This document shows positions 1 through 64,000 of a stretch of DNA of 64,000 bases, one piece after another. A program made the translations under genes and the position numbers. The DNA lies in the NCBI GenBank assembly GCA_045863235.1, contig BTUM01000003.1, positions 128,001-192,000 of the forward strand, written 5' to 3'. Positions within the stretch are counted from its first letter, which is position 1; each line of letters opens with the position of its first letter. This DNA comes from Candidatus Xenobia bacterium. GTDB lineage: Bacteria; Vulcanimicrobiota; Xenobia; Xenobiales; QWHO01. The notes under the pieces were generated by a model that was given only the letters and a program-made list of their open reading frames with translations, ran no database searches and was not told the DNA's origin.

Positions 1-2
1 CG

Positions 3-263
3 GATTGCCGCGCCGCCCGCAAGCGGAGCGGCGGTGGCGACCGCGGTGGGTATTCCGACAGCCGCGGTGGCGGTGGTTACGGTGGCGGTGGAGCCCGCGA
101 AATGCACCCGGCCACCTGCGCCGAGTGTGGCAAGCAGACCGAGGTTCCCTTCGTTCCCACCGGCGCCCGCCCGGTTTACTGCCGCGACTGCTTCTCCCGT
201 CAGGGCGGCGGTGGCGGTGGGGGTGGCCGCCGTGGCGGCGGTGGCGGTCGCGACCGCTACTAA
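3..263 (+). CDS. CxxC-x17-CxxC zinc-ribbon protein, Gly/Arg-rich (5' end outside the window)
   Basis: Not in the ORF track. The frame from nt 3 reads DCRAARKRSGGG...REMHPATCAECGKQTEVPFVPTGARPVYCRDCFSRQGGG...RDRY and ends at TAA 261-263. Confidence 0.88.
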   Translation, partial: DCRAARKRSGGGDRGGYSDSRGGGGYGGGGAREMHPATCAECGKQTEVPFVPTGARPVYCRDCFSRQGGGGGGGGRRGGGGGRDRY

Positions 264-345
264 GAGAGGGAAGGCCTGAGGCGCCCTACGCGCCTATCAA
301 TCTGGACTGTAGGGTCTCATTCCCGGCCCAGAGAACAGACCCCCC

Positions 346-3141
346 ATGACGAGCGCGCTGCTCATCGGCCGCAGTTCCGATCTGGAAGTGCTGGCCGGCC
401 TCTGCCGCTCCGACCGGGGGGTCGGTTTGTTGTTGGTGGGCGCGAGCGAGATCGGCCGCAGCTCGGTCATGGGCGAGCTGGCCGAGCAACTGCGCTCGAG
501 CAGGAAAGTGCTCGAGCTCGGTCCCAACACCTGCGTGGGCGAGTTGCTCGAGGCTCTGGCCGTCAAGGCCGAGCACCCCACCCGGCCGGCCTCGCTGGCC
601 GGGGCTCTCCGGCGAGGTCTGGCCGGCAGCCAATGCGTCTTGCTGGTGGACGACTTCGAGCGGCTCGACTCGCTAACCCGGCGCACCCTCGAGCAACTGG
701 CCCGGCTCACGCCGCCGGCCGGGTCGAGCTGGATCATCTCCGTCACCCCGCCCGCGGCGGTGCGCTTTCCCCGTTGCGCGCGTCAGACTTTGCCGCCTCT
801 CTCCAACAGCGACATGTCCACCCTCATTCGCATGGAGCTCAAGGGCGAGCCCGGTGAAAGCCTGGAGGAGTGGCTGGTCGCCCGATCAGGCGGCTCTCCT
901 CGCCGCCTGCGGCTGCTGGCCCTGATCCTGGCCGTGACCGGGCTCCTCAAGAAGCGAGGGGGACAGTTGGAGGCCTCCCGCTTGCCCACCGACCCCATGG
1001 CCGACGTGCTGTCCGCCCTCGAGTCGCTGGACGAGGATGCTCGTCTGCTGCTCGAGCTGGGCTGTCTGGCGGACGAGCCCTTTTCCTTCGAGGTCCTGGT
1101 CCACGCCAGCGGCCTGAGCCGCGATCGCGCCGAGCGCGCGGCCAGGCTGCTCAGCGACGGCGGCTTGCTGGAAGGCTTCCGCATCGGGCCCACCGAGCTG
1201 CGCAAGCTGGTGTCCACCGGCCTGCCGGACCGGACCCGACGCCGTCATCACGGACGCCTGGCCGATGCCCTGGAGGCGCTTGCAGGCACCGCGGCCGAGC
1301 GCGGAAGGCAGCTGGCCCGAGCCGGCAAGAGCTCGGATGCCGCCTGGTTGCTGATGGAGGCGGGGCGGCAGGCTCACGACCGGGGGCTCCTGGAGGAGGC
1401 CCTGCAGCTGTGGGAGACGGCGGCGAGCTGCCTGCTGCTTGGCGACCCCATCCCGGGGGTGGCCCGGGCCGACACCCTGCTTGCGCTCGGCCGCGCCGAG
1501 GAAGCCGAACGAGCTCTGGCCCGCCTGAACGATTCGCCCGAGGTGCGCCGGGCCCAGATCGACGCCCTCATCGCCAGGGAAGAATGGGACGAGGCCGGGC
1601 GGCTCTGCGAGCAAGCCCTGGAGACCACCCCAACGAAGGGCGAGCTCGAGCTCCGGCTGGCCCGGGTGCTGACCCACCGAGGCGACCGCGAGGGGGCCAT
1701 CGCGGCGCTGGAGCGCGCCCTGCCCGAGGTGGGTCCGGAGGCTCGCCTGTCGCTGGGGCGCCTCTCGCTGGCCACAGGAGACGTGCGTCGGCTGCGCGCC
1801 AGCGTCCAACCCCTGCTCGAACATCCCGAGCTGCGCTTCGAGGCGCTGCTGCTGCTGGCCGAAGGTGAGCAGATGGGCGGGCGGGGCTCGGCCGGGCGTG
1901 AGCGCTTGCAGGAGGCGGCCGCGCTGGCGAACCAGGAGAAGGTGCCCGAGCGCGAGGCCAGGGTGCATCTCTTGCAGGCCGGCTCCCTGCGCGACGAGGG
2001 GGACCTCGTCTGGGCAGCCGAAGCCTGCGAGCAAGCCGTGACCCTGCTGCGGCCGGCGGGAGAGAGCCTGGTCCTGACCGAGGCCCTGGAGCAGCTCCTG
2101 CGTTTGCGGTTGGAGCAAAACAAGCCTTCCGAGGCCGAGACCGTTCTGCGCGAGCTGGTGGCCGTCAGCGACGTCCTGGACGAATCGGGGCCCCGGGCCC
2201 GGGCGCGCCTGCGGCTGGGGCGCCTTCAGATCGAAAACGGACGAGCTGCCGAGGCGGTGGACTCATTGAGCCAGGCGGCTGAGCTGGCCCGGGGAAGCGA
2301 GCAGGCCGAGATCCTGACTGTGCTGGCGACCGCCAAACGCCTCCAGGGAAACAGCCAGGAGGCCATTGCGGTGGCCGAGCAGGCCGTTACCCGGGCCCGC
2401 GAGGCGGCCTCCAGCGAGCTGCTGGCCGCCTCGCTGGTGACTGTGGGAGAGCTCTCGGTGGACGCCCAGCAGTGGAGCCGGGCCCGGGAAGCCCTCGAGG
2501 AAGCCCGAGGACTGCTCCCCGAGGACCCCGGGTTGTCGAAGGCTCTGGCACGCCTGCACGAGCAGGGGGCTCTGCACCAGGTGCCCGGGCTGAGCGCGGA
2601 GGAGGCCCGGCGGATCCGACGCACGACCCGCACGCGCGCGCAACTTCCCGTCAATCCTCGCAGGATTCTCCCCTGGCTGGGGGCTGCGGTGGCCCTGGCT
2701 CTCTTCATGCTCTGGCCGCGCCCGGGCATCGTGCAGGTGGAGTCCCACCCGCCCGGCGCAGCGGTGGTGGTAGACGGAAAGCGCCACCAGGCGCCCTGCA
2801 CGCTCAAGCTCTCGCCCGGCAGCCACGAAGTCAAGGTGGCCCTGCAGGGATACAAGTCCCATGTCGAGCGGGTGGAACTGAGCGCTGGTCAGAGCTTCAA
2901 GCTGGTGGCCCGGCTCGAGAGCGCCTCGGGCGCGGTCCGTTTCTCCACCCAACCCAAAGGGGCCAGGATCTACCTCGAGGGGCGCCTCAAGGGGGTCTCT
3001 CCGTTGGAGCTCAAGGGCCTGCCACCCAGGCGCTTCCAGGTCCTGGTGGTCAAACCTGGTTATCTCGATTACCTGGGAGCGGTGGACGTGGTCGCCGGCA
3101 AGACCCGCAACCTGTCGGTCAACCTGAAACAAGCGCGATGA
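346..3141 (+). CDS. STAND/AAA-like NTPase-TPR membrane protein with C-terminal PEGA domains
   Basis: Degenerate Walker A GASEIGRS, Walker B LLVDDFE, a SGGSP motif, a long TPR-like region, a TM helix ILPWLGAAVALALFMLW, and two PEGA repeats (VESHPPGAAVVVDG, FSTQPKGARIYLEG). Confidence 0.75.
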   Translation: MTSALLIGRSSDLEVLAGLCRSDRGVGLLLVGASEIGRSSVMGELAEQLRSSRKVLELGPNTCVGELLEALAVKAEHPTRPASLAGALRRGLAGSQCVLLVDDFERLDSLTRRTLEQLARLTPPAGSSWIISVTPPAAVRFPRCARQTLPPLSNSDMSTLIRMELKGEPGESLEEWLVARSGGSPRRLRLLALILAVTGLLKKRGGQLEASRLPTDPMADVLSALESLDEDARLLLELGCLADEPFSFEVLVHASGLSRDRAERAARLLSDGGLLEGFRIGPTELRKLVSTGLPDRTRRRHHGRLADALEALAGTAAERGRQLARAGKSSDAAWLLMEAGRQAHDRGLLEEALQLWETAASCLLLGDPIPGVARADTLLALGRAEEAERALARLNDSPEVRRAQIDALIAREEWDEAGRLCEQALETTPTKGELELRLARVLTHRGDREGAIAALERALPEVGPEARLSLGRLSLATGDVRRLRASVQPLLEHPELRFEALLLLAEGEQMGGRGSAGRERLQEAAALANQEKVPEREARVHLLQAGSLRDEGDLVWAAEACEQAVTLLRPAGESLVLTEALEQLLRLRLEQNKPSEAETVLRELVAVSDVLDESGPRARARLRLGRLQIENGRAAEAVDSLSQAAELARGSEQAEILTVLATAKRLQGNSQEAIAVAEQAVTRAREAASSELLAASLVTVGELSVDAQQWSRAREALEEARGLLPEDPGLSKALARLHEQGALHQVPGLSAEEARRIRRTTRTRAQLPVNPRRILPWLGAAVALALFMLWPRPGIVQVESHPPGAAVVVDGKRHQAPCTLKLSPGSHEVKVALQGYKSHVERVELSAGQSFKLVARLESASGAVRFSTQPKGARIYLEGRLKGVSPLELKGLPPRRFQVLVVKPGYLDYLGAVDVVAGKTRNLSVNLKQAR

Positions 3142-3188
3142 GGACGCGTGCGGAAACTCTCCCATCCCTGGCCGGTTTCACCTCCATC

Positions 3189-4151
3189 ATGAAGCTCCGC
3201 GCTCTGCTCGTGATCGTGCTCGCCCTGGCGGTGGCCCGGGCGGCACCGCCCTACGACCCGCTCCGGCTCCCGGCCGGCGAGACGACCACCCTCGAGCTCG
3301 AAGTGGCCGGAGAGCGCGAGCTGCCCCTGTTGATCTACCTGCCTTTCGATCGCTCACCGGCCCCGGTGGTGCTGTTCAGTCACGGTCTGGGAGGCTCGCG
3401 ATATGGCAGCAGCTTCCTGGGCAAGCACTGGTCCGGACGAGGCTACGTGGTGGTCTATCTCCAGCATCCCGGCAGCGATGACTCGGTCTGGAAGGAGCAG
3501 CAGAGGGGTCGACGTCTGGCGGCCATGAAGAGCGCAGCCAGCGCCGAGAACCTGCGCCTGCGGATCGCGGACGTGCCGCGCGTGCTCGATCAGCTCACCG
3601 CCTGGAGCCAGGAGCCCGGCCACCCACTATCCGGTCGGCTGGACCTGACTCGGATCGGCATGTCCGGCCACTCCTTTGGAGCCCTCACCACCCAGGCCGT
3701 GGGCGGACAGAGCTTTCCCCTGCTGGGAGCGAGGGGGACGGACAGCCGCATCCGGGCCGCCCTGCCGATGAGCCCGAGCGCCCCCCGAGCCGGCGATGTC
3801 CAGAAGGCCTTCGGACAGGTCGCGATCCCCTGGATGCTGATGACCGGAACCGAGGACACCTCGCGCATCGTCAACCTCACCGTCGAAGAGCGGCTGGCCG
3901 TCTACCCTGCCCTGCCGCCGGGCGGGAAGTACGAGCTGGTGCTGAACCGGGCGAAGCACTCAGCCTTCACCAACCGTCCTCTGCCAGGCGACGGCGGAGG
4001 GCGCAATCCCAACCACCACCGCTCCATTCTGGCCCTGAGCACGGCCTTCTGGGACGCCTACCTCAAGGAAGATCCAGCCGCTCGCGAGTGGCTGGACGGG
4101 GCGGGTCCGCGGGATGTGCTCGATCCCGAGGACCGCTGGCAGCACAAGTAA
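3189..4151 (+). CDS. Secreted alpha/beta hydrolase (dienelactone hydrolase / PAF-acetylhydrolase-like)
   Basis: Signal peptide MKLRALLVIVLALAVARA, FSHGLGG, nucleophile motif GHSFG, downstream Asp (GTED) and His (AKHSAF). Alternative ATG at 3138. Confidence 0.85.
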   Translation: MKLRALLVIVLALAVARAAPPYDPLRLPAGETTTLELEVAGERELPLLIYLPFDRSPAPVVLFSHGLGGSRYGSSFLGKHWSGRGYVVVYLQHPGSDDSVWKEQQRGRRLAAMKSAASAENLRLRIADVPRVLDQLTAWSQEPGHPLSGRLDLTRIGMSGHSFGALTTQAVGGQSFPLLGARGTDSRIRAALPMSPSAPRAGDVQKAFGQVAIPWMLMTGTEDTSRIVNLTVEERLAVYPALPPGGKYELVLNRAKHSAFTNRPLPGDGGGRNPNHHRSILALSTAFWDAYLKEDPAAREWLDGAGPRDVLDPEDRWQHK

Positions 4152-4182
4152 TGCCCTTCCAAATTCTTTGAGGGTCAGCCCC

Positions 4183-4188
4183 TACCAT
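4183..4188 (+). promoter_or_regulatory. -10 element, leaderless start
   Basis: TACCAT lies 6 nt before ATG 4195, with no SD. Confidence 0.5.
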
Positions 4189-4194
4189 TCCCCC

Positions 4195-5964
4195 ATGGTG
4201 GTGCACTCCTCGACCTGTGCCCTCTTCGTCCGGCCCACCCGGGCGACGGCGCCGCCTGAGCGCGATCCTGTGAGTGAAGCCCTGGCTGAGGTGGATGCCT
4301 CGGCGCGCAACGAGAAGCTCCTCAAACTGTGCTCTGAAGCCCGCACCAACCCTGATCTCTCGGCATGCCTGGGACGCCGTCAAGCCGAGCTGTGGAGCCT
4401 TCCCCTCAGCAGCGACTACGCTTGCATCGACCTGGTGGAACGTCTGGCCCCGCACTGTCCTCCTCCCGAGAGCCTGGACTGGCTCTTCCAGAAATATGGT
4501 CAACGGTTAGCGGTGGAGGGCCCGAGTATCGGAGCAGCCCGCCGCTCCCTGGAGCAAATCCTGACCAATCGCCCCGACTTCGTGGACGAAGCCGCTGCCC
4601 GGCTCCTCGAGCCCTCGCCGGAAACAGGCTTCACGCCCGCCCAGCTGGTCTGTCTGAAGGACCTGGTCAGCGATCGCGGCTGGCGACCGGACGTCGAGCA
4701 GAAGGGCAGGCTACTGGAGCGCCTGGACACCGTCGACCTTCTGGGCAGAGAAGGCCAGGATCTTCTCAAGGTGCTGGTGGAGCTGAAAAAGGCTTGCCCT
4801 GAAGAGGTCCCGCCCGGTCTGGGTCGCGAGCTGCTCGAGAGGCTTCTGGCTGAGCCCGAACCGCCTCTTTACACCGTGGCAGGCGGCCCAAATGTGGGCT
4901 TCCTGTCTCAGCCCATCTACCAGATGGCCTTCCCGGACGAGAAGCTGGAGGGCGAGTTGCTGTCGCAGGTGGGTCAGGGAAGCCAGAATGCTCTGCTCGT
5001 GCTGGCGGGCTCGATGACTCTGACCGGAGGAGCCGCACGACTGGGCCGCCAGCTCGAGGCCGAGTTCGGACGAGCCCACGAGCCCGCCTGGATGGACCAG
5101 GTCTTGCTGCACGTGTTGGACCATTGGCTCGAGCAGCCCTGTGCTACCGCAGACGACGCTCTCGAGCCCCACCTGGCGCTGGGCAGGCGCTATGAGGCGC
5201 TGGCTGCCCGCGAGGAGCCCCTCTCGCCCCGCTGCAAACCCGCCCCGGTGAGCGTGGCGCCCGAGTGGCTGGCCGGGATGTCCGACTCGATGGACACGGT
5301 GGAGTCGCAGGCCCGGCTGGTGGTCGCCTTCCGGGCCGCCGGGCAAGATCCGGCACTGGCCGGAGCGCTGCTCGGCGAGCTGACCGAGTGGCTCAACCAG
5401 AATCGGTCTCCTGCCTGGACGGAAGCAGCCGCGGCCTTCCGCGGCCTCAAGGACCTCCAGGTGCGAGAGCAACTGCGCCAGGCGACCGACCTGCGCGAGC
5501 TGCTGACCGCCTTCAGCCCGGACGCCACCTGGATGAATGCGGCCCAGGAGCGCTACCCGGCCGAATTGGCCCATCTCAAGCCCCTGCTCAAGGGATTGTC
5601 CCAAGAAGAGCAAGTTGCTCTCGCCCACTCTCTGGCCCACCGCAAGGAGCTGGAAGGCGACCTCGGATGCCTGGCCAGCCTGGCCAATCTGCCAGCCTCC
5701 GAGCGCCCGGAGGCCATCGCGCAGGTCCTGCGCGCACCCGCCTTCTTCACGCGGCTCGACCAGATCGCTCCTCTGCGCGTCAGCTTGCCGGCCCACCAGG
5801 AGCTGTGCCGCCGGATCGAAAGCGGGATGGAGCCCGAGGTCGCCTATCAGCAGGTGGCCGCTCCCCTGCTGCTGGACTGCGTGGCAGGCGACTGCTGCAA
5901 GGCGGTGGGAACGGTGGACGGCTACCTGGTGGTCGGGGGCTCGCGGCTGCGCAACCGCTGCTGA
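4195..5964 (+). CDS. Hypothetical alpha-helical protein with C-terminal VGGSRLRNR module
   Basis: Long ORF with GC-ending codons. The C-terminus resembles that of 10089..11825. Confidence 0.75.
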   Translation: MVVHSSTCALFVRPTRATAPPERDPVSEALAEVDASARNEKLLKLCSEARTNPDLSACLGRRQAELWSLPLSSDYACIDLVERLAPHCPPPESLDWLFQKYGQRLAVEGPSIGAARRSLEQILTNRPDFVDEAAARLLEPSPETGFTPAQLVCLKDLVSDRGWRPDVEQKGRLLERLDTVDLLGREGQDLLKVLVELKKACPEEVPPGLGRELLERLLAEPEPPLYTVAGGPNVGFLSQPIYQMAFPDEKLEGELLSQVGQGSQNALLVLAGSMTLTGGAARLGRQLEAEFGRAHEPAWMDQVLLHVLDHWLEQPCATADDALEPHLALGRRYEALAAREEPLSPRCKPAPVSVAPEWLAGMSDSMDTVESQARLVVAFRAAGQDPALAGALLGELTEWLNQNRSPAWTEAAAAFRGLKDLQVREQLRQATDLRELLTAFSPDATWMNAAQERYPAELAHLKPLLKGLSQEEQVALAHSLAHRKELEGDLGCLASLANLPASERPEAIAQVLRAPAFFTRLDQIAPLRVSLPAHQELCRRIESGMEPEVAYQQVAAPLLLDCVAGDCCKAVGTVDGYLVVGGSRLRNRC

Positions 5965-6007
5965 ACGCTTTTCGACGCCAGACAGGGAACCTGACCCCCC
6001 GAGGGAG

Positions 6008-6013
6008 TATAAT
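6008..6013 (+). promoter_or_regulatory. -10 element of katG
   Basis: Perfect TATAAT about 100 nt upstream of the katG ATG. Confidence 0.55.
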
Positions 6014-6106
6014 AGGCCCTCACGACGCTCTCAAGTAGGCATCCCCAGCTGAGTCTGGAGTGCCTGCCAGTCGTGGGGGGCACAAAATCTGACTTAGGGA
6101 AGTTGA

Positions 6107-8296
<2,190 letters not shown>

Positions 8297-8325
8297 AGGC
8301 CCAGCCCCACCAGAGGTTGGGCGTC

Positions 8326-8370
8326 GCGCAGCCGGAAAACCCGTGTCAAGGGGGTTCCGGCTGCGCTTTC
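8326..8370 (+). terminator. Intrinsic terminator after katG
   Basis: Stem GCGCAGCCGGAA / TTCCGGCTGCGC followed by TTTC. Confidence 0.65.
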
Positions 8371-8521
8371 ATCTGGCAGAGTCAGCAAAGCACGCTTCGA
8401 GCGGGCCGGCGAGGTCTTGCTGGGGAAATGCGGGTGGTGAGCGTTTCCTCTCTCCGCGCGCCGTAGCTTGCCGCGCAGAACTTGTTCTGAGCTGCCCGCC
8501 CGAGGGCATTTTAGCAGCCGA

Positions 8522-10048
8522 TCAGGAGCGACGGCGCGCGTCCAGGAAGTGCCATTCGGAAGACTCACCAAACTGGAGCCGGTCCCCATGGCGCAGGCGC
8601 GTCTCGGACTCGACCACGATCCCGTTGACCAGAGTCAGGCCGCCGCCCAGTTTGCGCACGCAGTAGTTTCCCTCCGAGCGCACCACCAGGCAATGGCGCC
8701 GAGACACGGTCTCGTCGGCAAGCACCAGGTCGCAGTCAGGAGCCCGCCCGACCAGAGTCTGAGAGCGGTCGAGAGAAAACCGCTGGTCCCCGCCCGCGAG
8801 CTCGAGCCAGTAGCGGCTGGCAGCCGGAAGCGGGGTGGGCGCAGGAGGAGTAGCGGCTGAACGCGAGCGGCGTTCGCAAACTTCGAACCGCATCAGGGTC
8901 TGTCCCACCTCCACCAGCTCCCCGCCCTCCAGAGCCAGCTTGCCCACGACGGGCAGTCCGTTGACCAGCACCCCACCGCTCAGCAACAAACGGCCCTCCT
9001 GTCCTTCGAGCCAGAAGCAACGGCAGGGGATCGAGCTGTCATCCAGATCGATGTCGTTGTCGTGAGGTCCCGGTCCCCCTACTGCCAGTGGGCGACCGGC
9101 CGAGAGCAGGGCCGCGAACAAGGGCACGGTCTTGCCCGCCTCGGGCCCCTCCAGGAAGTGCAGAAGGTAGGCGGGGCGAACCTGGGCCGAGCGGGTTCGA
9201 GACTGGTCCAGCCGGCTGGGGCGAAGATCCCGAAGAGCAAGCCGCGGATTGCCCAGGAGCCAGAAGGCCAGATCGGTGCGCCAGGAATCGCGAAACTTTT
9301 CCCGAGAACCGCCCACGGCCTCACCCAGCTCGGCGCCCTCGCGCATCTGGGCCAGGATGTCGCTCACGAAAGCCGCGCAGCACTCCCAGGGCACCTCCCA
9401 CTGGGAAGCGAGGATGGCATCGACGCCGAGATTGGACAGCCCCCGGGTCAATGCTTCCGAGCCGGGCCCGTGCAAGACCACCAGCCGGGGCACGTAGTGT
9501 CTTCCCACCGAGCGAAAGGGCTCAAAGCTGCCCGAGGCCAGGACCACGGCATACTCCTCTGAGGAGAGCACGGAGCGGAACGCGGCGGCCGGGTGCCTGG
9601 AAACCTGAAAGTGGGCGTCCAGGCCGGCCGGAGCCGGGTCGGCGCTATCGGCCACCAGGGCCGCCAGGGCGGCCCCCTCGACTCGCGGCACGACCTCTTC
9701 CCCGGCCCGCCGCACCCTTCGCGCCGTCGAGCGACGGTAAGCCAGGGGAACCCCCGCGATGCGGGCCAGCTCCCAGGGCGTCTCTCCAGCCAGCCAGCAG
9801 TTCACCGGCTCCTTACATAGCACCTGAGTGAGATTGGCGGGAAAGCAGTTCCCCAGCGAGTCGCCCAGTCGGTCCAGAGCCTCGGAGAATCCGCCGGCAG
9901 CCTGCTGAAGGGCGACCAGCGACTCCTTCTGGCTGCGCATCTCGACCGGCAGACGCCGGGCTTCAAAATGGCTCTCCTGGCCGTCGCGAAGGAGGCGCCA
10001 ACGAATCGAATCGGGCAGGGGCTCCTCGAAGAACAGGTCGAGGCTCAT
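8522..10048 (-). CDS. Degenerate CHAT (caspase-like) domain plus two FHA domains
   Basis: CHAT-like PWELA, AILASQWEV and FWLLGNP. C-terminal FHA VGRAPDCDLVLADETVSRRHC...TLVNG, preceded by a more degenerate FHA. Confidence 0.75.
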   Translation of the reverse strand: MSLDLFFEEPLPDSIRWRLLRDGQESHFEARRLPVEMRSQKESLVALQQAAGGFSEALDRLGDSLGNCFPANLTQVLCKEPVNCWLAGETPWELARIAGVPLAYRRSTARRVRRAGEEVVPRVEGAALAALVADSADPAPAGLDAHFQVSRHPAAAFRSVLSSEEYAVVLASGSFEPFRSVGRHYVPRLVVLHGPGSEALTRGLSNLGVDAILASQWEVPWECCAAFVSDILAQMREGAELGEAVGGSREKFRDSWRTDLAFWLLGNPRLALRDLRPSRLDQSRTRSAQVRPAYLLHFLEGPEAGKTVPLFAALLSAGRPLAVGGPGPHDNDIDLDDSSIPCRCFWLEGQEGRLLLSGGVLVNGLPVVGKLALEGGELVEVGQTLMRFEVCERRSRSAATPPAPTPLPAASRYWLELAGGDQRFSLDRSQTLVGRAPDCDLVLADETVSRRHCLVVRSEGNYCVRKLGGGLTLVNGIVVESETRLRHGDRLQFGESSEWHFLDARRRS

Positions 10049-10088
10049 CGCGAGCAACTTTGCTGGAGTCTCCGGGGAACCCTCCAGG

Positions 10089-11825
10089 TCAGCCCTTGCG
10101 CTTGAGGCGCACCGAGCCCACCTGCACTCCCCGGGGGGTCAGCTCCACGCGCTGGGCCGGGTCACTCCTGCCGGGCACCAGGTAGTCGAAGGTGGCCCGC
10201 TGGCGGGCCTGATCGGCCGGCACGCCCTGCTCGATCAGACGCTCCACTTCGGTGCAGGCGCGCAGGATGGCCTCATGTTCGGCCTCCCCGCCCAGGCGGG
10301 CGCTGAACTCGCGGAACTGGTCGCCGCCATAATAGGCGGCGTATCGCCTGGCAGGGTCGGCGGAGTAGTGCGCGGCCCAATTGTCATCGGGCAAGCGCTG
10401 GCTCCACAGCTCGTGCGCATCAGGCACCTGACAGGCCAGCAGGCGCTCCACCAGCGGTCGGGCCTGCTCGACAGGCGTGCCAGCGAGCTGCTCTTTCAGC
10501 TGGGCTATCTCCTGGCGGCGAGCCTCGGAGGTGAGAGCCTGGACGGGCCCGCTCAAGGCGTGCGCCAGGTAAGGCTGGAGGGCCTGCGTGACGCCGGTCG
10601 AGCCCAGCATGTGAGCAAGCCAGAGAGCCTCCTGGGCCGAGCGAGGCAGGTCGGAGAGGTCGGCCTTGCTGGTCCGGGCCGCCTGGACGAACTCCTCGAG
10701 CAGCTCGCTCGCCTGCTGAGCCTTCTCCTCGGGGGTGAGCTGGGGGCCCAGACGCTCGAGCACGGGACGGGTCTGGAACTCCAGGCTACTGGGGATGACC
10801 CGGTGCACCACGCTGCGCAGATACTCTCGGGCCGCCTGGATCTTCCCGGTCACGTCTGGAGCGTCGCCCATGCGGCGCATCTGGGCGTTCTGGTGCTCGC
10901 TGCGGAACGTGTCCACCAGGCTGTCCAGGGCGGCGTTGTCGTGGCGCCTCTCCAGCTCTTGCATGGCGATGGGGCGAATCAGCTCGCGGTGGCGGCTCAC
11001 CGAGCCCAGCGCCACCAGGGCCCGCTGGTCGGCCGGCGAGAGTTTCTGGATGTCGCCCTGGTAGTTGCTCTGGAGCCTTTCAGCCAGACTTTGCGAGAAC
11101 TCCTGATCGAGCAGGGCGGCATAAGCCTGGCTGGTCACCCCCACGGCCATCACGTCCCCGGCGTACAGTCGGCGCAACTCGGGCTCGAGCAGAAGGCGGT
11201 CGAACAGGTTCTGGCGCAGGCCGTCCAGCCCGTTGGGGATCCGCCCCAGCGCCTCCAGGCCCTGCCAGAACTCGGGCCCCGGCTTGCCGGGCTGAAGCAG
11301 CCGGGCGGCCAGCCAGGGACGATGTCGGGGGGCGGCGGTCTGGCTGAGCACGCGCCAGTCCTCCAGGCTCTGATTGTGGTTCCGCGACAGGATGCAATCG
11401 GCCACGCGCTCGCCCCACTCGGGATGCTGCTCGAGCTGCTCGAGCACCACCCGGGCGCCGCCCTCGTTGGGAAGCACCTCCAGGACCAGCAACTCGGGGC
11501 TGACCGTTTCGGGAAAGCGCTCCAGCAGGGAGCGGTAGAACTCCGCCTGGCCCTCGCGCGCTCCGTGACGGCTGGTGGTGCTCAACAGCGCCTCTTTGTG
11601 AGGGGCGAAGTGCCGGCTCACCTGGGGCCTCTGGCTGGCCAGGATGGCACTCAGCGCCTGAAAGGCCCGGCGGTCACCCGCCTGGTTGGTCAACTCGAAG
11701 GCCACCTGATCGGCCAGGCCCTGGTCAGTCCAGGTCAGCCGGTCAAACGTCTCAGCCGCCTGCTCGCGCTTGAGCGAGCGGCACAGAAACCTGGCCCGAG
11801 GACTGCTGAGCTGCACGGAGTCCAT
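10089..11825 (-). CDS. Hypothetical alpha-helical protein with C-terminal VGSVRLKRK module
   Basis: Long ORF, probable start MDSVQLSS. The C-terminus resembles that of 4195..5964. Confidence 0.75.
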   Translation of the reverse strand: MDSVQLSSPRARFLCRSLKREQAAETFDRLTWTDQGLADQVAFELTNQAGDRRAFQALSAILASQRPQVSRHFAPHKEALLSTTSRHGAREGQAEFYRSLLERFPETVSPELLVLEVLPNEGGARVVLEQLEQHPEWGERVADCILSRNHNQSLEDWRVLSQTAAPRHRPWLAARLLQPGKPGPEFWQGLEALGRIPNGLDGLRQNLFDRLLLEPELRRLYAGDVMAVGVTSQAYAALLDQEFSQSLAERLQSNYQGDIQKLSPADQRALVALGSVSRHRELIRPIAMQELERRHDNAALDSLVDTFRSEHQNAQMRRMGDAPDVTGKIQAAREYLRSVVHRVIPSSLEFQTRPVLERLGPQLTPEEKAQQASELLEEFVQAARTSKADLSDLPRSAQEALWLAHMLGSTGVTQALQPYLAHALSGPVQALTSEARRQEIAQLKEQLAGTPVEQARPLVERLLACQVPDAHELWSQRLPDDNWAAHYSADPARRYAAYYGGDQFREFSARLGGEAEHEAILRACTEVERLIEQGVPADQARQRATFDYLVPGRSDPAQRVELTPRGVQVGSVRLKRKG

Positions 11826-11975
11826 AGCTTCCCGCAGCGTACTCGGACGCGATGAAAGGGGGTTGAAAGGCTCTCCGGGACACGTCGGGTGCACCTGGGC
11901 ACACCGAGCACCAGTTCTGCCCACGCGGGATGCAGGGATTGCCGGCACAAGGGCACCTCACTCGGGCCCCAGACG

Positions 11976-14531
11976 TCAGCGAGCCACCGGAACGAGCAGC
12001 TCCGCCCGACCGCTCTCCGGTCCGAAGCGAAGCTCGAGCCCGTCGCTGGCGGGCCCGGCCGCGACGTCCCCGGCGGTCGCCGAGCCGGCCGCCCCGCCCA
12101 CCAACCGCAGGCGGTAGCGCTGACCCGGACGGCCCTCCACCACCAACCGCAGACCGGTGGGGCCAGAAACGCTGCGCAGCACGCGCAACCCCTGGCTGGC
12201 GGCTCCGAGCGCGGGGGGAGGATGCTGCACGACCACCTCGGCACCGCCGCGCACGCCGATGCGCACCTCGCCCCGAGCCGGGGCGGCGCTCACTTCCACC
12301 AGCACCCGCTGGCCGTCCCCGAACGGCCTCCCCGCAGGCTCGGTGACCGCATCGCGCGGCGCCACCACGCCCAGCGTCAGGTCCAGCCTGGGGGCGGTGT
12401 GCTGCCAGGCGATCACGCGAGCCTCGCCTTCCCGCCGGTAGCTCAACTGCAGCGTCCCTCCGGCCACCGGAACGCGAGCCACGCTGAAAGCCTCCCAGTC
12501 GGCCGGAGGCTGGGGCACAAAGCGCGCGTGGCTGCCCGCACGATCCACCTCCAGCCCCAGCAGTCCGCGAACCACCGGGCTGGCGACCATGGCCTGAGAC
12601 CAGACCTGGTGGTGAGAAGAGCGTCCAAAGGGAGCCAGAAAGTCTCCCGAGATCAGCTCGGTCACGTAGCCCAGCGCCCCGCTGGTGGACAGGTGCACGT
12701 TGGCCTGCAGAGCCTGCCAGCCCACGTGGGGGCGTCCGTAGCGGTAGGCGGCCATACTGACCCAGCCGGTAAAGAGCGGCCAGACCGACCCGTAGTGGTA
12801 GCTGAGCGGGTCGTAGAGCTTGCTCTGGTTGCTCAGAATGCGATGGCCCCAGTCGGTGGCCATGGCGCGGCTGCCCAGATGGTCGAGCGTGCTCTGGGCC
12901 CGCCCGTCTTCCAGCAGTCCCCACCAGAGGGGCACGGCGCTCAGCACGGTATCCTCCCCTACCGGCCCCCCACTGGCCAGCTCATTCAGGCGGGCCTGAC
13001 GGCGAGCCAGGTAAGGCCCTGGCTCGGCCTTGCGAGCCGCGTGGGGACGGTCGATCGAGAAGGCGTAGTAGCCCTGAGAAGGCAACCAGTAGCGCGCCTC
13101 CACCGCCTTGCGGGTGGTCTCGGCGCGGGAGCGAGCCTCGGCGGCCAGCTGCCTGTCGCCCCGGGCCTCGGCCAGCTCGGCCAGGCTGCGGCAGGCCTCC
13201 ATCCAGCAGCCCTGCAGGTAGAGCTCGGCGTCGGGGGGATAGAGCGCGCCCCCCTCGACCCAGGCGTGTCCCACGCCGGTGTTCTCGACCAGACCGTCGC
13301 CGTCTTTGTCGGTGGCGGCGGTGAAGCGCCAGGCCTTGAGGGCTGCCTCCCAGCTCTTGTCCAGGAACGCCCGGTCGCCCGAGGCCCGATAGTAGTCGGC
13401 CAGGGCGATGACGTAGAGCGGGGTGGCGTCGGAGGAGGCCCAGCCGAAGGGATAGGCGTTCCACCAGTCCACCAGCGAAGCGCTCTGGGAGATCTCGTGG
13501 GGCACCTTGCCGTCGGCTCGCTGGAACTTGCGCAGAAACTCGAGAGCGGTGCGGGTGGTGGCGAAGTCGCCGTAGGCGGTGCTGGCCAGCACCGTCCAGA
13601 GGGCGTCGCGCCCGAAGAACCAGGCGTAGCCGGGACGCTCGGAGTCGCCCGAGGTGCGAAAGCCGGCTACCAGACCGGTGCCCAGCAGGGGATTGGCCAC
13701 CAGCCCCTTGTCGATACCCACCTTGGACCACTGGTAGGCCTGGTCGAGCTCGCGGTCAGGAGTATCCACCTGCACCGTATCCTGCAAGAGCCGGCGGTAG
13801 TGAGCCACGTTGGCATTGTAGTCGGCGGTGAGCCCCTGCAGCAGGCGGTCGTTGGCAGCCCTCGCCTCCTTGAGGCCCTTCACGCTGCCGGTGATGACGA
13901 TGGGGAGCGGACCCGCGCCCACGGGCAGATCCACCAGAAAGCGGGCCGGCTGATCGCGCGGCTCTTCCTGGTAGGGCATCAGGGTGACGTCGCGCGAGCC
14001 GGGACAGGCGATCACGGCCGCAAAGCGCCCGGACTCCTCGGTCAAGCTGTAGCGCCCGTCGGCAAAAGAGAGGTTGCCGGTCTGGATGCCGGCCGGCCAC
14101 ATCAGCTTGAGGCGGGGACGAAACTCGCCGGTCACGGTCATGGGCAGGAGCGTGTCCACTTCCAAAAGCATGGCCACGCCCGGCTCGTTGCGCGCGGCAA
14201 ACAGGATGTGGCGGGCGGTGAAGGCGCTGTGGGAATAGGTGAGGATGGTGGCCTCGGGGCGCACGGTGATCTGTTTGACCAGCTCGGTGGAGGGGACCGG
14301 GCTGGGATAGCCCTCGAGCGAGAAGTGGAGCTGGAAGTCCTCCAGCACTTTCATGGGATAGACCCAGGCCTCCAGCTTGCGCCCCTCGTAGCCGAACAGG
14401 GCGGCCCGGGGACCGCACACGTCCATGAAGGTGCCGACGTGGATGGGGCGCGAGAGCTCCAGGCCGCTCTCCTCCAGCGGCGCCGCGCTGGCCTGCGAAA
14501 GCAGCAAGAGCGCCAGGACCAGCCGTCTCAT
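11976..14531 (-). CDS. Secreted glycoside hydrolase, amylo-alpha-1,6-glucosidase / GH63-like (alpha/alpha)6 family
   Basis: Signal peptide MRRLVLALLLLSQASA, WFFGRDALW, DGKVPHE, DATPLY, SYHYGSVWP. ATGA overlap with the upstream gene. Confidence 0.85.
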   Translation of the reverse strand: MRRLVLALLLLSQASAAPLEESGLELSRPIHVGTFMDVCGPRAALFGYEGRKLEAWVYPMKVLEDFQLHFSLEGYPSPVPSTELVKQITVRPEATILTYSHSAFTARHILFAARNEPGVAMLLEVDTLLPMTVTGEFRPRLKLMWPAGIQTGNLSFADGRYSLTEESGRFAAVIACPGSRDVTLMPYQEEPRDQPARFLVDLPVGAGPLPIVITGSVKGLKEARAANDRLLQGLTADYNANVAHYRRLLQDTVQVDTPDRELDQAYQWSKVGIDKGLVANPLLGTGLVAGFRTSGDSERPGYAWFFGRDALWTVLASTAYGDFATTRTALEFLRKFQRADGKVPHEISQSASLVDWWNAYPFGWASSDATPLYVIALADYYRASGDRAFLDKSWEAALKAWRFTAATDKDGDGLVENTGVGHAWVEGGALYPPDAELYLQGCWMEACRSLAELAEARGDRQLAAEARSRAETTRKAVEARYWLPSQGYYAFSIDRPHAARKAEPGPYLARRQARLNELASGGPVGEDTVLSAVPLWWGLLEDGRAQSTLDHLGSRAMATDWGHRILSNQSKLYDPLSYHYGSVWPLFTGWVSMAAYRYGRPHVGWQALQANVHLSTSGALGYVTELISGDFLAPFGRSSHHQVWSQAMVASPVVRGLLGLEVDRAGSHARFVPQPPADWEAFSVARVPVAGGTLQLSYRREGEARVIAWQHTAPRLDLTLGVVAPRDAVTEPAGRPFGDGQRVLVEVSAAPARGEVRIGVRGGAEVVVQHPPPALGAASQGLRVLRSVSGPTGLRLVVEGRPGQRYRLRLVGGAAGSATAGDVAAGPASDGLELRFGPESGRAELLVPVAR

Positions 14532-14890
14532 GCCTTCTGATAGAGGGCTGCCACGGCTCCAGCCGGGTCGCGCACGACGGCAAAGCGATCCTGACCGGCC
14601 GCTCCCCGCACTCCCCCGATCAGCTCGCCCCCCCGTCGACGGGCGGCCTCCAGGCTCTGGTCCAGGTCGCTGACCACAAAGTAGGGAATCCACATCGGCG
14701 GAAGCTCGGCGTTGCTCCCCCGCGCGTGGCAGATTCCCGCCACACCCTGCCCCTGAGGATCTTGCATGACGTAGTCGTCGTAGTCGCCCATGCTCAGCCC
14801 TTCGGCCTTCCACCCCACAACCTCAGCGTAGAAGTCGCGCAGGGTGGTGGCGTCCTCCACGGTGATATCCAGCCATCCGATGGTGCTCAT
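14528..14890 (-). CDS. VOC / glyoxalase family protein
   Basis: IGWLDITVED...DFYAEVVGW, WIPYFVVSDLD, RFAVVRDPAGA. Confidence 0.9.
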   Translation of the reverse strand: MSTIGWLDITVEDATTLRDFYAEVVGWKAEGLSMGDYDDYVMQDPQGQGVAGICHARGSNAELPPMWIPYFVVSDLDQSLEAARRRGGELIGGVRGAAGQDRFAVVRDPAGAVAALYQKA

Positions 14891-14960
14891 GGAGGGGCCT
14901 TCGGGTCGTCGCGGCCAGCTCTCCTTCTCAGATGGAGGCGCAAACGAAGCGGCCAGACCA

Positions 14961-15404
14961 TTACGGCCACAGTGGAATGCTGTGCCTTTCCGGCTCGGTC
15001 TTGGCCGTGAATGGCTTTCGATCCAGAGTGCCTTTGATCACGTAGCGAGTCTGAATGACCGTGATGGTGCCCATGTAGGTATAGGTCCAGAAGCACTCGC
15101 GCGATTTCCCCTTATCAAGAGAGGCAGGGAGATCGGTCACCTGAAGAGCCATCGGCACCATGGAGCCATCGATGTCTTGCAGCTTGATGGGCTGGCCATT
15201 TCCGTCCAGGAACTCGACCGTCACCTGCAAGCCGCTCAACTTGCCCGAGCCCAGGTTGTTCAGGGTAAAATGGCCGTCGAGAGAGCGGTTTTCCCGACCG
15301 CGCACAACGGACGTATCGGTCACTTTCACCGGGCTGTCCTGGGCCGGCAGGGGGCTGCCAACCATCCCGAGCAGGGTAATGAAGAAAAGCCACCACGATT
15401 TCAT
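14961..15404 (-). CDS. Hypothetical secreted protein (beta-rich)
   Basis: SD GGAGG, signal peptide MKSWWLFFITLLGMVGSPLPA, VTVEFLDGNG. Confidence 0.65.
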   Translation of the reverse strand: MKSWWLFFITLLGMVGSPLPAQDSPVKVTDTSVVRGRENRSLDGHFTLNNLGSGKLSGLQVTVEFLDGNGQPIKLQDIDGSMVPMALQVTDLPASLDKGKSRECFWTYTYMGTITVIQTRYVIKGTLDRKPFTAKTEPERHSIPLWP

Positions 15405-15461
15405 TTGGGCCTCCGCCTCTTACAGTCCCTCGCATTGGTTGTGCGATGAATTCTCAACAGG

Positions 15462-15562
15462 TTGAACTTCGTCGCATCGCCCGTGCCACAACACTTTGGA
15501 AGCGGTTCGAAACAAGTTTCTCACCGCACGTTACGTGGCACGGTCAATGCGACGAAGTTTAA
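15462..15562. repeat. Long imperfect inverted repeat / extended hairpin
   Basis: 28-nt arms 15462-15489 and 15535-15562 match at 25 of 28 positions. Inner stems GCGGT/ACCGC and GAAAC/GTTTC. Confidence 0.8.
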
Positions 15563-15753
15563 GCGCATCTGGGGCATTCCCTGTTCTTCCTGGCCTGCTG
15601 GCTCTCCTCGGCCAAGAAGCGCGGGCAAGCCTTCAAGCCCCCCTCCCTCGTGGTTGGTCAGCTCTCCGGGCTCAGGACTTCCCATCCCGCCGACCTTTCA
15701 GGTTTCTTTTCAGCCACTTACGGCATACTCCAGGCGTGATCGTGGGTCATTCC

Positions 15754-18096
15754 ATGCCTTTCTCCAGAGCGCCCGTGCCGGCGGCTGCGACCGCATCTGT
15801 TCCTGAGCAGAGCGCGGTCGAGCCGGTCGACGGCTTCAGCCCGGTCTCAAAGTCGCCACCGGCCCTGCCGGCGTCGGTGGGTCCGGCCAGCGAGCTGGCC
15901 TTCCGGCTCCTGGGCGGCAGCCTGGGGCCGACCGTGCAGGCCGCCACCCGCACGGTGCTCGACGAGCTCGACTACAACCTGCGGCGCACCGCGCCGGGGC
16001 GAGAACTGGCCAGGGACCTCGCGCTCGAGCAGCCCGATCGGCCGAGCAACGCCATTCCGGTCGGGTCCGAGCTGACCCGGGGGCTGCGTGACAGGCTGAT
16101 CGGCGGTCGCACCCTGAGCTCCAGCCAGAGCTCGCTGCTGGCCCGCTCTCTGGTCATGACCAGCAAGTACCTTGGCCTGGACGACCGGCCGCTGATCGCT
16201 CCCCGGTCGGTCGAGGCCGCGCCACCCCCTGCCGATGCCAGGCTCGAGCCGGGGTACCACTGCGAAGTGACGCAAGTGGCGGTGGACCAGGTGCGCTGGC
16301 GGGGAGTCAGCGATTACGCCCCCTCCCGGCTCGGTCCCGTGGCGGTCCTGCTCGACGACCTCGGCCCAGAAGACCGAGTGCGCTTCTCCAACCTGCCCCT
16401 GGAGCAGTCGCTGCAGGGCTTGCCAGCCCCCACAGCCGCCGTGCGCTTGAACCTGCCCGTAAGCTCGTGGGCGCGGAGCCTGGACCTCGTCGAGCACCAG
16501 GATGGGTCGAAAACGCTGGTCGTGGGCGAGCTGCCCGGCCGCATCGCGCATCGCCACTACCAGCTGCTGGTCAAGAAGTACATGCATGGCAAGCCAGACG
16601 CTCCTGCCATGTCGGTGGTGGAGGCCCCCTCCGCCTATCAGGCCAGCTACGGTCAGCTGGCCGAATTCTTCGCCCGCAACGCCTCCGAGCTCGGCCAGGT
16701 GGATGCCGTGGCCGTGGGCTACGCGCGCACCTTCCGGGAGACCTGGACCGAGGTTCCCCGTCAACGAGTGTTCGATTCGACTTCGCCCTGGAAGGCGGAT
16801 GTCTATACCCTCCCCAACGGGAAACGACTGGCCGCCCTGACCAGCCAGGGCAACTTCCAGGGGGAGATTCTAGGGGAGGCGCTCAAGCGGCTGATTCAGG
16901 ATCATCCCTCCATCCGCCAGGTCTTTCTGGCTGGATCGGGGGGCTCGCTTCACGTTCGCGATCCTTATAGCATCGTCATCCCGGACCGGATCGGAGAGAC
17001 AGAGAACCTCCTCTCCACCCGGACCACCAACCTGGTCCACGAGAGCGTGCTCTCGCCCCTGGCGGAAACGCCCGAGGCCCTCAGCGATGCTGCCCGTCGC
17101 GGAGTGACCACCCTGGATATGGAGTTCGGCCACGCGGCCAGGGCCCTGCAGGGGCTGGGCGTGGAGCTCGGGGTGGGGGTGCTGGCCACCGACTTCCCTG
17201 TCGAGCGTCGTTTCAGCCCCGACGCCAGTCTCACGCGCCAGGACACCGAGCGCAAGTACTCCCACATCCATCGCTACACCCGGGCCGTCTACGAGGCGCT
17301 CACCTCCGGCCAGCCCCCGCTGGAGCACCCCCTGGAGCAGCACCTGGGTCGCCCTCTGGGAGCGCTTTCTCGCGAGAACCTCCAGCGCGAGCTGCAGATC
17401 ATGGGAGAGCTGGGCGAGGCAGAACGGGGACTCTTCGAGCGCCTGCTGGAGCTCAAGCCGCACTATTCGTTCCGCATGACCGAAGCGCGCCTGCGGCGCG
17501 TGCTGGAAGATGGCGTTTTGCTCTCCACGGGCCAGGTGTCGCGCCTGCTCGAGCGTCCCGTCTCGCCTTACACCCCCGGCGTGGAGGACGAGATGTTCGG
17601 TGCTTACGAGCACACCTTCGGTGCGCTCGGCTTCGGACAGGGCGACGAACGCTACGGCCCGGTCGAGGTTCGCCTGCGCCCAGAGGTGTGGAAGGCGCGC
17701 TCCTGGGCCTCGTTTGCCTCGGGGTGGAAGGCGCTGAGCCGGGTCAGCGAGGAGCCGCTCGAATATGATCGGGCTGACCCCGAGCTGCTCTCGGCCGCAC
17801 GCGAGCGGTTCTCCCACTGGGTGGTGACCCCGCCCGACTATAACGCCACGGTTGCTGCCGGGATCGTGGGCCGCCTCGGGAAGCTTCCGCCCGAAGTCCG
17901 CGAAGAGCTGCTCAAGGCCTCCTCGGTAGAGCTTCCGGCCCTGCTCGTCAAGCACCGACTGTGGTATCTGGAAGGAAAGATCCATGGCGCCCTCAACCTC
18001 GAAGATATCGAGCGGCTGATCGTGGAGCCGACCTTTCCCGAATCCCTGCGCGAGCTCTGTCTCCAGCGGGGCATTGCGGTGGAGGTCCGCTCCTGA
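15754..18096 (+). CDS. Multidomain protein: nucleoside phosphorylase (PNP/UDP fold) plus C-terminal DUF3626-like domain
   Basis: VFLAGSGGSL...VIPD, SPLAET, GVTTLDME, VLATD, then EMFG...RYGPVEVRLRPEV and YLEGKIHGALNLEDIERLIV. Confidence 0.65.
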   Translation: MPFSRAPVPAAATASVPEQSAVEPVDGFSPVSKSPPALPASVGPASELAFRLLGGSLGPTVQAATRTVLDELDYNLRRTAPGRELARDLALEQPDRPSNAIPVGSELTRGLRDRLIGGRTLSSSQSSLLARSLVMTSKYLGLDDRPLIAPRSVEAAPPPADARLEPGYHCEVTQVAVDQVRWRGVSDYAPSRLGPVAVLLDDLGPEDRVRFSNLPLEQSLQGLPAPTAAVRLNLPVSSWARSLDLVEHQDGSKTLVVGELPGRIAHRHYQLLVKKYMHGKPDAPAMSVVEAPSAYQASYGQLAEFFARNASELGQVDAVAVGYARTFRETWTEVPRQRVFDSTSPWKADVYTLPNGKRLAALTSQGNFQGEILGEALKRLIQDHPSIRQVFLAGSGGSLHVRDPYSIVIPDRIGETENLLSTRTTNLVHESVLSPLAETPEALSDAARRGVTTLDMEFGHAARALQGLGVELGVGVLATDFPVERRFSPDASLTRQDTERKYSHIHRYTRAVYEALTSGQPPLEHPLEQHLGRPLGALSRENLQRELQIMGELGEAERGLFERLLELKPHYSFRMTEARLRRVLEDGVLLSTGQVSRLLERPVSPYTPGVEDEMFGAYEHTFGALGFGQGDERYGPVEVRLRPEVWKARSWASFASGWKALSRVSEEPLEYDRADPELLSAARERFSHWVVTPPDYNATVAAGIVGRLGKLPPEVREELLKASSVELPALLVKHRLWYLEGKIHGALNLEDIERLIVEPTFPESLRELCLQRGIAVEVRS

Positions 18097-18707
18097 GACG
18101 CTGGCTGGCACTTGCTCTCCTGCTGACGCTGCCGGTCGCGGCCCAAAGCGAGCTTCCCCCCGGCTACAAGGTCATGCGCCAGTTCGGCAAGCCGGCCCGC
18201 TGGCGCCGAGAGTTGCTCCCCATCCGCCTCTTCTCGAGCGCTCAATTGCGCCTGGTGGATCACTGCCTCGCCCAGTGGAACCAGGCCGGACAGGGCCAGC
18301 TCTATGCGCGTTCCTCGGCCGAGGAGGCGGACGTGCGCCTCGACTGGAGCTCGCCCCGCCTGCCCGCCGGGCGGGCAGGAGCAGTGTGGTGGAACCCGGT
18401 GATGGGCCACCTGCTCATTGAGGGCATGGCCGTGGACGGCGCCTGGAACGTGTCGGAGGGAGTGCGGGCCCGGGTGCTCTTGCAGGAGCTGGGCCACTGC
18501 CTGGGCCTGAGCGATTCGACCGACCCCGGCGACGTGATGTACACGGTGGTGGTCAACCGGCGCCGCCGGCCCCTCGCCCTGGACGCGGCCCGCCTTTCCA
18601 GCCGCGACCGCCAGGCGCTGGGGTGGCTGTATGCCCAGGAGGATTTTGTGCCCATCTGTGTGCACTTGCCCGACCCGGCCGCTCCCACGCCTGTCCCGAT
18701 GCGTTAA
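18093..18707 (+). CDS. Secreted matrixin-like (metzincin) protein with variant zinc motif
   Basis: QELGHCLGLSDS plus Met-turn DVMY. Signal peptide RRWLALALLLTLPVAA. Probable CTG start with GGAGG at 18081-18085. Confidence 0.7.
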   Translation: MRRWLALALLLTLPVAAQSELPPGYKVMRQFGKPARWRRELLPIRLFSSAQLRLVDHCLAQWNQAGQGQLYARSSAEEADVRLDWSSPRLPAGRAGAVWWNPVMGHLLIEGMAVDGAWNVSEGVRARVLLQELGHCLGLSDSTDPGDVMYTVVVNRRRRPLALDAARLSSRDRQALGWLYAQEDFVPICVHLPDPAAPTPVPMR

Positions 18708-18740
18708 CATCACCGCAACGATTCCCCTGGGCCGGCCGCA

Positions 18741-18746
18741 TATAAT
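18741..18746 (+). promoter_or_regulatory. -10 element
   Basis: TATAAT, then SD GGGAGG before ATG 18775. Confidence 0.6.
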
Positions 18747-18774
18747 CCTCCCAGCCACATCAGGGAGGCCTGTC

Positions 18775-20739
18775 ATGAACGTCACCACAGCCAGTCTGGC
18801 CTATACGGGAGCCGAGGCCCGTCGCATCGGAGCCGGCGAAGGAAAGCCGAAGCCGATCGGAGCCGGCGGGAACTCGCCCGCTCCGGCGCAGCCCCAGCAG
18901 CCCGCCCAACCCCCGGCGGGTCAGACGGGCCAGAAGGCCCCGGTCACTCCGCTCGAGCCCGAGAAGGAGTGGACCGTGCTGATGTATATGAACGGAAACA
19001 ACGGCCTCTCCAGCTCGGTCATCAGCAACCTGCGCCAGCTCGAGTATGTGGGCTCGGACAAGAACATCAACTGGGTGGCCCAGGCCTCCCGCTCCAAGGG
19101 CCTGATGGACGGCTGGAAGGGCGACTGGACGGGCGTGCGCCGCTACAACATGGTGCACAACGGCGAGAAGCTCACCCCCTCGGTGATCATCTCCACCGCG
19201 CTGCTGGGCTGGTTGCCCGGCAGCTCCACCAAGATCGAGTCCCCGGTCGTGCAGGACCTGGGCGACAAGAACATGGGCAAGGCCCAGACACTGCAGGAGT
19301 TCCTCGAGTGGGGCATGGCCGCCTACCCGGCCAAGCGCTACATGGTCGTGATGCAGGGCCCCTCCACCGGCCTGTCGGGCATGATGAACGACGAAGTGCA
19401 CGGCTCCAAGATGAAGATCAGCGAAGTGGGCCAGGTGTTCGAGAACGTCAAGGCCTCCACCGGCAAGAAGATCGACGTGGTGGCCATCGACGGCTCCACC
19501 TCGACCACCATGGAGCTGGCCTACGAGCTCAAGGACAGCGTCAACTACATGATCGGCTCGCAGGGTATCCAGGCCGGCGGCGGCATGTTCATCGGCCAGA
19601 TCGCCAACGAGATCAAGAACCTCAACCAGGATCACGTGCAGGATCCGGTCACGATGACCCGCATGTGGTGCTTGATGAACTCGATGGGCTCGGGGATGGC
19701 CAACATCTCCAGCACCATCTCGGCCATCGACCTGACCAAAATGGACGCCGTCAAGCAGAGCTGGGACGAGATGTCCCAGAAGATCCTGGCGGCCAACATC
19801 CCGGGCGAGACGCTCAACCGGATTCTGGACGACACTCAGGACTTCCAGGGCCGCTCCAAAAACGAGGCCTACCAGAACCAGCGCGACGCTTTCGACTTCG
19901 CCAAGCGCATCTCCGAGCACCCCGAGATCACCGATCAGGGCGTGAAGGACGCTGCCAAGGCCACCATGGCCGCCATCGAGGGCGCCCTGGTGGGCGACGC
20001 CGCGGTGGGCAAGTACGTCAAGAACGCCCACGGCCTCTCGGTGTTCGCTCCCACCCACTACGGCTATTTCCGCCCCGACGGCACGCCGGTGGCCAACCGC
20101 TCCATCAAGGACGCCGACTACTCGAGCACCAAGTTCGCTCAGGACACGGTGTGGGACGACGTGCTCACGGCCGGTGCCCAGGACTCGGGCTTCAACAACG
20201 CCCTCAAGAAGCTCGGCTTCTCGGAGAACGCGCTGGACAAGTGGAGCGACTTCTCCGGCAAACACGCCGGTAAGGTCAGCTTCGTGGGCAACATCGCCTC
20301 GATGGCCGGCTGGTTCAATGCCATCAACGCCTGGCGCGGAGCCGAGGCCAGCGGCTTCTTGGGTATTCCGGCCGCCTACACGCCTTACGTCGGTATGGTG
20401 GGCGCCGGTTATGACGCCATCAACGCCGCCAAGAACATCCACTACAGCGCCACCGAGCTGCAAGACACCGACGCCGTGGTGAGCGCCGCCTTCGACGTGG
20501 GTCGGGCCGGCCTCAAAGCCGTCGCCAACCTGGGCTACATCAACCCCGCCCTCAAGGGCGTGGCCGGCACGGCCGGTATGGTGATGTTCTTCTCGCCCTG
20601 GATTCGCGACATCTACGGGGTCTACTCGAACTACAAGCAGATCCGCGACAACATCGAGCTCTCGAACCAGCCGAGCAGCACCAAGTGGGCGATGGCGGCT
20701 TACGGCTACTGGGCCAACAACCACCTGCAGGACAAGTAA
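18775..20739 (+). CDS. Clostripain-family (peptidase C11) homologue lacking the catalytic dyad, with hydrophobic C-terminal helices
   Basis: KEWTVLMYMNGNNGL, NMGKAQTLQEFLEWGMAAYPAKRY, MELAYELKD, TISAIDL, HGLSVFAP. Confidence 0.8.
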   Translation: MNVTTASLAYTGAEARRIGAGEGKPKPIGAGGNSPAPAQPQQPAQPPAGQTGQKAPVTPLEPEKEWTVLMYMNGNNGLSSSVISNLRQLEYVGSDKNINWVAQASRSKGLMDGWKGDWTGVRRYNMVHNGEKLTPSVIISTALLGWLPGSSTKIESPVVQDLGDKNMGKAQTLQEFLEWGMAAYPAKRYMVVMQGPSTGLSGMMNDEVHGSKMKISEVGQVFENVKASTGKKIDVVAIDGSTSTTMELAYELKDSVNYMIGSQGIQAGGGMFIGQIANEIKNLNQDHVQDPVTMTRMWCLMNSMGSGMANISSTISAIDLTKMDAVKQSWDEMSQKILAANIPGETLNRILDDTQDFQGRSKNEAYQNQRDAFDFAKRISEHPEITDQGVKDAAKATMAAIEGALVGDAAVGKYVKNAHGLSVFAPTHYGYFRPDGTPVANRSIKDADYSSTKFAQDTVWDDVLTAGAQDSGFNNALKKLGFSENALDKWSDFSGKHAGKVSFVGNIASMAGWFNAINAWRGAEASGFLGIPAAYTPYVGMVGAGYDAINAAKNIHYSATELQDTDAVVSAAFDVGRAGLKAVANLGYINPALKGVAGTAGMVMFFSPWIRDIYGVYSNYKQIRDNIELSNQPSSTKWAMAAYGYWANNHLQDK

Positions 20740-20762
20740 GACCTCTCCTGCTCGACGCTCGA

Positions 20763-20795
20763 GAAGGGCGGCCGCGAGGTCGCCCTTCGTGCTTT
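20763..20795 (+). terminator. Intrinsic terminator
   Basis: GAAGGGCGGCC-GCGA-GGTCGCCCTTC followed by GTGCTTT. Confidence 0.65.
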
Positions 20796-20844
20796 GCGCG
20801 ATCGTCAGAGGCGGCGGGAGCGATCGGCTCGAACTCAGTGGTGG

Positions 20845-21156
20845 ATGAATCCGCACCAGCGAATCGACGACTGGACCCTGGCCATGATGCGCGAAATCGT
20901 AGCTCGCATCGATGCCGACCCGGCTCGAAGCGGACTCGAGAAAGCGCGCGCCACGGCCCGACGCTGGCACTCGCAACATCCCAACCGGGCTGTGGCCGAA
21001 TGGTTGGGTCTGCTCGAGCTTTCCTGGGAAGAGCTGCGCCCCATCTTGCTCGACGAGGGCGAGGAGGGCCAGCGGTTGCGATCCAGTGCCCCCTTCGCCG
21101 GCATCCTCAGCCCCCGCGAGCGTCTGGACCTGTTTCGGAGCTATCGTGCTCCGTAG
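20845..21156 (+). CDS. Small hypothetical protein, putative antitoxin partner of the downstream nucleotidyltransferase
   Basis: W..LL...EEL...LLDEGEEGQRLRSSAPFAGILSPRER. Overlaps the downstream start. Confidence 0.7.
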   Translation: MNPHQRIDDWTLAMMREIVARIDADPARSGLEKARATARRWHSQHPNRAVAEWLGLLELSWEELRPILLDEGEEGQRLRSSAPFAGILSPRERLDLFRSYRAP

Positions 21157-21661
21157 CCAGCTCGAGCACATCCTGCGAGCCTCGGGGGCTATCGCTGACG
21201 AGGGAGTCTTTATCGTCATCGGCAGCCAGGCGATCCTGGCCTCGCTCGACGAGCCACCGGCCGAGTTGACGGTCTCGCTCGAAGCCGACCTCTATCCTCG
21301 CGACGCGCCCGAGAAGGCCGACTTGATCACCGGCTCCATCGGTGAGTTCTCGCTCTTCTCCGAGACCTTCGGTTACCATGCTGACGGGGTTTCTCCGTCC
21401 ACGGCCGTGCTGCCACCCTCGTGGCCGGCGCGCCTGGTCACCCTACAAAATGAGAATACGGGAGGGGTTACGGGTCTTTGCCTCAGCCCGGCAGACATCG
21501 CCATCAGCAAGCTCGCCGCCGGCCGCACCAAGGACCTCGACTACGTGAGCGCCCTGTTGCGCCACCGAATCGTGACCCGCCCGACTCTGGAGCAACTGCT
21601 CGAGGAACTGACCCCCGAGCAGCGCATCCTGGTCGAACCGCGACTGCGGGCCATGTCCTGA
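21146..21661 (+). CDS. DUF6036-like nucleotidyltransferase
   Basis: GTG start after GGAG. RSQLEHILRA, VIGSQAIL, SLEAD, FGYHADGV, SKLAAGRTKD. Confidence 0.8.
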   Translation: MLRSQLEHILRASGAIADEGVFIVIGSQAILASLDEPPAELTVSLEADLYPRDAPEKADLITGSIGEFSLFSETFGYHADGVSPSTAVLPPSWPARLVTLQNENTGGVTGLCLSPADIAISKLAAGRTKDLDYVSALLRHRIVTRPTLEQLLEELTPEQRILVEPRLRAMS

Positions 21662-21856
21662 AGGATGGTTACAAAAGGTCACAGATTTTAGTCCCGACTT
21701 GGGGCCGAGCGGGCTGAGCATTAGTCTCGCGGCGAATCGATGCAAGCTCGCAGAGCCTGAGCCAGGCCCAGCAGCGGGCCGGCCTGAGACAAACATCCAC
21801 TCGTTCCCGCCGGGAACCTCCAAAGGGCCTCCTGCCAGCACGTTGAAGCAGGGCAG

Positions 21857-22258
21857 ATGAACGATCTGTCGCTCTTCATCCTGCGCTTCGTGGCCGGGGT
21901 GATCCTGGCCGCCCACGGCGCCCAGAAACTGTTCGGGGTCTTCGGGGGCCAGGGGATGGCCGGCATGGTGCAGATGCTCGGCCCGGTGGTGGGTTACCTG
22001 GTGGCCATCGGAGAGTGCTTTGGAGGGCTGGGGCTCGTCGTGGGGGTGCTGACCCGCTTTTCGGCCGCCTCCAACATCCTCATCATGCTGGGCGCCATCG
22101 CGATGGTGCACGGCAAGAACGGGTTCTTCCTGCATAACAGCGGCTTTGAGTATAACCTGGCCCTGATCGGGCTGCTCGCCCCCGTCGCGCTGTGCGGGCC
22201 CGGGAACTGGGCGGTGGGCCGATTTCTCCCCCTCCTGCGCGCAAAGCTCCTGGAGTAG
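21857..22258 (+). CDS. DoxX family membrane protein
   Basis: LRFVAGVILAAHGAQKLFG, GECFGG, GFEYNL. Confidence 0.93.
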   Translation: MNDLSLFILRFVAGVILAAHGAQKLFGVFGGQGMAGMVQMLGPVVGYLVAIGECFGGLGLVVGVLTRFSAASNILIMLGAIAMVHGKNGFFLHNSGFEYNLALIGLLAPVALCGPGNWAVGRFLPLLRAKLLE

Positions 22259-22259
22259 G

Positions 22260-24311
22260 TCAGCGCAGGTACGGCTCGTAGCTGTTGGGCAAGATGGCCC
22301 GGTCGGTCACCGGGCCGATCTGGGGCTGCTGCAGAGGGAAGGCTTTGAGCGAGAACTGGAAGTAGACCTCGTTCTGCACTCCCCGATAGACCACGCTGGC
22401 CATCCAGTCGTGCTCCTCGTAGTTGAGCTGGTAGTCCTGGTAGGTCATGCGCTCATTGACCAGGTCGTAAAGATTCCAACTGCCCACCGAGACCGAGTCG
22501 GTGAGGTCGAATCGAATCTGCGAGTCCACGCTGCGCCACAGCTTGAAGTTGGGGTCGAAGTTGGAGGAAGCCACCACCCGAACCCCTTCCAGGGGATGAA
22601 TGTCGAGCCGGGGGATCAGATCGTGCAGCCGGTCGCCATTGAGGTCGTAGCCCGCCAGGGCTCCCAGCTTCCACCTGTCGGTTTCGTAGAACTCCAGGCC
22701 CCCGGTCAGGGTCTGATACTGGAACTGGAGGTCGTGCTGGAAGGGCGAGTAGCCTTCCGGGTCCTGCCAGTTGTAATCGATTCGGGCCACTGCGTTGGAG
22801 CCAAGGTTCTGCAAGTAAGACCCGCGCGCGGCCAGCAGGTACTGGGCATCGCCGCTGCCATACAGCATCTGGCGTGCGCCCGCTCCAGCCAGAATACGAC
22901 CGGAGCCGAACTCGACGGTCTGGTCAGGGATGGTGAAACGCAGGTCGCCGCGGGTGGTGCCGTACATGCTGGGTGACTCGAACAGGTTGCCGAAACTGCC
23001 CGCCACCTGGATGGGGACCGGCCCGACATAGAGCGACTTGGAGCGTACGCTGACCTCGGGGCTGCGGTTGAGGTAGTAGAAGGTGGCGTCCCCTCCGCTG
23101 CGTTCCAGGTCGAGGGCGGAGTCGAACAGCTCGCTGGTGTGCAGCAGGCTGCCCAGCACGTGGTAGCGGCTGGTGGGTCCTCCGATGGGGGTGGTGGAGC
23201 GGTAGTAGTCGGCCGACCAGCGAGTGGCCAGCTCGGGCGTCATGTGCAGGTGGTAGAACAGGCGGGTGACGATGTTCTGGTTGTCGCCGATCCGGCTGTA
23301 ATTGCCCAGCACCTGCAGGTGCTGGCGCTCGGTATCTCGCTGGTAGTTGATCTGGGCGTTCTCCTGGGCGGGTGAGACGAACCCGGGCAACTCGAACTTG
23401 TTGGCGCTATAGTTGAGGGTCAGGTTGGAGGAATCGTCTGGGCGCAGTACCGTGTTGCTGTTGATCTGATAGCGCGAGCGTGTGGACTGGCGCCCCCGCA
23501 GCTGGTAGAGGTAGAAGTCTCCGGCCAGGAGGTCGCCCACCTCGTAATGGTGCTTGAGGCCCGCCCCGATACCGCTCTTCTGGTAGATATCGAACAAGAT
23601 CTGACCGTAGTTGGTGTCTCCCAGAGTATAGTCGAAGGAGTTCCGCAGAAAGACCCCGTCAATGCCATTGTGGCCGGGCAGAGGGAAGAAGGTCTGGATC
23701 CGCTGAGGAGCCCGGCTGGTCAGGGAGAGGTTGACGGTGGGCAGCGTGTAGATAGGGGTCTCCCCCAGCACCAGGCGCACGTCTTGCGCGATCATGCGCG
23801 ACCCGGGCAAGATCTCCAGGCGGGCCGACTCGAGCATGTAGTCGGTGCGACCGGGTGGAAGGTCGCAGCTTGTCACGCTGGCCTTCAACAGCTCGATGCT
23901 GTCGGGACGCCACTGCACCGTGTCGGCCCAGAGGAAGAGGTCTTCCTGCACGTTGCGCTGATCCACCACGAAGTCGCGGGCCCGCCCGGAAACTTTGGTC
24001 ATGTGGGCCATTCGGGCGCGGGTGTTGAAGTCGATGGTCTCGGCGGCCAGAAAGCTGTCCTGGAAGAAGAACACGCAATCGCCCCGGGCGGCTACGATGC
24101 CCGAGTTCTCGTCGTACTCGAGGTAGTCGCAGTCGAGTCGAACCCCGGCGATCTCGGCCCGCACGTGACCGGACGCGACGACCTTGCCGCCCTCACGCTT
24201 GACCGCGTCGGCCTGCAGAAAGAGCCGCTCCTTGCTTTGCGCCATTCCCATCCCCGTCAAGACGGCGCAGAGCCAGACCACAAAGAAAAAATGGCGCACC
24301 CGGGGGAGCAT
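22260..24311 (-). CDS. LptD/OstA-like outer-membrane assembly protein
   Basis: Signal peptide, N-terminal OstA-like beta-jellyroll (LQADAV...ASGHV...DYLEYD), TSCDLP, and an aromatic-rich beta-barrel region. Confidence 0.78.
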   Translation of the reverse strand: MLPRVRHFFFVVWLCAVLTGMGMAQSKERLFLQADAVKREGGKVVASGHVRAEIAGVRLDCDYLEYDENSGIVAARGDCVFFFQDSFLAAETIDFNTRARMAHMTKVSGRARDFVVDQRNVQEDLFLWADTVQWRPDSIELLKASVTSCDLPPGRTDYMLESARLEILPGSRMIAQDVRLVLGETPIYTLPTVNLSLTSRAPQRIQTFFPLPGHNGIDGVFLRNSFDYTLGDTNYGQILFDIYQKSGIGAGLKHHYEVGDLLAGDFYLYQLRGRQSTRSRYQINSNTVLRPDDSSNLTLNYSANKFELPGFVSPAQENAQINYQRDTERQHLQVLGNYSRIGDNQNIVTRLFYHLHMTPELATRWSADYYRSTTPIGGPTSRYHVLGSLLHTSELFDSALDLERSGGDATFYYLNRSPEVSVRSKSLYVGPVPIQVAGSFGNLFESPSMYGTTRGDLRFTIPDQTVEFGSGRILAGAGARQMLYGSGDAQYLLAARGSYLQNLGSNAVARIDYNWQDPEGYSPFQHDLQFQYQTLTGGLEFYETDRWKLGALAGYDLNGDRLHDLIPRLDIHPLEGVRVVASSNFDPNFKLWRSVDSQIRFDLTDSVSVGSWNLYDLVNERMTYQDYQLNYEEHDWMASVVYRGVQNEVYFQFSLKAFPLQQPQIGPVTDRAILPNSYEPYLR

Positions 24312-24490
24312 TTGAAGCCCATTCTGCTAGCGGGCAAGGGTTCCTCTCTGGAAGCAGAATCCCGTCGTGATAAGCTTGAGCCCAATCAAAGAAGGCCCGC
24401 CCAAGACCTCCTCAGAGGATCGAAAACCGCTCGAAACTTGAACTTCATTCCATTCCAGGAGTCCGGGGATGAATTGCCTAAAGCGGCCTC

Positions 24491-25108
24491 GTGGCACGCA
24501 TCGGACTGCTGGGAGGCACGTTCAACCCCATCCATCTCGGGCATCTGCGCCTGGCCGAGGAGGCCCGCGAGCAGTACAGGCTCGAGCGGGTGTGGTTCAT
24601 CCCCAACCCCTCCCCACCCCACCGGGCCCGGGGCAGCGTGCTGGCCCCCGCCGAGGAGCGCTTCCGGCTCGTCGAGCTGGCGGTGGAGTCCAATCCCGAC
24701 TTCGAGGTCTCGCGGATCGAGCTCGATCACTCCGGCCTGGCTTACACTGTGGAGACCGTCGAGCGCCTGCGCTCGCTCCATCCCGAGCACACGTTCCACT
24801 TTCTGACCGGGGCCGACTCGCTGCTGAGGAATCGCTGGCGGGAGTTGGACCGACTGTTGGGCATGCTGGGCTCCTTCGTGGCCGCGCGCCGGCCGGGCTT
24901 TGACTGGAGTGAGCTCGAACGCCACCTCGATAGCCTGCAGTTGAAGAATCGGGAGCGCATCGTGCGCTTCGACATGCCCGCCCTGGAGATCTCGGCCTCC
25001 GACCTGCGCCTGCGCCGTCGAGAGGGGCGATCGATCCGATACCTGGTGCCCGAAGCGGTGCGCCTGCGCATCCTGGAGGCCGGTCTTTACAGCGGCCTGG
25101 AGGAGTGA
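24491..25108 (+). CDS. nadD: Nicotinate-nucleotide adenylyltransferase
   Basis: GGTFNPIHLGH, YTVETV, TGADS, ISASDLR. Confidence 0.96.
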   Translation: MARIGLLGGTFNPIHLGHLRLAEEAREQYRLERVWFIPNPSPPHRARGSVLAPAEERFRLVELAVESNPDFEVSRIELDHSGLAYTVETVERLRSLHPEHTFHFLTGADSLLRNRWRELDRLLGMLGSFVAARRPGFDWSELERHLDSLQLKNRERIVRFDMPALEISASDLRLRRREGRSIRYLVPEAVRLRILEAGLYSGLEE

Positions 25109-25210
25109 ACCCACTGAGCCACGTATCTGCAAGCGAAGCGCGCAGCGAGCCGCAGGCGAGCGTAGTGCGTTTGAGCGATTCCCCACCGAGAACAGACGGA
25201 GCAGGCTGAA

Positions 25211-25609
25211 TTGGAACCCATCGACATCGCCCGGTTGGCGGCCCAGGTGGCCGAAGACAAGCTCGGTCGCGGAGTGCTCATCCTGGACCTGAGCCAGATC
25301 TCGATCATGTGCGACTACTTCGTGGTGGTCAGCGCTCCCACGCGCATCCAGACCCGCGACATCGCCCGGGCCATCGAAGAGAAGCTCAGCCAGCAGCAAG
25401 TCGCTGGGAAGCCCCTGCAGGGGATGCGCGAAGGCTCCTGGATCCTGATGGACTTTGGCACCGTGGTGGTGCACATCTTCCTCGAGGCCGAGCGCCGCTT
25501 CTACGACCTGGAGGGTCTCTGGAGCCAGGCCCGGGTCATCTACGAATCCAGCGATCACGACTATCCCGAGACCACGACGGCCAGCGCCGGCCGCCGCAGC
25601 AACCAGTAA
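25211..25609 (+). CDS. rsfS: Ribosome silencing factor
   Basis: CDYFVVVS, WILMDFGTVVVHIF, RRFYDLEGLW. Follows nadD as is usual. Confidence 0.95.
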   Translation: MEPIDIARLAAQVAEDKLGRGVLILDLSQISIMCDYFVVVSAPTRIQTRDIARAIEEKLSQQQVAGKPLQGMREGSWILMDFGTVVVHIFLEAERRFYDLEGLWSQARVIYESSDHDYPETTTASAGRRSNQ

Positions 25610-25622
25610 GGAGAACGAAACC

Positions 25623-27884
25623 ATGAACCCAGCCGACCTGAAACGGATCCAGGCCCTCTACGAATCCTTCCCTGCCCGCCAGGAGGCCATCCGCAAAGTG
25701 CTGGGCCGAGATTCGCTCACCGCTACCGAGAAGATTCTCTACAGCCACCTCATCCCCAGCCAGGCCCCACCCAGGGTGCGCGGAGAGAGCATGCTGCTGC
25801 TCAACCCCGACCGGGTGGCTCTTCAGGATGCCACCGCCCAGATGGCCATGCTGCAATTCATGCAGGCCCAGCGCGAGGAGGCAGCGGTGCCCAGCACCAT
25901 CCACTGCGACCATCTCATCCGCGCCCAGGCCGGGGCCGGGCCGGACCTCGAGAAGGCTCTGGAGGAGAACAACGAGGTCTACGCCTTCCTCAAATCGGCC
26001 GCGGCCCGCTACGGGCTGGGCTTCTGGAAGCCGGGCAGCGGCATCATCCACCAGGTGGTGCTGGAAAAGTATGCCTTCCCAGGCGGGCTGATGATCGGCA
26101 CTGACAGTCACACTCCCAACGCCGGCGGCCTGGGTATGCTGGCCATCGGGGTGGGTGGAGCCGACGCCGCCGAGGTCATGGCCGGGCTGCCCTGGGAGGT
26201 CCGCTCGCCCAAACTGGTGGGCGTGCACCTCAAGGGCAAGCTGAGCGGCTGGACTTCGCCCAAGGACGTTATCTTGTGGGTTTGCGGCAAGCTCACCACC
26301 GCCGGCGGCACCAACAAGATCGTGGAGTATTTCGGGGAGGGCGCGCGCAGCATCAGCGCCACCGGACGAGGCACCATCACCAACATGGGCGCCGAGCTGG
26401 GCGCTACCACCTCGGTCTTCGCCTTCGACGAGCGCACCGCCGCCTATCTACGCGCCACTGAGCGGGCCGGGGTGGCTGAGCTGGCCGAGAAGTATCGCGA
26501 ATTCCTGACCGCCGATCCGGATGTGGAGGCCCACCCCGAGAAATACTTCGACGAGCTGCTGGTGCTGGATCTGTCCACCCTCGAGCCCTACATCGTCGGC
26601 CCTCACTCGCCCGACCGGGCGCGTCCCCTCTCCGAGCTCAAAGCCGAGGTCGCGAAAGAAGGCTGGCCTCAAACCTACAAAGCCTGCCTCATCGGCAGCT
26701 GCACCAACTCGAGCTACGAGGACATGGAGCGGGCCGCCAACATCGCCCGTCAGGCCGCCGCCAAAGGACTCAAGGCCCGCTCCAACCTGATGGTTACGCC
26801 TGGTTCGCAGCAGATCTTCGAGACCATCCAGCGCGACGGACAGATGAAGGCTTTCCACGAGGTGGGCGCGGTGGTGCTGGCCAACGCCTGTGGCCCCTGC
26901 ATCGGAATGTGGAACCGCCAGGACGTGGCTCCAGGCGAGACCAACGCCATCCTGACCAGCTACAACCGTAACTTCCCCAAGCGAAACGACGGCAACCCCG
27001 ACACCCTGGCCTTCATCGCCAGCCCCGAGCTGGTGATGGCTGCGGCTCTGGCCGGCCGACTCGACTTCAACCCGGTCCAGGACTCGCTGGACGGACTCAA
27101 GTTCGAGCCACCCACCGCCCCCGAGCTGCCTCCGAACGGATTCGTGATCAGCTGGGACGGCTTCGTGGCCCCGCCCGAGGACCGCAAATCGGTCACTGTC
27201 AAAGTCGACCCCGGCTCGAGCCGATTGGAGATTCTCGAGCCCTTCGACCCCTGGCACGGCAAGGACTATGTCGACCTGCCCGTGCTGGTGAAGACCCAGG
27301 GGCAGACCACCACCGACCACATCTCCCCGGCCGGTAAGGTGTGGCTGCCCCTGCGCGGTCACCTCACCGGCATCAGCCACAACATGCTGCACGGGGCGGT
27401 GGACGCCGCCACCGGCAAGGTGGCCGACCCCGTCACCATGAAGGTGGCCGGAGTGGAGCGGCCCGCCTCCCCCTGGGCTCTCAAGGCCCTGGAGCTCAAG
27501 CAGAGCGTCATCGTGGGCGACCGCAACTACGGCGAGGGCTCCTCGCGCGAGCACGCGGCCATGTCGCCGCGCCTGCTGGGCGTGAAGGCGGTCATCACGC
27601 GCAGTTTCGCCCGCATTCACGAGACCAACCTCAAGAAGCAGGGCATCCTGCCGCTGACCTTCTCCTCCCCCGAGGACTACGACAAGATCCACAAGGACGA
27701 CAAGATCAGCCTGCTCGAGCTGGACAAGCTCGCCCCCGGCAAACCGGTCAAGGCGGTGGTCACCGACAAGGACGGCAACAAGCACGAGCTGAGCTTGAAT
27801 CACACCATGACCGCCGAGCAGATCGACTGGTTCAAAGCCGGCTCAGCCATGAACTCCGTGCGCCAGCGCGAGAAGGTCGGCTAA
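25623..27884 (+). CDS. acnA: Aconitate hydratase (mitochondrial-like type)
   Basis: DRVALQDATAQMA, HCDHLI, DSHTPN, IGSCTNSSYED, ANACGPCIG, TTDHIS, NYGEGSSREHAA. Confidence 0.95.
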   Translation: MNPADLKRIQALYESFPARQEAIRKVLGRDSLTATEKILYSHLIPSQAPPRVRGESMLLLNPDRVALQDATAQMAMLQFMQAQREEAAVPSTIHCDHLIRAQAGAGPDLEKALEENNEVYAFLKSAAARYGLGFWKPGSGIIHQVVLEKYAFPGGLMIGTDSHTPNAGGLGMLAIGVGGADAAEVMAGLPWEVRSPKLVGVHLKGKLSGWTSPKDVILWVCGKLTTAGGTNKIVEYFGEGARSISATGRGTITNMGAELGATTSVFAFDERTAAYLRATERAGVAELAEKYREFLTADPDVEAHPEKYFDELLVLDLSTLEPYIVGPHSPDRARPLSELKAEVAKEGWPQTYKACLIGSCTNSSYEDMERAANIARQAAAKGLKARSNLMVTPGSQQIFETIQRDGQMKAFHEVGAVVLANACGPCIGMWNRQDVAPGETNAILTSYNRNFPKRNDGNPDTLAFIASPELVMAAALAGRLDFNPVQDSLDGLKFEPPTAPELPPNGFVISWDGFVAPPEDRKSVTVKVDPGSSRLEILEPFDPWHGKDYVDLPVLVKTQGQTTTDHISPAGKVWLPLRGHLTGISHNMLHGAVDAATGKVADPVTMKVAGVERPASPWALKALELKQSVIVGDRNYGEGSSREHAAMSPRLLGVKAVITRSFARIHETNLKKQGILPLTFSSPEDYDKIHKDDKISLLELDKLAPGKPVKAVVTDKDGNKHELSLNHTMTAEQIDWFKAGSAMNSVRQREKVG

Positions 27885-27905
27885 CCTCTCGCCTGGACCG
27901 GGGAC

Positions 27906-29102
27906 TCAGGGCGTGAGGTGGAGCATCGAGTTGCGATAGACCTCGAGGTTCGCCTCGGTGATCTCCGGGGTCCCGCGGACCGAGTAATAGCGAGAGAAGG
28001 CGTCGGCGGCCGGGGAGCCCGGGACCAGCATCGCCTCCAACCTGGCGATGTCCAGGGTCGGTAGCCCGTAGGTCTCGTGGAAGTCGTACTCGAGCTTCCA
28101 GGTCGGGTTGTCCAGGTCCAGGTAGTAAGCCTGGTAGTTCGTCAGATCAACTCGGTAGACCAGAAAGGCGGGGTTGTTGCCGTACACCGGGCTCACGGCC
28201 GGGACGATCTTGCAGGGGACGTCCGGCAAGATCAGGCGGAAGTCGTCGCGGTGGGTGTGGCCGGCGAAGGCCACCTCCACAAGGCCGGAATGGCGTTCCA
28301 GGACTTGGAGGAACCCGGCCAGGTACTCCGGCCGCCAGAGCTCGAGCGGGTCGGGACGTCCCGCTTCGAAGGCGCGGGCGGTGTAATAGTTGTCCAGGCC
28401 GGGCGGAATGTGCATCGCCAGCCAAACCCGCTTGCCGGAAGAGGCGGCCCGCGTTAGCTCCTCGTCGAGCCACTGAAGCTCGCGCGAGCCGTCGTCCACC
28501 CCGACCCGGTTGGCCGAGAAGAACACCGTGTTCAGCCCGATGAGCTGGCGATCCGGGCGACCCGGCATCGGGAACGAGCTGTAGCCCCCTTCGGCCAGCG
28601 TCTCGCGCACGAGGAGAGGAGAGCCCGACAGCGGCGCCCAGATCTCGCTGAAGCGCTTCAGGAACTGCCCGCCCGGACGAACCTGGTAGTTCCCGTCGAA
28701 CGAGTCGTCATTGCCGGGGACGGTCAGAACCGGCGTGTCCGGCCAGCGCTCCTGGATCTCCGAGGCGATGTCCGCGACCGTCTGCACCGTGAACTCGTCG
28801 AACCCGGGGTGGGGCTTGTGCTCGGCATAGAGTTCCTCCCAGCGGTGGGCCAGAAGGTCGCCCGTGACCAGGATGAACTGCGGTTGGGGACACTGGCGCC
28901 GCGCCTCGTCCAGCGCGCTCTCGACCAGCTGGGCGCTCGAGTCCTGGCCCCGCTTCGGAAGGCCTCCCTTCTCGAACGGGTTGAGGTGCAGATCGGACAG
29001 AATCAGAAAGACCGGTGCCGGCTGGCCCCGCAGGGGCAGTGCGAACCAGACCAGAAGCGCAAGCAGGACGAGTAGCCTGCGCGCGGCGGACCCCTCGATC
29101 AA
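27906..29102 (-). CDS. Secreted metallophosphoesterase (acid sphingomyelinase-like)
   Basis: SDLH, TGDLLAH, PGNDD, MHIPP, GHTHRD, SPVYGNNP. Confidence 0.88.
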   Translation of the reverse strand: MIEGSAARRLLVLLALLVWFALPLRGQPAPVFLILSDLHLNPFEKGGLPKRGQDSSAQLVESALDEARRQCPQPQFILVTGDLLAHRWEELYAEHKPHPGFDEFTVQTVADIASEIQERWPDTPVLTVPGNDDSFDGNYQVRPGGQFLKRFSEIWAPLSGSPLLVRETLAEGGYSSFPMPGRPDRQLIGLNTVFFSANRVGVDDGSRELQWLDEELTRAASSGKRVWLAMHIPPGLDNYYTARAFEAGRPDPLELWRPEYLAGFLQVLERHSGLVEVAFAGHTHRDDFRLILPDVPCKIVPAVSPVYGNNPAFLVYRVDLTNYQAYYLDLDNPTWKLEYDFHETYGLPTLDIARLEAMLVPGSPAADAFSRYYSVRGTPEITEANLEVYRNSMLHLTP

Positions 29103-31195
29103 AGACTGAGCCGCGCCGTCTCGTAGGCTCGCAACAGCTCGATGGGGGGCTCCAGGCCCAGGTCACGCTGCAAGAGCTTGCGGCAGCTTTCGAAGCGGCG
29201 CACCGCCTCGGCCGGGCGCTTCAAGGCTAGATAGGCATTGAGCAGCCGCAACCAGGCGTCCTGGTGGTAGGGGTCGAGCTCCAGCGTGCGCTCGGCCAGC
29301 TCGACCACCGAGGCCGGATCGGTCTCGTGGGCCAGCAATGCCTCGAGGGCTGTGAGCACCAGCCGCTCGACACGGGTCCGGCGCAGCAGCACCCAGTCGG
29401 CGTACTGGCCCTCCAGGTAGGGGCCGCGGTACAGATCCACCACCCTGCGGCAGGCCTCCGGCTCCCGGGCGCCGGCCGCGGCCCGCTCGAGCTCATCATA
29501 GTCGTGCCAGCGAGGCAGCTCGGGATTGAGCTGGATGCCCTGGGAGGCGCGCACCACGTAATTCAGCTCGCCCGGCCAGCCGGGCGGGCGCAGGTTGTTG
29601 CGCAGGTGCGAGAGCGTGGCCGACAGGTTTCGCTTGCCGCGCGGCTCCTCGGGCCAGAAGACCTCGGTGAGCAGGTCCTCGCTGACGGGGCGGCCCTGCT
29701 GGGCTGCCAGAAAGGCCAGCATCAGGCGCACTTTGGGGCTCTTCCACTGACGGTCCTCAAGCCGGGTATCCCCGTGGAACACCTCGAACGGGCCCAGCGA
29801 AAAGAGCCGCAGCATGGGCGGTCCAACCGCACCGCTGCGCGGTTTGGCCGCCTGGCGCACCTCGGGATCGGGATCCTCGACCAGCAGACGCAGGCCTTCC
29901 TCGGCCCACATCCCCCACGACCCGGACAGGGCCCGGGCTGCCGCCCGGCGAGCTGGAACGGAGAGCTGACCGCGCAACAAGAGCGCGTTGAACTCGCGGG
30001 GTGCCTCGCGGGCCAGGCTGGCCAGTAACGACTCGCAGCCCGGCTCGAGCAAGAGCCAGTCCAATCCCCAGCGAGCCAGGTCGGCTCGAGCCTGCAGCTG
30101 CTCGGGCTCGAGCAGGGTGGCCAGGGCTCCCTCGGGAGGTGGGTGGGCTCTCCAGCGGGCCTCCACCAGGGCGGCCAGAGCTGCTTGAGGACGCAGACCG
30201 AGCCGACTCGAGAGACCCGCTGCCTCGCGAGCCAGCTCGCCGGCCTCGTTCCCACCCAGCAACAGAGCCGCTTCCAGGGATGCCCGGGCGGTCGCCAGAG
30301 GACCCACCTGGCGAGCCAGCTCCACAGCTCGGCGAGCCTGCTCGGCATCGCCCAGACGGGCCAGGCCCAGCAGGGCTTCGACCTGCTCGCGAGTCGACCC
30401 GGTGTCAGCCAGGCTTTCATAGGCAAGGCGTGCGCTCTCGGGGGACTGCGACCGCTCCAGGGCACGAGCCACCGAGAGCACACTCACGCCCTTGCCGCTC
30501 GGCTCGGGCAGGGCGGCCTGATCGAGGGCGGCCAGGATCTCCGGGTCGGCCTCCTCCTCCAGCCCGTCGGCCCGGGCCTGGCAGGTGGCCGCGATGCGCT
30601 GCTGCAGGTCGGTCGGTTGGCCGGGGCCGGCCTTGCCCAGGGCCCGGGCCAGGGTGAGCAATCGGGTCTCCAGAGCGGGCCCGGCTGCCATCCCGAGAGC
30701 CAGGGCAACGGTCTCGGCAAGACGTCCGGCTTCCCGGGCCGAGCCGTGAGCTTCGAGAGCCTGCTCCAGGCCCCAGACCGCGGTCTGGAGCAGATCAAGC
30801 TCGCGCTGGCTGACGACCCGGGCCAGGCGGCAGCGCTCGGCCTGACGCTCGACGGCCTCCATGAACTCCCCCACCCGGAAGGGCTTCTTGAGATAGTCCC
30901 CTACCCCGAGACGGATGGCGCGGATCGAGTCGGCCTCGGTGGAGTAGCCCGTGATCACGATGCTGCGGATGTCGGGCTGCTGGCTCTTCACCTGACCTAA
31001 CGCGGTCAGGCCGTCGGTGCCTTCCATCCGCACGTCGGCGATGATCAGGTCGAACTGCCCCTGGCGACCGCGCTCGATGGCTTCGTCACCGCGGCCCACC
31101 GCCACCACCCGATAGCCCCGACCAGCCAGCGTGCCCTCGAGCAGTTCGCGCAACGTCTCGTCGTCTTCCAGCAGCAGGATGCTCAGCGGATCCAT
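29099..31195 (-). CDS. Response regulator with helical middle region and C-terminal SARP (wHTH + BTAD) output
   Basis: REC domain LLLEDD...DVRM...KKPF. LRLFSLGPF, LTEVFWP, LYRGPYLEG, LGLEP. Confidence 0.85.
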   Translation of the reverse strand: MDPLSILLLEDDETLRELLEGTLAGRGYRVVAVGRGDEAIERGRQGQFDLIIADVRMEGTDGLTALGQVKSQQPDIRSIVITGYSTEADSIRAIRLGVGDYLKKPFRVGEFMEAVERQAERCRLARVVSQRELDLLQTAVWGLEQALEAHGSAREAGRLAETVALALGMAAGPALETRLLTLARALGKAGPGQPTDLQQRIAATCQARADGLEEEADPEILAALDQAALPEPSGKGVSVLSVARALERSQSPESARLAYESLADTGSTREQVEALLGLARLGDAEQARRAVELARQVGPLATARASLEAALLLGGNEAGELAREAAGLSSRLGLRPQAALAALVEARWRAHPPPEGALATLLEPEQLQARADLARWGLDWLLLEPGCESLLASLAREAPREFNALLLRGQLSVPARRAAARALSGSWGMWAEEGLRLLVEDPDPEVRQAAKPRSGAVGPPMLRLFSLGPFEVFHGDTRLEDRQWKSPKVRLMLAFLAAQQGRPVSEDLLTEVFWPEEPRGKRNLSATLSHLRNNLRPPGWPGELNYVVRASQGIQLNPELPRWHDYDELERAAAGAREPEACRRVVDLYRGPYLEGQYADWVLLRRTRVERLVLTALEALLAHETDPASVVELAERTLELDPYHQDAWLRLLNAYLALKRPAEAVRRFESCRKLLQRDLGLEPPIELLRAYETARLSL

Positions 31196-31250
31196 TGCCG
31201 ACCCACTTCGAAACCATGCCAGAGCAACCCTATTTGCAGAACACTTGGAG

Positions 31251-31835
31251 CTAAGCCTCTTGCTGTAGCGGCGCTGACAGAGCCTGCACGACCTCCACTG
31301 CCCGGTTGATCGCGTCCAGCACCACCGCGCTTCCTCCCACGTGGGCTGACACGACTTTGAACACGGCCCCATGCTGGCTGACCAGGGAGCAACCCTGGCC
31401 GGCGCGGATGAACTCGCGCACCCTCTCTCGCACCGCGGGAAAGGCCAGCAGGGCCAGAAGTTGCTCGGGAGTCGAGCTCTGCAACTCGCACACCCGGTTG
31501 AAAGCTTCGTCGTCCGGCAGGCGGCAATGGCGGATCGGCCAGGCTCCCGCTTGAGCGATCTGGAATTCGAACTCGGGCGGCGTGATGAAACGCGCTACCA
31601 CGGCCAGATGGTTGAGGGGTGCGCCCTCCACCACGGTCACTCCGATTCCCAGCTCGACCGGGATTCCCCGCACAGGTCCCCGGTAGGTGTCGGGACCCAC
31701 TGATTGCAGACCGAGCTTCTGAGCGGCTTCCTGGCACGCGGCTCGGCGTCGGGAGCTGACGCGGGCCAGGAACCAGCCCCCCGCTCCCAGCAGGCCTCCC
31801 AAGCCCAGCAAAAAGGCTATCCCTCCGAGGTCCAG
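31251..31835 (-). CDS. Hypothetical membrane-anchored protein
   Basis: N-terminal TM GIAFLLGLGGLLGAGGWFL. Start is CTG 31835 or TTG 31811. Confidence 0.6.
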   Translation of the reverse strand: MDLGGIAFLLGLGGLLGAGGWFLARVSSRRRAACQEAAQKLGLQSVGPDTYRGPVRGIPVELGIGVTVVEGAPLNHLAVVARFITPPEFEFQIAQAGAWPIRHCRLPDDEAFNRVCELQSSTPEQLLALLAFPAVRERVREFIRAGQGCSLVSQHGAVFKVVSAHVGGSAVVLDAINRAVEVVQALSAPLQQEA

Positions 31836-32014
31836 GGCTCACCCCCAACTCAGGTCGACTGATTCTTTGCGCTCAAAACCACGAGACGTTAAGCAGATCC
31901 CGCAAAGGGGACTTCCGGCCGGCCCCGGGCTTGATCCTTCTCGCAATGCCTCCGGGTGCACAAGACCGTGGGCAGGTCTTTCAAGCCGCCCCTTGCTGAT
32001 GTAGAATAGGAAGG

Positions 32015-33574
32015 ATGTCGGACCCCATCCGCTCGCTGGGCAAGCTGACCCCTCCCCCCTGGACCGTCAGCCGCAGCATAGCCCACGAGCCGTACTCCCA
32101 ACCCACCGAGACCTTCTCCTCGGGCGTGACGCTGCTCGAGTCCATCCACCAGACCCGCAGCGCCTCGACCACTCCCCATCCTGGCTACCAGGTCACCGTC
32201 GAGGTTCCCGCCTCGATGATCGGCGGTCTCTCGGGCTATGTCGTCAACCTGGTCAGCAGTCAGCAGATGCTGCGACCCGCCGTACGGGACGCCGAGGTCA
32301 TTCCTGAGGGTGATCGGGGCATCTTGACCCTCTCCCTGGACGGCCCGGTACCCCCGGAGGCCCAGGTCTGGTTGACAACCAGCACCGGGCAGGCCTATGC
32401 GCCCACCATGCTGGCCGTGCTGCCGGAGGAAGAAGCTCCTCCCCCACCCCGGCCCGAGCTCTCTCACCTGGCGGCCATCAGCCCGGCTCACCTCAATCCT
32501 CCCGAGGATGTGCTGGCGGCGCTGCGTCAGGCTCGCAAGGTGCTGGTGGTGTGCCACAGCCCTCCCGATGGGGATACGGCCGGCAGCGGGTTGGGCTTGC
32601 GCCGCACCCTCCAGGCCCTGGGCAAAGAGGCCGACCTCCTGCTCGATGGCGATCTTCCCGGTTGGATGCGCCAGCAAGCCGAGCCGGGCGAGTTCAAGCC
32701 ATTCGAGGCGGTGCAGCACCAGGACTACGACCTGGTGGTGGTCGTGGACGTGGCTCAGGCCCACCGGATCGGGCGGGCCAGCGAGCTGGTCAGCCGCGCC
32801 CCACAGGTGGTGGTGCTCGACCACCACGACGGCGACCCCAGCCCGGAATCGTTGGGGATGCAGGGCCAGCTGGCCAAATGGATCGCCCCCACAGACGCCA
32901 CCGCCTTACTGGTAGCGGCGGTGGCGGAGAAGCTGGGCCCCTCGAGCTGGGAAGGGATCGCCCCCCCTCTGGTGACTGGCATTCTCACTGATACCCAGCT
33001 TTTCCAGAAACCGGTCCGAGGCGAAACCGGACCCATCCTCAAGTACCTGCTGGAGAAGCGGGGCGGAGGCGAGCTCGAGCAGGCCTGTCGCCGAGTCGAG
33101 AGCCACCTGGCCGAGGAAGCCAGGGGACTGTTGATGGAGCCGATGCGTTTCAAGGGAGCCCTGCTCTCGCCCGAGGGCGAAGCCCTGCGCCAGGCCGCCC
33201 TGACCCAGCAGCAGAGCTATCATGAGGAGCTCTCGCCGGGACTCGGGCTGATGGTCGTCTCGGCCGAGGCCCAGAAGCTGGCCACCAGTTCGGGCAAGCT
33301 CTCCGATCCCGAGACCAACCGGGCCGATCTGCAGGACGCGTTCTTCGCCCGCCTCGACCAGCTGGCTGGCGAGCTGCCGGTCGCGGTGATGCTATGGGAG
33401 CAGCCCGATCACATTCACATCGCCATACGCTCCCAGAACCCGGAGCTGGCCAGCCAGCTGGCTCACACGCTGGGCGGTGGCGGCAAGCCGGGCCTGGCCG
33501 CGGCCCATCCGCGAAAGCCCCTGGCAGAGGTCCTGGAAATCGTGCGAGGCTGGTCCACCGTCAGCCGGTCTTGA
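32015..33574 (+). CDS. DHH/DHHA1 phosphoesterase (NrnA-like) with ~150-aa N-terminal extension
   Basis: HSPPDGDTAGS, VVD, LDHH, GILTDT, GGGGK. Confidence 0.85.
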   Translation: MSDPIRSLGKLTPPPWTVSRSIAHEPYSQPTETFSSGVTLLESIHQTRSASTTPHPGYQVTVEVPASMIGGLSGYVVNLVSSQQMLRPAVRDAEVIPEGDRGILTLSLDGPVPPEAQVWLTTSTGQAYAPTMLAVLPEEEAPPPPRPELSHLAAISPAHLNPPEDVLAALRQARKVLVVCHSPPDGDTAGSGLGLRRTLQALGKEADLLLDGDLPGWMRQQAEPGEFKPFEAVQHQDYDLVVVVDVAQAHRIGRASELVSRAPQVVVLDHHDGDPSPESLGMQGQLAKWIAPTDATALLVAAVAEKLGPSSWEGIAPPLVTGILTDTQLFQKPVRGETGPILKYLLEKRGGGELEQACRRVESHLAEEARGLLMEPMRFKGALLSPEGEALRQAALTQQQSYHEELSPGLGLMVVSAEAQKLATSSGKLSDPETNRADLQDAFFARLDQLAGELPVAVMLWEQPDHIHIAIRSQNPELASQLAHTLGGGGKPGLAAAHPRKPLAEVLEIVRGWSTVSRS

Positions 33575-33608
33575 GCCTGTCGCCCAGCCCGGCCTCGGTC
33601 ACCAGATG
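33560..33608. repeat. 49-bp direct repeat copy 1 (duplicated kdpE 3' end)
   Basis: 47 of 49 nt identical to 38539-38587. Confidence 0.92.
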
Positions 33609-33668
33609 GTGGGGCGGCTGAGCATCGACGCCCGCTTGATCGGCCTGATCATGTCCGCCGCTGCGCGC

Positions 33669-33697
33669 TTGACCAGACCACCTGACTAGATTAAGAT
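33669..33697 (+). promoter_or_regulatory. Sigma70-type promoter of the TA operon (leaderless)
   Basis: TTGACC-17 nt-TAAGAT-6 nt-GTG. Confidence 0.75.
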
Positions 33698-33703
33698 GAG
33701 TCC

Positions 33704-33928
33704 GTGAAGGTTGTGAATGTCTATGAAGCCAAGACCCACCTGTCGAAGCTCCTGGAGGAAGCTCTGAGCGGGGAAGAGATCGTCATCGCTCGTGCCGGGA
33801 AGCCCATCGTAAAACTGGTCGTACTTCCCCAGGCTCGACCGCAGCGCCAGCTCGGCTGGTTCCGAGGCGCCGTCCGGCTCAGCCCTGATTTCGATGAGCC
33901 GCTGGAAGACTTCGCGGACTACCAGTGA
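33704..33928 (+). CDS. Phd/YefM family antitoxin
   Basis: VNVYEAKTHLSKLLE...GEEIVIARAGKP...DFDEPL. Confidence 0.93.
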   Translation: MKVVNVYEAKTHLSKLLEEALSGEEIVIARAGKPIVKLVVLPQARPQRQLGWFRGAVRLSPDFDEPLEDFADYQ

Positions 33929-34314
33929 TGAGCTGGCTCCTGGACACCCACACGTTCCTGTGGGCAGCCAGCGACGATCCGGCTCTCAGCACCCTGGCCC
34001 GGAGTGCCATCCTGGATCCAGCCAATGAGCTGCTGTTGAGTCTGGCCTCGATTTGGGAGATCGCCATCAAGCAAAGCCTTGGAAAGCTGCAGTTGGGGGG
34101 CTCGGTCCAGCAACTCGTCGACCAGGGGGTGGCCAGACTCGGACTCGTGCTTCTGGCTGTCAAGTTGGAGCACTGCCAGGTGGTCTCGCAAATGCCCTTT
34201 GTTCACAAGGACCCGTTCGATCGATTGCTCGTTTCCCAGGCCCGGATTGAGCGATTGGGTATCTTGAGCTGCGATCGCATCTTCGATGACTACGGCATCC
34301 CCCGAGTCTGGTGA
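33925..34314 (+). CDS. vapC: PIN-domain toxin
   Basis: LLDTHTFLW, SIWEIAIK, HKDPFDRLL. GTGA overlap with the antitoxin. Confidence 0.94.
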   Translation: MMSWLLDTHTFLWAASDDPALSTLARSAILDPANELLLSLASIWEIAIKQSLGKLQLGGSVQQLVDQGVARLGLVLLAVKLEHCQVVSQMPFVHKDPFDRLLVSQARIERLGILSCDRIFDDYGIPRVW

Positions 34315-34504
34315 CCTGTCCGAATGACCGAGCACCAGTCCGCGCGTCGACTCGACCTTGTGCGTCGCTGCTTTCGCGCCGGTAGTTCCCGCCCGAAAAC
34401 TTGAACGATTTTCTCAAGCTTGTAGTTTTTCTTGAGAGAGCTGCCAGTTAAAATGTTGCGCTCGCTATTCAGGTGGCGCAGGGGGCGGCTCGGCCCGGGC
34501 GGCC

Positions 34505-34680
34505 ATGCTGGCCAGCGTTGAGCTCTATCGCCTGACCGAGAGCTATCCGCGCGACTTCTCCAGGCTTTACGGACGGATCGGGTCCAAAGACCTGTTGGCG
34601 ACGGCCAAAGCTCGGCTTCACCCGGACAACCTGGTGGTGGTGGTGCGGCCAGCGCCCGGAGGCGCCGCGCGTGGCACGGT
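34505..34680 (+). pseudogene. Fragment resembling an M16 peptidase C-terminus
   Basis: LASVELYRL...IGSKDLLATAKARLHPDNLVVVVRP, with no upstream body. Confidence 0.5.
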
Positions 34681-34694
34681 CAAAGCGACGAAGT

Positions 34695-35259
34695 CTAATT
34701 GCGGAAGAAGGTCACCCCCTCCAGCTCCAGCTTCTCGGGCGCCGGGCTGCCGTAGCGCTTGCGACTGGTTTCCAGCCGCGTCTGGAGCAGGCTGTCGGTC
34801 CACCTGGCTGGCCAGCACGCGTCCCCCGGCGCGGTAACTGGCCAGGCCGGGCAGCGGGGCGGCCGTGGTGGTAGGCGTGGGCAGAGCGACCTCCAGCCAG
34901 CGCACCTCTCGGGCCGGGGCATCGTAGTAGCAGACGAAGTACTTGTGCCAGCCCGGGGAGCCAACGGCGGGATCGTAATCGTAGCGCTGGGCTACTTCGT
35001 CCCAAGAAGACAAAAAGGCCAGCGCCGTGCCGGCGTTGGGTCCCGGATCGAGGGTGGCGCTCTCGTAGGCGCTCCGCTCCACCTCGCGGGCCAGCCTCTC
35101 GGTCACCACCCGGAGGTCCTGGATCAACGACACCTGAGCGTCGCCCTTCATCCAGGCATTGGCTCCCGTGCGGTAGACGGCGAACATCAGCACCATCAAG
35201 AGGCTCAGCAGCCCCAGGCTCACCAGCGTCTCGAGCAGGGTCTGACCCCGCTCTCTCAA
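34695..35259 (-). pseudogene. Type IV prepilin-like (PilW/GspJ-like) gene, frameshifted near 34795
   Basis: TTG-RERGQTLLETLVSLGLL. The frame breaks after LASQVD and resumes as LLQTRLET...LEGVTFFRN-stop in another frame. Confidence 0.7.
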
Positions 35260-35677
35260 GGATGCAGGCTGGTTTCCAGCAGCAAGTGGCTCTTGTCCGA
35301 CCACCATACCTCCACCTGAATGGACTTGAGACGTCCCGCCATGACTTCCTGGCCGGTCACCACCAGCGCGAATTTTCCGTTGTTCTGGGTAATCTCCGGA
35401 TAGGGCGCGGGAGGGAACTGAAGCGGGGCGGCGCCGACGGCCGGCTGGCCCACCCGGCCGTCAAAGCTGTAACTCCCGGCCGGGATGTAAGCAAAGCCCC
35501 CGTTCGCGTTCAGTCGCACTCTTTCGAGCAACTGGCGGCCGACTCGGTGGCGGTTGTCAGGTCGTGCGACCGGGCCGCCAGCTGGATCCCCGAGATGAAC
35601 ACGCCCACCAGTGCCAGGATGACCACGGCCACCAGAGCGATCGCCAGGACCAGCTCGGTCAGGCTGAAACCACGCAC
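35256..35677 (-). pseudogene. Type IV prepilin-like (PilV-like) gene, 1-nt deletion near 35543
   Basis: GTG-RGFSLTELVLAIAL...TTATE, then GAG-TC-GGC, continuing GRQLLERVR...IQVEVWW...SLHP-stop in the adjacent frame. Confidence 0.75.
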
Positions 35678-35769
35678 TACACTCCCGTTCAGAATTGGAA
35701 CGCGCGGGAGGGTAGACAATCTGTTGAACGGCGCCGCGCCAATTCCTCAAGCGTTCAAGGCGCGGCGCC

Positions 35770-36009
35770 TCAGCGCCCCAGCCAGGTGGCCACGCTCAAC
35801 GTGGTGCCGGCGAAGTTGCTGGCCCCGTCGTCGAAGAAGTCCTCCACGAAGGTCACCCAGGTGCCATTGCCCAGGTACAGATCCCCTGGTTTCACGGTCA
35901 CCCCGCTGACGGTGGTGCTGGGCAGGCTGGCATCGCCCTGGGCCAGCACCGCCCCCAGGATGGTCACCTCGTTATCAGGGCAAGCTGAGCAGGGCGCCCT
36001 GAATCCCAC
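35770..36009 (-). pseudogene. C-terminal remnant of a PilX-like pilus-cluster protein
   Basis: TILGAVLAQGD...GDLYLGNG...LSVATWLGR-stop directly upstream of the prepilins, with no N-terminal part. Confidence 0.5.
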
Positions 36010-36011
36010 GG

Positions 36012-36527
36012 TTACTCCAGAAAGAATTCCTCCACCCCGACCGACCAGCCGGGCAGAAGGTCAGGCAGTTCCAGGCACTGGTGCTCGCTCAGCAGCACCC
36101 GCGAGTCGGCCCTGGCCAGGGTGGCACAGCGATTGTCGGGGTCGAGCACCAGGACGACAGCCACCCCGGCCAGGAGATACTCCTGGACCTTTCTTTCGAC
36201 CTCGCTGGCCCGGTCGTTCGGGGAGAGGACCTCCACCACCAGCGCCGGGGCCGTCACAAGGTAGCCCTCCGGGCTGGTGGCCGGCGGGCCCTGGTCAACG
36301 TGAACAAAGGCCACGTCGGCCCCCCGAACCGTTAGAGGCTCACGGGAAACGACCACGCCCACCTCGCCAACATAGAGACGACCGAGCTGCTGTTTGCGAA
36401 TGTGGTTGGCCAGCAAGAAGTAAGCGTTTCCCTCCACCTGGCCGTGGCGCCCCCCGGTCGGACTCAAAGCAACGATCTCCCCTTGCACGATCTCAAAGCG
36501 GTCAACCCCTGTGAGGCTCATCTGCAT
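36012..36527 (-). CDS. Uma2 family endonuclease-fold protein
   Basis: FEIVQGEIV, SPTGGRHG, VRGADVAFV, PALVVEVLSPND, KVQEYLLAGV, LLPGW. The N-terminus may be clipped. Confidence 0.88.
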   Translation of the reverse strand: MQMSLTGVDRFEIVQGEIVALSPTGGRHGQVEGNAYFLLANHIRKQQLGRLYVGEVGVVVSREPLTVRGADVAFVHVDQGPPATSPEGYLVTAPALVVEVLSPNDRASEVERKVQEYLLAGVAVVLVLDPDNRCATLARADSRVLLSEHQCLELPDLLPGWSVGVEEFFLE

Positions 36528-36663
36528 GAATTCCCTGCCAGCAGGCCCCTCCCCTACGTTTGCATGCGAAGCACGTAAGTGCCCGGCGTGCGCCCGCTCA
36601 GCTCCTCGTTGTAGGTCGGGCCGGGGGGGAGTTGAAGGGGCAGCTTGAGGCAGAACGAAAAAC

Positions 36664-37257
36664 ATGCAGCCAATGCTCTGTTACGTACCTCTGTGGGAGG
36701 CCAAACTACCCGATCTGAGCGCACTGAGCGTATTCGAGCAGGTCACCGTAGAGGATGCCGTCCTGACGTTCTCTTTCCACGGGCTGGGATTCGCCGCCTC
36801 GCTGGTACAAGGGCATCTCGAGTTAGACGAACCCCTTTGTCACGAATCCTGGCCCGGCGCAGCTGACGCGCTCGTGTCGGCTCCCGCTTACCTGGTGGTG
36901 GCCGGGCTGGATCAAGCCGATCCGCTCAATCAGGCCACCGAGTTGACCCTGGTCACAAGCCTCCTTCTGAAAGCCACCAACGCCCCGGGCGTCTGTTGGA
37001 ACGGAGGCCCGATGACCTCTTCGCGGTATTTCTTCGAGCAGGCCGCCAATGTCTTGAAAGAACCCCCTGTGAGCCTGTGGGTCGCCTTCCAGATCGCCCC
37101 TCGAGAGGGCGGCTCGGAGGGGTTCACCCGCGGGATGGTCTCGTTCGGACTTCCGGAGCTGGAGTCTCCCCTTTGTCCCGAGCCCCCGGGCGAGCTCTCG
37201 AGACGCCTGGCAGGTCTGGCCGAATACCTCCTGGTCAACGGTCCGGTCAGGCTGGCC
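36664..37257 (+). pseudogene. DUF4261-like protein, C-terminally truncated and running into the next gene
   Basis: PVSLWV, FTRGMVSFGLPELE, LAEYLLVNGPV, then no stop before the in-frame ATG at 37258. Confidence 0.55.
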
Positions 37258-38401
37258 ATGAGAAGATTTGTATGGCTCCTGGTGCTGACCCTGATCGCCT
37301 GCTCTGGAGATGGCGGCACCGCCCCTACCGATCCTTCATCCCGCCCAGCGAGTCACGCTGAGCGGACCCGAGCAGGTCGACGGTCCGGCCACCTTCGAGG
37401 CGCGCGTGGTCCGGGACGGGCCCGTGAATTTCCAGGTGGACGGCCCGGGCCGGTTCGAGCCCGCCCAAAAGGTGTCCACGGCCGGAGTGGCCAGGGTGCG
37501 CTACATCCCGGACATTCCTGGGCACATCGTGACCGTCACGGCGGAGAGCGAAGAGGTGATCTCCGAGCCCCTGACCGTGCGCGGCCTGACCCTTATCTTC
37601 GACGAGCCCGGGGGGCGGTTTCGCAACTTCCGCACCTGCCGCGACCCCTTTGACGGCGGCGACGCCCCGCGCACGGGGCTCGACGACCTGCGCATCTCGG
37701 GCAGCGCTCAGCCCAACGCGGACGCCTTCCAGACGATCCAGAACGCGTTGCCAGGCGAGTCGATCCTGGTGGTCGACCTGCGGCGCGAGTCGCACGGTTT
37801 CTCCGACCAGGCCGCCATCAGCTGGTTCACCGATCGCGACATGAGCAACGTGGACTTCACCGACGAGGAGATCGAAGCGGATGAACAGGCCCGCGTGTTG
37901 GGCCTGCCTTCGCCCGTCACCATTTACACCATTGTAAAAAGGACCGAGGACGTCATCACTGAGTTCACCTCCGAGCAGGTGACGGTGACTTCACGCCGGC
38001 TCGAGCCCGAGGTGGTGGAGGCCCTGGGAATGAGCTCGGCCCGGCTCCACGTGCGCGACCATTTCGAGCCGCGCGATGAAGAAGTGGACGAGTTCCTGGC
38101 CCTGGTGCGCTCGCTGCCCCCGGGCACCTGGCTCCACTTCCACTGCCACGGGGGAGACGGCCGCACGACCACTTTCATGAGCATGTACGACATGATGCGC
38201 AATGCACACCAGGTGAGTTTCGAGGACATCCTCACCCGGCAATTCTTGCTGGGCGGAATCGACCTGCAAACGCCGCCGCCCGAGGGCTCGTGGAAACGTC
38301 AGCCGGCCATCGAGCGGTTGGCCTTCCTGCGGGAGTTCTATCGCTACTGCCGGCAGCAGGGTCCCGATTTTAGCCGCACCTGGAGCGACTGGAAAGGCTA
38401 G
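37258..38401 (+). pseudogene. Lipoprotein PTP-like phytase (inositol polyphosphate phosphatase), frameshifted near 37340
   Basis: Lipoprotein signal MRRFVWLLVLTLIAC in one frame. Catalytic body in the +1 frame with ISGSAQP, VDLRRESHG and HFHCHGGDGRTT (CX5R). Confidence 0.75.
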
Positions 38402-38538
38402 TCCCCCAGAGCGTCTCGCTCAGCATCGACAACGTGCCGCTCGGGCGCTGTCGGGTGAGGGCGAGCCTGCTCGACCGAAGGTGCTTGAGATCGGACGAGG
38501 CTGGTCGACGACTCCTGCGGATCGAACCCGCCCAGGTT

Positions 38539-38587
38539 GTCAGCCGGTCTTGAGCCTGTAGCCCACCCCGGCCTCGGTCACCAGATG
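38539..38587. repeat. 49-bp direct repeat copy 2 (functional kdpE 3' end)
   Basis: 47 of 49 nt identical to 33560-33608. Confidence 0.92.
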
Positions 38588-39229
38588 CCGCGGGCGCACC
38601 GGATCGGGCTCGATCTTGCGCCTGAGGTTGCTCACGTTGACCCGCAGGAGGTGGGTTTCATCCCCATACTCCGGTCCCCAGACCTTGGCCAGCAGCTGGC
38701 GGTGAGTCAGCACCTTGCCGGCGTGCAACACCAGCTGGCGAAGGATCTCATACTCGGTCGGAGTCAACTGGATCTCACGCCCCTGGCTCAGCACCCGCCG
38801 GGCAGCCAGGTCCACCAACAGCTCCTCGTGGCGAAAGACGGGGTCCTCCACCGGCAGCTGCTGGGAGCGCCGCAGCGAAGCCCGCACGCGGGCCAGCAAC
38901 TCGGGCAGCCCGAAGGGCTTGGTCAGGTAATCGTCGGCTCCAGCGTCCAGGGCGGCCACCTTCTGCTTCTCCCCCTCCAAAACCGAGAGGACCAGGATGG
39001 GGGCAGCGCTCCACTCGCGGAGCTGGCCGATCACGTCCATGCCGGTCATATCTGGAAGGCCCATATCCAGGATGACCAGGTCGGGCCGGTAGTCGGGAGC
39101 CATGGCCATGGCCTCGGCTCCCGTGGAAGCCTCCCTGACCTCGTAATCGTGGGCCGTCAGGGAGACGCGCAAGAACTTGCGGATGCCGGACTCGTCATCC
39201 ACCACCAGGATACGGGGTTGTCCCTTCAC
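38540..39229 (-). CDS. kdpE: KDP operon response regulator
   Basis: OmpR-family REC + wHTH, GKVLTHRQLL, LRRKIEPDP, downstream of kdpD. Confidence 0.95.
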   Translation of the reverse strand: MKGQPRILVVDDESGIRKFLRVSLTAHDYEVREASTGAEAMAMAPDYRPDLVILDMGLPDMTGMDVIGQLREWSAAPILVLSVLEGEKQKVAALDAGADDYLTKPFGLPELLARVRASLRRSQQLPVEDPVFRHEELLVDLAARRVLSQGREIQLTPTEYEILRQLVLHAGKVLTHRQLLAKVWGPEYGDETHLLRVNVSNLRRKIEPDPVRPRHLVTEAGVGYRLKTG

Positions 39230-41874
39230 GCAGCCTCCTCGAGGGGAATCTGGATGACAAAGGTGCTCCCTCCGCCGGGCCTTTCCTCTACCCAGAGCGA
39301 CCCGCCGTGCAACTCCACCAGCCCCCGGCTGATGGCCAGGCCCAACCCGGTACCACTGACCTCGTCGGACAGGCGAAAGAACTTGTCGAAAACTCGCTCG
39401 CGGGCCTCGGCGCCAATGCCCGCGCCCCGATCTGAGATGCGGATCTGGGCCCGGCGGGCAATCTTGTCCACGACCCGGGCCTCGATATGCACCCCGGACC
39501 CTTCGGGCGAATACTTGGCGGCGTTCTCGAGCAGGTTGTAGAGCACCTGACTGAAGGGCACGAAATCCACCGGGATCATCGGGAAGTCGGTCGGAATCTC
39601 AACTTCAAGGGGACGCCCGGCGTACAGATGATCGAGGCGTCCCAGGGCACTCCCGATCAGGTCGCTGAGCTCGCAGGGCTCGCGGTTGAGACGAGTCTGA
39701 CGAGACTCCACCCGGGACATGTCCAGCAAGTTGGCCACCAGACCGCGCAGGCGCTCGGTCTGCTCGCGCGCGCTGGCCAGCAGGCTGGCTCGAGCCGCTT
39801 CATCGCCATGCACCGCCGGGTCAACCAGGCTGTCCAGGCAGCCCATGATGGAGGTGATGGGTGTCTGCAGGTCGTGGGAGACGGAATTGAACAAGATGGT
39901 GTGCAGCCGCTCGGTCTCCTCGAGCAACTGGGCCCGGCGGGCTTCTTCGGTCAATCGCACCCGGTGCAGGGCCATCGCCTCGAGATTGGTCAGCGTCTCC
40001 ACCAGCTGGCGCTGAGAGGCGGTCAACTTCCGGCCGTCCAGCTTCAATCGCAGCACGGCCACCGTCTGGTCTCCCTGCCGCAGGGGAAAGTAGAAGTCGT
40101 TGACTGCCGGCAGGGTATCGGTGCCGCACCCGGCCGGCTGGCCGTTGCGGTAAGCCCAGGTGGCCACGGCGGCGTCCTCGGGCGTGGAGAGCTGGTGCAG
40201 GGAAGCCGGATGCACCACCAGGCGCTCGCCCTGAGGCAGATAGAGGGTGGCCGGCACCCCCAGAGGACCTTGCAGGCTGGCCATCAGGGCCGCCACGATC
40301 TCATGCTCGTTGGCGGCCTGAGCCAGGTCGCGACTGAGCGCGTAGGCGGCCATCACCTGCAGCTGGCTGCGCCGGGAAGCCTGCACCTGGTCGCGCTCGC
40401 GGGCGGTCAGGTCGCCCACCAATAAGCCCACCACCAGCAGGGCAGCAAAGGTGACAAAATACTCGGTATCGCTGACCGCAAACGTGTAGCGCGGGGGCAC
40501 GAAGAAGAAATCGAATGCCAGCACGCTCAAGCCGGCCGACAGCGCGGCCGGACCGCGACCGGCCACCAGCGCCGTGAGCACCACCCCCAGCAGGTAGAAC
40601 ATCACCAGGTTGGTGACGTCCAGGAACGGGTCCACCACCTCGCCCAGTCCGGTCACCAGGGCTACCAGGGCCAGCGCCAGAGCGTACGAGCGCCAGGCAG
40701 TCACGGCCGGCGACCGCGGTCGGACCAGAGCAGCCGCCCCGGACCCGCGCGAGATGACCACCACGTCGATGTCGCCGCTCTCCTCGATCAGCCGATCGCT
40801 GATCGATCGACTCCACCAGGGGGTGCGCTCCGACCGGCCCATGACCACCTTGGTCACGTTCTGGCCACGCGCATACTCCAGCGTGGTGGCCACCAGGCTC
40901 GAGCCGCTCAGACGCACGGTGCGTGCCCCCAGCGACTCGGCCAGGCTCAGGTTGCTCTCGAGCTGCTCACGGTCGGCATCGGTCAAAGAGGACTCGGGGC
41001 TGTCGACGTAGAGCGCCTCCCAGCTGGCTTTCAGCTGGTTGGCCAGGCGGCGGGTGGCCCGGATCAATCGCTCGGAGAACGGGCTCGGACCCACGCACAC
41101 CAGCAGCCGCTCGGAAGCAGGCCAGGGCCCGGCGATGGCCATGAGCTGCATGTGAGCCCGCATCTCTGAGTCGACCCGCTCAGCCGCGCGGCGCATCACC
41201 AGCTCGCGCAGGGCGGCCAGCTTGCCGGGACCGAAGAAGTTCTCGGCAGCATAGCGGGCCTGGGTGGGAATGTAGACCTTGCCTTCCTTGAGGCGCTGCA
41301 GCAGCTCCTCGGGGGGCAGGTCGATCAGCTTGATCTCGTCGGCCTCGTCGAGCACCCGGTCGGGCAGCGTCTCGCGCACCTTGACCCGGGTGATCTGGGC
41401 TACCACGTCGTTGAGGCTCTCCAGGTGCTGGATGTTCAGCGTGGTGTAGACGTCGATGCCCGCTTTGAGCAGCTCCTCCACGTCCTGCCAGCGTTTGCGG
41501 TGGCGAGAGCCGGGCACGTTGGTGTGAGCCAGCTCGTCCACCAGTACCAGCTGAGGTTTGCGCTGGAGGATCGCGTCGAGATCCAGCTCTTCCAGCACCA
41601 CCTCACGATAGGCTCGCGACCGACGCGGGAGAACCTCAAGACCGACCAGCATGGCCTCGGTTTCCGCCCTGCCGTGCGTGTCCACCCAGCCCACCAGCAC
41701 GTCGACGCCTTCCTCATGCTTCTGGCGGGCGGCCTCGAGCATGGCGAAGGTCTTGCCCACCCCGGCGCAGTAACCCAGGAAAATCTTCAGCCGACCGCGG
41801 TGCGCTCGCTGCTCCTCGGCCTGAACGACAGCCAGAAGGTCCTCTGGATTGGGACGGTGGACAGTATCCGGCAA
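39226..41874 (-). CDS. kdpD: Sensor histidine kinase KdpD
   Basis: GRLKIFLGYCAGVGKT, VDELAHTN, USP domain, four TM helices, GAF, SHDLQTP. Confidence 0.97.
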   Translation of the reverse strand: MPDTVHRPNPEDLLAVVQAEEQRAHRGRLKIFLGYCAGVGKTFAMLEAARQKHEEGVDVLVGWVDTHGRAETEAMLVGLEVLPRRSRAYREVVLEELDLDAILQRKPQLVLVDELAHTNVPGSRHRKRWQDVEELLKAGIDVYTTLNIQHLESLNDVVAQITRVKVRETLPDRVLDEADEIKLIDLPPEELLQRLKEGKVYIPTQARYAAENFFGPGKLAALRELVMRRAAERVDSEMRAHMQLMAIAGPWPASERLLVCVGPSPFSERLIRATRRLANQLKASWEALYVDSPESSLTDADREQLESNLSLAESLGARTVRLSGSSLVATTLEYARGQNVTKVVMGRSERTPWWSRSISDRLIEESGDIDVVVISRGSGAAALVRPRSPAVTAWRSYALALALVALVTGLGEVVDPFLDVTNLVMFYLLGVVLTALVAGRGPAALSAGLSVLAFDFFFVPPRYTFAVSDTEYFVTFAALLVVGLLVGDLTARERDQVQASRRSQLQVMAAYALSRDLAQAANEHEIVAALMASLQGPLGVPATLYLPQGERLVVHPASLHQLSTPEDAAVATWAYRNGQPAGCGTDTLPAVNDFYFPLRQGDQTVAVLRLKLDGRKLTASQRQLVETLTNLEAMALHRVRLTEEARRAQLLEETERLHTILFNSVSHDLQTPITSIMGCLDSLVDPAVHGDEAARASLLASAREQTERLRGLVANLLDMSRVESRQTRLNREPCELSDLIGSALGRLDHLYAGRPLEVEIPTDFPMIPVDFVPFSQVLYNLLENAAKYSPEGSGVHIEARVVDKIARRAQIRISDRGAGIGAEARERVFDKFFRLSDEVSGTGLGLAISRGLVELHGGSLWVEERPGGGSTFVIQIPLEEAA

Positions 41875-41902
41875 GGCTGCTCGTTTCGCCGTCTCGACCG
41901 GC

Positions 41903-42427
41903 TCATCCCCGGTCCAGGGCCTGGTTGAGTTGCAGAACGTTTACCCTCGGCTGGCCGAAAACGCCCAGCTGGGGGCCCTGGGTATGGGCCTCCACAAGCT
42001 TCAAAACGGCCCCCGGGTCCATCTGACGCGCGGAGGCCACCCGCGACACCTGATAGTGGGCGGCTTCAGGGGAGATATGAGGATCCAGACCGCTGCCCGA
42101 GGCGGTGACCAGATCCACCGGCACCGGCCTGGCTGGCCCCAGAGCCTCCAGACGAGCGGCGGCGGCATCAAAGAGCCTGGCGTTCAGCGGCCCCAGGTTC
42201 GAGCCCGAGGAGGCTCCCCCGTTGTACGGCGTCGGACCGGTGGCCGACAGCCGTCCCCAAAAATACCTGGCATCGCTGAACTCCTGGCCAATCAATTGGG
42301 CAGCATCTCCCCTGGCCTGAACAGGGAAGAGCAGGCTGCCCACCAGCGTCATGCCGACCGGGTAGACCACGCCAGTCAGGAGGGTGAAGAGCGCGTAGAG
42401 GATCAGGGCAGGCTTGAGGTGTTTCAT
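41903..42427 (-). CDS. kdpC: K+-transporting ATPase subunit C
   Basis: [34 protein letters not shown]. Confidence 0.96.
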
Positions 42428-44421
42428 TGTCCCACTCCCAGGGCGACGAGCGCCATGTCAACGAGCTTGATTCCCACGAAGGGAGCGATGAGGCCGCCCA
42501 CGCCGTAAATGAGCAGATGGTCACGCAGCAACTGGGCCGCTCCCACGGCGCGATAGGGGACTCCGCGCAGAGCCAGCGGGATCAGAGCCACGATGATCAG
42601 GGCGTTGAAGATCACCGCTGACAGGATGGCGGTCTCCGGGTTGGCCAGGTGCATGAAGTTGAGCCTGTCGAGCACCGGATAGGTAGTCGAGAACGCAGCC
42701 GGGATGATGGCGAAGTACTTGGCCACGTCATTGGCGATGCTGAACGTGGTCAGGGCTCCACGGGTCATCAGCAGCTGCTTGCCGATCTCCACGATCTCGA
42801 TCAACTTGGTGGGGTTGGAGTCGAGGTCGACCATGTTGGCCGCCTCGCGAGCCGGCTGGGTGCCTGTATTCATGGCCACGGCTACGTCTGCCTGAGCTAA
42901 AGCGGGAGCGTCATTGGTGCCGTCGCCGGTCATGGCCACCAGCCGCCCCCCGGCCTGGTATTCACGAATCAAGGACAACTTGTTCTCGGGTGTCGCCTGG
43001 GCCAGGAAATCGTCCACCCCGGATTCGGCCGCGATGGCGGCGGCCGTGAGGGGATTGTCGCCGGTGATCATCACCGTCTTGATGCCCATGCGCCGGAGCT
43101 GAGAGAAGCGCTCCTTGATACCGCCCTTGACGATGTCCTTGAGGTGGATGGCTCCCACGACCCGCCCGTTCTCAGCCACCAGCAAGGGCGTGCCACCCTG
43201 TCTGGCGATGGTCTCGGTGGCCTCCACCAGCTCGGGAGGACACGATCCCACCCAGTTGGTGACGGTATCCGGTGCCCCCTTGCGGATCTGCGTGCCGTTG
43301 AGGTTCACCCCGCTCATGCGAGTCTGAGCCGTGAAGGTCACAAACTCGGCGTGCTCGGGCAGCTCCGGTGCCCGCAAGCCGAACTTTTCCTTGGCCAGCA
43401 CCACGATGCTGCGCCCTTCGGGCGTCTCGTCGGCCAGCGAGGAGATCTGCGCCAGCCGGGCCAGCTCCTTTTCGGGCATTCCGTTGACCGGGTAGAAAGC
43501 CACCGCCTGGCGATTGCCCAGGGTAATGGTGCCGGTCTTGTCCAGTAAGAGAACGTCCACGTCACCCGCCGCCTCCACCGCTCTCCCCGACATGGCCAGC
43601 ACGTTGCGACGGATCAGGCGGTCCATCCCGGCGATGCCGATGGCCGAGAGCAAGCCCCCGATGGTGGTCGGAATCAGGCAGACCAGCAGGGCCACCAGCA
43701 CCGTCAGGGTGACGGGCTGTCCCTGGCCGGCTGCCTCGACGCTATAGAGTGAGAAGGGGTAGAGCGTCACCACCACCAGCAAGAAAATGATGGTGAAGCC
43801 GGCCAGCAGGATGTTCAGGGCGATCTCGTTGGGGGTCTTCTGGCGCCTGGCCCCCTCCACCATGGCGATCATCCGGTCGAGGAAGCCCTGGCCCGGGTCC
43901 TGCTCGATGCGGATGACCAGCCAGTCGCTGAGCACCCGTGTTCCCCCGGTGACGGCGCTGCGATCGCCGCCCGACTCGCGAATGACGGGCGCGGACTCAC
44001 CCGTGATGGCGCTCTCGTCCACCGAAGCGATGCCGTCCACCACCTCACCATCGGCGGGGATCGGCTCGCCAGCGGAAACCAGCACCAGATCGCCCCGGCG
44101 AAGGTCGGTGGAAACGACCTCCTCAAGGTCCTGGCGGTTCTCGAGGCTCCGCAGGCGCTTTGCACTGGTCTGCTGGCGGCTGCGGCGCAGGGCGTCGGCC
44201 TGGGCTTTCCCACGGCCTTCGGCCAGCGACTCGGCAAAGTTGGCGAAGAGCACCGTGAACCAGAGCCAGAGCGCGATCTGCACGGTAAACCAGTCCAGGT
44301 CCCGCAAGGCCATCACCGTAACCAGCACGCTGCCCACTTCGACCACGAACATGACCGGGTTCCGGGCCATGGTGCGGGGGTCGAGCTTTCGGAAGGCATC
44401 TTTGAGGGCTCGCAGGTACAT
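42424..44421 (-). CDS. kdpB: K+-transporting ATPase subunit B
   Basis: [26 protein letters not shown]. Confidence 0.98.
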
Positions 44422-44422
44422 C

Positions 44423-46120
44423 TCAGAATACCACTCCCGTGGGCAGCATGAAGTGTTCGACGACAGGCCCGAGAGCCAGGGCCGGCAAGAAGGCCAGGGC
44501 TCCCACCACCAGCACCACCGTCACCAGCCAGAAAACGAACAGGGGGCCATGGGTGGGCAGGGTGCCAGGGCCCGGGGGAACCTTCTTCTTAGCAACCAGC
44601 GAGCCAGCCAGAGCCAGCACCGGGAGCGCGAGCCAGTAGCGGCTGACCAGCATCGCCAGGCCACCCCCAACCGAGTAGATCGGCCCGGTCGCGGTCAGTC
44701 CCCCGAAAGCGCTCCCATTGTTGTTGCCCATGGAGGTGAAGGCGTAAAGAATCTCGCTGAAACCGTGGGGACCGGTGTTGGCCACCGCCCCCTTGGCGGC
44801 CGGATTAACCATGGCCCAGGCGCTCAATCCCAGCACCACCGCCGGCATGATCAAGATGACCAGGGAGCACATCTTGATGTCGTAAGCCTCGATCTTCTTG
44901 CCCAGGTACTCGGGGGTACGACCCACCATCAAGCCAGCCGTAAAGACGGCCACCAGGGCAAAGACCAGCATGCCGTACAGCCCGCTGCCCACGCCCCCGT
45001 AGACCACCTCGCCCAGTTGCATCATCACCAGAAGACACAAGCCCCCCAGCGGCGTGAACGAGTCGTGCATGCTGTTGACCGACCCGTTGGAAGCAGCCGT
45101 GGTGCAAACCGCGTAGAGGGCCGAGAGCACCGTGCCAAAGCGCACTTCCTTGCCTTCCATGTTGCCGGCCGAGATGTCCACGCCCATGGCCGCCAGACGC
45201 GGGTTGCCCTGCATCTCAGCCCCCACGCAGAAGGCCACCACGGCCGCAAAGATCAAGGTCATGGCAGCCAGCAGGGCCCAACCCTGGAGGCGGTCGCCGG
45301 CCAGCTGCCCGAACGTATAGCAGAGGGCAGCCGGGATCAGCAGAATGGAAAGCATCAGGGCGAAGTTGCTCAGCGGGGTTGGATTCTCGAACGGGTGGGC
45401 CGAGTTGGCATTGAAGAAGCCCCCTCCGTTGGTGCCCAGTTGCTTGATGGCCACCTGGGAGGCGGCCGGCCCGCGGGCCACGACCTGCTCCGTCTGACCC
45501 TGGAGGGTTTTCACCGACTCGTAGTCGCCAAAATTCTGGGGTACGCCCTGAGAGATCAAAAAGAGCGCCCAGATCACTGACAGGGGCAGCAAGATGTAGA
45601 GGGTCGAGCGGGTCAGGTCGACCCAGAAATTCCCCAGCCCGTTCTCGTTGCAGCGGGAGAACCCGCGTGCCAGGGCGGCCAGGATGGCGATGCCGGTAGC
45701 GGCCGAGACGAAGTTCTGGACGGTCAGGCCGAGCATCTGGGTCAGGTAGCTCATGGTGGTCTCACCGCCGTAGGCCTGCCAGTTGGTATTGCTGACAAAG
45801 GAGGCAGCGGTATTGAAGGCCACCATCGAGGGCACGCCCGCCATCTGCTCGGGGTTGGCAGGCAAGTAGTGCTGCAGTCGCTGCAGGGCATAGAGAGCCA
45901 GGATGCCGACGGCCTGAAAAGCCAGCATGGCCAGGGCGTAGACCCGCCAGCTCATCTCTTGGCGGGGGTCGATGCCAGCCAGACGATACAATCCTCGCTC
46001 CAATGGCCCGAGCAGGCGCTCGAGAAGCACCGGTTTGCCATCCAGCACGCGGGCCATGAAGGCCCCCAGCGGCTTGACCAGGGCGAGCAACACGACAAAA
46101 TACAAGAGGACTTCCATCAT
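44423..46120 (-). CDS. kdpA: K+-transporting ATPase subunit A
   Basis: NTNWQAY, LGTNGGG, SNGSVN, NNGSAF. Confidence 0.98.
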
Positions 46121-46121
46121 C

Positions 46122-46205
46122 TCAGTCCAACCACTCCGGCTTGAGTAAAGCCACTCCCAGATAGAGGAAGAGAGCCATGGCAATTGCTCCAGCGATCAGG
46201 ATCAC
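46122..46205 (-). CDS. kdpF: K+-transporting ATPase subunit F
   Basis: Not in the ORF track. GTG-ILIAGAIAMALFLYLGVALLKPEWLD-stop carries the YL..AL..PE signature and lies directly before kdpA. Confidence 0.9.
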   Translation of the reverse strand: MILIAGAIAMALFLYLGVALLKPEWLD

Positions 46206-46288
46206 TTCAACCTCGCGCACAAATTCAGCAACTCCAGGGTGAGGGCCCCGAAGCAAAGCATCGCTATCAGCATGAAGACGTCACCCAC
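46202..46288 (-). CDS. 28-aa hydrophobic micro-protein upstream of kdpF
   Basis: SD GGAGG, GTG-GDVFMLIAMLCFGALTLELLNLCARLK-stop, GTGA coupling to kdpF. Confidence 0.72.
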   Translation of the reverse strand: MGDVFMLIAMLCFGALTLELLNLCARLK

Positions 46289-46439
46289 AGGCTCACCTCC
46301 GCACCCGGCCCAGTCCGTGAAAAGACAAGGATTCCTTCGCGCCTGCACCAGATCCATTGCAGCAATTTCCGGCGCAGTTCACGCTTTGAAGTGTATGGGA
46401 CCGATAGTCACAGGCAGGTCAAGCTGCCAGACCGGGGGC

Positions 46440-46455
46440 TCAAGAAATCATCAAA
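46440..46455 (-). promoter_or_regulatory. Possible KdpE box
   Basis: The minus strand reads TTTGA-TGATTTC-TTGA (TTGA-N7-TTGA), upstream of a TACACT -10 with a poor -35. Confidence 0.35.
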
Positions 46456-46572
46456 CTTGAAATTGACATGGCTTTGAGACAGATTCCCAGGTCCGTGATC
46501 GGTTCTTTACGGCTCCTGACTAAACTGAGGTGCATGATTTTCTCAGCCAGGCTGAGAGAAAAGGGGAACACC

Positions 46573-47340
46573 ATGCTGTTCAGGGCCATACTCATCGGGG
46601 GATTGCTGACTGCGGGGGCGTGGGCACAGAACGAGGAATCGACGACCCCGGAACGCCCTCCCCTGACCGTCGACCGGCCCAGCTTCGGCAACAGTGCGAA
46701 CGTGGTGGGCGACGGCATCGTGCAGCTCGAGTCGGGCTTTCTCACCCAGAGCTTCAAGGACGCCGGCTCGGTTCCGCTGTACAACTTCCCCCAGCGCTTG
46801 CGGGTGGGTCTGAGCGAGGACTTCGAGCTGCGCCTGGACACCAACTTCCTGAGCTTCCAGGGAGGCAACAGCGGGCTGGACGACTGGGCTCCTGGATTCA
46901 AGTACAACTTCGCCAGATCCGATGACTACAAGCTGTCGATTCTGGGCACCCTGGAGATCCCGTCGGCCACCAATCCCGCCTTCCGGAGCTCCCAGGTCAA
47001 CGGTGGGCTGAGCCTGATCGGCGATTTCCCTCTGGACGAGCTGACTTACATCAACGTGAACGGGGGGTTTCTGACCCCGGTTGACGCGCTCGGCAACCGG
47101 GCCGTGCAGCCCTTCGGCACGTTCTATGTGGGGCGCACGTTGAGCGACACGTCCAGCGGCTACGTCGAGTTCGCCCTCTTTGGCGAGGGCCCGGCCGGCT
47201 ACCCGGCGGTCACCGCTGTGGACGGCGGTGTGAGCTTCACCCTCAGTCCCGACTGCGCGCTCGACTTTGCCGTCTTCAAGGGACTGTCGGGCGTGGGGCT
47301 GGACTGGGGCGGCACCATCGGCCTGACCAACCGATGGTAG
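46573..47340 (+). CDS. Outer-membrane beta-barrel (MetA-pathway / phenol degradation transporter-like)
   Basis: Signal peptide, TVDRPSF...VVG.G.VQLESG, RLRVGL, terminal aromatic residue (TNRW). Confidence 0.8.
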   Translation: MLFRAILIGGLLTAGAWAQNEESTTPERPPLTVDRPSFGNSANVVGDGIVQLESGFLTQSFKDAGSVPLYNFPQRLRVGLSEDFELRLDTNFLSFQGGNSGLDDWAPGFKYNFARSDDYKLSILGTLEIPSATNPAFRSSQVNGGLSLIGDFPLDELTYINVNGGFLTPVDALGNRAVQPFGTFYVGRTLSDTSSGYVEFALFGEGPAGYPAVTAVDGGVSFTLSPDCALDFAVFKGLSGVGLDWGGTIGLTNRW

Positions 47341-47352
47341 CGATGCCCCATC

Positions 47353-47730
47353 TCAGCCAAAGCTCAGGTCAGGTATCCCCTCGAAATCGCGGACGTTGCG
47401 GGTCAAGAGCGGGGCATGACACCAGGCCGCCGTGGTTCCAATCGCGATGTCCGCGGCCCGGCGACGTGGAGAGCCAAGACTCCGGAAGGTATTGGCGGCT
47501 CGGAGAGCGAGCTCCTCACTGAAAGGCAACACTCCCTGCGAACCAAAGAAGGTGCGGGCCAGGGCCAGTTGGTGGGGAGTGCGAGGGCCCCGACAGAACT
47601 CGTACCAGGCGACGGCCGAGAGTTGCAGGTCACTGCCCGCATCCAACAGGTCAAAAACCTGGTCGCGCTCAGGCCCCGCGACCTCCACCGCATAGATCAA
47701 GAAATCTGTGTCCAGGTGATAAGACCTCAA
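47353..47730 (-). CDS. vapC: PIN-domain toxin
   Basis: HLDTDFLI, AWYEF, DIAIG, LLTRNVRDF. Confidence 0.9.
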   Translation of the reverse strand: MRSYHLDTDFLIYAVEVAGPERDQVFDLLDAGSDLQLSAVAWYEFCRGPRTPHQLALARTFFGSQGVLPFSEELALRAANTFRSLGSPRRRAADIAIGTTAAWCHAPLLTRNVRDFEGIPDLSFG

Positions 47731-47981
47731 AAGCCTTCATCCTCCTCCTTGAGGCGGCGAACTTCCTCGGCCGGGTCGTGGCCTTTGAAGGCCTCGATCA
47801 ATTCCTCAAACCTGCGGCGGCGCTCGCGGCGAAGATGCGTCGGAGTCTCTGTGAGCTGGTCGCGATAGCCGACAATGGCCCGTCGGATCGCCTCCGAGGT
47901 GGATACATTCAGGCGAGTGGAAAGCTCGCGAGCCGCTCGGAGAGACTCTTCATCGAGCATGACAGTCGTACGCTGATACAT
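47727..47981 (-). CDS. Ribbon-helix-helix antitoxin (VapB-like)
   Basis: RTTVMLDEE...STSEAIRRAI. TTGA overlap with the toxin. Confidence 0.85.
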   Translation of the reverse strand: MYQRTTVMLDEESLRAARELSTRLNVSTSEAIRRAIVGYRDQLTETPTHLRRERRRRFEELIEAFKGHDPAEEVRRLKEEDEGF

Positions 47982-48054
47982 ATCTTATGTTACGCACAGT
48001 GTGCCATCGGAGTCAAGCCTGGCTTCTCAGGCCGCCATTCCTGGCGCACCAATA

Positions 48055-48081
48055 GAAAAGGGCCGCGGCTTCCCGCGGCCC
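48055..48081 (-). terminator. Intrinsic terminator of the Gly-rich gene
   Basis: Minus strand GGGCCGCGG-GAAG-CCGCGGCCC-TTTTC. Confidence 0.8.
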
Positions 48082-48104
48082 ATTTCGAATGGCAAGCGAG
48101 TGTC

Positions 48105-49625
48105 TTACTGGAAGGCCAGGCCCGCCAGACCGCTCTGCTGCACGGACGGTGCCAGCACCGGGCAGCGCCCGATGTTCTGCACGTTGGTGATGTCGACTCC
48201 GGGCGGAACGCCCGGAGGGGGATTCTGGGCCAGACGCTGGAGCACGGTCTGCATCTGCTGCTGGTTCGTGATGCCCGACTGGCCCAGGATACTTTGCTGG
48301 GTGGGAGCCTGGGTGCCAAAGTTGACCTGGTCGAGCGTCTGGATGAACGCCCGGCCCAGAGCCGAACCGTCGCGGGTGCCGTTGTCGGCCCCATCGGCGG
48401 CCAGCAGAGCCTGCAGGTCGCCGCGGTTGAGACCGGCGTCCAGCGAGTTCTGGCTGTTCAGGGTCCACTGGACCACCGAGCCGTCGTTCAGGCCATTGTC
48501 GAGCGTGTCGTGGCCCCAGAGACGCAGGACCGAGTTACTCATGCTACCCAGGCCGTTGTTCCCGGTAATCCGGTTCTCCATGTTGACCGGGCCCTGAGCA
48601 TAGGTGATCGGACGATTGCCGTAGCGCTGGTTGAGGTCGACGCCCGTCTCGGCCTTGTAGACTTCGAAGAAGGCTGCGTCGAGACCCTTGCCAGTCAGGC
48701 CGCCGTAAGTCTGCATCTCGTACTGGTAGATCCGCTTGGCCAGCTCGACCTCAGCCGGCTTGAAGCCGCTGGGGTTCTGCAGCACGTTGAGGATCACGCC
48801 ACCGTCGTTCTTGCCGGCCGAGGTAACCTGAATACCGTAAAGGTGCACGGCCGCACGCTGGGCATCGCTCAGGCCGCTGACCTGCTGGCGCTGCTGAGAG
48901 TTGAGGTCCTGATAGCGGAAGTTCGGTCCGGGGGCCTGGCCCACTCCGCCACCGCCACCAACGCCACCGCCGCCGTAGCCGCCACCAGCGCCACCAGCGC
49001 CACCAGCGCCGCCAGCGCCACCAGCACCGCCGGCACCACCGACACCGCCGCCGCCGTAGGCGCCACCGCCGCCACCGACGCCGCCACCGCCGTAACCACC
49101 GCCACCGTTGCCGCCGACGGGTCCAGGCCGCATACTGCCGGCCGTCAAGCCGCCGCCGCCACCGTAAGCTCCACCGGCCCGACCGGCGCCGCCAGCGTTG
49201 CCAGCGTTGCCCGCATTCCCGGCGTTGCCCGCATTCCCGGCGTTGCCGGCGTTCCCGGCGTTGCCCGCGTTCCCGGCGTTGCCCGCGTTCCCGGCGTTGC
49301 CCGCGTTCCCGGCGTTGCCCGCGTTCCCGGCATTGCCGGCGTTACCCGCGCCACCGATGCCACCCTGGCCGCCTTGACCGGCAAAGCCACGGTAGCCCGA
49401 GTTTAACTGCTGCAAAGCAGCCAGCAGCATTTGAATCATCTGCTGGAACTGCATCAACATGGCTGGATTCTGCTGCATCGAAGCCAGCGGATTTTGAGAG
49501 AGAGGGTTGTTGAACAGGCCGGTTGGACCTGCAGACGGGAAAAATTGATTGCCGTAGGGCGAAATGCCGCCCGGTGAACCGTACTGGGGAAAACCTCCCC
49601 CGGGAATGAAACCACCGTAGGCCAT
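48105..49625 (-). CDS. Gly/Asn/Gln-rich protein with (GNA)17 repeat and a duplicated C-terminal module
   Basis: Strong SD GAGGAGGAG, its own terminator, and a globular C-terminal half. Confidence 0.85.
   Translation of the reverse strand: MAYGGFIPGGGFPQYGSPGGISPYGNQFFPSAGPTGLFNNPLSQNPLASMQQNPAMLMQFQQMIQMLLAALQQLNSGYRGFAGQGGQGGIGGAGNAGNAGNAGNAGNAGNAGNAGNAGNAGNAGNAGNAGNAGNAGNAGNAGNAGGAGRAGGAYGGGGGLTAGSMRPGPVGGNGGGGYGGGGVGGGGGAYGGGGVGGAGGAGGAGGAGGAGGAGGGYGGGGVGGGGGVGQAPGPNFRYQDLNSQQRQQVSGLSDAQRAAVHLYGIQVTSAGKNDGGVILNVLQNPSGFKPAEVELAKRIYQYEMQTYGGLTGKGLDAAFFEVYKAETGVDLNQRYGNRPITYAQGPVNMENRITGNNGLGSMSNSVLRLWGHDTLDNGLNDGSVVQWTLNSQNSLDAGLNRGDLQALLAADGADNGTRDGSALGRAFIQTLDQVNFGTQAPTQQSILGQSGITNQQQMQTVLQRLAQNPPPGVPPGVDITNVQNIGRCPVLAPSVQQSGLAGLAFQ
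49194..49346 (-). repeat. 17 x 9-bp coding tandem repeat (Gly-Asn-Ala)
   Basis: 153 bp. The units differ only at synonymous positions. Confidence 0.95.
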
Positions 49626-49909
49626 CAGTGCTCCTCCTCTGATCCGGTTTTCACACGCGAGCGGGGCGTTTCTGCCCGAAAGACAAAACCCTTGCCGACA
49701 CCCGGCATATCCATCTTATCACACGGTCTGGCGCAGAGTTTAGAAACGGAAAGTTAAACAATTGTTAACACGGTAAATTTTTGCCGCCGGCACCAGCCCG
49801 GGATGTCGTAACAACAGGGTTTTAGCCACGCCAGGCCCAGATTCCTGCCGAACAGAGGGGCTTCGCGCCGCCCGGCAGGGGCCACCACCTCCGCCAGGAA
49901 GCCCCCCGC

Positions 49910-50258
49910 ATGCCTCCCATCACCTTTCGCAATGTCGCCCGCTACGTTCAGGACGTGGAGGCCAATCTCCCACTCTACCAGGCTCTGGGCTTCGAAGTCG
50001 GGGCGGGACATGGCCATCCTGAAGAATGAAGAGGGCCTCCAGCTGGTGCTGCACTCCTGGACAGACCACCAGGCAGCCAGCCTGGACACCGCGCTGGGCT
50101 TCACCATCACCGGGTCGGTCGAGGAGGCGCGCGCCTATGTCGAGCAAGCCGGCTTCATCTGCCTGCGCGAGCCACAAGCAGACGATGCCGGTTTCTTCTA
50201 CATCTACGGCGACAAAGACAAGAACCCGATCAACCTGGTCGGACGGCCCCGCAAGTAA
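49910..50258 (+). pseudogene. VOC-like protein with a frameshift near 50000
   Basis: ATG 49910 gives MPPITFRNVARYVQDVEANLPLYQALGFEV. At the G run it shifts +1 to GRDMAILKNEEGLQLVLH...DKDKNPINLV. Confidence 0.62.
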
Positions 50259-50308
50259 GATAACATCGGGGTAACCCGGGCGAGGCGTCGAGGCGCTACC
50301 ATCGCGCC

Positions 50309-51205
50309 ATGCAGATAGCCAGCCCGACGCCGCCCTGTCGGCCCTCCTCGCGTCTTGTGACGGCCTCACCCGTCCTGGCTGGCGGCGCTCCTTTACTCGA
50401 CTGGCGACCCCCCAGCCGGCTGGAGCTGAGCCCGACCAGGCCTCCGAGCATGCGCGAGACCCTGGAGCGCATCCTGACCCGACCCGCCGACCCCGCCCAA
50501 CTGGATCTGGTGGCCCGCAGCCTGCAACCTTTCGGGGCCGATGTCATCGAACGGCTGGCCAACCACGGGTTGCGCCTGGAGCTTGGCCAGGATGGTTATC
50601 CCCATTACGATACCAGCGCCAGAACCCTCGTGCTCGACCGCGACACCCTCTCCCGCGAGACCGACCCGCCCCTGCGCAGCTACGCCATCTTGCACGAGTT
50701 TGCCCACGCCCTGGACTTTCTCTGGGAAGCCGAAGGCCCGCCCCTCAGTCAACGCCCCGACCTGGGCATCGATGCCCACCGGCGCCGGATGGGCCAGGCT
50801 TACGACGGCCTGATGCAAGACTACAATCGGCGCAAGCAGCAACTCGAGCGCGAAGGAAAGTGGCGCCCCCGGACACCACCTTTCCCGGTGGCCCGGGTCT
50901 ACTACGAGGACTACATCACCGGAGTCGAACGCGTGGCCGGGAGGCAACTGGCCGAGCGACCGGCCCGGGGCCACCTGGACACGCTGAGCCCGGACAAGCA
51001 TCCCACCGAGTACTTCGCCGATACCCTGTACTGCTATCTCCACCAGGACGCGCTCAAGACCTACCGCTATACTCTTCCTGACGGCCAGACGATCGACCAT
51101 CCCTTCCCGCCCAACCGTGAGCTGCTGCGACGCCGTGACCCCCGCATGCACGACTGCGTGGAACGCTTCTTCCAGGCCAAGCAGTGGAGACCCGTGCAGG
51201 CCTGA
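50309..51205 (+). CDS. Zinc metalloprotease, anthrax lethal factor / MtfA-like gluzincin
   Basis: ILHEFAHALD, EYFAD, LRRRDPRMHD. Leaderless TACCAT-6 nt-ATG. Confidence 0.75.
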   Translation: MQIASPTPPCRPSSRLVTASPVLAGGAPLLDWRPPSRLELSPTRPPSMRETLERILTRPADPAQLDLVARSLQPFGADVIERLANHGLRLELGQDGYPHYDTSARTLVLDRDTLSRETDPPLRSYAILHEFAHALDFLWEAEGPPLSQRPDLGIDAHRRRMGQAYDGLMQDYNRRKQQLEREGKWRPRTPPFPVARVYYEDYITGVERVAGRQLAERPARGHLDTLSPDKHPTEYFADTLYCYLHQDALKTYRYTLPDGQTIDHPFPPNRELLRRRDPRMHDCVERFFQAKQWRPVQA

Positions 51206-51377
51206 TCGGAGGACTCCAGCCTCGGTCGGTCGATCCTCCCACACCTGGTTCTCATTGCCACAGCAATCATCATCAAATCTTCATGATTCTCTCATCGAAT
51301 CAAGGCTATGGGCCCTGGACAATCCGCCCTCCCTCGCTGAGAACCAGAGTAAACCCATTGAGAGAAGGAGCCCACCG

Positions 51378-51629
51378 ATGATCGGAGGCGCAGGCACCGG
51401 AGCCGCCAACGCGGCAGCCCAGCAACAGATGGTCCACGCTGACAAGGACCAGGCCCACACCATTCAAGCCCAGATGCAGGCCGACGCTCAAAAGCAGCAG
51501 GCCGAGCGCTGGAAGATCTTGCGCGAGACCCAGACCAAGATCTTCGAGATCCAGCAAGACGTTACCGTCAATCAGGCCAAGGCCCAGGACAAAGCTTTCA
51601 ACAAGTGGAGCGACTACATCAAGGCCTGA
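51378..51629 (+). CDS. Small Gln/Ala-rich helical protein (83 aa)
   Basis: SD AAGGAG. MIGGAGTGAANAAAQQQ...ERWKILRETQTKIFEIQQDVTVNQAKAQDKAFNKWSDYIKA. Confidence 0.85.
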   Translation: MIGGAGTGAANAAAQQQMVHADKDQAHTIQAQMQADAQKQQAERWKILRETQTKIFEIQQDVTVNQAKAQDKAFNKWSDYIKA

Positions 51630-51933
51630 GCTGCCAGAGGATCACTGTTTCGGCTCCCAGCCGGGCCGCGGTCACATACTCGCAAACCGCCCCTTCCTCA
51701 AACCCGAATCGTCGAGCCAGCTCGCTCACGAACGCACCCCAGCCGTTGACTTTGGACTCCACCTCCAGCAGCGTGCCATGGGGACCGCTCAGCTCGAGCA
51801 CAATCCAGGGCATCGTCCTGGCCTCCACCATTCTGATCTGGATCCGCACCAGTTGACCCAGTGGAACGCTGACTGGCGCCATCGGTGGGGCGGTCAACCG
51901 GGCCTGATCCTGGTGGATCTCGATTCGATCCAC
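51619..51933 (-). CDS. Hypothetical protein (PH-like beta-rich)
   Basis: Starts 1 nt after the gatA stop. Plausible composition. Confidence 0.55.
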   Translation of the reverse strand: MDRIEIHQDQARLTAPPMAPVSVPLGQLVRIQIRMVEARTMPWIVLELSGPHGTLLEVESKVNGWGAFVSELARRFGFEEGAVCEYVTAARLGAETVILWQLRP

Positions 51934-51934
51934 G

Positions 51935-53374
51935 CTAGGAGACCGAGGTCAGTTCCGGTCGCCTCAGATGGAAGTCGGTGGCTTGCTGGAAGGCATGTCC
52001 GGCCGCGAGCAGCCGGCCCTCATCGAAGGCCCGACCGATCAGCTGCAGCCCGGTGGGAAGCCCCTCCACGGGAGAGCTGGGCACCACCAGTCCGGGCAGG
52101 CCCACCAGGTTGAGGGCCACGGTATAGATGTCCGAGAGGTACATCTCCAACGGGTCGGAGGACTTTTCGCCGATCTTGAAGGCGGTGCTCGGGGTGGTGG
52201 GCATCACGATCAGGTCAACCTCCTGGAAGGCCTTCTCGAAATCGCGACTCAGCACGGTACGAACCTTCTGAGCCTTGAGATAGTAGGCGTCGTAATAGCC
52301 GGCCGAGAGCACGTAGGTACCCACCATGATGCGCCGCTTCACTTCGGCCCCGAAGCCACGCGAGCGGCTGCGCTTGAACATGGTCAGCACGTCGCCGGCC
52401 TCGGGTGCCCGGAAGCCGTAGCGAGTGCCGTCATAGCGCGCCAGATTGCTGGAGGCCTCGGCGGGCGCCACAATGTAGTAGGCCGGCAGGGCCGCGCCCA
52501 GGTTGGGCAGGTCCACGGTCACCAGGCTGGCCCCCAATCCCACCAGCACCTGGCAGGCCTCCTCGAAGACCCTGGCCATGGGAGCAGCCAGGTCGGCCAG
52601 GAAGCCGCGCGGGACGCCGAGCTTGAGCCCCCTCACCCCCGACTCGAGCAGCGAGGTGTAAGCTGCCACCGGCTCCACCGAGGAGGTGGTATCCAGCGGG
52701 TCGGGGCCGGCCAGCACCTCCAGCGCCAGCGCACAATCGCGAGCGCTTCGAGCCATGGGGCCGATCTGATCGAGCGAAGAGGCGAAGGCCACCAGACCGT
52801 AGCGGGAGATCCGCCCGTAGGTCGGCTTCAGCCCGGTCACACCGCAGAAGGCGGCCGGCTGGCGGATGGAGCCCCCGGTGTCCGAGCCCAGTGCCAGAGG
52901 AGCCATTCCAGCCGCAACCGCAGCCGCTGATCCCCCGCTCGAGCCCCCCGGAACGCGCGAGACATCCCAGGGGTTGCGGGTGACCTGATAAGCCGAATTC
53001 TCAGTCGAGGAGCCCATGGCGAACTCGTCCAGGTTGGTCTTGCCCAGCACCACCGCCCCGGCCGACTGCAGGCGAGCCACTGCGGTGGCCTCATAGGGAG
53101 GCACGAAGTTCTCCAGAATGCGCGAGCCACAGGTGGTGGGCTGACCCCGGGTGCACATGTTGTCCTTGACGGCCACCGGTAGACCGGCCAGAGGCCCGCT
53201 CCGATGGCCTGCGTCGACAGCCCGCGCCTGCTCGCGGGCCGAGTCGGCAAAAACGTGCAAGAAGGCGCCCAGCTCACCATCCAGCGCAGCGATTCGTGCC
53301 AGGGCTGCTTCGGTCGCCTCCAGCGCGCTCAGCTCGCGCGCGGCGATGCGGGCCAACAGCTCGGAGGCGGTCAA
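51935..53374 (-). CDS. gatA: Asp/Glu-tRNA amidotransferase subunit A
   Basis: [43 protein letters not shown]. Confidence 0.98.
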
Positions 53375-53667
53375 CTCTCCTCCAGAATGCGAGGAATGCG
53401 AAACTGTCCCGCTTCCTGGTCGGGCGCGTTCCTCAGCACCAGGTCGGGTCCCAGGGCCGGGCGAGAGACATCCTCACGCAGCACGTCGTGGCGGGCGAAG
53501 ACTGCCAGCAGTGGCTCCACGCCTTCGGTATCCACCGTCGAGAGCTGCTCGACGTAGGTTAGAATCTCCCCCAGCTGGCGTCCGAAAGACTCGCGCTCAG
53601 CAACCGTGATCTCCAGGCGAGCCAGGTGAGCGACGTGGTCGACCTCCGGGCCGGTCAGCTCTCTCAC
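53371..53667 (-). CDS. gatC: Asp/Glu-tRNA amidotransferase subunit C
   Basis: [25 protein letters not shown]...FRIPRI. GTGA overlap at the start. Confidence 0.95.
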
Positions 53668-54344
53668 GAATACTCGCCCCACTCCTCGGCCCAGGTCTCA
53701 CGATCGAGCTTGAGCTGGTCGTGGGTGGCCAGATGCTCGAGCTTCTGACGGCTCTGCTGCAGCTCGAGCTCATAATCGTAGACGGCCGGGAACTTCTTCA
53801 CCCCGTCTCGCCGACGGGTGAAGAAGGCCACCAGGGCGTCGTCAAAGCGAGCATTCACAGCGTGGCGGGCCAGTCGGGTAGCCAGACGGAAGAAGTTCTG
53901 GAACGACACGTAGGACATGTCGGCACCCAGGAAGGACTTGTAGTTCACCGTGGCCGAGTCCATCCGGAAAGGCTGGTCGTGGTTCTTGATGTAAACGTCC
54001 AGCAGGTAGATCTCTCGAACCTGGCGAGTCTTGCGCTCCTCATTCTCGGTTGCTTTGCCGGTTAGCTTGCCAAACATCTGACGCATGGCCCCTTTGGGCC
54101 CGCTGACATCGGTGGCCGCCTCCTCGATCAAGCCCAACGCCATCAGCTCGATCTGCTCCCAGGGAAACTCGATCAACTCCTGGTCGGCCAGAAAAAACTG
54201 CAGGGTCTGGTCGGTCACTTTGCCCACCTTGACCCGCTTGGGCAGCGGCGTGGAGCGCCCGTGCACGGGATGGCGTTGCTCGTGCACCTCGTGCTCGATG
54301 ATGTCGGGCTCGAGCCCGCGCACTTCGTCAGCTTGTGGATCCAA
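53664..54344 (-). CDS. Hypothetical protein
   Basis: SD GGGAGG before the TTG start. Coupled to gatC. Confidence 0.75.
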   Translation of the reverse strand: MDPQADEVRGLEPDIIEHEVHEQRHPVHGRSTPLPKRVKVGKVTDQTLQFFLADQELIEFPWEQIELMALGLIEEAATDVSGPKGAMRQMFGKLTGKATENEERKTRQVREIYLLDVYIKNHDQPFRMDSATVNYKSFLGADMSYVSFQNFFRLATRLARHAVNARFDDALVAFFTRRRDGVKKFPAVYDYELELQQSRQKLEHLATHDQLKLDRETWAEEWGEYS

Positions 54345-54356
54345 AGCGAGCCTCCC

Positions 54357-55490
54357 TTAAGACCCTTCGTAGCGAGAGTCTCCCGAGCCGGTAATGGTGG
54401 TGGGAAGCTGCTTGAGCTTCAAACGCATGTCGTTGGCATTATCGGAGTAGCGCATGGCATCTTCGGCGCTGATCCGTCCCGCTTTAAAAAGCTCGAGCAA
54501 GGACAGGTCGAAGCTCTGCATCCCCTCGGGATGGAATGCGTCCAGCTCGCGCTTCATCTGACGCAACTGACCGTCGCGCAAGAGCTCGGCCATACGGGCG
54601 TTACCGACCATGATCTCCACCGCCGGCACGCGGTGGCCGTCCAGGGCCGGCACCAGTCGCTGGGCGATGATGCCTCGGATGTTCAAAGAAAGCTGCTGCA
54701 AAATGGGAGCCTGCATCTCTTCGGGGAAGAACTGCAACACGCGCTCCACCGTCTGGCTGGCGTTGTTGGCGTGCAGGGTGGAGAGCACGAGGTGACCGGT
54801 CTCGGCGAAGTAAACGGCCGACTTCACCGATTCGGGGTCGCGCATCTCACCCACGAGCAACACGTCGGGAGCCTGTCGCAGGGCGCTCTCCAGTGCGTGG
54901 GTGAAGGAAACCGTGTCGGTACCGACCTCGCGCTGGCTGACGATGCAGGCCTCTTCATCGTGGTGAACGTACTCGACCGGGTCCTCAATGGTGACGATGT
55001 GGCCGGGAGCATGCTCCTTGCGGTATTTGATCATCGAGGCCAGGGTGGTGGACTTTCCCGAGCCCGTGGGGCCGGTCACCAGCACCAGACCGCGCTTTTG
55101 CATGGCCAGGTTCTTGAGCACCTCGGGCAGCCCCAGGTCCTCGAAGCTCAGAATGTTCTCCTGCACGCGCCGCAGCACCATGGCTACCGTGCCCTGCTGG
55201 CGATAGGCGTTGACGCGGAAACGTCCCACCTTCTCGAGGAAGTAGACGAAGTTGGCGTCGTTACCCTCGATCTCGAACTTCTCTTTCTGGTGCTGGGGCA
55301 TGATCGTCAGAGCCATATGCTCGGTCATCATCGGCGTCAGCGGCTCGGTTTCAATCGGCACCACCACGCCCTCGATGCGCAGCATCGGTGTCTTGCCCGC
55401 TTTGATGTAGACGTCGGAGGCTTGCTCGCGCTCGGAAACCGTCAATACCTGGTCTAGAAGTCCGTGCAGACTCTCAATCTCGAGGTTCAT
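54357..55490 (-). CDS. PilT/PilU family type IV pilus retraction ATPase
   Basis: GPTGSGKST, TIEDPVE, QREVG, LRQAPD, TGHLVLSTLH. The AIRNLIRE motif is replaced by RMAELLRD, which is PilU-like. Confidence 0.93.
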   Translation of the reverse strand: MNLEIESLHGLLDQVLTVSEREQASDVYIKAGKTPMLRIEGVVVPIETEPLTPMMTEHMALTIMPQHQKEKFEIEGNDANFVYFLEKVGRFRVNAYRQQGTVAMVLRRVQENILSFEDLGLPEVLKNLAMQKRGLVLVTGPTGSGKSTTLASMIKYRKEHAPGHIVTIEDPVEYVHHDEEACIVSQREVGTDTVSFTHALESALRQAPDVLLVGEMRDPESVKSAVYFAETGHLVLSTLHANNASQTVERVLQFFPEEMQAPILQQLSLNIRGIIAQRLVPALDGHRVPAVEIMVGNARMAELLRDGQLRQMKRELDAFHPEGMQSFDLSLLELFKAGRISAEDAMRYSDNANDMRLKLKQLPTTITGSGDSRYEGS

Positions 55491-55619
55491 GTGTTCCCCT
55501 TCTAATCAGTTGAGCTGAAGGCTCTGCCTCCCCTTCGGGGTGGCGGCACAACCTCCATCACTTCACTTTCTACGCTTGAGCATTCCAGCTGAGTCTCTGC
55601 GTCAGACGCCCCAGGCCGC

Positions 55620-56252
55620 TCAGCGTCCCCTGGATCCTTCCGCCGGGCCAGCCCCGGCATGGAACGGAATTTCCCTACCATTTAGCAAGCGCTGGATATT
55701 CTCCTTGTGCCGGTAGAAGGCAAAAACGGCCGAGGCCACCCCGAAGGCGATATAGACCGGATGGTCCTTGTAGATGAACATGAGCACGGGGGCGGTGGCC
55801 GAGGCTGCCAGCGAGCCGACCGAGCTGTAGTGAGTCAGGGCCACCAGGCCGATCCAGAGGAGCAGCACCAGGACGGCCACCTTGGGTGAGAGGGCCAGCA
55901 ACACCCCGAACCCGGTGGCGATGCCCTTGCCTCCCTTGAACTTGAGGAAAGGCGAGTAATTGTGGCCCACGATGGCGGCAAACCCGTAGATCACCTTGAC
56001 AACCGGCAGGGTAAAGTCGGGAAGCAGCGCAAAATAAGCCAGGAAGACAGCCGCAAGCCCTTTGAGCGCATCCAGCCCCAGTACCGTCAGCCCTCCCTTC
56101 AGACCAAGGGCCCGGTAAGCATTCATCGCCCCGGTATTGCCCGAGCCAACCTTGCGCAGGTCAATCTTCTTCGCGCGGCGCGCGACGATGACCCCCGAGG
56201 GGATGGAGCCGATCAGGTAGCAGACCAGAATCAGAAACAGTGCCCAGAACAA
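55620..56252 (-). CDS. plsY: Glycerol-3-phosphate acyltransferase
   Basis: YLIGSIP, GSGNTGA, DALKG, GHNYS, FKGGKGIAT, HKENIQRL. Confidence 0.96.
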   Translation of the reverse strand: MFWALFLILVCYLIGSIPSGVIVARRAKKIDLRKVGSGNTGAMNAYRALGLKGGLTVLGLDALKGLAAVFLAYFALLPDFTLPVVKVIYGFAAIVGHNYSPFLKFKGGKGIATGFGVLLALSPKVAVLVLLLWIGLVALTHYSSVGSLAASATAPVLMFIYKDHPVYIAFGVASAVFAFYRHKENIQRLLNGREIPFHAGAGPAEGSRGR

Positions 56253-56255
56253 GCC

Positions 56256-57593
56256 TCACCTCGACAGAAAGCGCATCTCGATGGGCGTGCCCACCAGCCC
56301 GAAGGCGTCGCGCAACTGGTTTTCCAGATAGCGACGGTAGGAGAAGTGGACCAGCTTTCCCGAGTTGCACTTGAATGCGAAAACGGGAGGCCGAACTCCT
56401 CTCTGGGAGACGTAGAGAACTTTGAGGGAGCGTCCCTTGTAGCTGGGAGGCGGCCTGAGCGCCATGGCCTCGCGCACCACCCGGTTCAGAGTAGGCGTAT
56501 CCAGCCGGCGGGCCCGCTCGTCGGCCACCTCCATGGCGGCCGGCAGGATGTCGTCGCAATTGAAGCCGGTCAGAGCGGAGACGTAGAGCACAGGGGAGTA
56601 GCTGATGAACTCCAGCTCGCCCACCAGCTTCTCGGAGAAGCGACGCTGCTTCTCGGCGATGGCCCCGGGTTTCATTCCGGCCGTGAGCCGATCCCACTTG
56701 TTGACCACGATCACCGAGCCCACGCCCTCCTTGCGGATGTAGCCGGCTACCCGCTTGTCCTGGGCCACCACCCCCTGCTCGGCATCCACCACCAGCAGGG
56801 CCACGTCCGAGCGCTTGAGGGCTTTGAGGGCGCGCACGGTGCTGAAATACTCCACCTCTTCCTCGACCAGAGCTTTGCGACGGATACCGGCCGTGTCCAC
56901 CAGGCGCAGCTGGCGTCCCTCATACTCGAGCATGGTATCGATGGCGTCTCGGGTCGTGCCGGCCACATCGTGGACCAGGCTGCGATCTTCGCCGATCAGG
57001 CGGTTCAAGAGAGAGGACTTGCCGACATTGGGACGCCCCACCAGCACCAGGCGGGTCTCCTCGGGCTCCTCCTGGGGCTCGAACTCGCCGAGTTGCTCGA
57101 GGATGTGGTCGAGCAGGTCGCCCGAGTGGGTGCCGTGCGAGGCCGAGACCGGCCACGGATCGCCCAGGCCCAGCTCATAGAACTGGTAGCTCTCGTCCAC
57201 CACCCTCTGGTTCTCGGCCTTGTTGACCACCAGCACCACCGGCCTCTTGGACCGGCGCAGCAGCTCGGCCACCTCGGTGTCCAGCGGGTGCACCCCGGTC
57301 TGGCCGTCCACCACCAGCAGGATCAGAGCCGCCTCTTCCAACGCCTGGCGGGCCTGATCGAAGACGCGATTGCGCAGCTCGTCGGTGTCGAAGGGGTCGA
57401 TGCCGCCTGTGTCCACAAGGGTGAAGGTCTTGCCGTTCCAGACACAGGGTACGTAGAGACGATCGCGGGTGACCCCGGGCTCGTCGGCCACGATGGCGGC
57501 GCGTCGAGCGGCCAGGCGGTTGAACAGCGAGGACTTGCCGACGTTGGGGCGGCCCACGATGGCCACCACCGGACCGACTACGGGGTTCGACAT
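56256..57593 (-). CDS. der: Ribosome biogenesis GTPase Der (EngA)
   Basis: Two GRPNVGKS P-loops, GVTRD and GTTRD, DTGG and DTAG, YRRYLEN. Confidence 0.98.
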   Translation of the reverse strand: MSNPVVGPVVAIVGRPNVGKSSLFNRLAARRAAIVADEPGVTRDRLYVPCVWNGKTFTLVDTGGIDPFDTDELRNRVFDQARQALEEAALILLVVDGQTGVHPLDTEVAELLRRSKRPVVLVVNKAENQRVVDESYQFYELGLGDPWPVSASHGTHSGDLLDHILEQLGEFEPQEEPEETRLVLVGRPNVGKSSLLNRLIGEDRSLVHDVAGTTRDAIDTMLEYEGRQLRLVDTAGIRRKALVEEEVEYFSTVRALKALKRSDVALLVVDAEQGVVAQDKRVAGYIRKEGVGSVIVVNKWDRLTAGMKPGAIAEKQRRFSEKLVGELEFISYSPVLYVSALTGFNCDDILPAAMEVADERARRLDTPTLNRVVREAMALRPPPSYKGRSLKVLYVSQRGVRPPVFAFKCNSGKLVHFSYRRYLENQLRDAFGLVGTPIEMRFLSR

Positions 57594-59035
57594 GAAGAAC
57601 GGGCCGCGTGGACCGGAAAATCGATGATCTCGATGGGCATGGGAGGCTCCTGCGGGCGCAACTCGTGCCACGAGACGCGCCCGAACAAGTTGTCGAGCCA
57701 TTCGGGACAGTAGGATCCACCCACCACGAAGGGCACCCGAAAGTGATCCGCCAGGGCCTGCATGGGAACGTCGTCCAGAAAGAGCTCGCTGGCCTCCTTG
57801 CGACCCGGGTTGAAGACGGCCGCATCCTTGAGGGCGGCCCCCGGCACCATGACGCGGGTGCCGGGCCGGGACAAGAAGGCGCGCTCAGCTTCAAGCGTGG
57901 CCAGGATATCCCTGCCGGCCAGCAGGCCGGCGCACTTGACGCTGCGACCGAAGAACTCGTTGGGAACGCCCACCAGCTTGACAGTCAGGTTGTCCACCCG
58001 GCGGTGCAGCTCCTCGATCAGGGGAGGAAAGATCTTCAGGCCGTACTCACCGGTGATCATTAGCCAGCTGAGGGGTTGCTCGAGGCGACGAAAGAAACGC
58101 TTGCGACGGTTGAAGTCGAGCAGAAAGCGACGCACCAGGCCAACCCCGTTCTCGATCTGGGGATAGTCGAGGTAGTGCGAGTGAGGCGGCTGGGGAAGAT
58201 CGGCGATCAGGTACATTTCATCGGCCAGGAAGGCCACCGGATGACCGAAGCGCTCGCGGTTGCGCTGCTGGTGCCGGCCGACCTGCTCGATCAGGTGAGG
58301 GACCATCTCGGGGGTCACCAACCGCAGATGAGGCAGGTGGTCGCGGAAGCGGGTCAGCCCCACCGGCACGACCGAGACGGTTTCGACGCCCGGATACAGG
58401 TCGGCCAGATCCGCCAGGCTCTGGTCGAGCACGGCCCCGTCGTTCAGGCCCGGACAGAGCACGATCTGGGTGTGCACGGTGATGCCCCGATCGATCAGGC
58501 GGCGCAGCGCCCCCAGGATGTCCATGTGGGAGCGCGTGGTACGACCGAGCATCATGTCGCGCACTTCCGGGTCGGTGGCGTGGACGCTGACGTAAAGAGG
58601 GCTCACGCGCTGGCGCTCGATGCGCTCCCACTCCTGATCGCTGAGATTGGTCAGAGTGATGAAGTTGCCGTGCAGGGCCGAGAGGCGGAAGTCGTCGTCG
58701 CGGTAATAGAGCGACGGCCGCATGAACTTGGGCATCTGGTCCATGAAGCAGAAGACGCACTTGTTGCGACAGGTCTTGACCCGGTCGAACAGGGTGTCGC
58801 TGAAGTCCAGCCCCAGCGGCTCTTCCTCGGACTTGTCCAGCACCGACTCGAAGATCTGCTCGCCCCGCTTGATCTTGAGAGAGATCTTGCCCCAGGCGGC
58901 CTGGTCGAGCACGTCCATCAGGTCGGCCGGCCTGCGTCCGTTGACGGTCAGGAGCTCATCGCCGGGCAAAAGGCCAGCCGCCGCGGCCGGGCCATCGGGA
59001 TCGACGGCGGTGACGATGGCGCCTTTGGGGCCCAT
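57578..59035 (-). CDS. PDZ + radical SAM-like DUF512 protein
   Basis: N-terminal PDZ, CRNKCVFC, DDDFRLS, QIENGVG. Confidence 0.92.
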   Translation of the reverse strand: MGPKGAIVTAVDPDGPAAAAGLLPGDELLTVNGRRPADLMDVLDQAAWGKISLKIKRGEQIFESVLDKSEEEPLGLDFSDTLFDRVKTCRNKCVFCFMDQMPKFMRPSLYYRDDDFRLSALHGNFITLTNLSDQEWERIERQRVSPLYVSVHATDPEVRDMMLGRTTRSHMDILGALRRLIDRGITVHTQIVLCPGLNDGAVLDQSLADLADLYPGVETVSVVPVGLTRFRDHLPHLRLVTPEMVPHLIEQVGRHQQRNRERFGHPVAFLADEMYLIADLPQPPHSHYLDYPQIENGVGLVRRFLLDFNRRKRFFRRLEQPLSWLMITGEYGLKIFPPLIEELHRRVDNLTVKLVGVPNEFFGRSVKCAGLLAGRDILATLEAERAFLSRPGTRVMVPGAALKDAAVFNPGRKEASELFLDDVPMQALADHFRVPFVVGGSYCPEWLDNLFGRVSWHELRPQEPPMPIEIIDFPVHAARSSCRTP

Positions 59036-59706
59036 CAGACGCGACTGCTGGCCAGGGCGACGATGCGGTCGGTGACTTCCTGGGGGGTCATGGAGGTCGA
59101 GTCGATGGCCACCGCGTCGGGGGCCTGGCACAGAGGCGAATCCTCGCGCGACGTGTCGATGCGGTCGCGCTCGACCAGGTCGGCCTCCAGCTCACCGAGC
59201 TCGGGGGCCGTCGAGCCCAGCTCCAGATGCCGACGACGCGCCCTCTCTGGCACGGAGGCGGTCAGGTAGATTTTAACCTGGGCCCCGGGCAGCACCACCG
59301 TGCCGATGTCGCGACCGGCCATCACCACCCCGCCCTCGGCGGCCATCTCCTTTTGCATGCGCACCAGCTCTCGACGCACAGCCGGAATCTGGGCCACCAG
59401 GGCCACCTTGCGGCTGACCTCGGGAGTGTGGAGATAGGCGCTCAAATCGTCGCCCCCGCCCAGAAAGAGACGATAGCCCACGGGCGCGGCAGGGTCGGGC
59501 ACGAGCCGCATGCTGAGCCGGCTGGCCAGACCGGCCACGGCGCGCTCATCGAGAAGGTCCAGGCCTTCCTGCAGCGCCTGGTAAGTGACGGCCCGGTACA
59601 TGGCGCCAGTCTCCAGATACACCAGCCCCAGTTCGGCGGCCACCAGACGAGCCACGGTGGTCTTACCGCTGGCAGCTACCCCGTCGATTGCGATGTTGAT
59701 CTTCAC
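59035..59706 (-). CDS. cmk: Cytidylate kinase
   Basis: IAIDGVAASGKTT, TGAMYRA, GRDIGTVV, RDRIDTSR. Confidence 0.97.
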   Translation of the reverse strand: MKINIAIDGVAASGKTTVARLVAAELGLVYLETGAMYRAVTYQALQEGLDLLDERAVAGLASRLSMRLVPDPAAPVGYRLFLGGGDDLSAYLHTPEVSRKVALVAQIPAVRRELVRMQKEMAAEGGVVMAGRDIGTVVLPGAQVKIYLTASVPERARRRHLELGSTAPELGELEADLVERDRIDTSREDSPLCQAPDAVAIDSTSMTPQEVTDRIVALASSRV

Positions 59707-59712
59707 GAGCCC

Positions 59713-61044
59713 TCAAAAATCGAAGTAGAATCGCCCTCCCGGGCGGGCCACGACGAGAGTGTAGTTATCCAGATAGCGCTTGGCAACCTGCTGAATCTCG
59801 GTCGGGGTCACCGATTCCACGTTCTTGATAAAGTTGACGTCGAACTCGTAGCCCACCCCGATCACTTCCGCGATGGCCAGGTGGTAAGCCCGACCGGTAT
59901 TGGTCTCGCGCTCGAGCAGGTAGTTACCGATCAGCTTGCGACGGCTCGCATCCAGCTCGCTGGAGCCGACCCCGTGCTCTTTCAGGCGATCGATCTCGCG
60001 GAATATCTGGCTGCGGGCCGCTCCCACCTGGTTGGGGCGAGTGATGGTGTAGGTCAGCATGTGTGAAGGGCCCAGCAAAGTGGGATAGACCGCACCCAAT
60101 TCGTAAGCCAGACCGCGCTTCTCGCGGATCTCGGTGAACAGGCGCGAGGAGAGCCCGTCACCCATCAGGGCGTGGATCAGCTTCATGGCCACGTAGTCGC
60201 GCGAGCTGACGTTGGGAGCCGGGTAGCCCAGGAAGACCCAGGCGATGGAGGAGTTGGCCGACAAGAAGATCTCCTTCTCGGAGGCTTTCGGCTCCCAGGC
60301 GATGTCCAGGGTCTTGAGCTCGACCGGCTTGAGGGCTGCAAACTCCCTGCGGGCCATGTCGGTGATCAAGGACCGGTTGACCCGGCCAGCCACGCTGACC
60401 ACGGTGCGATTGGAGGCAAAGTGCTCCTTGAAGAACTTGCTGACGGTCGCTGCGTCGGTTCGCGAGACCGAGCTCTCGGTACCGTGCTGGTTGTTCTTGT
60501 AAGGGTGGTAGCGATAGAAGTTCTGGCAAAAGATATCGTAGAGCTGCGTGAAGGCACCCTGATCCCCGCGCAGCTGGCCCAGAATCTCATCCTTGGCCTC
60601 GCTCACCTCAGCCTCGGTGAACGTGGTGTTGCGCAAGGCGGCTGCGATGCGACCCAGCATGCGCGGGAACTGGGCACTGGTCGTCACCAGGCTGATGCGG
60701 GCGTAGTCGGGCTCGCTGGACGTGTTGAGGACGCTGCCGGTGACCTCGATGACATCCTCGCCCTTCTCGTTGCTGATGCGGTCGCGCAGGATACGCAGGA
60801 TCAGGTGGGTGATGCCGCTGTTCTGATTGGTCTCATCGGTCAGGCCGACCCTCACAAGCACCTCGAGGGCCACGATGTCCTCGCCAGGTGACTCGCTGAC
60901 CAGCACCACCAGACCGTTCGGCAGGATGACCCTGCCGACCGGGCTGTGGCGGGCCGCCATGACATTGTGGGTGGGCGGTGGCTGGGCCTCCGTCGGGAAG
61001 GTCACCACCAGGGCCAGCAGGCAGGCCAGCAGGATGGATTTCAC
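59713..61044 (-). CDS. M16 peptidase, non-catalytic subunit (secreted)
   Basis: LPNGL, no HxxEH, SSRLFTEIREKRGLAY. Confidence 0.9.
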   Translation of the reverse strand: MKSILLACLLALVVTFPTEAQPPPTHNVMAARHSPVGRVILPNGLVVLVSESPGEDIVALEVLVRVGLTDETNQNSGITHLILRILRDRISNEKGEDVIEVTGSVLNTSSEPDYARISLVTTSAQFPRMLGRIAAALRNTTFTEAEVSEAKDEILGQLRGDQGAFTQLYDIFCQNFYRYHPYKNNQHGTESSVSRTDAATVSKFFKEHFASNRTVVSVAGRVNRSLITDMARREFAALKPVELKTLDIAWEPKASEKEIFLSANSSIAWVFLGYPAPNVSSRDYVAMKLIHALMGDGLSSRLFTEIREKRGLAYELGAVYPTLLGPSHMLTYTITRPNQVGAARSQIFREIDRLKEHGVGSSELDASRRKLIGNYLLERETNTGRAYHLAIAEVIGVGYEFDVNFIKNVESVTPTEIQQVAKRYLDNYTLVVARPGGRFYFDF

Positions 61045-62372
61045 TGGTTGTCCCCCTCTTCGACCGGCCCGGCCCCACCCGGCTTGGCAACCAGGCTATA
61101 AAATCCGGGCGTAAAGTACTTGTTGGCGCAACGCATCACGCCCTGACGGTCGACTTTCTTGACCTCCTCGAGGTATTTCACCGCGAAGTCCATCTTGTCG
61201 ATGCTCTCGTAGAAGCCCAGGCTGTCGGCCTTGCCCGAGTTGGTCTCGTTGCCGAAGGTGTAGGTGTTGGTCAGCAAGACCTTGGCCCGACGCAGCTCGG
61301 CGTCGGTGAAGTCTCCCTTCTTGATACGCTCGATGGTGGCCAGCATGCCTTCCTTGACTTTGGACTCGTCGCCGCCATCGCCCACCGCCACAGCGATGAT
61401 CAGCCCGGGCTCGCGCTGGGTCAGGAAGTCGACGCTGGTCGAGTCGGCCAGTTTCTTGTCAACCAGGGCTCGGTTCAGCATCGAGCCCCGGCCCATCCCC
61501 AGCAAGAAGGTCATCACGTCGGCCTGATAGATGTCGGGACGGTCGCGAACCGAGGGTCCCCGAAAGGCCAGCAGCACGTAGGCTTTGTTCAGGGTGTTGC
61601 CCTCGACGACGGCCACTTCTTCGGCGGGCCAGGGGGGCAGCACGAACTGGGGGTCGCCTGCATCGGCGCCACCAAAGTCGCTGAACAGGCGCTTGATGTG
61701 GGGACGGAGCTCATCGGCCCGCACGTCCCCCACCACGATCAGGCTGGTGCGTGAGGGCACATAGAACTTCTGCTTGAAAGCCACGAAGTCGGGCCGATTG
61801 AAACGCTGCAGGTTCTCGATCGGACCCATGACCGAGCGCTGGTAAGGGTGACCCGAGAACGCCATGTTGAAGATTTTCTCGTAGAACTGCCGGGTGGGAC
61901 TGGCCATGCCGATGCGGTATTCCTCAAGCACAGCTTCGCGCTCGAGATCGGCGCCTTCGGGCTTGAGCTCGGCGTTCTTGAGGGCATCAGCCAGCAACTC
62001 CAAACCCTGCGGGGCATACTGAGCAGGCAGGTTGATGTAGTAGTGGGTGAAATCGCGCCCGGTGTTAGCGTTTGTGGTGCCGCCCAGAGCCTCGATGGCG
62101 CGCTTGAACTGCCAGCCGGTGCGGGTGGGGGTGCCCCGAAAGAACATGTGCTCGTAAAAGTGTGAGAGCCCATTGGTCTCGGGGGTCTCATACAGCCCCC
62201 CGGCTCGTACGAAAATGTTCAGCGAGACCGTGGGGGAGCCGTGCGACTCCTTGATGATGACCGACATCCCGTTGGGCAGCACCTCGCGGCTGGTACCCTC
62301 GATGCCGAAAACCGGAATGGCCAGCAGCAACAGCAAGATCGCCGCCAGGGCACGTTTGTGACGCAAGCTCAT
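61041..62372 (-). CDS. M16 peptidase, catalytic subunit (secreted)
   Basis: Signal peptide, GLSHFYEHMFFRG (HxxEH), NANT, VLEE. Confidence 0.93.
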   Translation of the reverse strand: MSLRHKRALAAILLLLLAIPVFGIEGTSREVLPNGMSVIIKESHGSPTVSLNIFVRAGGLYETPETNGLSHFYEHMFFRGTPTRTGWQFKRAIEALGGTTNANTGRDFTHYYINLPAQYAPQGLELLADALKNAELKPEGADLEREAVLEEYRIGMASPTRQFYEKIFNMAFSGHPYQRSVMGPIENLQRFNRPDFVAFKQKFYVPSRTSLIVVGDVRADELRPHIKRLFSDFGGADAGDPQFVLPPWPAEEVAVVEGNTLNKAYVLLAFRGPSVRDRPDIYQADVMTFLLGMGRGSMLNRALVDKKLADSTSVDFLTQREPGLIIAVAVGDGGDESKVKEGMLATIERIKKGDFTDAELRRAKVLLTNTYTFGNETNSGKADSLGFYESIDKMDFAVKYLEEVKKVDRQGVMRCANKYFTPGFYSLVAKPGGAGPVEEGDNQ

Positions 62373-62401
62373 AGGATTTGAAAAACCTTCCTCGTGGAGA
62401 G

Positions 62402-62428
62402 AGACATCGACCGGGCCGAAAAGGTTCC
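62402..62428 (-). promoter_or_regulatory. Possible ECF-sigma promoter for the M16 operon
   Basis: Minus strand GGAACC-17 nt-GTCT. Confidence 0.4.
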
Positions 62429-62499
62429 CGGGCTAAGAGGAATTTCTCTTCTCAGGGCTCGGAGCCTGCCGAACGCGGAACTTATGCTATGATCGAGGA

Positions 62500-64000
62500 A
62501 TGAGACGGCGAGGAATCGGACTGGGAATCACCCTGGTCGTGGTGGCCCTGGTGTTCACGCTGGGGATGGTGGTGGCCAGCGCCAGCGTCAGCCACCTCAG
62601 CCTCATGACCCGAACGGCCAACGCTGCCCGGGCCGACGATCTGGCCCGCTCGGCCCTGGCCCTGGCGGTAGAAAAGCTGTTCAACGACCAGCGTTTTGGA
62701 ACCCGGTCGGGGGAGGACGAGACCGTGACCGTGAGTCTGCCTTTCGCTCCCGAAGGCAGCCAGGGGATGGTCAGCTTCGAGCCCGGCAAGGGTGTGCCGG
62801 TCTCGCTGAACAACCTGCTCGGAAGCGAGTCGACGGTGGGCTCGGGGGGGCAGGTCGTGCCGCTGCAGTCAGCCCACCTGGTGGCCGTGGGCAATTGCCG
62901 GGGGGTGACCAGAACCGTGGAGGCAGTGCTGCATCTGCCTCCCTTTCCTTACGCGGTCGCCTCGGCCGGGCCGGTCCACAGCGGTGGAGGGCTCGAGGTG
63001 GGAGCGGTGGGAGCCGGGCTCAGCTCCGCCAGCGGGATCTCCGAGCTCAAGCCGGCTCACCTGTTGACCAACGCCACCGGCTCCTCGGCCCTCACCCTCG
63101 GCCCCCGCACCACCATCAAGGGGGACTTGCTCTCGAGCGGAGGCATCCGGCTCGATCCCTCGGGCGGAACAAAAGTCGAGGGGCAGGTCCTCCCCGATCA
63201 GGAGCCGCGAACCATTCCCCGGCTTCGCCTGGAGGATTACGATCCCGAAGCCCTCGACAAGCCCTACGTGGAGCTCGCTTCCGGCTTTGATCAGGACACC
63301 GAGCTGACCGGCTCGATGAAGCGGGAAGGCGACTTTCGGGTAGACGGCGACCTCAAGCTTCGCGGAGCCCTGATCTATGTCGAGGGCGACGTGGAGGTGA
63401 CCGGCGCGCTGACCGGCTCGGGCCTGCTGGTGACCACCGGCAAGCTGAAGGTGGGAGGCCAGACCCGAATGGTCAGCTCCGACCGCATGGCGATCCTCTC
63501 CCGAGGCGGAATCGAGCTCGAGGGCAAAGGCAAAGCCAGCTCGAACCTGCGCGGCGTGGTCTACACCGAGGGGGGCCTGAAGGCCCGCGAGATCCGCCTG
63601 GAGGGGACCCTGCTGGCCCAGACCCAGGGCCAGGTGCAGCTGGATGAAACGCGCTTGATTCAGGATCCGAACGCTTCCCACGTGGAGATCACCCTGACCC
63701 AGCCGGATAGCTTCAACCTCTTCCTCGACGAGTCGGGGATCCACAATTCCCCACCTCCCGGCTCGTTTGTCCAGCTCAACATCAGCATGACGAGCAAGGG
63801 CCCGCACGTTGCGACCAGCTTCAGCGGGGCAGGCATCGTACTATTAGGTCCCGGTGCCGGCAGCTACGCTGACCCCGCGACCGGGCTGCCGACATTTCCC
63901 CAGAGTTTTCCCTTTGACGCCAAAGCGGGTGACCTGGTGAGCCATTACATGGCCCTGTGCGGGTTCAAGATCAGCCCTGACTCTCGGCTGATTGCCAAAG
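62500..64000 (+). CDS. PilX-like pilus/pseudopilus cluster protein (3' end outside the window)
   Basis: Not in the ORF track. MRRRGIGLGITLVVVALVFTLGMVVAS...ADDLARSAL, then beta-helix-like GxV/VxGD repeats. Extended -10 TGCTATGAT-6 nt-ATG. Confidence 0.78.
   Translation, partial: MRRRGIGLGITLVVVALVFTLGMVVASASVSHLSLMTRTANAARADDLARSALALAVEKLFNDQRFGTRSGEDETVTVSLPFAPEGSQGMVSFEPGKGVPVSLNNLLGSESTVGSGGQVVPLQSAHLVAVGNCRGVTRTVEAVLHLPPFPYAVASAGPVHSGGGLEVGAVGAGLSSASGISELKPAHLLTNATGSSALTLGPRTTIKGDLLSSGGIRLDPSGGTKVEGQVLPDQEPRTIPRLRLEDYDPEALDKPYVELASGFDQDTELTGSMKREGDFRVDGDLKLRGALIYVEGDVEVTGALTGSGLLVTTGKLKVGGQTRMVSSDRMAILSRGGIELEGKGKASSNLRGVVYTEGGLKAREIRLEGTLLAQTQGQVQLDETRLIQDPNASHVEITLTQPDSFNLFLDESGIHNSPPPGSFVQLNISMTSKGPHVATSFSGAGIVLLGPGAGSYADPATGLPTFPQSFPFDAKAGDLVSHYMALCGFKISPDSRLIAK

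Follow-up and report, generated by a model that had tools for sequence, protein, structure and literature searches.

Two large and otherwise dissimilar proteins encoded in the window (the whole stretch of 64,000 nucleotides that was analysed) end in the same short module, as a sequence-only reading of this DNA had proposed and as both open reading frames and their tails bear out (Table 1). Neither gene product matches a Pfam family (for gene A, above cut-off). Gene A, whose N-terminus is not Sec-like, has orthologues in all four same-genus genomes (4/4), and gene B starts with a D-S-V-Q-L box that is kept in orthologues at 48% identity. BLASTP yields no significant alignment between the two proteins (best E 0.059), jackhmmer and iterated profiles give no link between their bodies, and hhalign aligns the bodies with a probability of 30% (E 5.5e-4) over 176 columns; judged from this last alignment, a very remote relationship between parts of the two bodies may exist.

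A copy of one shared promoter directly precedes each gene, and the starts given in Table 1 are therefore favoured over longer upstream starts at 4114 (gene A) and 11948 (gene B). The promoter-like site of gene A ends 6 nt ahead of the ATG and would yield a leaderless transcript, while 11 nt upstream of that of gene B lies a TTTCAA repeat. Gene B is covered by RNA-labelled runs, but so is the whole stretch, as contigs, and these runs are thus uninformative on its transcription.

Table 1. Genes, promoter-like sites and C-terminal features of the two tag carriers in the window.
Feature	Positions	Strand	Remarks
Promoter-like site, gene A	4167..4188	+	TTTGAG (4167-4172), 10 nt, TACCAT (4183-4188); PWM 10.8 bits
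Gene A	4195..5964	+	589 aa; ATG 4195
Helical stretch and linker before tag, gene A	5788..5901	+	contains the E-x-x-R-x-IE-x-G part of the sequence-only reading
Tag core, gene A	5902..5961	+	20 aa; profile score 25 bits
Gene B	10089..11825	-	578 aa; ATG 11825; tag carrier
Tag core, gene B	10092..10151	-	20 aa; 35 bits; three predicted beta-strands
Two predicted helices and low-confidence linker before tag, gene B	10152..10265	-	structure prediction
Promoter-like site, gene B	11836..11857	-	TTTCAT (11857-11852), 10 nt, TACGCT (11841-11836); PWM 13.1 bits

A portable C-terminal tag

The shared unit is shorter than the roughly 55 residues first proposed: its core comprises about 20 residues (V-x-E-x-x-G/D-x-V-x-V-G-G-V-R-V/L-R/K-R/K-R), and the portable part is limited to the final 20-24 or so. 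The helical pattern E-x-x-R-x-IE-x-G-x5-A-x-Q, which had been counted as part of the module, does not belong to it, being present in only two ORFs genome-wide (A and B), with looser versions limited to 12 of the 193 carriers; likewise, the helical stretch and linker of gene A are not general to carriers. In orthologues of gene B, the tag core is conserved at 67-71%, compared to 43-45% for the body.

The scan that had been suggested recovered many further and mostly terminal members on diverse proteins. With a two-sequence HMM built from the tails of A and B, all eight domains at E<=0.7 are terminal (8/8), and other C-termini rank first. When the profile was grown to convergence without a position filter and sites of at least 20 bits were accepted, 194 sites were found in the genome, 187 of them within 40 aa of the stop, a zone that makes up 28% of positions; reversed ORFs, used as a control, gave 0 sites. 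The carriers are 193 proteins in 89 clusters and account for 4.3% of coding residues, with no gene family enriched beside them. In seven cases the tag is internal, with 180-330 aa between it and the protein end. Global matches stop no more than 16 aa short of the C-terminus in 37/37 cases, and profile matches in distant genomes are terminal in 32/32. The likeness of the A and B tails is far above chance, and the tag is a portable C-terminal unit on about 190 otherwise unrelated proteins. The proposal of a lineage-specific tag on diverse cargo is supported by each of the checks that had been named for it (many further members, 96% terminal, unrelated folds).

Structure prediction of the B tail gives a three-stranded meander, and the tag is predicted to be a sheet that has a single hydrophobic face, is attached by a flexible linker and is not large enough to fold alone. 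No match was found in Pfam, NCBIfam or the PDB: among 124 tails, no NCBIfam family, and no curated T9SS CTD model, had matches to more than one, and a PDB sequence search with the tail returned scattered repeat matches only. With the tail model, Foldseek gave no match at E<=0.001, which does not by itself mean a new fold, VIA gave a best Z of 3.7, on helices, and Atlas no usable match. Neither the tag nor its promoter is described in the freely accessible papers searched. A 112-aa ORF from an unrelated genome reaches 32 bits against the tag profile and is 44% identical to a 105-aa protein of the present genome; the matching region is presumably the beta-meander of ribosomal protein L24, which resembles the tag in its strand-turn-strand-GG-strand pattern but is an internal part of a folded domain. 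This likeness, retrieved by a pattern scan of 596 Gb, may be convergence.

Judged by its relatives, the genome belongs to the Eremiobacterota/Vulcanimicrobiota, and nine genera of this phylum have the tag; single weak matches in three genomes (G120, G178 and G006) were left out of the counts, and weak matches in two others (G004 and G068) are non-terminal. A GTDB pattern scan returned 29 loci, of which 7 are terminal and high-scoring and the other 22 non-terminal or low. Six of the seven are titled Eremiobacterota/Vulcanimicrobiota, and the seventh, titled Burkholderiales, is 83% identical to a protein of the present genome. The net charge of the tag averages +2.2 here (n=187) and -4.7 in genus g6 (n=26), with no overlap and with alike bodies. 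Such genome-wide dialects, as read from the tails, point to one trans-acting reader.

Cargo, leaders and the export locus

Among 124 carriers, Pfam recognises 18 PQQ_2, 2 WD40/PD40, 5 InhA-like MAM and 1 HD protein, and 98 have no family. The cargo is therefore not helical alone, as had been assumed, but includes beta-propellers, MAM proteins and coiled coils, together with a majority of unknowns and almost no recognisable enzymes. By a crude hydrophobicity rule, 0/189 carriers have a Sec-like N-terminus (1530/6093 among other proteins). The N-terminus of many carriers is a leader of Ser, Pro and Ala that contains a D-x-V-x-L-S box, the strict form of which (D-x-V-x-[LI]-S) is found in 15/189 carriers vs. 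34/6093 others, and a classifier that uses the N-terminus only recognises carriers with an AUC of 0.88, compared to 0.72 for an internal control. The box presumably resembles FlgM; however, 0/16 carrier N-termini matched the Pfam FlgM family at E<=5, a comparison of low power for so short a motif, and an FlgM gene was not found in the genome. Judged by eye, propeller homologues with a leader-type start (G060) end in the tag, whereas those with a Sec-like or kinase-type start (G009, G014 and G016) lack it. Since many leader- and promoter-bearing proteins have no tag, the tag is not required for export.

The shared promoter, TTTCAG-N10-TAnnnT, precedes 103/191 carriers (cross-validated) compared to 2.7% of other genes. 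Before tag-less genes, it is found at 66/323 with leader-like N-termini vs. 77/5978 others, and in relatives its strict form precedes only 2/28 carriers. A 26-bit site also lies ahead of a gene for an 81-aa protein in the export locus. This single locus is complete (FlhA, FlhB, FliP/Q/R/O, FliH/I/J, FliF/G/M/N, FliE, FlgB/C and FliK) and encodes a 473-aa protein that shares the carriers' N-terminal box; there is no flagellin in the genome. A flagellar-type export machine is present in 185/201 genomes of the phylum and the tag in far fewer, so that their co-occurrence proves nothing; moreover, the gene content of the locus is alike in tag-positive and tag-negative genomes, with no tag-specific gene. 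As for other systems, VirD4 is absent from this genome and from every tag-positive genome tested (the one positive among 30 is tag-negative), and HlyD (TIGR01843) exceeds the cut-off in 0/30 genomes, with weaker relatives in 26/30 regardless of the tag. GldM, a T9SS motor component, gave no match, and control genomes were equally without one.

No machine was found that co-occurs specifically with the tag, nor was a reader among the candidates examined. Soluble FlhA C-domain paralogues are also present in tag-negative genomes, and a YbjN-fold neighbour, in 12/44 genomes, does not track the tag. FliH column 165 and 222 and FliI column 186, 411 and 426 separated basic-tag genomes from the rest among 15 training genomes and held in four held-out tag-positive genomes where covered, but several tag-negative genomes have them as well (FliH E165 in 4/20), and they are therefore read as an ancestral state rather than as exclusive markers.

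Candidate roles of the tag

With a probability of roughly one half, the carriers are substrates of the flagellum-derived type III system, and the tag is a docking handle for one shared partner that routes cargo there. The carriers would be co-induced with the 81-aa export-locus gene, the N-terminal leader would take them into the export gate, and a chaperone or export component would bind the hydrophobic face of the tag, which could then act as a second, class-specific signal, by analogy with flagellar chaperones that bind late-subunit C-termini. Propellers, MAM/CUB modules, and helical and coiled-coil rods would serve as adhesins or contact effectors. Of the targeting or chaperone-binding role suggested earlier, a route through the type III locus is now indicated; secretion itself and the binder we infer. 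Somewhat more tentatively, the flagellin-less system might sort several hundred substrates by a two-ended code of N-terminal leader and C-terminal beta-meander, a single reader selecting or displaying the roughly 190 adhesin/effector proteins under one activator, and tag and reader having co-evolved into dialects of opposite charge in sister genera.

A less probable but serious alternative is that the leader alone suffices for type III export and that the tag then anchors binding modules on a surface structure of the own cell (filament, tip or envelope). The tag would be last out of the channel, binding folds dominate the cargo, leader-bearing proteins can do without it, internal tags with repeat domains behind them are tolerated, and the dialects fit any single own-cell partner. 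However, no anchor gene tracks the tag, and the 81-aa, 104-aa and 473-aa proteins of the locus show no charge swap between dialects (the 473-aa alignment being unreliable). Recognition of the tag inside a target cell once the carrier has been delivered, for instance by a hijacked protease, a membrane or another hub, is improbable: diverse propeller or helical domains plus one terminal box would suit adaptor-type effectors, and a predatory lifestyle was suggested for a marine family of the phylum (PMC9259500), but a conserved target would not favour a charge that inverts between related genera, and a nuclear signal is rejected, as only 10/203 tails fit K-[KR]-x-[KR].

Slightly less probable still is self-association, with the tag oligomerising carriers as a dimer, trimer or stacked sheet. 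A small amphipathic sheet, as predicted, needs a partner surface, and a helix often precedes the tag; yet the linker ahead of it is flexible, the uniformly acidic g6 tails would repel each other, and per-protein oligomers would give 190 unrelated tails no reason to share a single genome-wide dialect. Least probable is a cytoplasmic regulon in which the tag has no part in export and is a degron or a motif for binding a hub. This would fit the missing Sec peptide and the shared promoter but not the leader bias, the link to the export locus, or the Pfam-matched MAM, CUB and F5/8 modules, which extracellular proteins typically contain.

Prediction of type III substrates is difficult, as their signals lack a consensus. 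The present genome, from an almost uncultured phylum, has around its exapted flagellar exporter a repertoire of some 190 proteins that a sharp tag and a promoter make recognisable. Should the tag prove to be a handle for export or display, it would be a new portable signal and would supply a ready-made list of candidate adhesins and effectors; the two dialects, one basic and one acidic, would allow a built-in swap test to find the reader. The system would also help to explain how a flagellar basal body turns into a secretion system.

Comparison with known secretion signals

T6SS and T7SS substrates can be set aside, with TssC in 0/30 genomes and no WXG100 protein in this one, as can tripartite sorting signals (LPXTG, PEP-CTERM), given that the tag column profile contains no hydrophobic helix and that Sec peptides and NCBIfam matches are missing. 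T9SS cargo carries Sec peptides and a beta-sandwich CTD of 70-80 aa. Like these CTDs, the tag is a single terminal module that recurs on a great many unrelated proteins in one lineage, but it is only about 20 aa long, and the analogy fails because none of the carriers is Sec-like, which rules out a T9SS-like route. The T4SS analogy fares no better: VirD4-coupled signals share the missing Sec peptide and, in this genome, an Arg/Lys-rich end, but there is no VirD4, the tag is predicted to be folded, and the net positive C-terminus found here gives way to an acidic one in g6 and hence does not hold overall.

Injectisome effectors combine an N-terminal signal with a class IA chaperone-binding beta-motif near the N-terminus. 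The carriers resemble them in their Ser/Pro-rich leader and in forming a large, scattered repertoire under one promoter, in a genome in which YbjN-fold proteins occur; in contrast, it is the C-terminus of the carriers that holds the conserved beta element, and the export machine belongs to the flagellar type.

Flagellar type III export offers a close parallel, as FlgE, FlgC and FlgG have a C-terminal export signal and late-subunit C-termini are chaperone-bound (PMC10936197). Those signals are located in helical D0 domains and belong to a small number of structural subunits of rod and hook, whereas the tag is a predicted portable beta-meander on about 190 unrelated, non-flagellar proteins of a genome without flagellin or FlgM. 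What the two have in common is an export apparatus of the flagellar type, cargo with a biased N-terminal leader and no Sec peptide, and a second, C-terminal signal (putative in the case of the tag) that adds to the N-terminal one.

A C-terminal tag on diverse proteins

Genes A and B, which encode two large proteins in the window, are both present and end in the tails that a sequence-only reading had described as shared. A profile iterated from these two tails without position filter, over 88,734 translated stop-to-stop ORFs of the source genome G000 (8.36 Mb, 97.6% complete), yielded 8, 24, 81, 129, 136 and 139 matches in successive rounds, almost all of them terminal. As to the further members called for by that reading's check, a 24-column matrix with a cut-off of ≥20 bits gives 194 sites, of which 187 lie no more than 40 aa from the stop and 7 are internal, as compared to 0 in reversed ORFs; additional, weaker copies can be seen at scores under the cut-off. 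The core of this tag, G/A-V/I-x-E-x-x-G/D-x-V-x-V/I-G-G-V-R-V/L-R/K-R/K-R, follows a Gly/Pro/Ala/Ser linker, while the helical pattern first proposed as part of the shared module is restricted to A and B. AlphaFold2 predicts, over 124 tails, a pair of helices and three strands with a low-confidence linker between them (pLDDT 83, pTM 0.47), and the alternating valines would make one hydrophobic face. The tail had no match in NCBIfam, PDB sequences or fold searches, nor did 124 full-length carriers (proteins bearing the tag) show a Pfam hit on it at E ≤ 1e-5. Among the internal cases, four tags precede a common domain of ~15-aa G-V-A-G-x-Y-x-P repeats without Pfam hit, and one protein has two tags.

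The cargo is indeed diverse: once tails are removed, the 193 carrier ORFs (191 called as genes by a codon model, with a median length of 458 aa and together making up 4.3% of coding residues) split into 89 BLASTP clusters. A Pfam scan covering 124 of the 191 found no family in 98, and otherwise propellers (18 PQQ-type, 2 WD40/PD40), InhA-like MAM domains (5, some also with CUB or F5/8) and one HD domain. Thirteen further proteins of 660-780 aa have the MAM-like domain, often with a leader-like start, and no tag. Carrier genes are dispersed across the genome, and their neighbourhoods have no enriched neighbour family. As for A and B themselves, BLASTP agrees that they are otherwise dissimilar (best E 0.059, insignificant), whereas their orthologue families share a weak profile-profile match (176 columns, probability 30%, E 5.5e-4) that jackhmmer did not confirm; by sequence, they may be remote helical relatives rather than plain paralogues. 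The tag core retains 67-71% identity in B orthologues (body 43-45%) and 57% in A orthologues (body 45%).

Coordinates of features (C, contigs of the source genome; L, loci)
Feature	Location	Strand	Remarks
Gene A	window 4195-5964	+	589 aa; no Pfam family above cut-off
Gene B	window 10089-11825	-	578 aa; no Pfam family above cut-off
CHAT and two FHA/YscD-type domains	window 8522-10057	-	directly after gene B
AAA-TPR-PEGA protein	window 346-3141	+	
Clostripain-family protein	window 18631-20739	+	long low-complexity N-terminus
Internal-tag carriers	C3:76161-78407, C3:123382-125997, C32:68047-70086, C135:163-2358		repeat domain follows
Tag-less MAM-like proteins	C5:163067-165307, C14:118649-120721		examples
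Promoter-bearing tag-less gene	C27:55989-56231		example
Two tandem FliQ-like genes; two FliG-like genes	C27:64799-65385, C27:74321-76130		in the export locus
Soluble FlhA cytoplasmic domains	C80, C3, C1, C106, C107 (L008-L012)		five proteins lacking the membrane part, two of them FliG_N fusions
YbjN family (type III chaperone fold)	C2, C9, C16, C18, C101 (L114-L120)		seven matches
Anaerolinea tag-like stretch	L129:1601-1650		internal, 29 bits, 156 aa from end

An N-terminal leader and a shared promoter

A Sec-like hydrophobic start is found in 0 of 189 carriers vs 1530 of 6093 other genes. Many carriers begin with a Ser/Pro/Ala-rich leader, and from the first 50 residues a classifier tells carriers apart with an AUC of 0.88 (internal control 0.72). 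A D-x-V-x-[LI]-S box occurs in 15/189 carriers vs 34/6093 other genes, and B starts with a box of this type, kept in its orthologues. A similar box is known from FlgM, but Pfam FlgM matched 0 of 16 carrier N-termini, and FlgM is absent from G000. At a threshold capturing half of the carriers, ~375 non-carriers have similar leaders, so that the tag marks a subset.

TTTCAG precedes 82 carriers out of 189, compared with 281 of 6058 other genes, mostly 25-34 nt ahead of the ATG, with TAnnnT 10 nt downstream and a TTCAG repeat ~11 nt upstream; this 11-nt repeat is like that of SARP-type activator sites. In cross-validated scoring anchored on independently called starts, 103 of 191 carriers reach ≥12, a score attained by 2.7% of a sample of 1500 genes. 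Across the genome, an ATG stands 5-8 nt past the -10-like box at 92 of 319 strict sites (12.9 expected), 82 of them in frame and 47 belonging to carriers; this spacing points to likely leaderless transcripts. Among non-carriers, which lie outside the training set, the promoter precedes 66 of 323 genes that have leader-like starts, compared with 77 of the other 5978. TTTCAG-N10-TAnnnT stands before ~180 tag-less genes, many leader-like, whose products are candidates for additional export substrates. Since the strict site occurs at 2 of 28 carriers in relatives, the carrier-promoter link is shown for G000 alone.

Distribution and tail dialects

Named relatives belong to the Ca. Eremiobacterota / Vulcanimicrobiota. 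The first tag profile matched 17 of 201 phylum genomes and FliP 185; the machine is thus near-universal, and its co-occurrence with the tag uninformative. A broader profile found the tag in G000 and 16 other genomes (nine genera, several orders and classes), and none in the searched genomes of genera g2, g3, g4, g5 and g7, of f13 and of others. Tag-positive and tag-negative genomes are interleaved on an FlhA tree, which suggests repeated loss; eight tag-positive genomes lack flagellin, and carriers of distant genomes are mainly propellers. Among 1.84 billion representatives, all 37 matches stop no more than 16 aa short of the C-terminus, several being G000's own or from close kin. A contig titled Burkholderiales (L131), likely mislabelled or mis-binned, codes for a protein that shares 83% identity with a G000 carrier; the Anaerolinea stretch reflects either chance or a rare occurrence beyond the phylum.

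Orthologous carriers of genus g6 end in L-E-x-D-D-D-W-L-x-I-G-D-x-x-L-P-I/V-E, and all 26 inspected hits (4 of them in the training set) lie at most 15 aa from the stop. Tail charge is +2.2 in G000 vs -4.7 in g6, with disjoint ranges and similar bodies, and a mixed profile found no additional terminal acidic tags in G000. Such a joint shift in unrelated proteins is what co-evolution with one reader, a partner binding the tag, would give, and it removes readings that require a basic end. In G088, a propeller carrier (L189) is broken by one stop codon, with an intact acidic tag downstream.

Proposed export route and known signals

Contig C27 holds an export locus with FlgB, FlgC, FliE, FliF, two FliG, FliH, I, J, a lytic transglycosylase, FliK, a FlgG-like gene, FliM, two FliN, FliO, P, Q, R, FlhB and FlhA, followed by a gene of 104 aa, an 81-aa gene present three times and a gene of 473 aa whose product has the leader box at its N-terminus. 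One top promoter site precedes an 81-aa gene, as is also visible in G054; the core export genes lack the site. No flagellin, VirD4, TssC, WXG100 or over-cut-off type I HlyD was found in G000, which has secretin loci resembling type II secretion and type IV pili, systems that take Sec/Tat cargo. FHIPEP matches reach 19 per genome in relatives. One YbjN-family gene comes immediately after a pair of leader-bearing genes that includes a carrier.

Most likely, the carriers' regulon would be switched on together, the leader would let each carrier into the flagellar-type gate, and one producer partner would bind the tag, targeting or ordering the carrier class, by analogy to flagellar substrates, which have C-terminal signals and chaperone sites (PMC10936197). 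The main rival is that the same handle acts after export, anchoring carriers on a filament or the envelope; no reader was found among candidate partners in G000 and relatives.

The tag and regulon are real and apparently undescribed: searches of the literature, supplements aside, turned up no description of tag or promoter. Predation has been suggested for one marine family (PMC9259500), and the passages of PMC11484240 consulted make no mention of secretion. The proposed likeness to T4SS/T9SS signals does not extend to membership, as the tag falls outside T9SS, T4SS, tripartite and FlgE-type signals on the features tested; by analogy, it may represent a further variety of C-terminal targeting signal.
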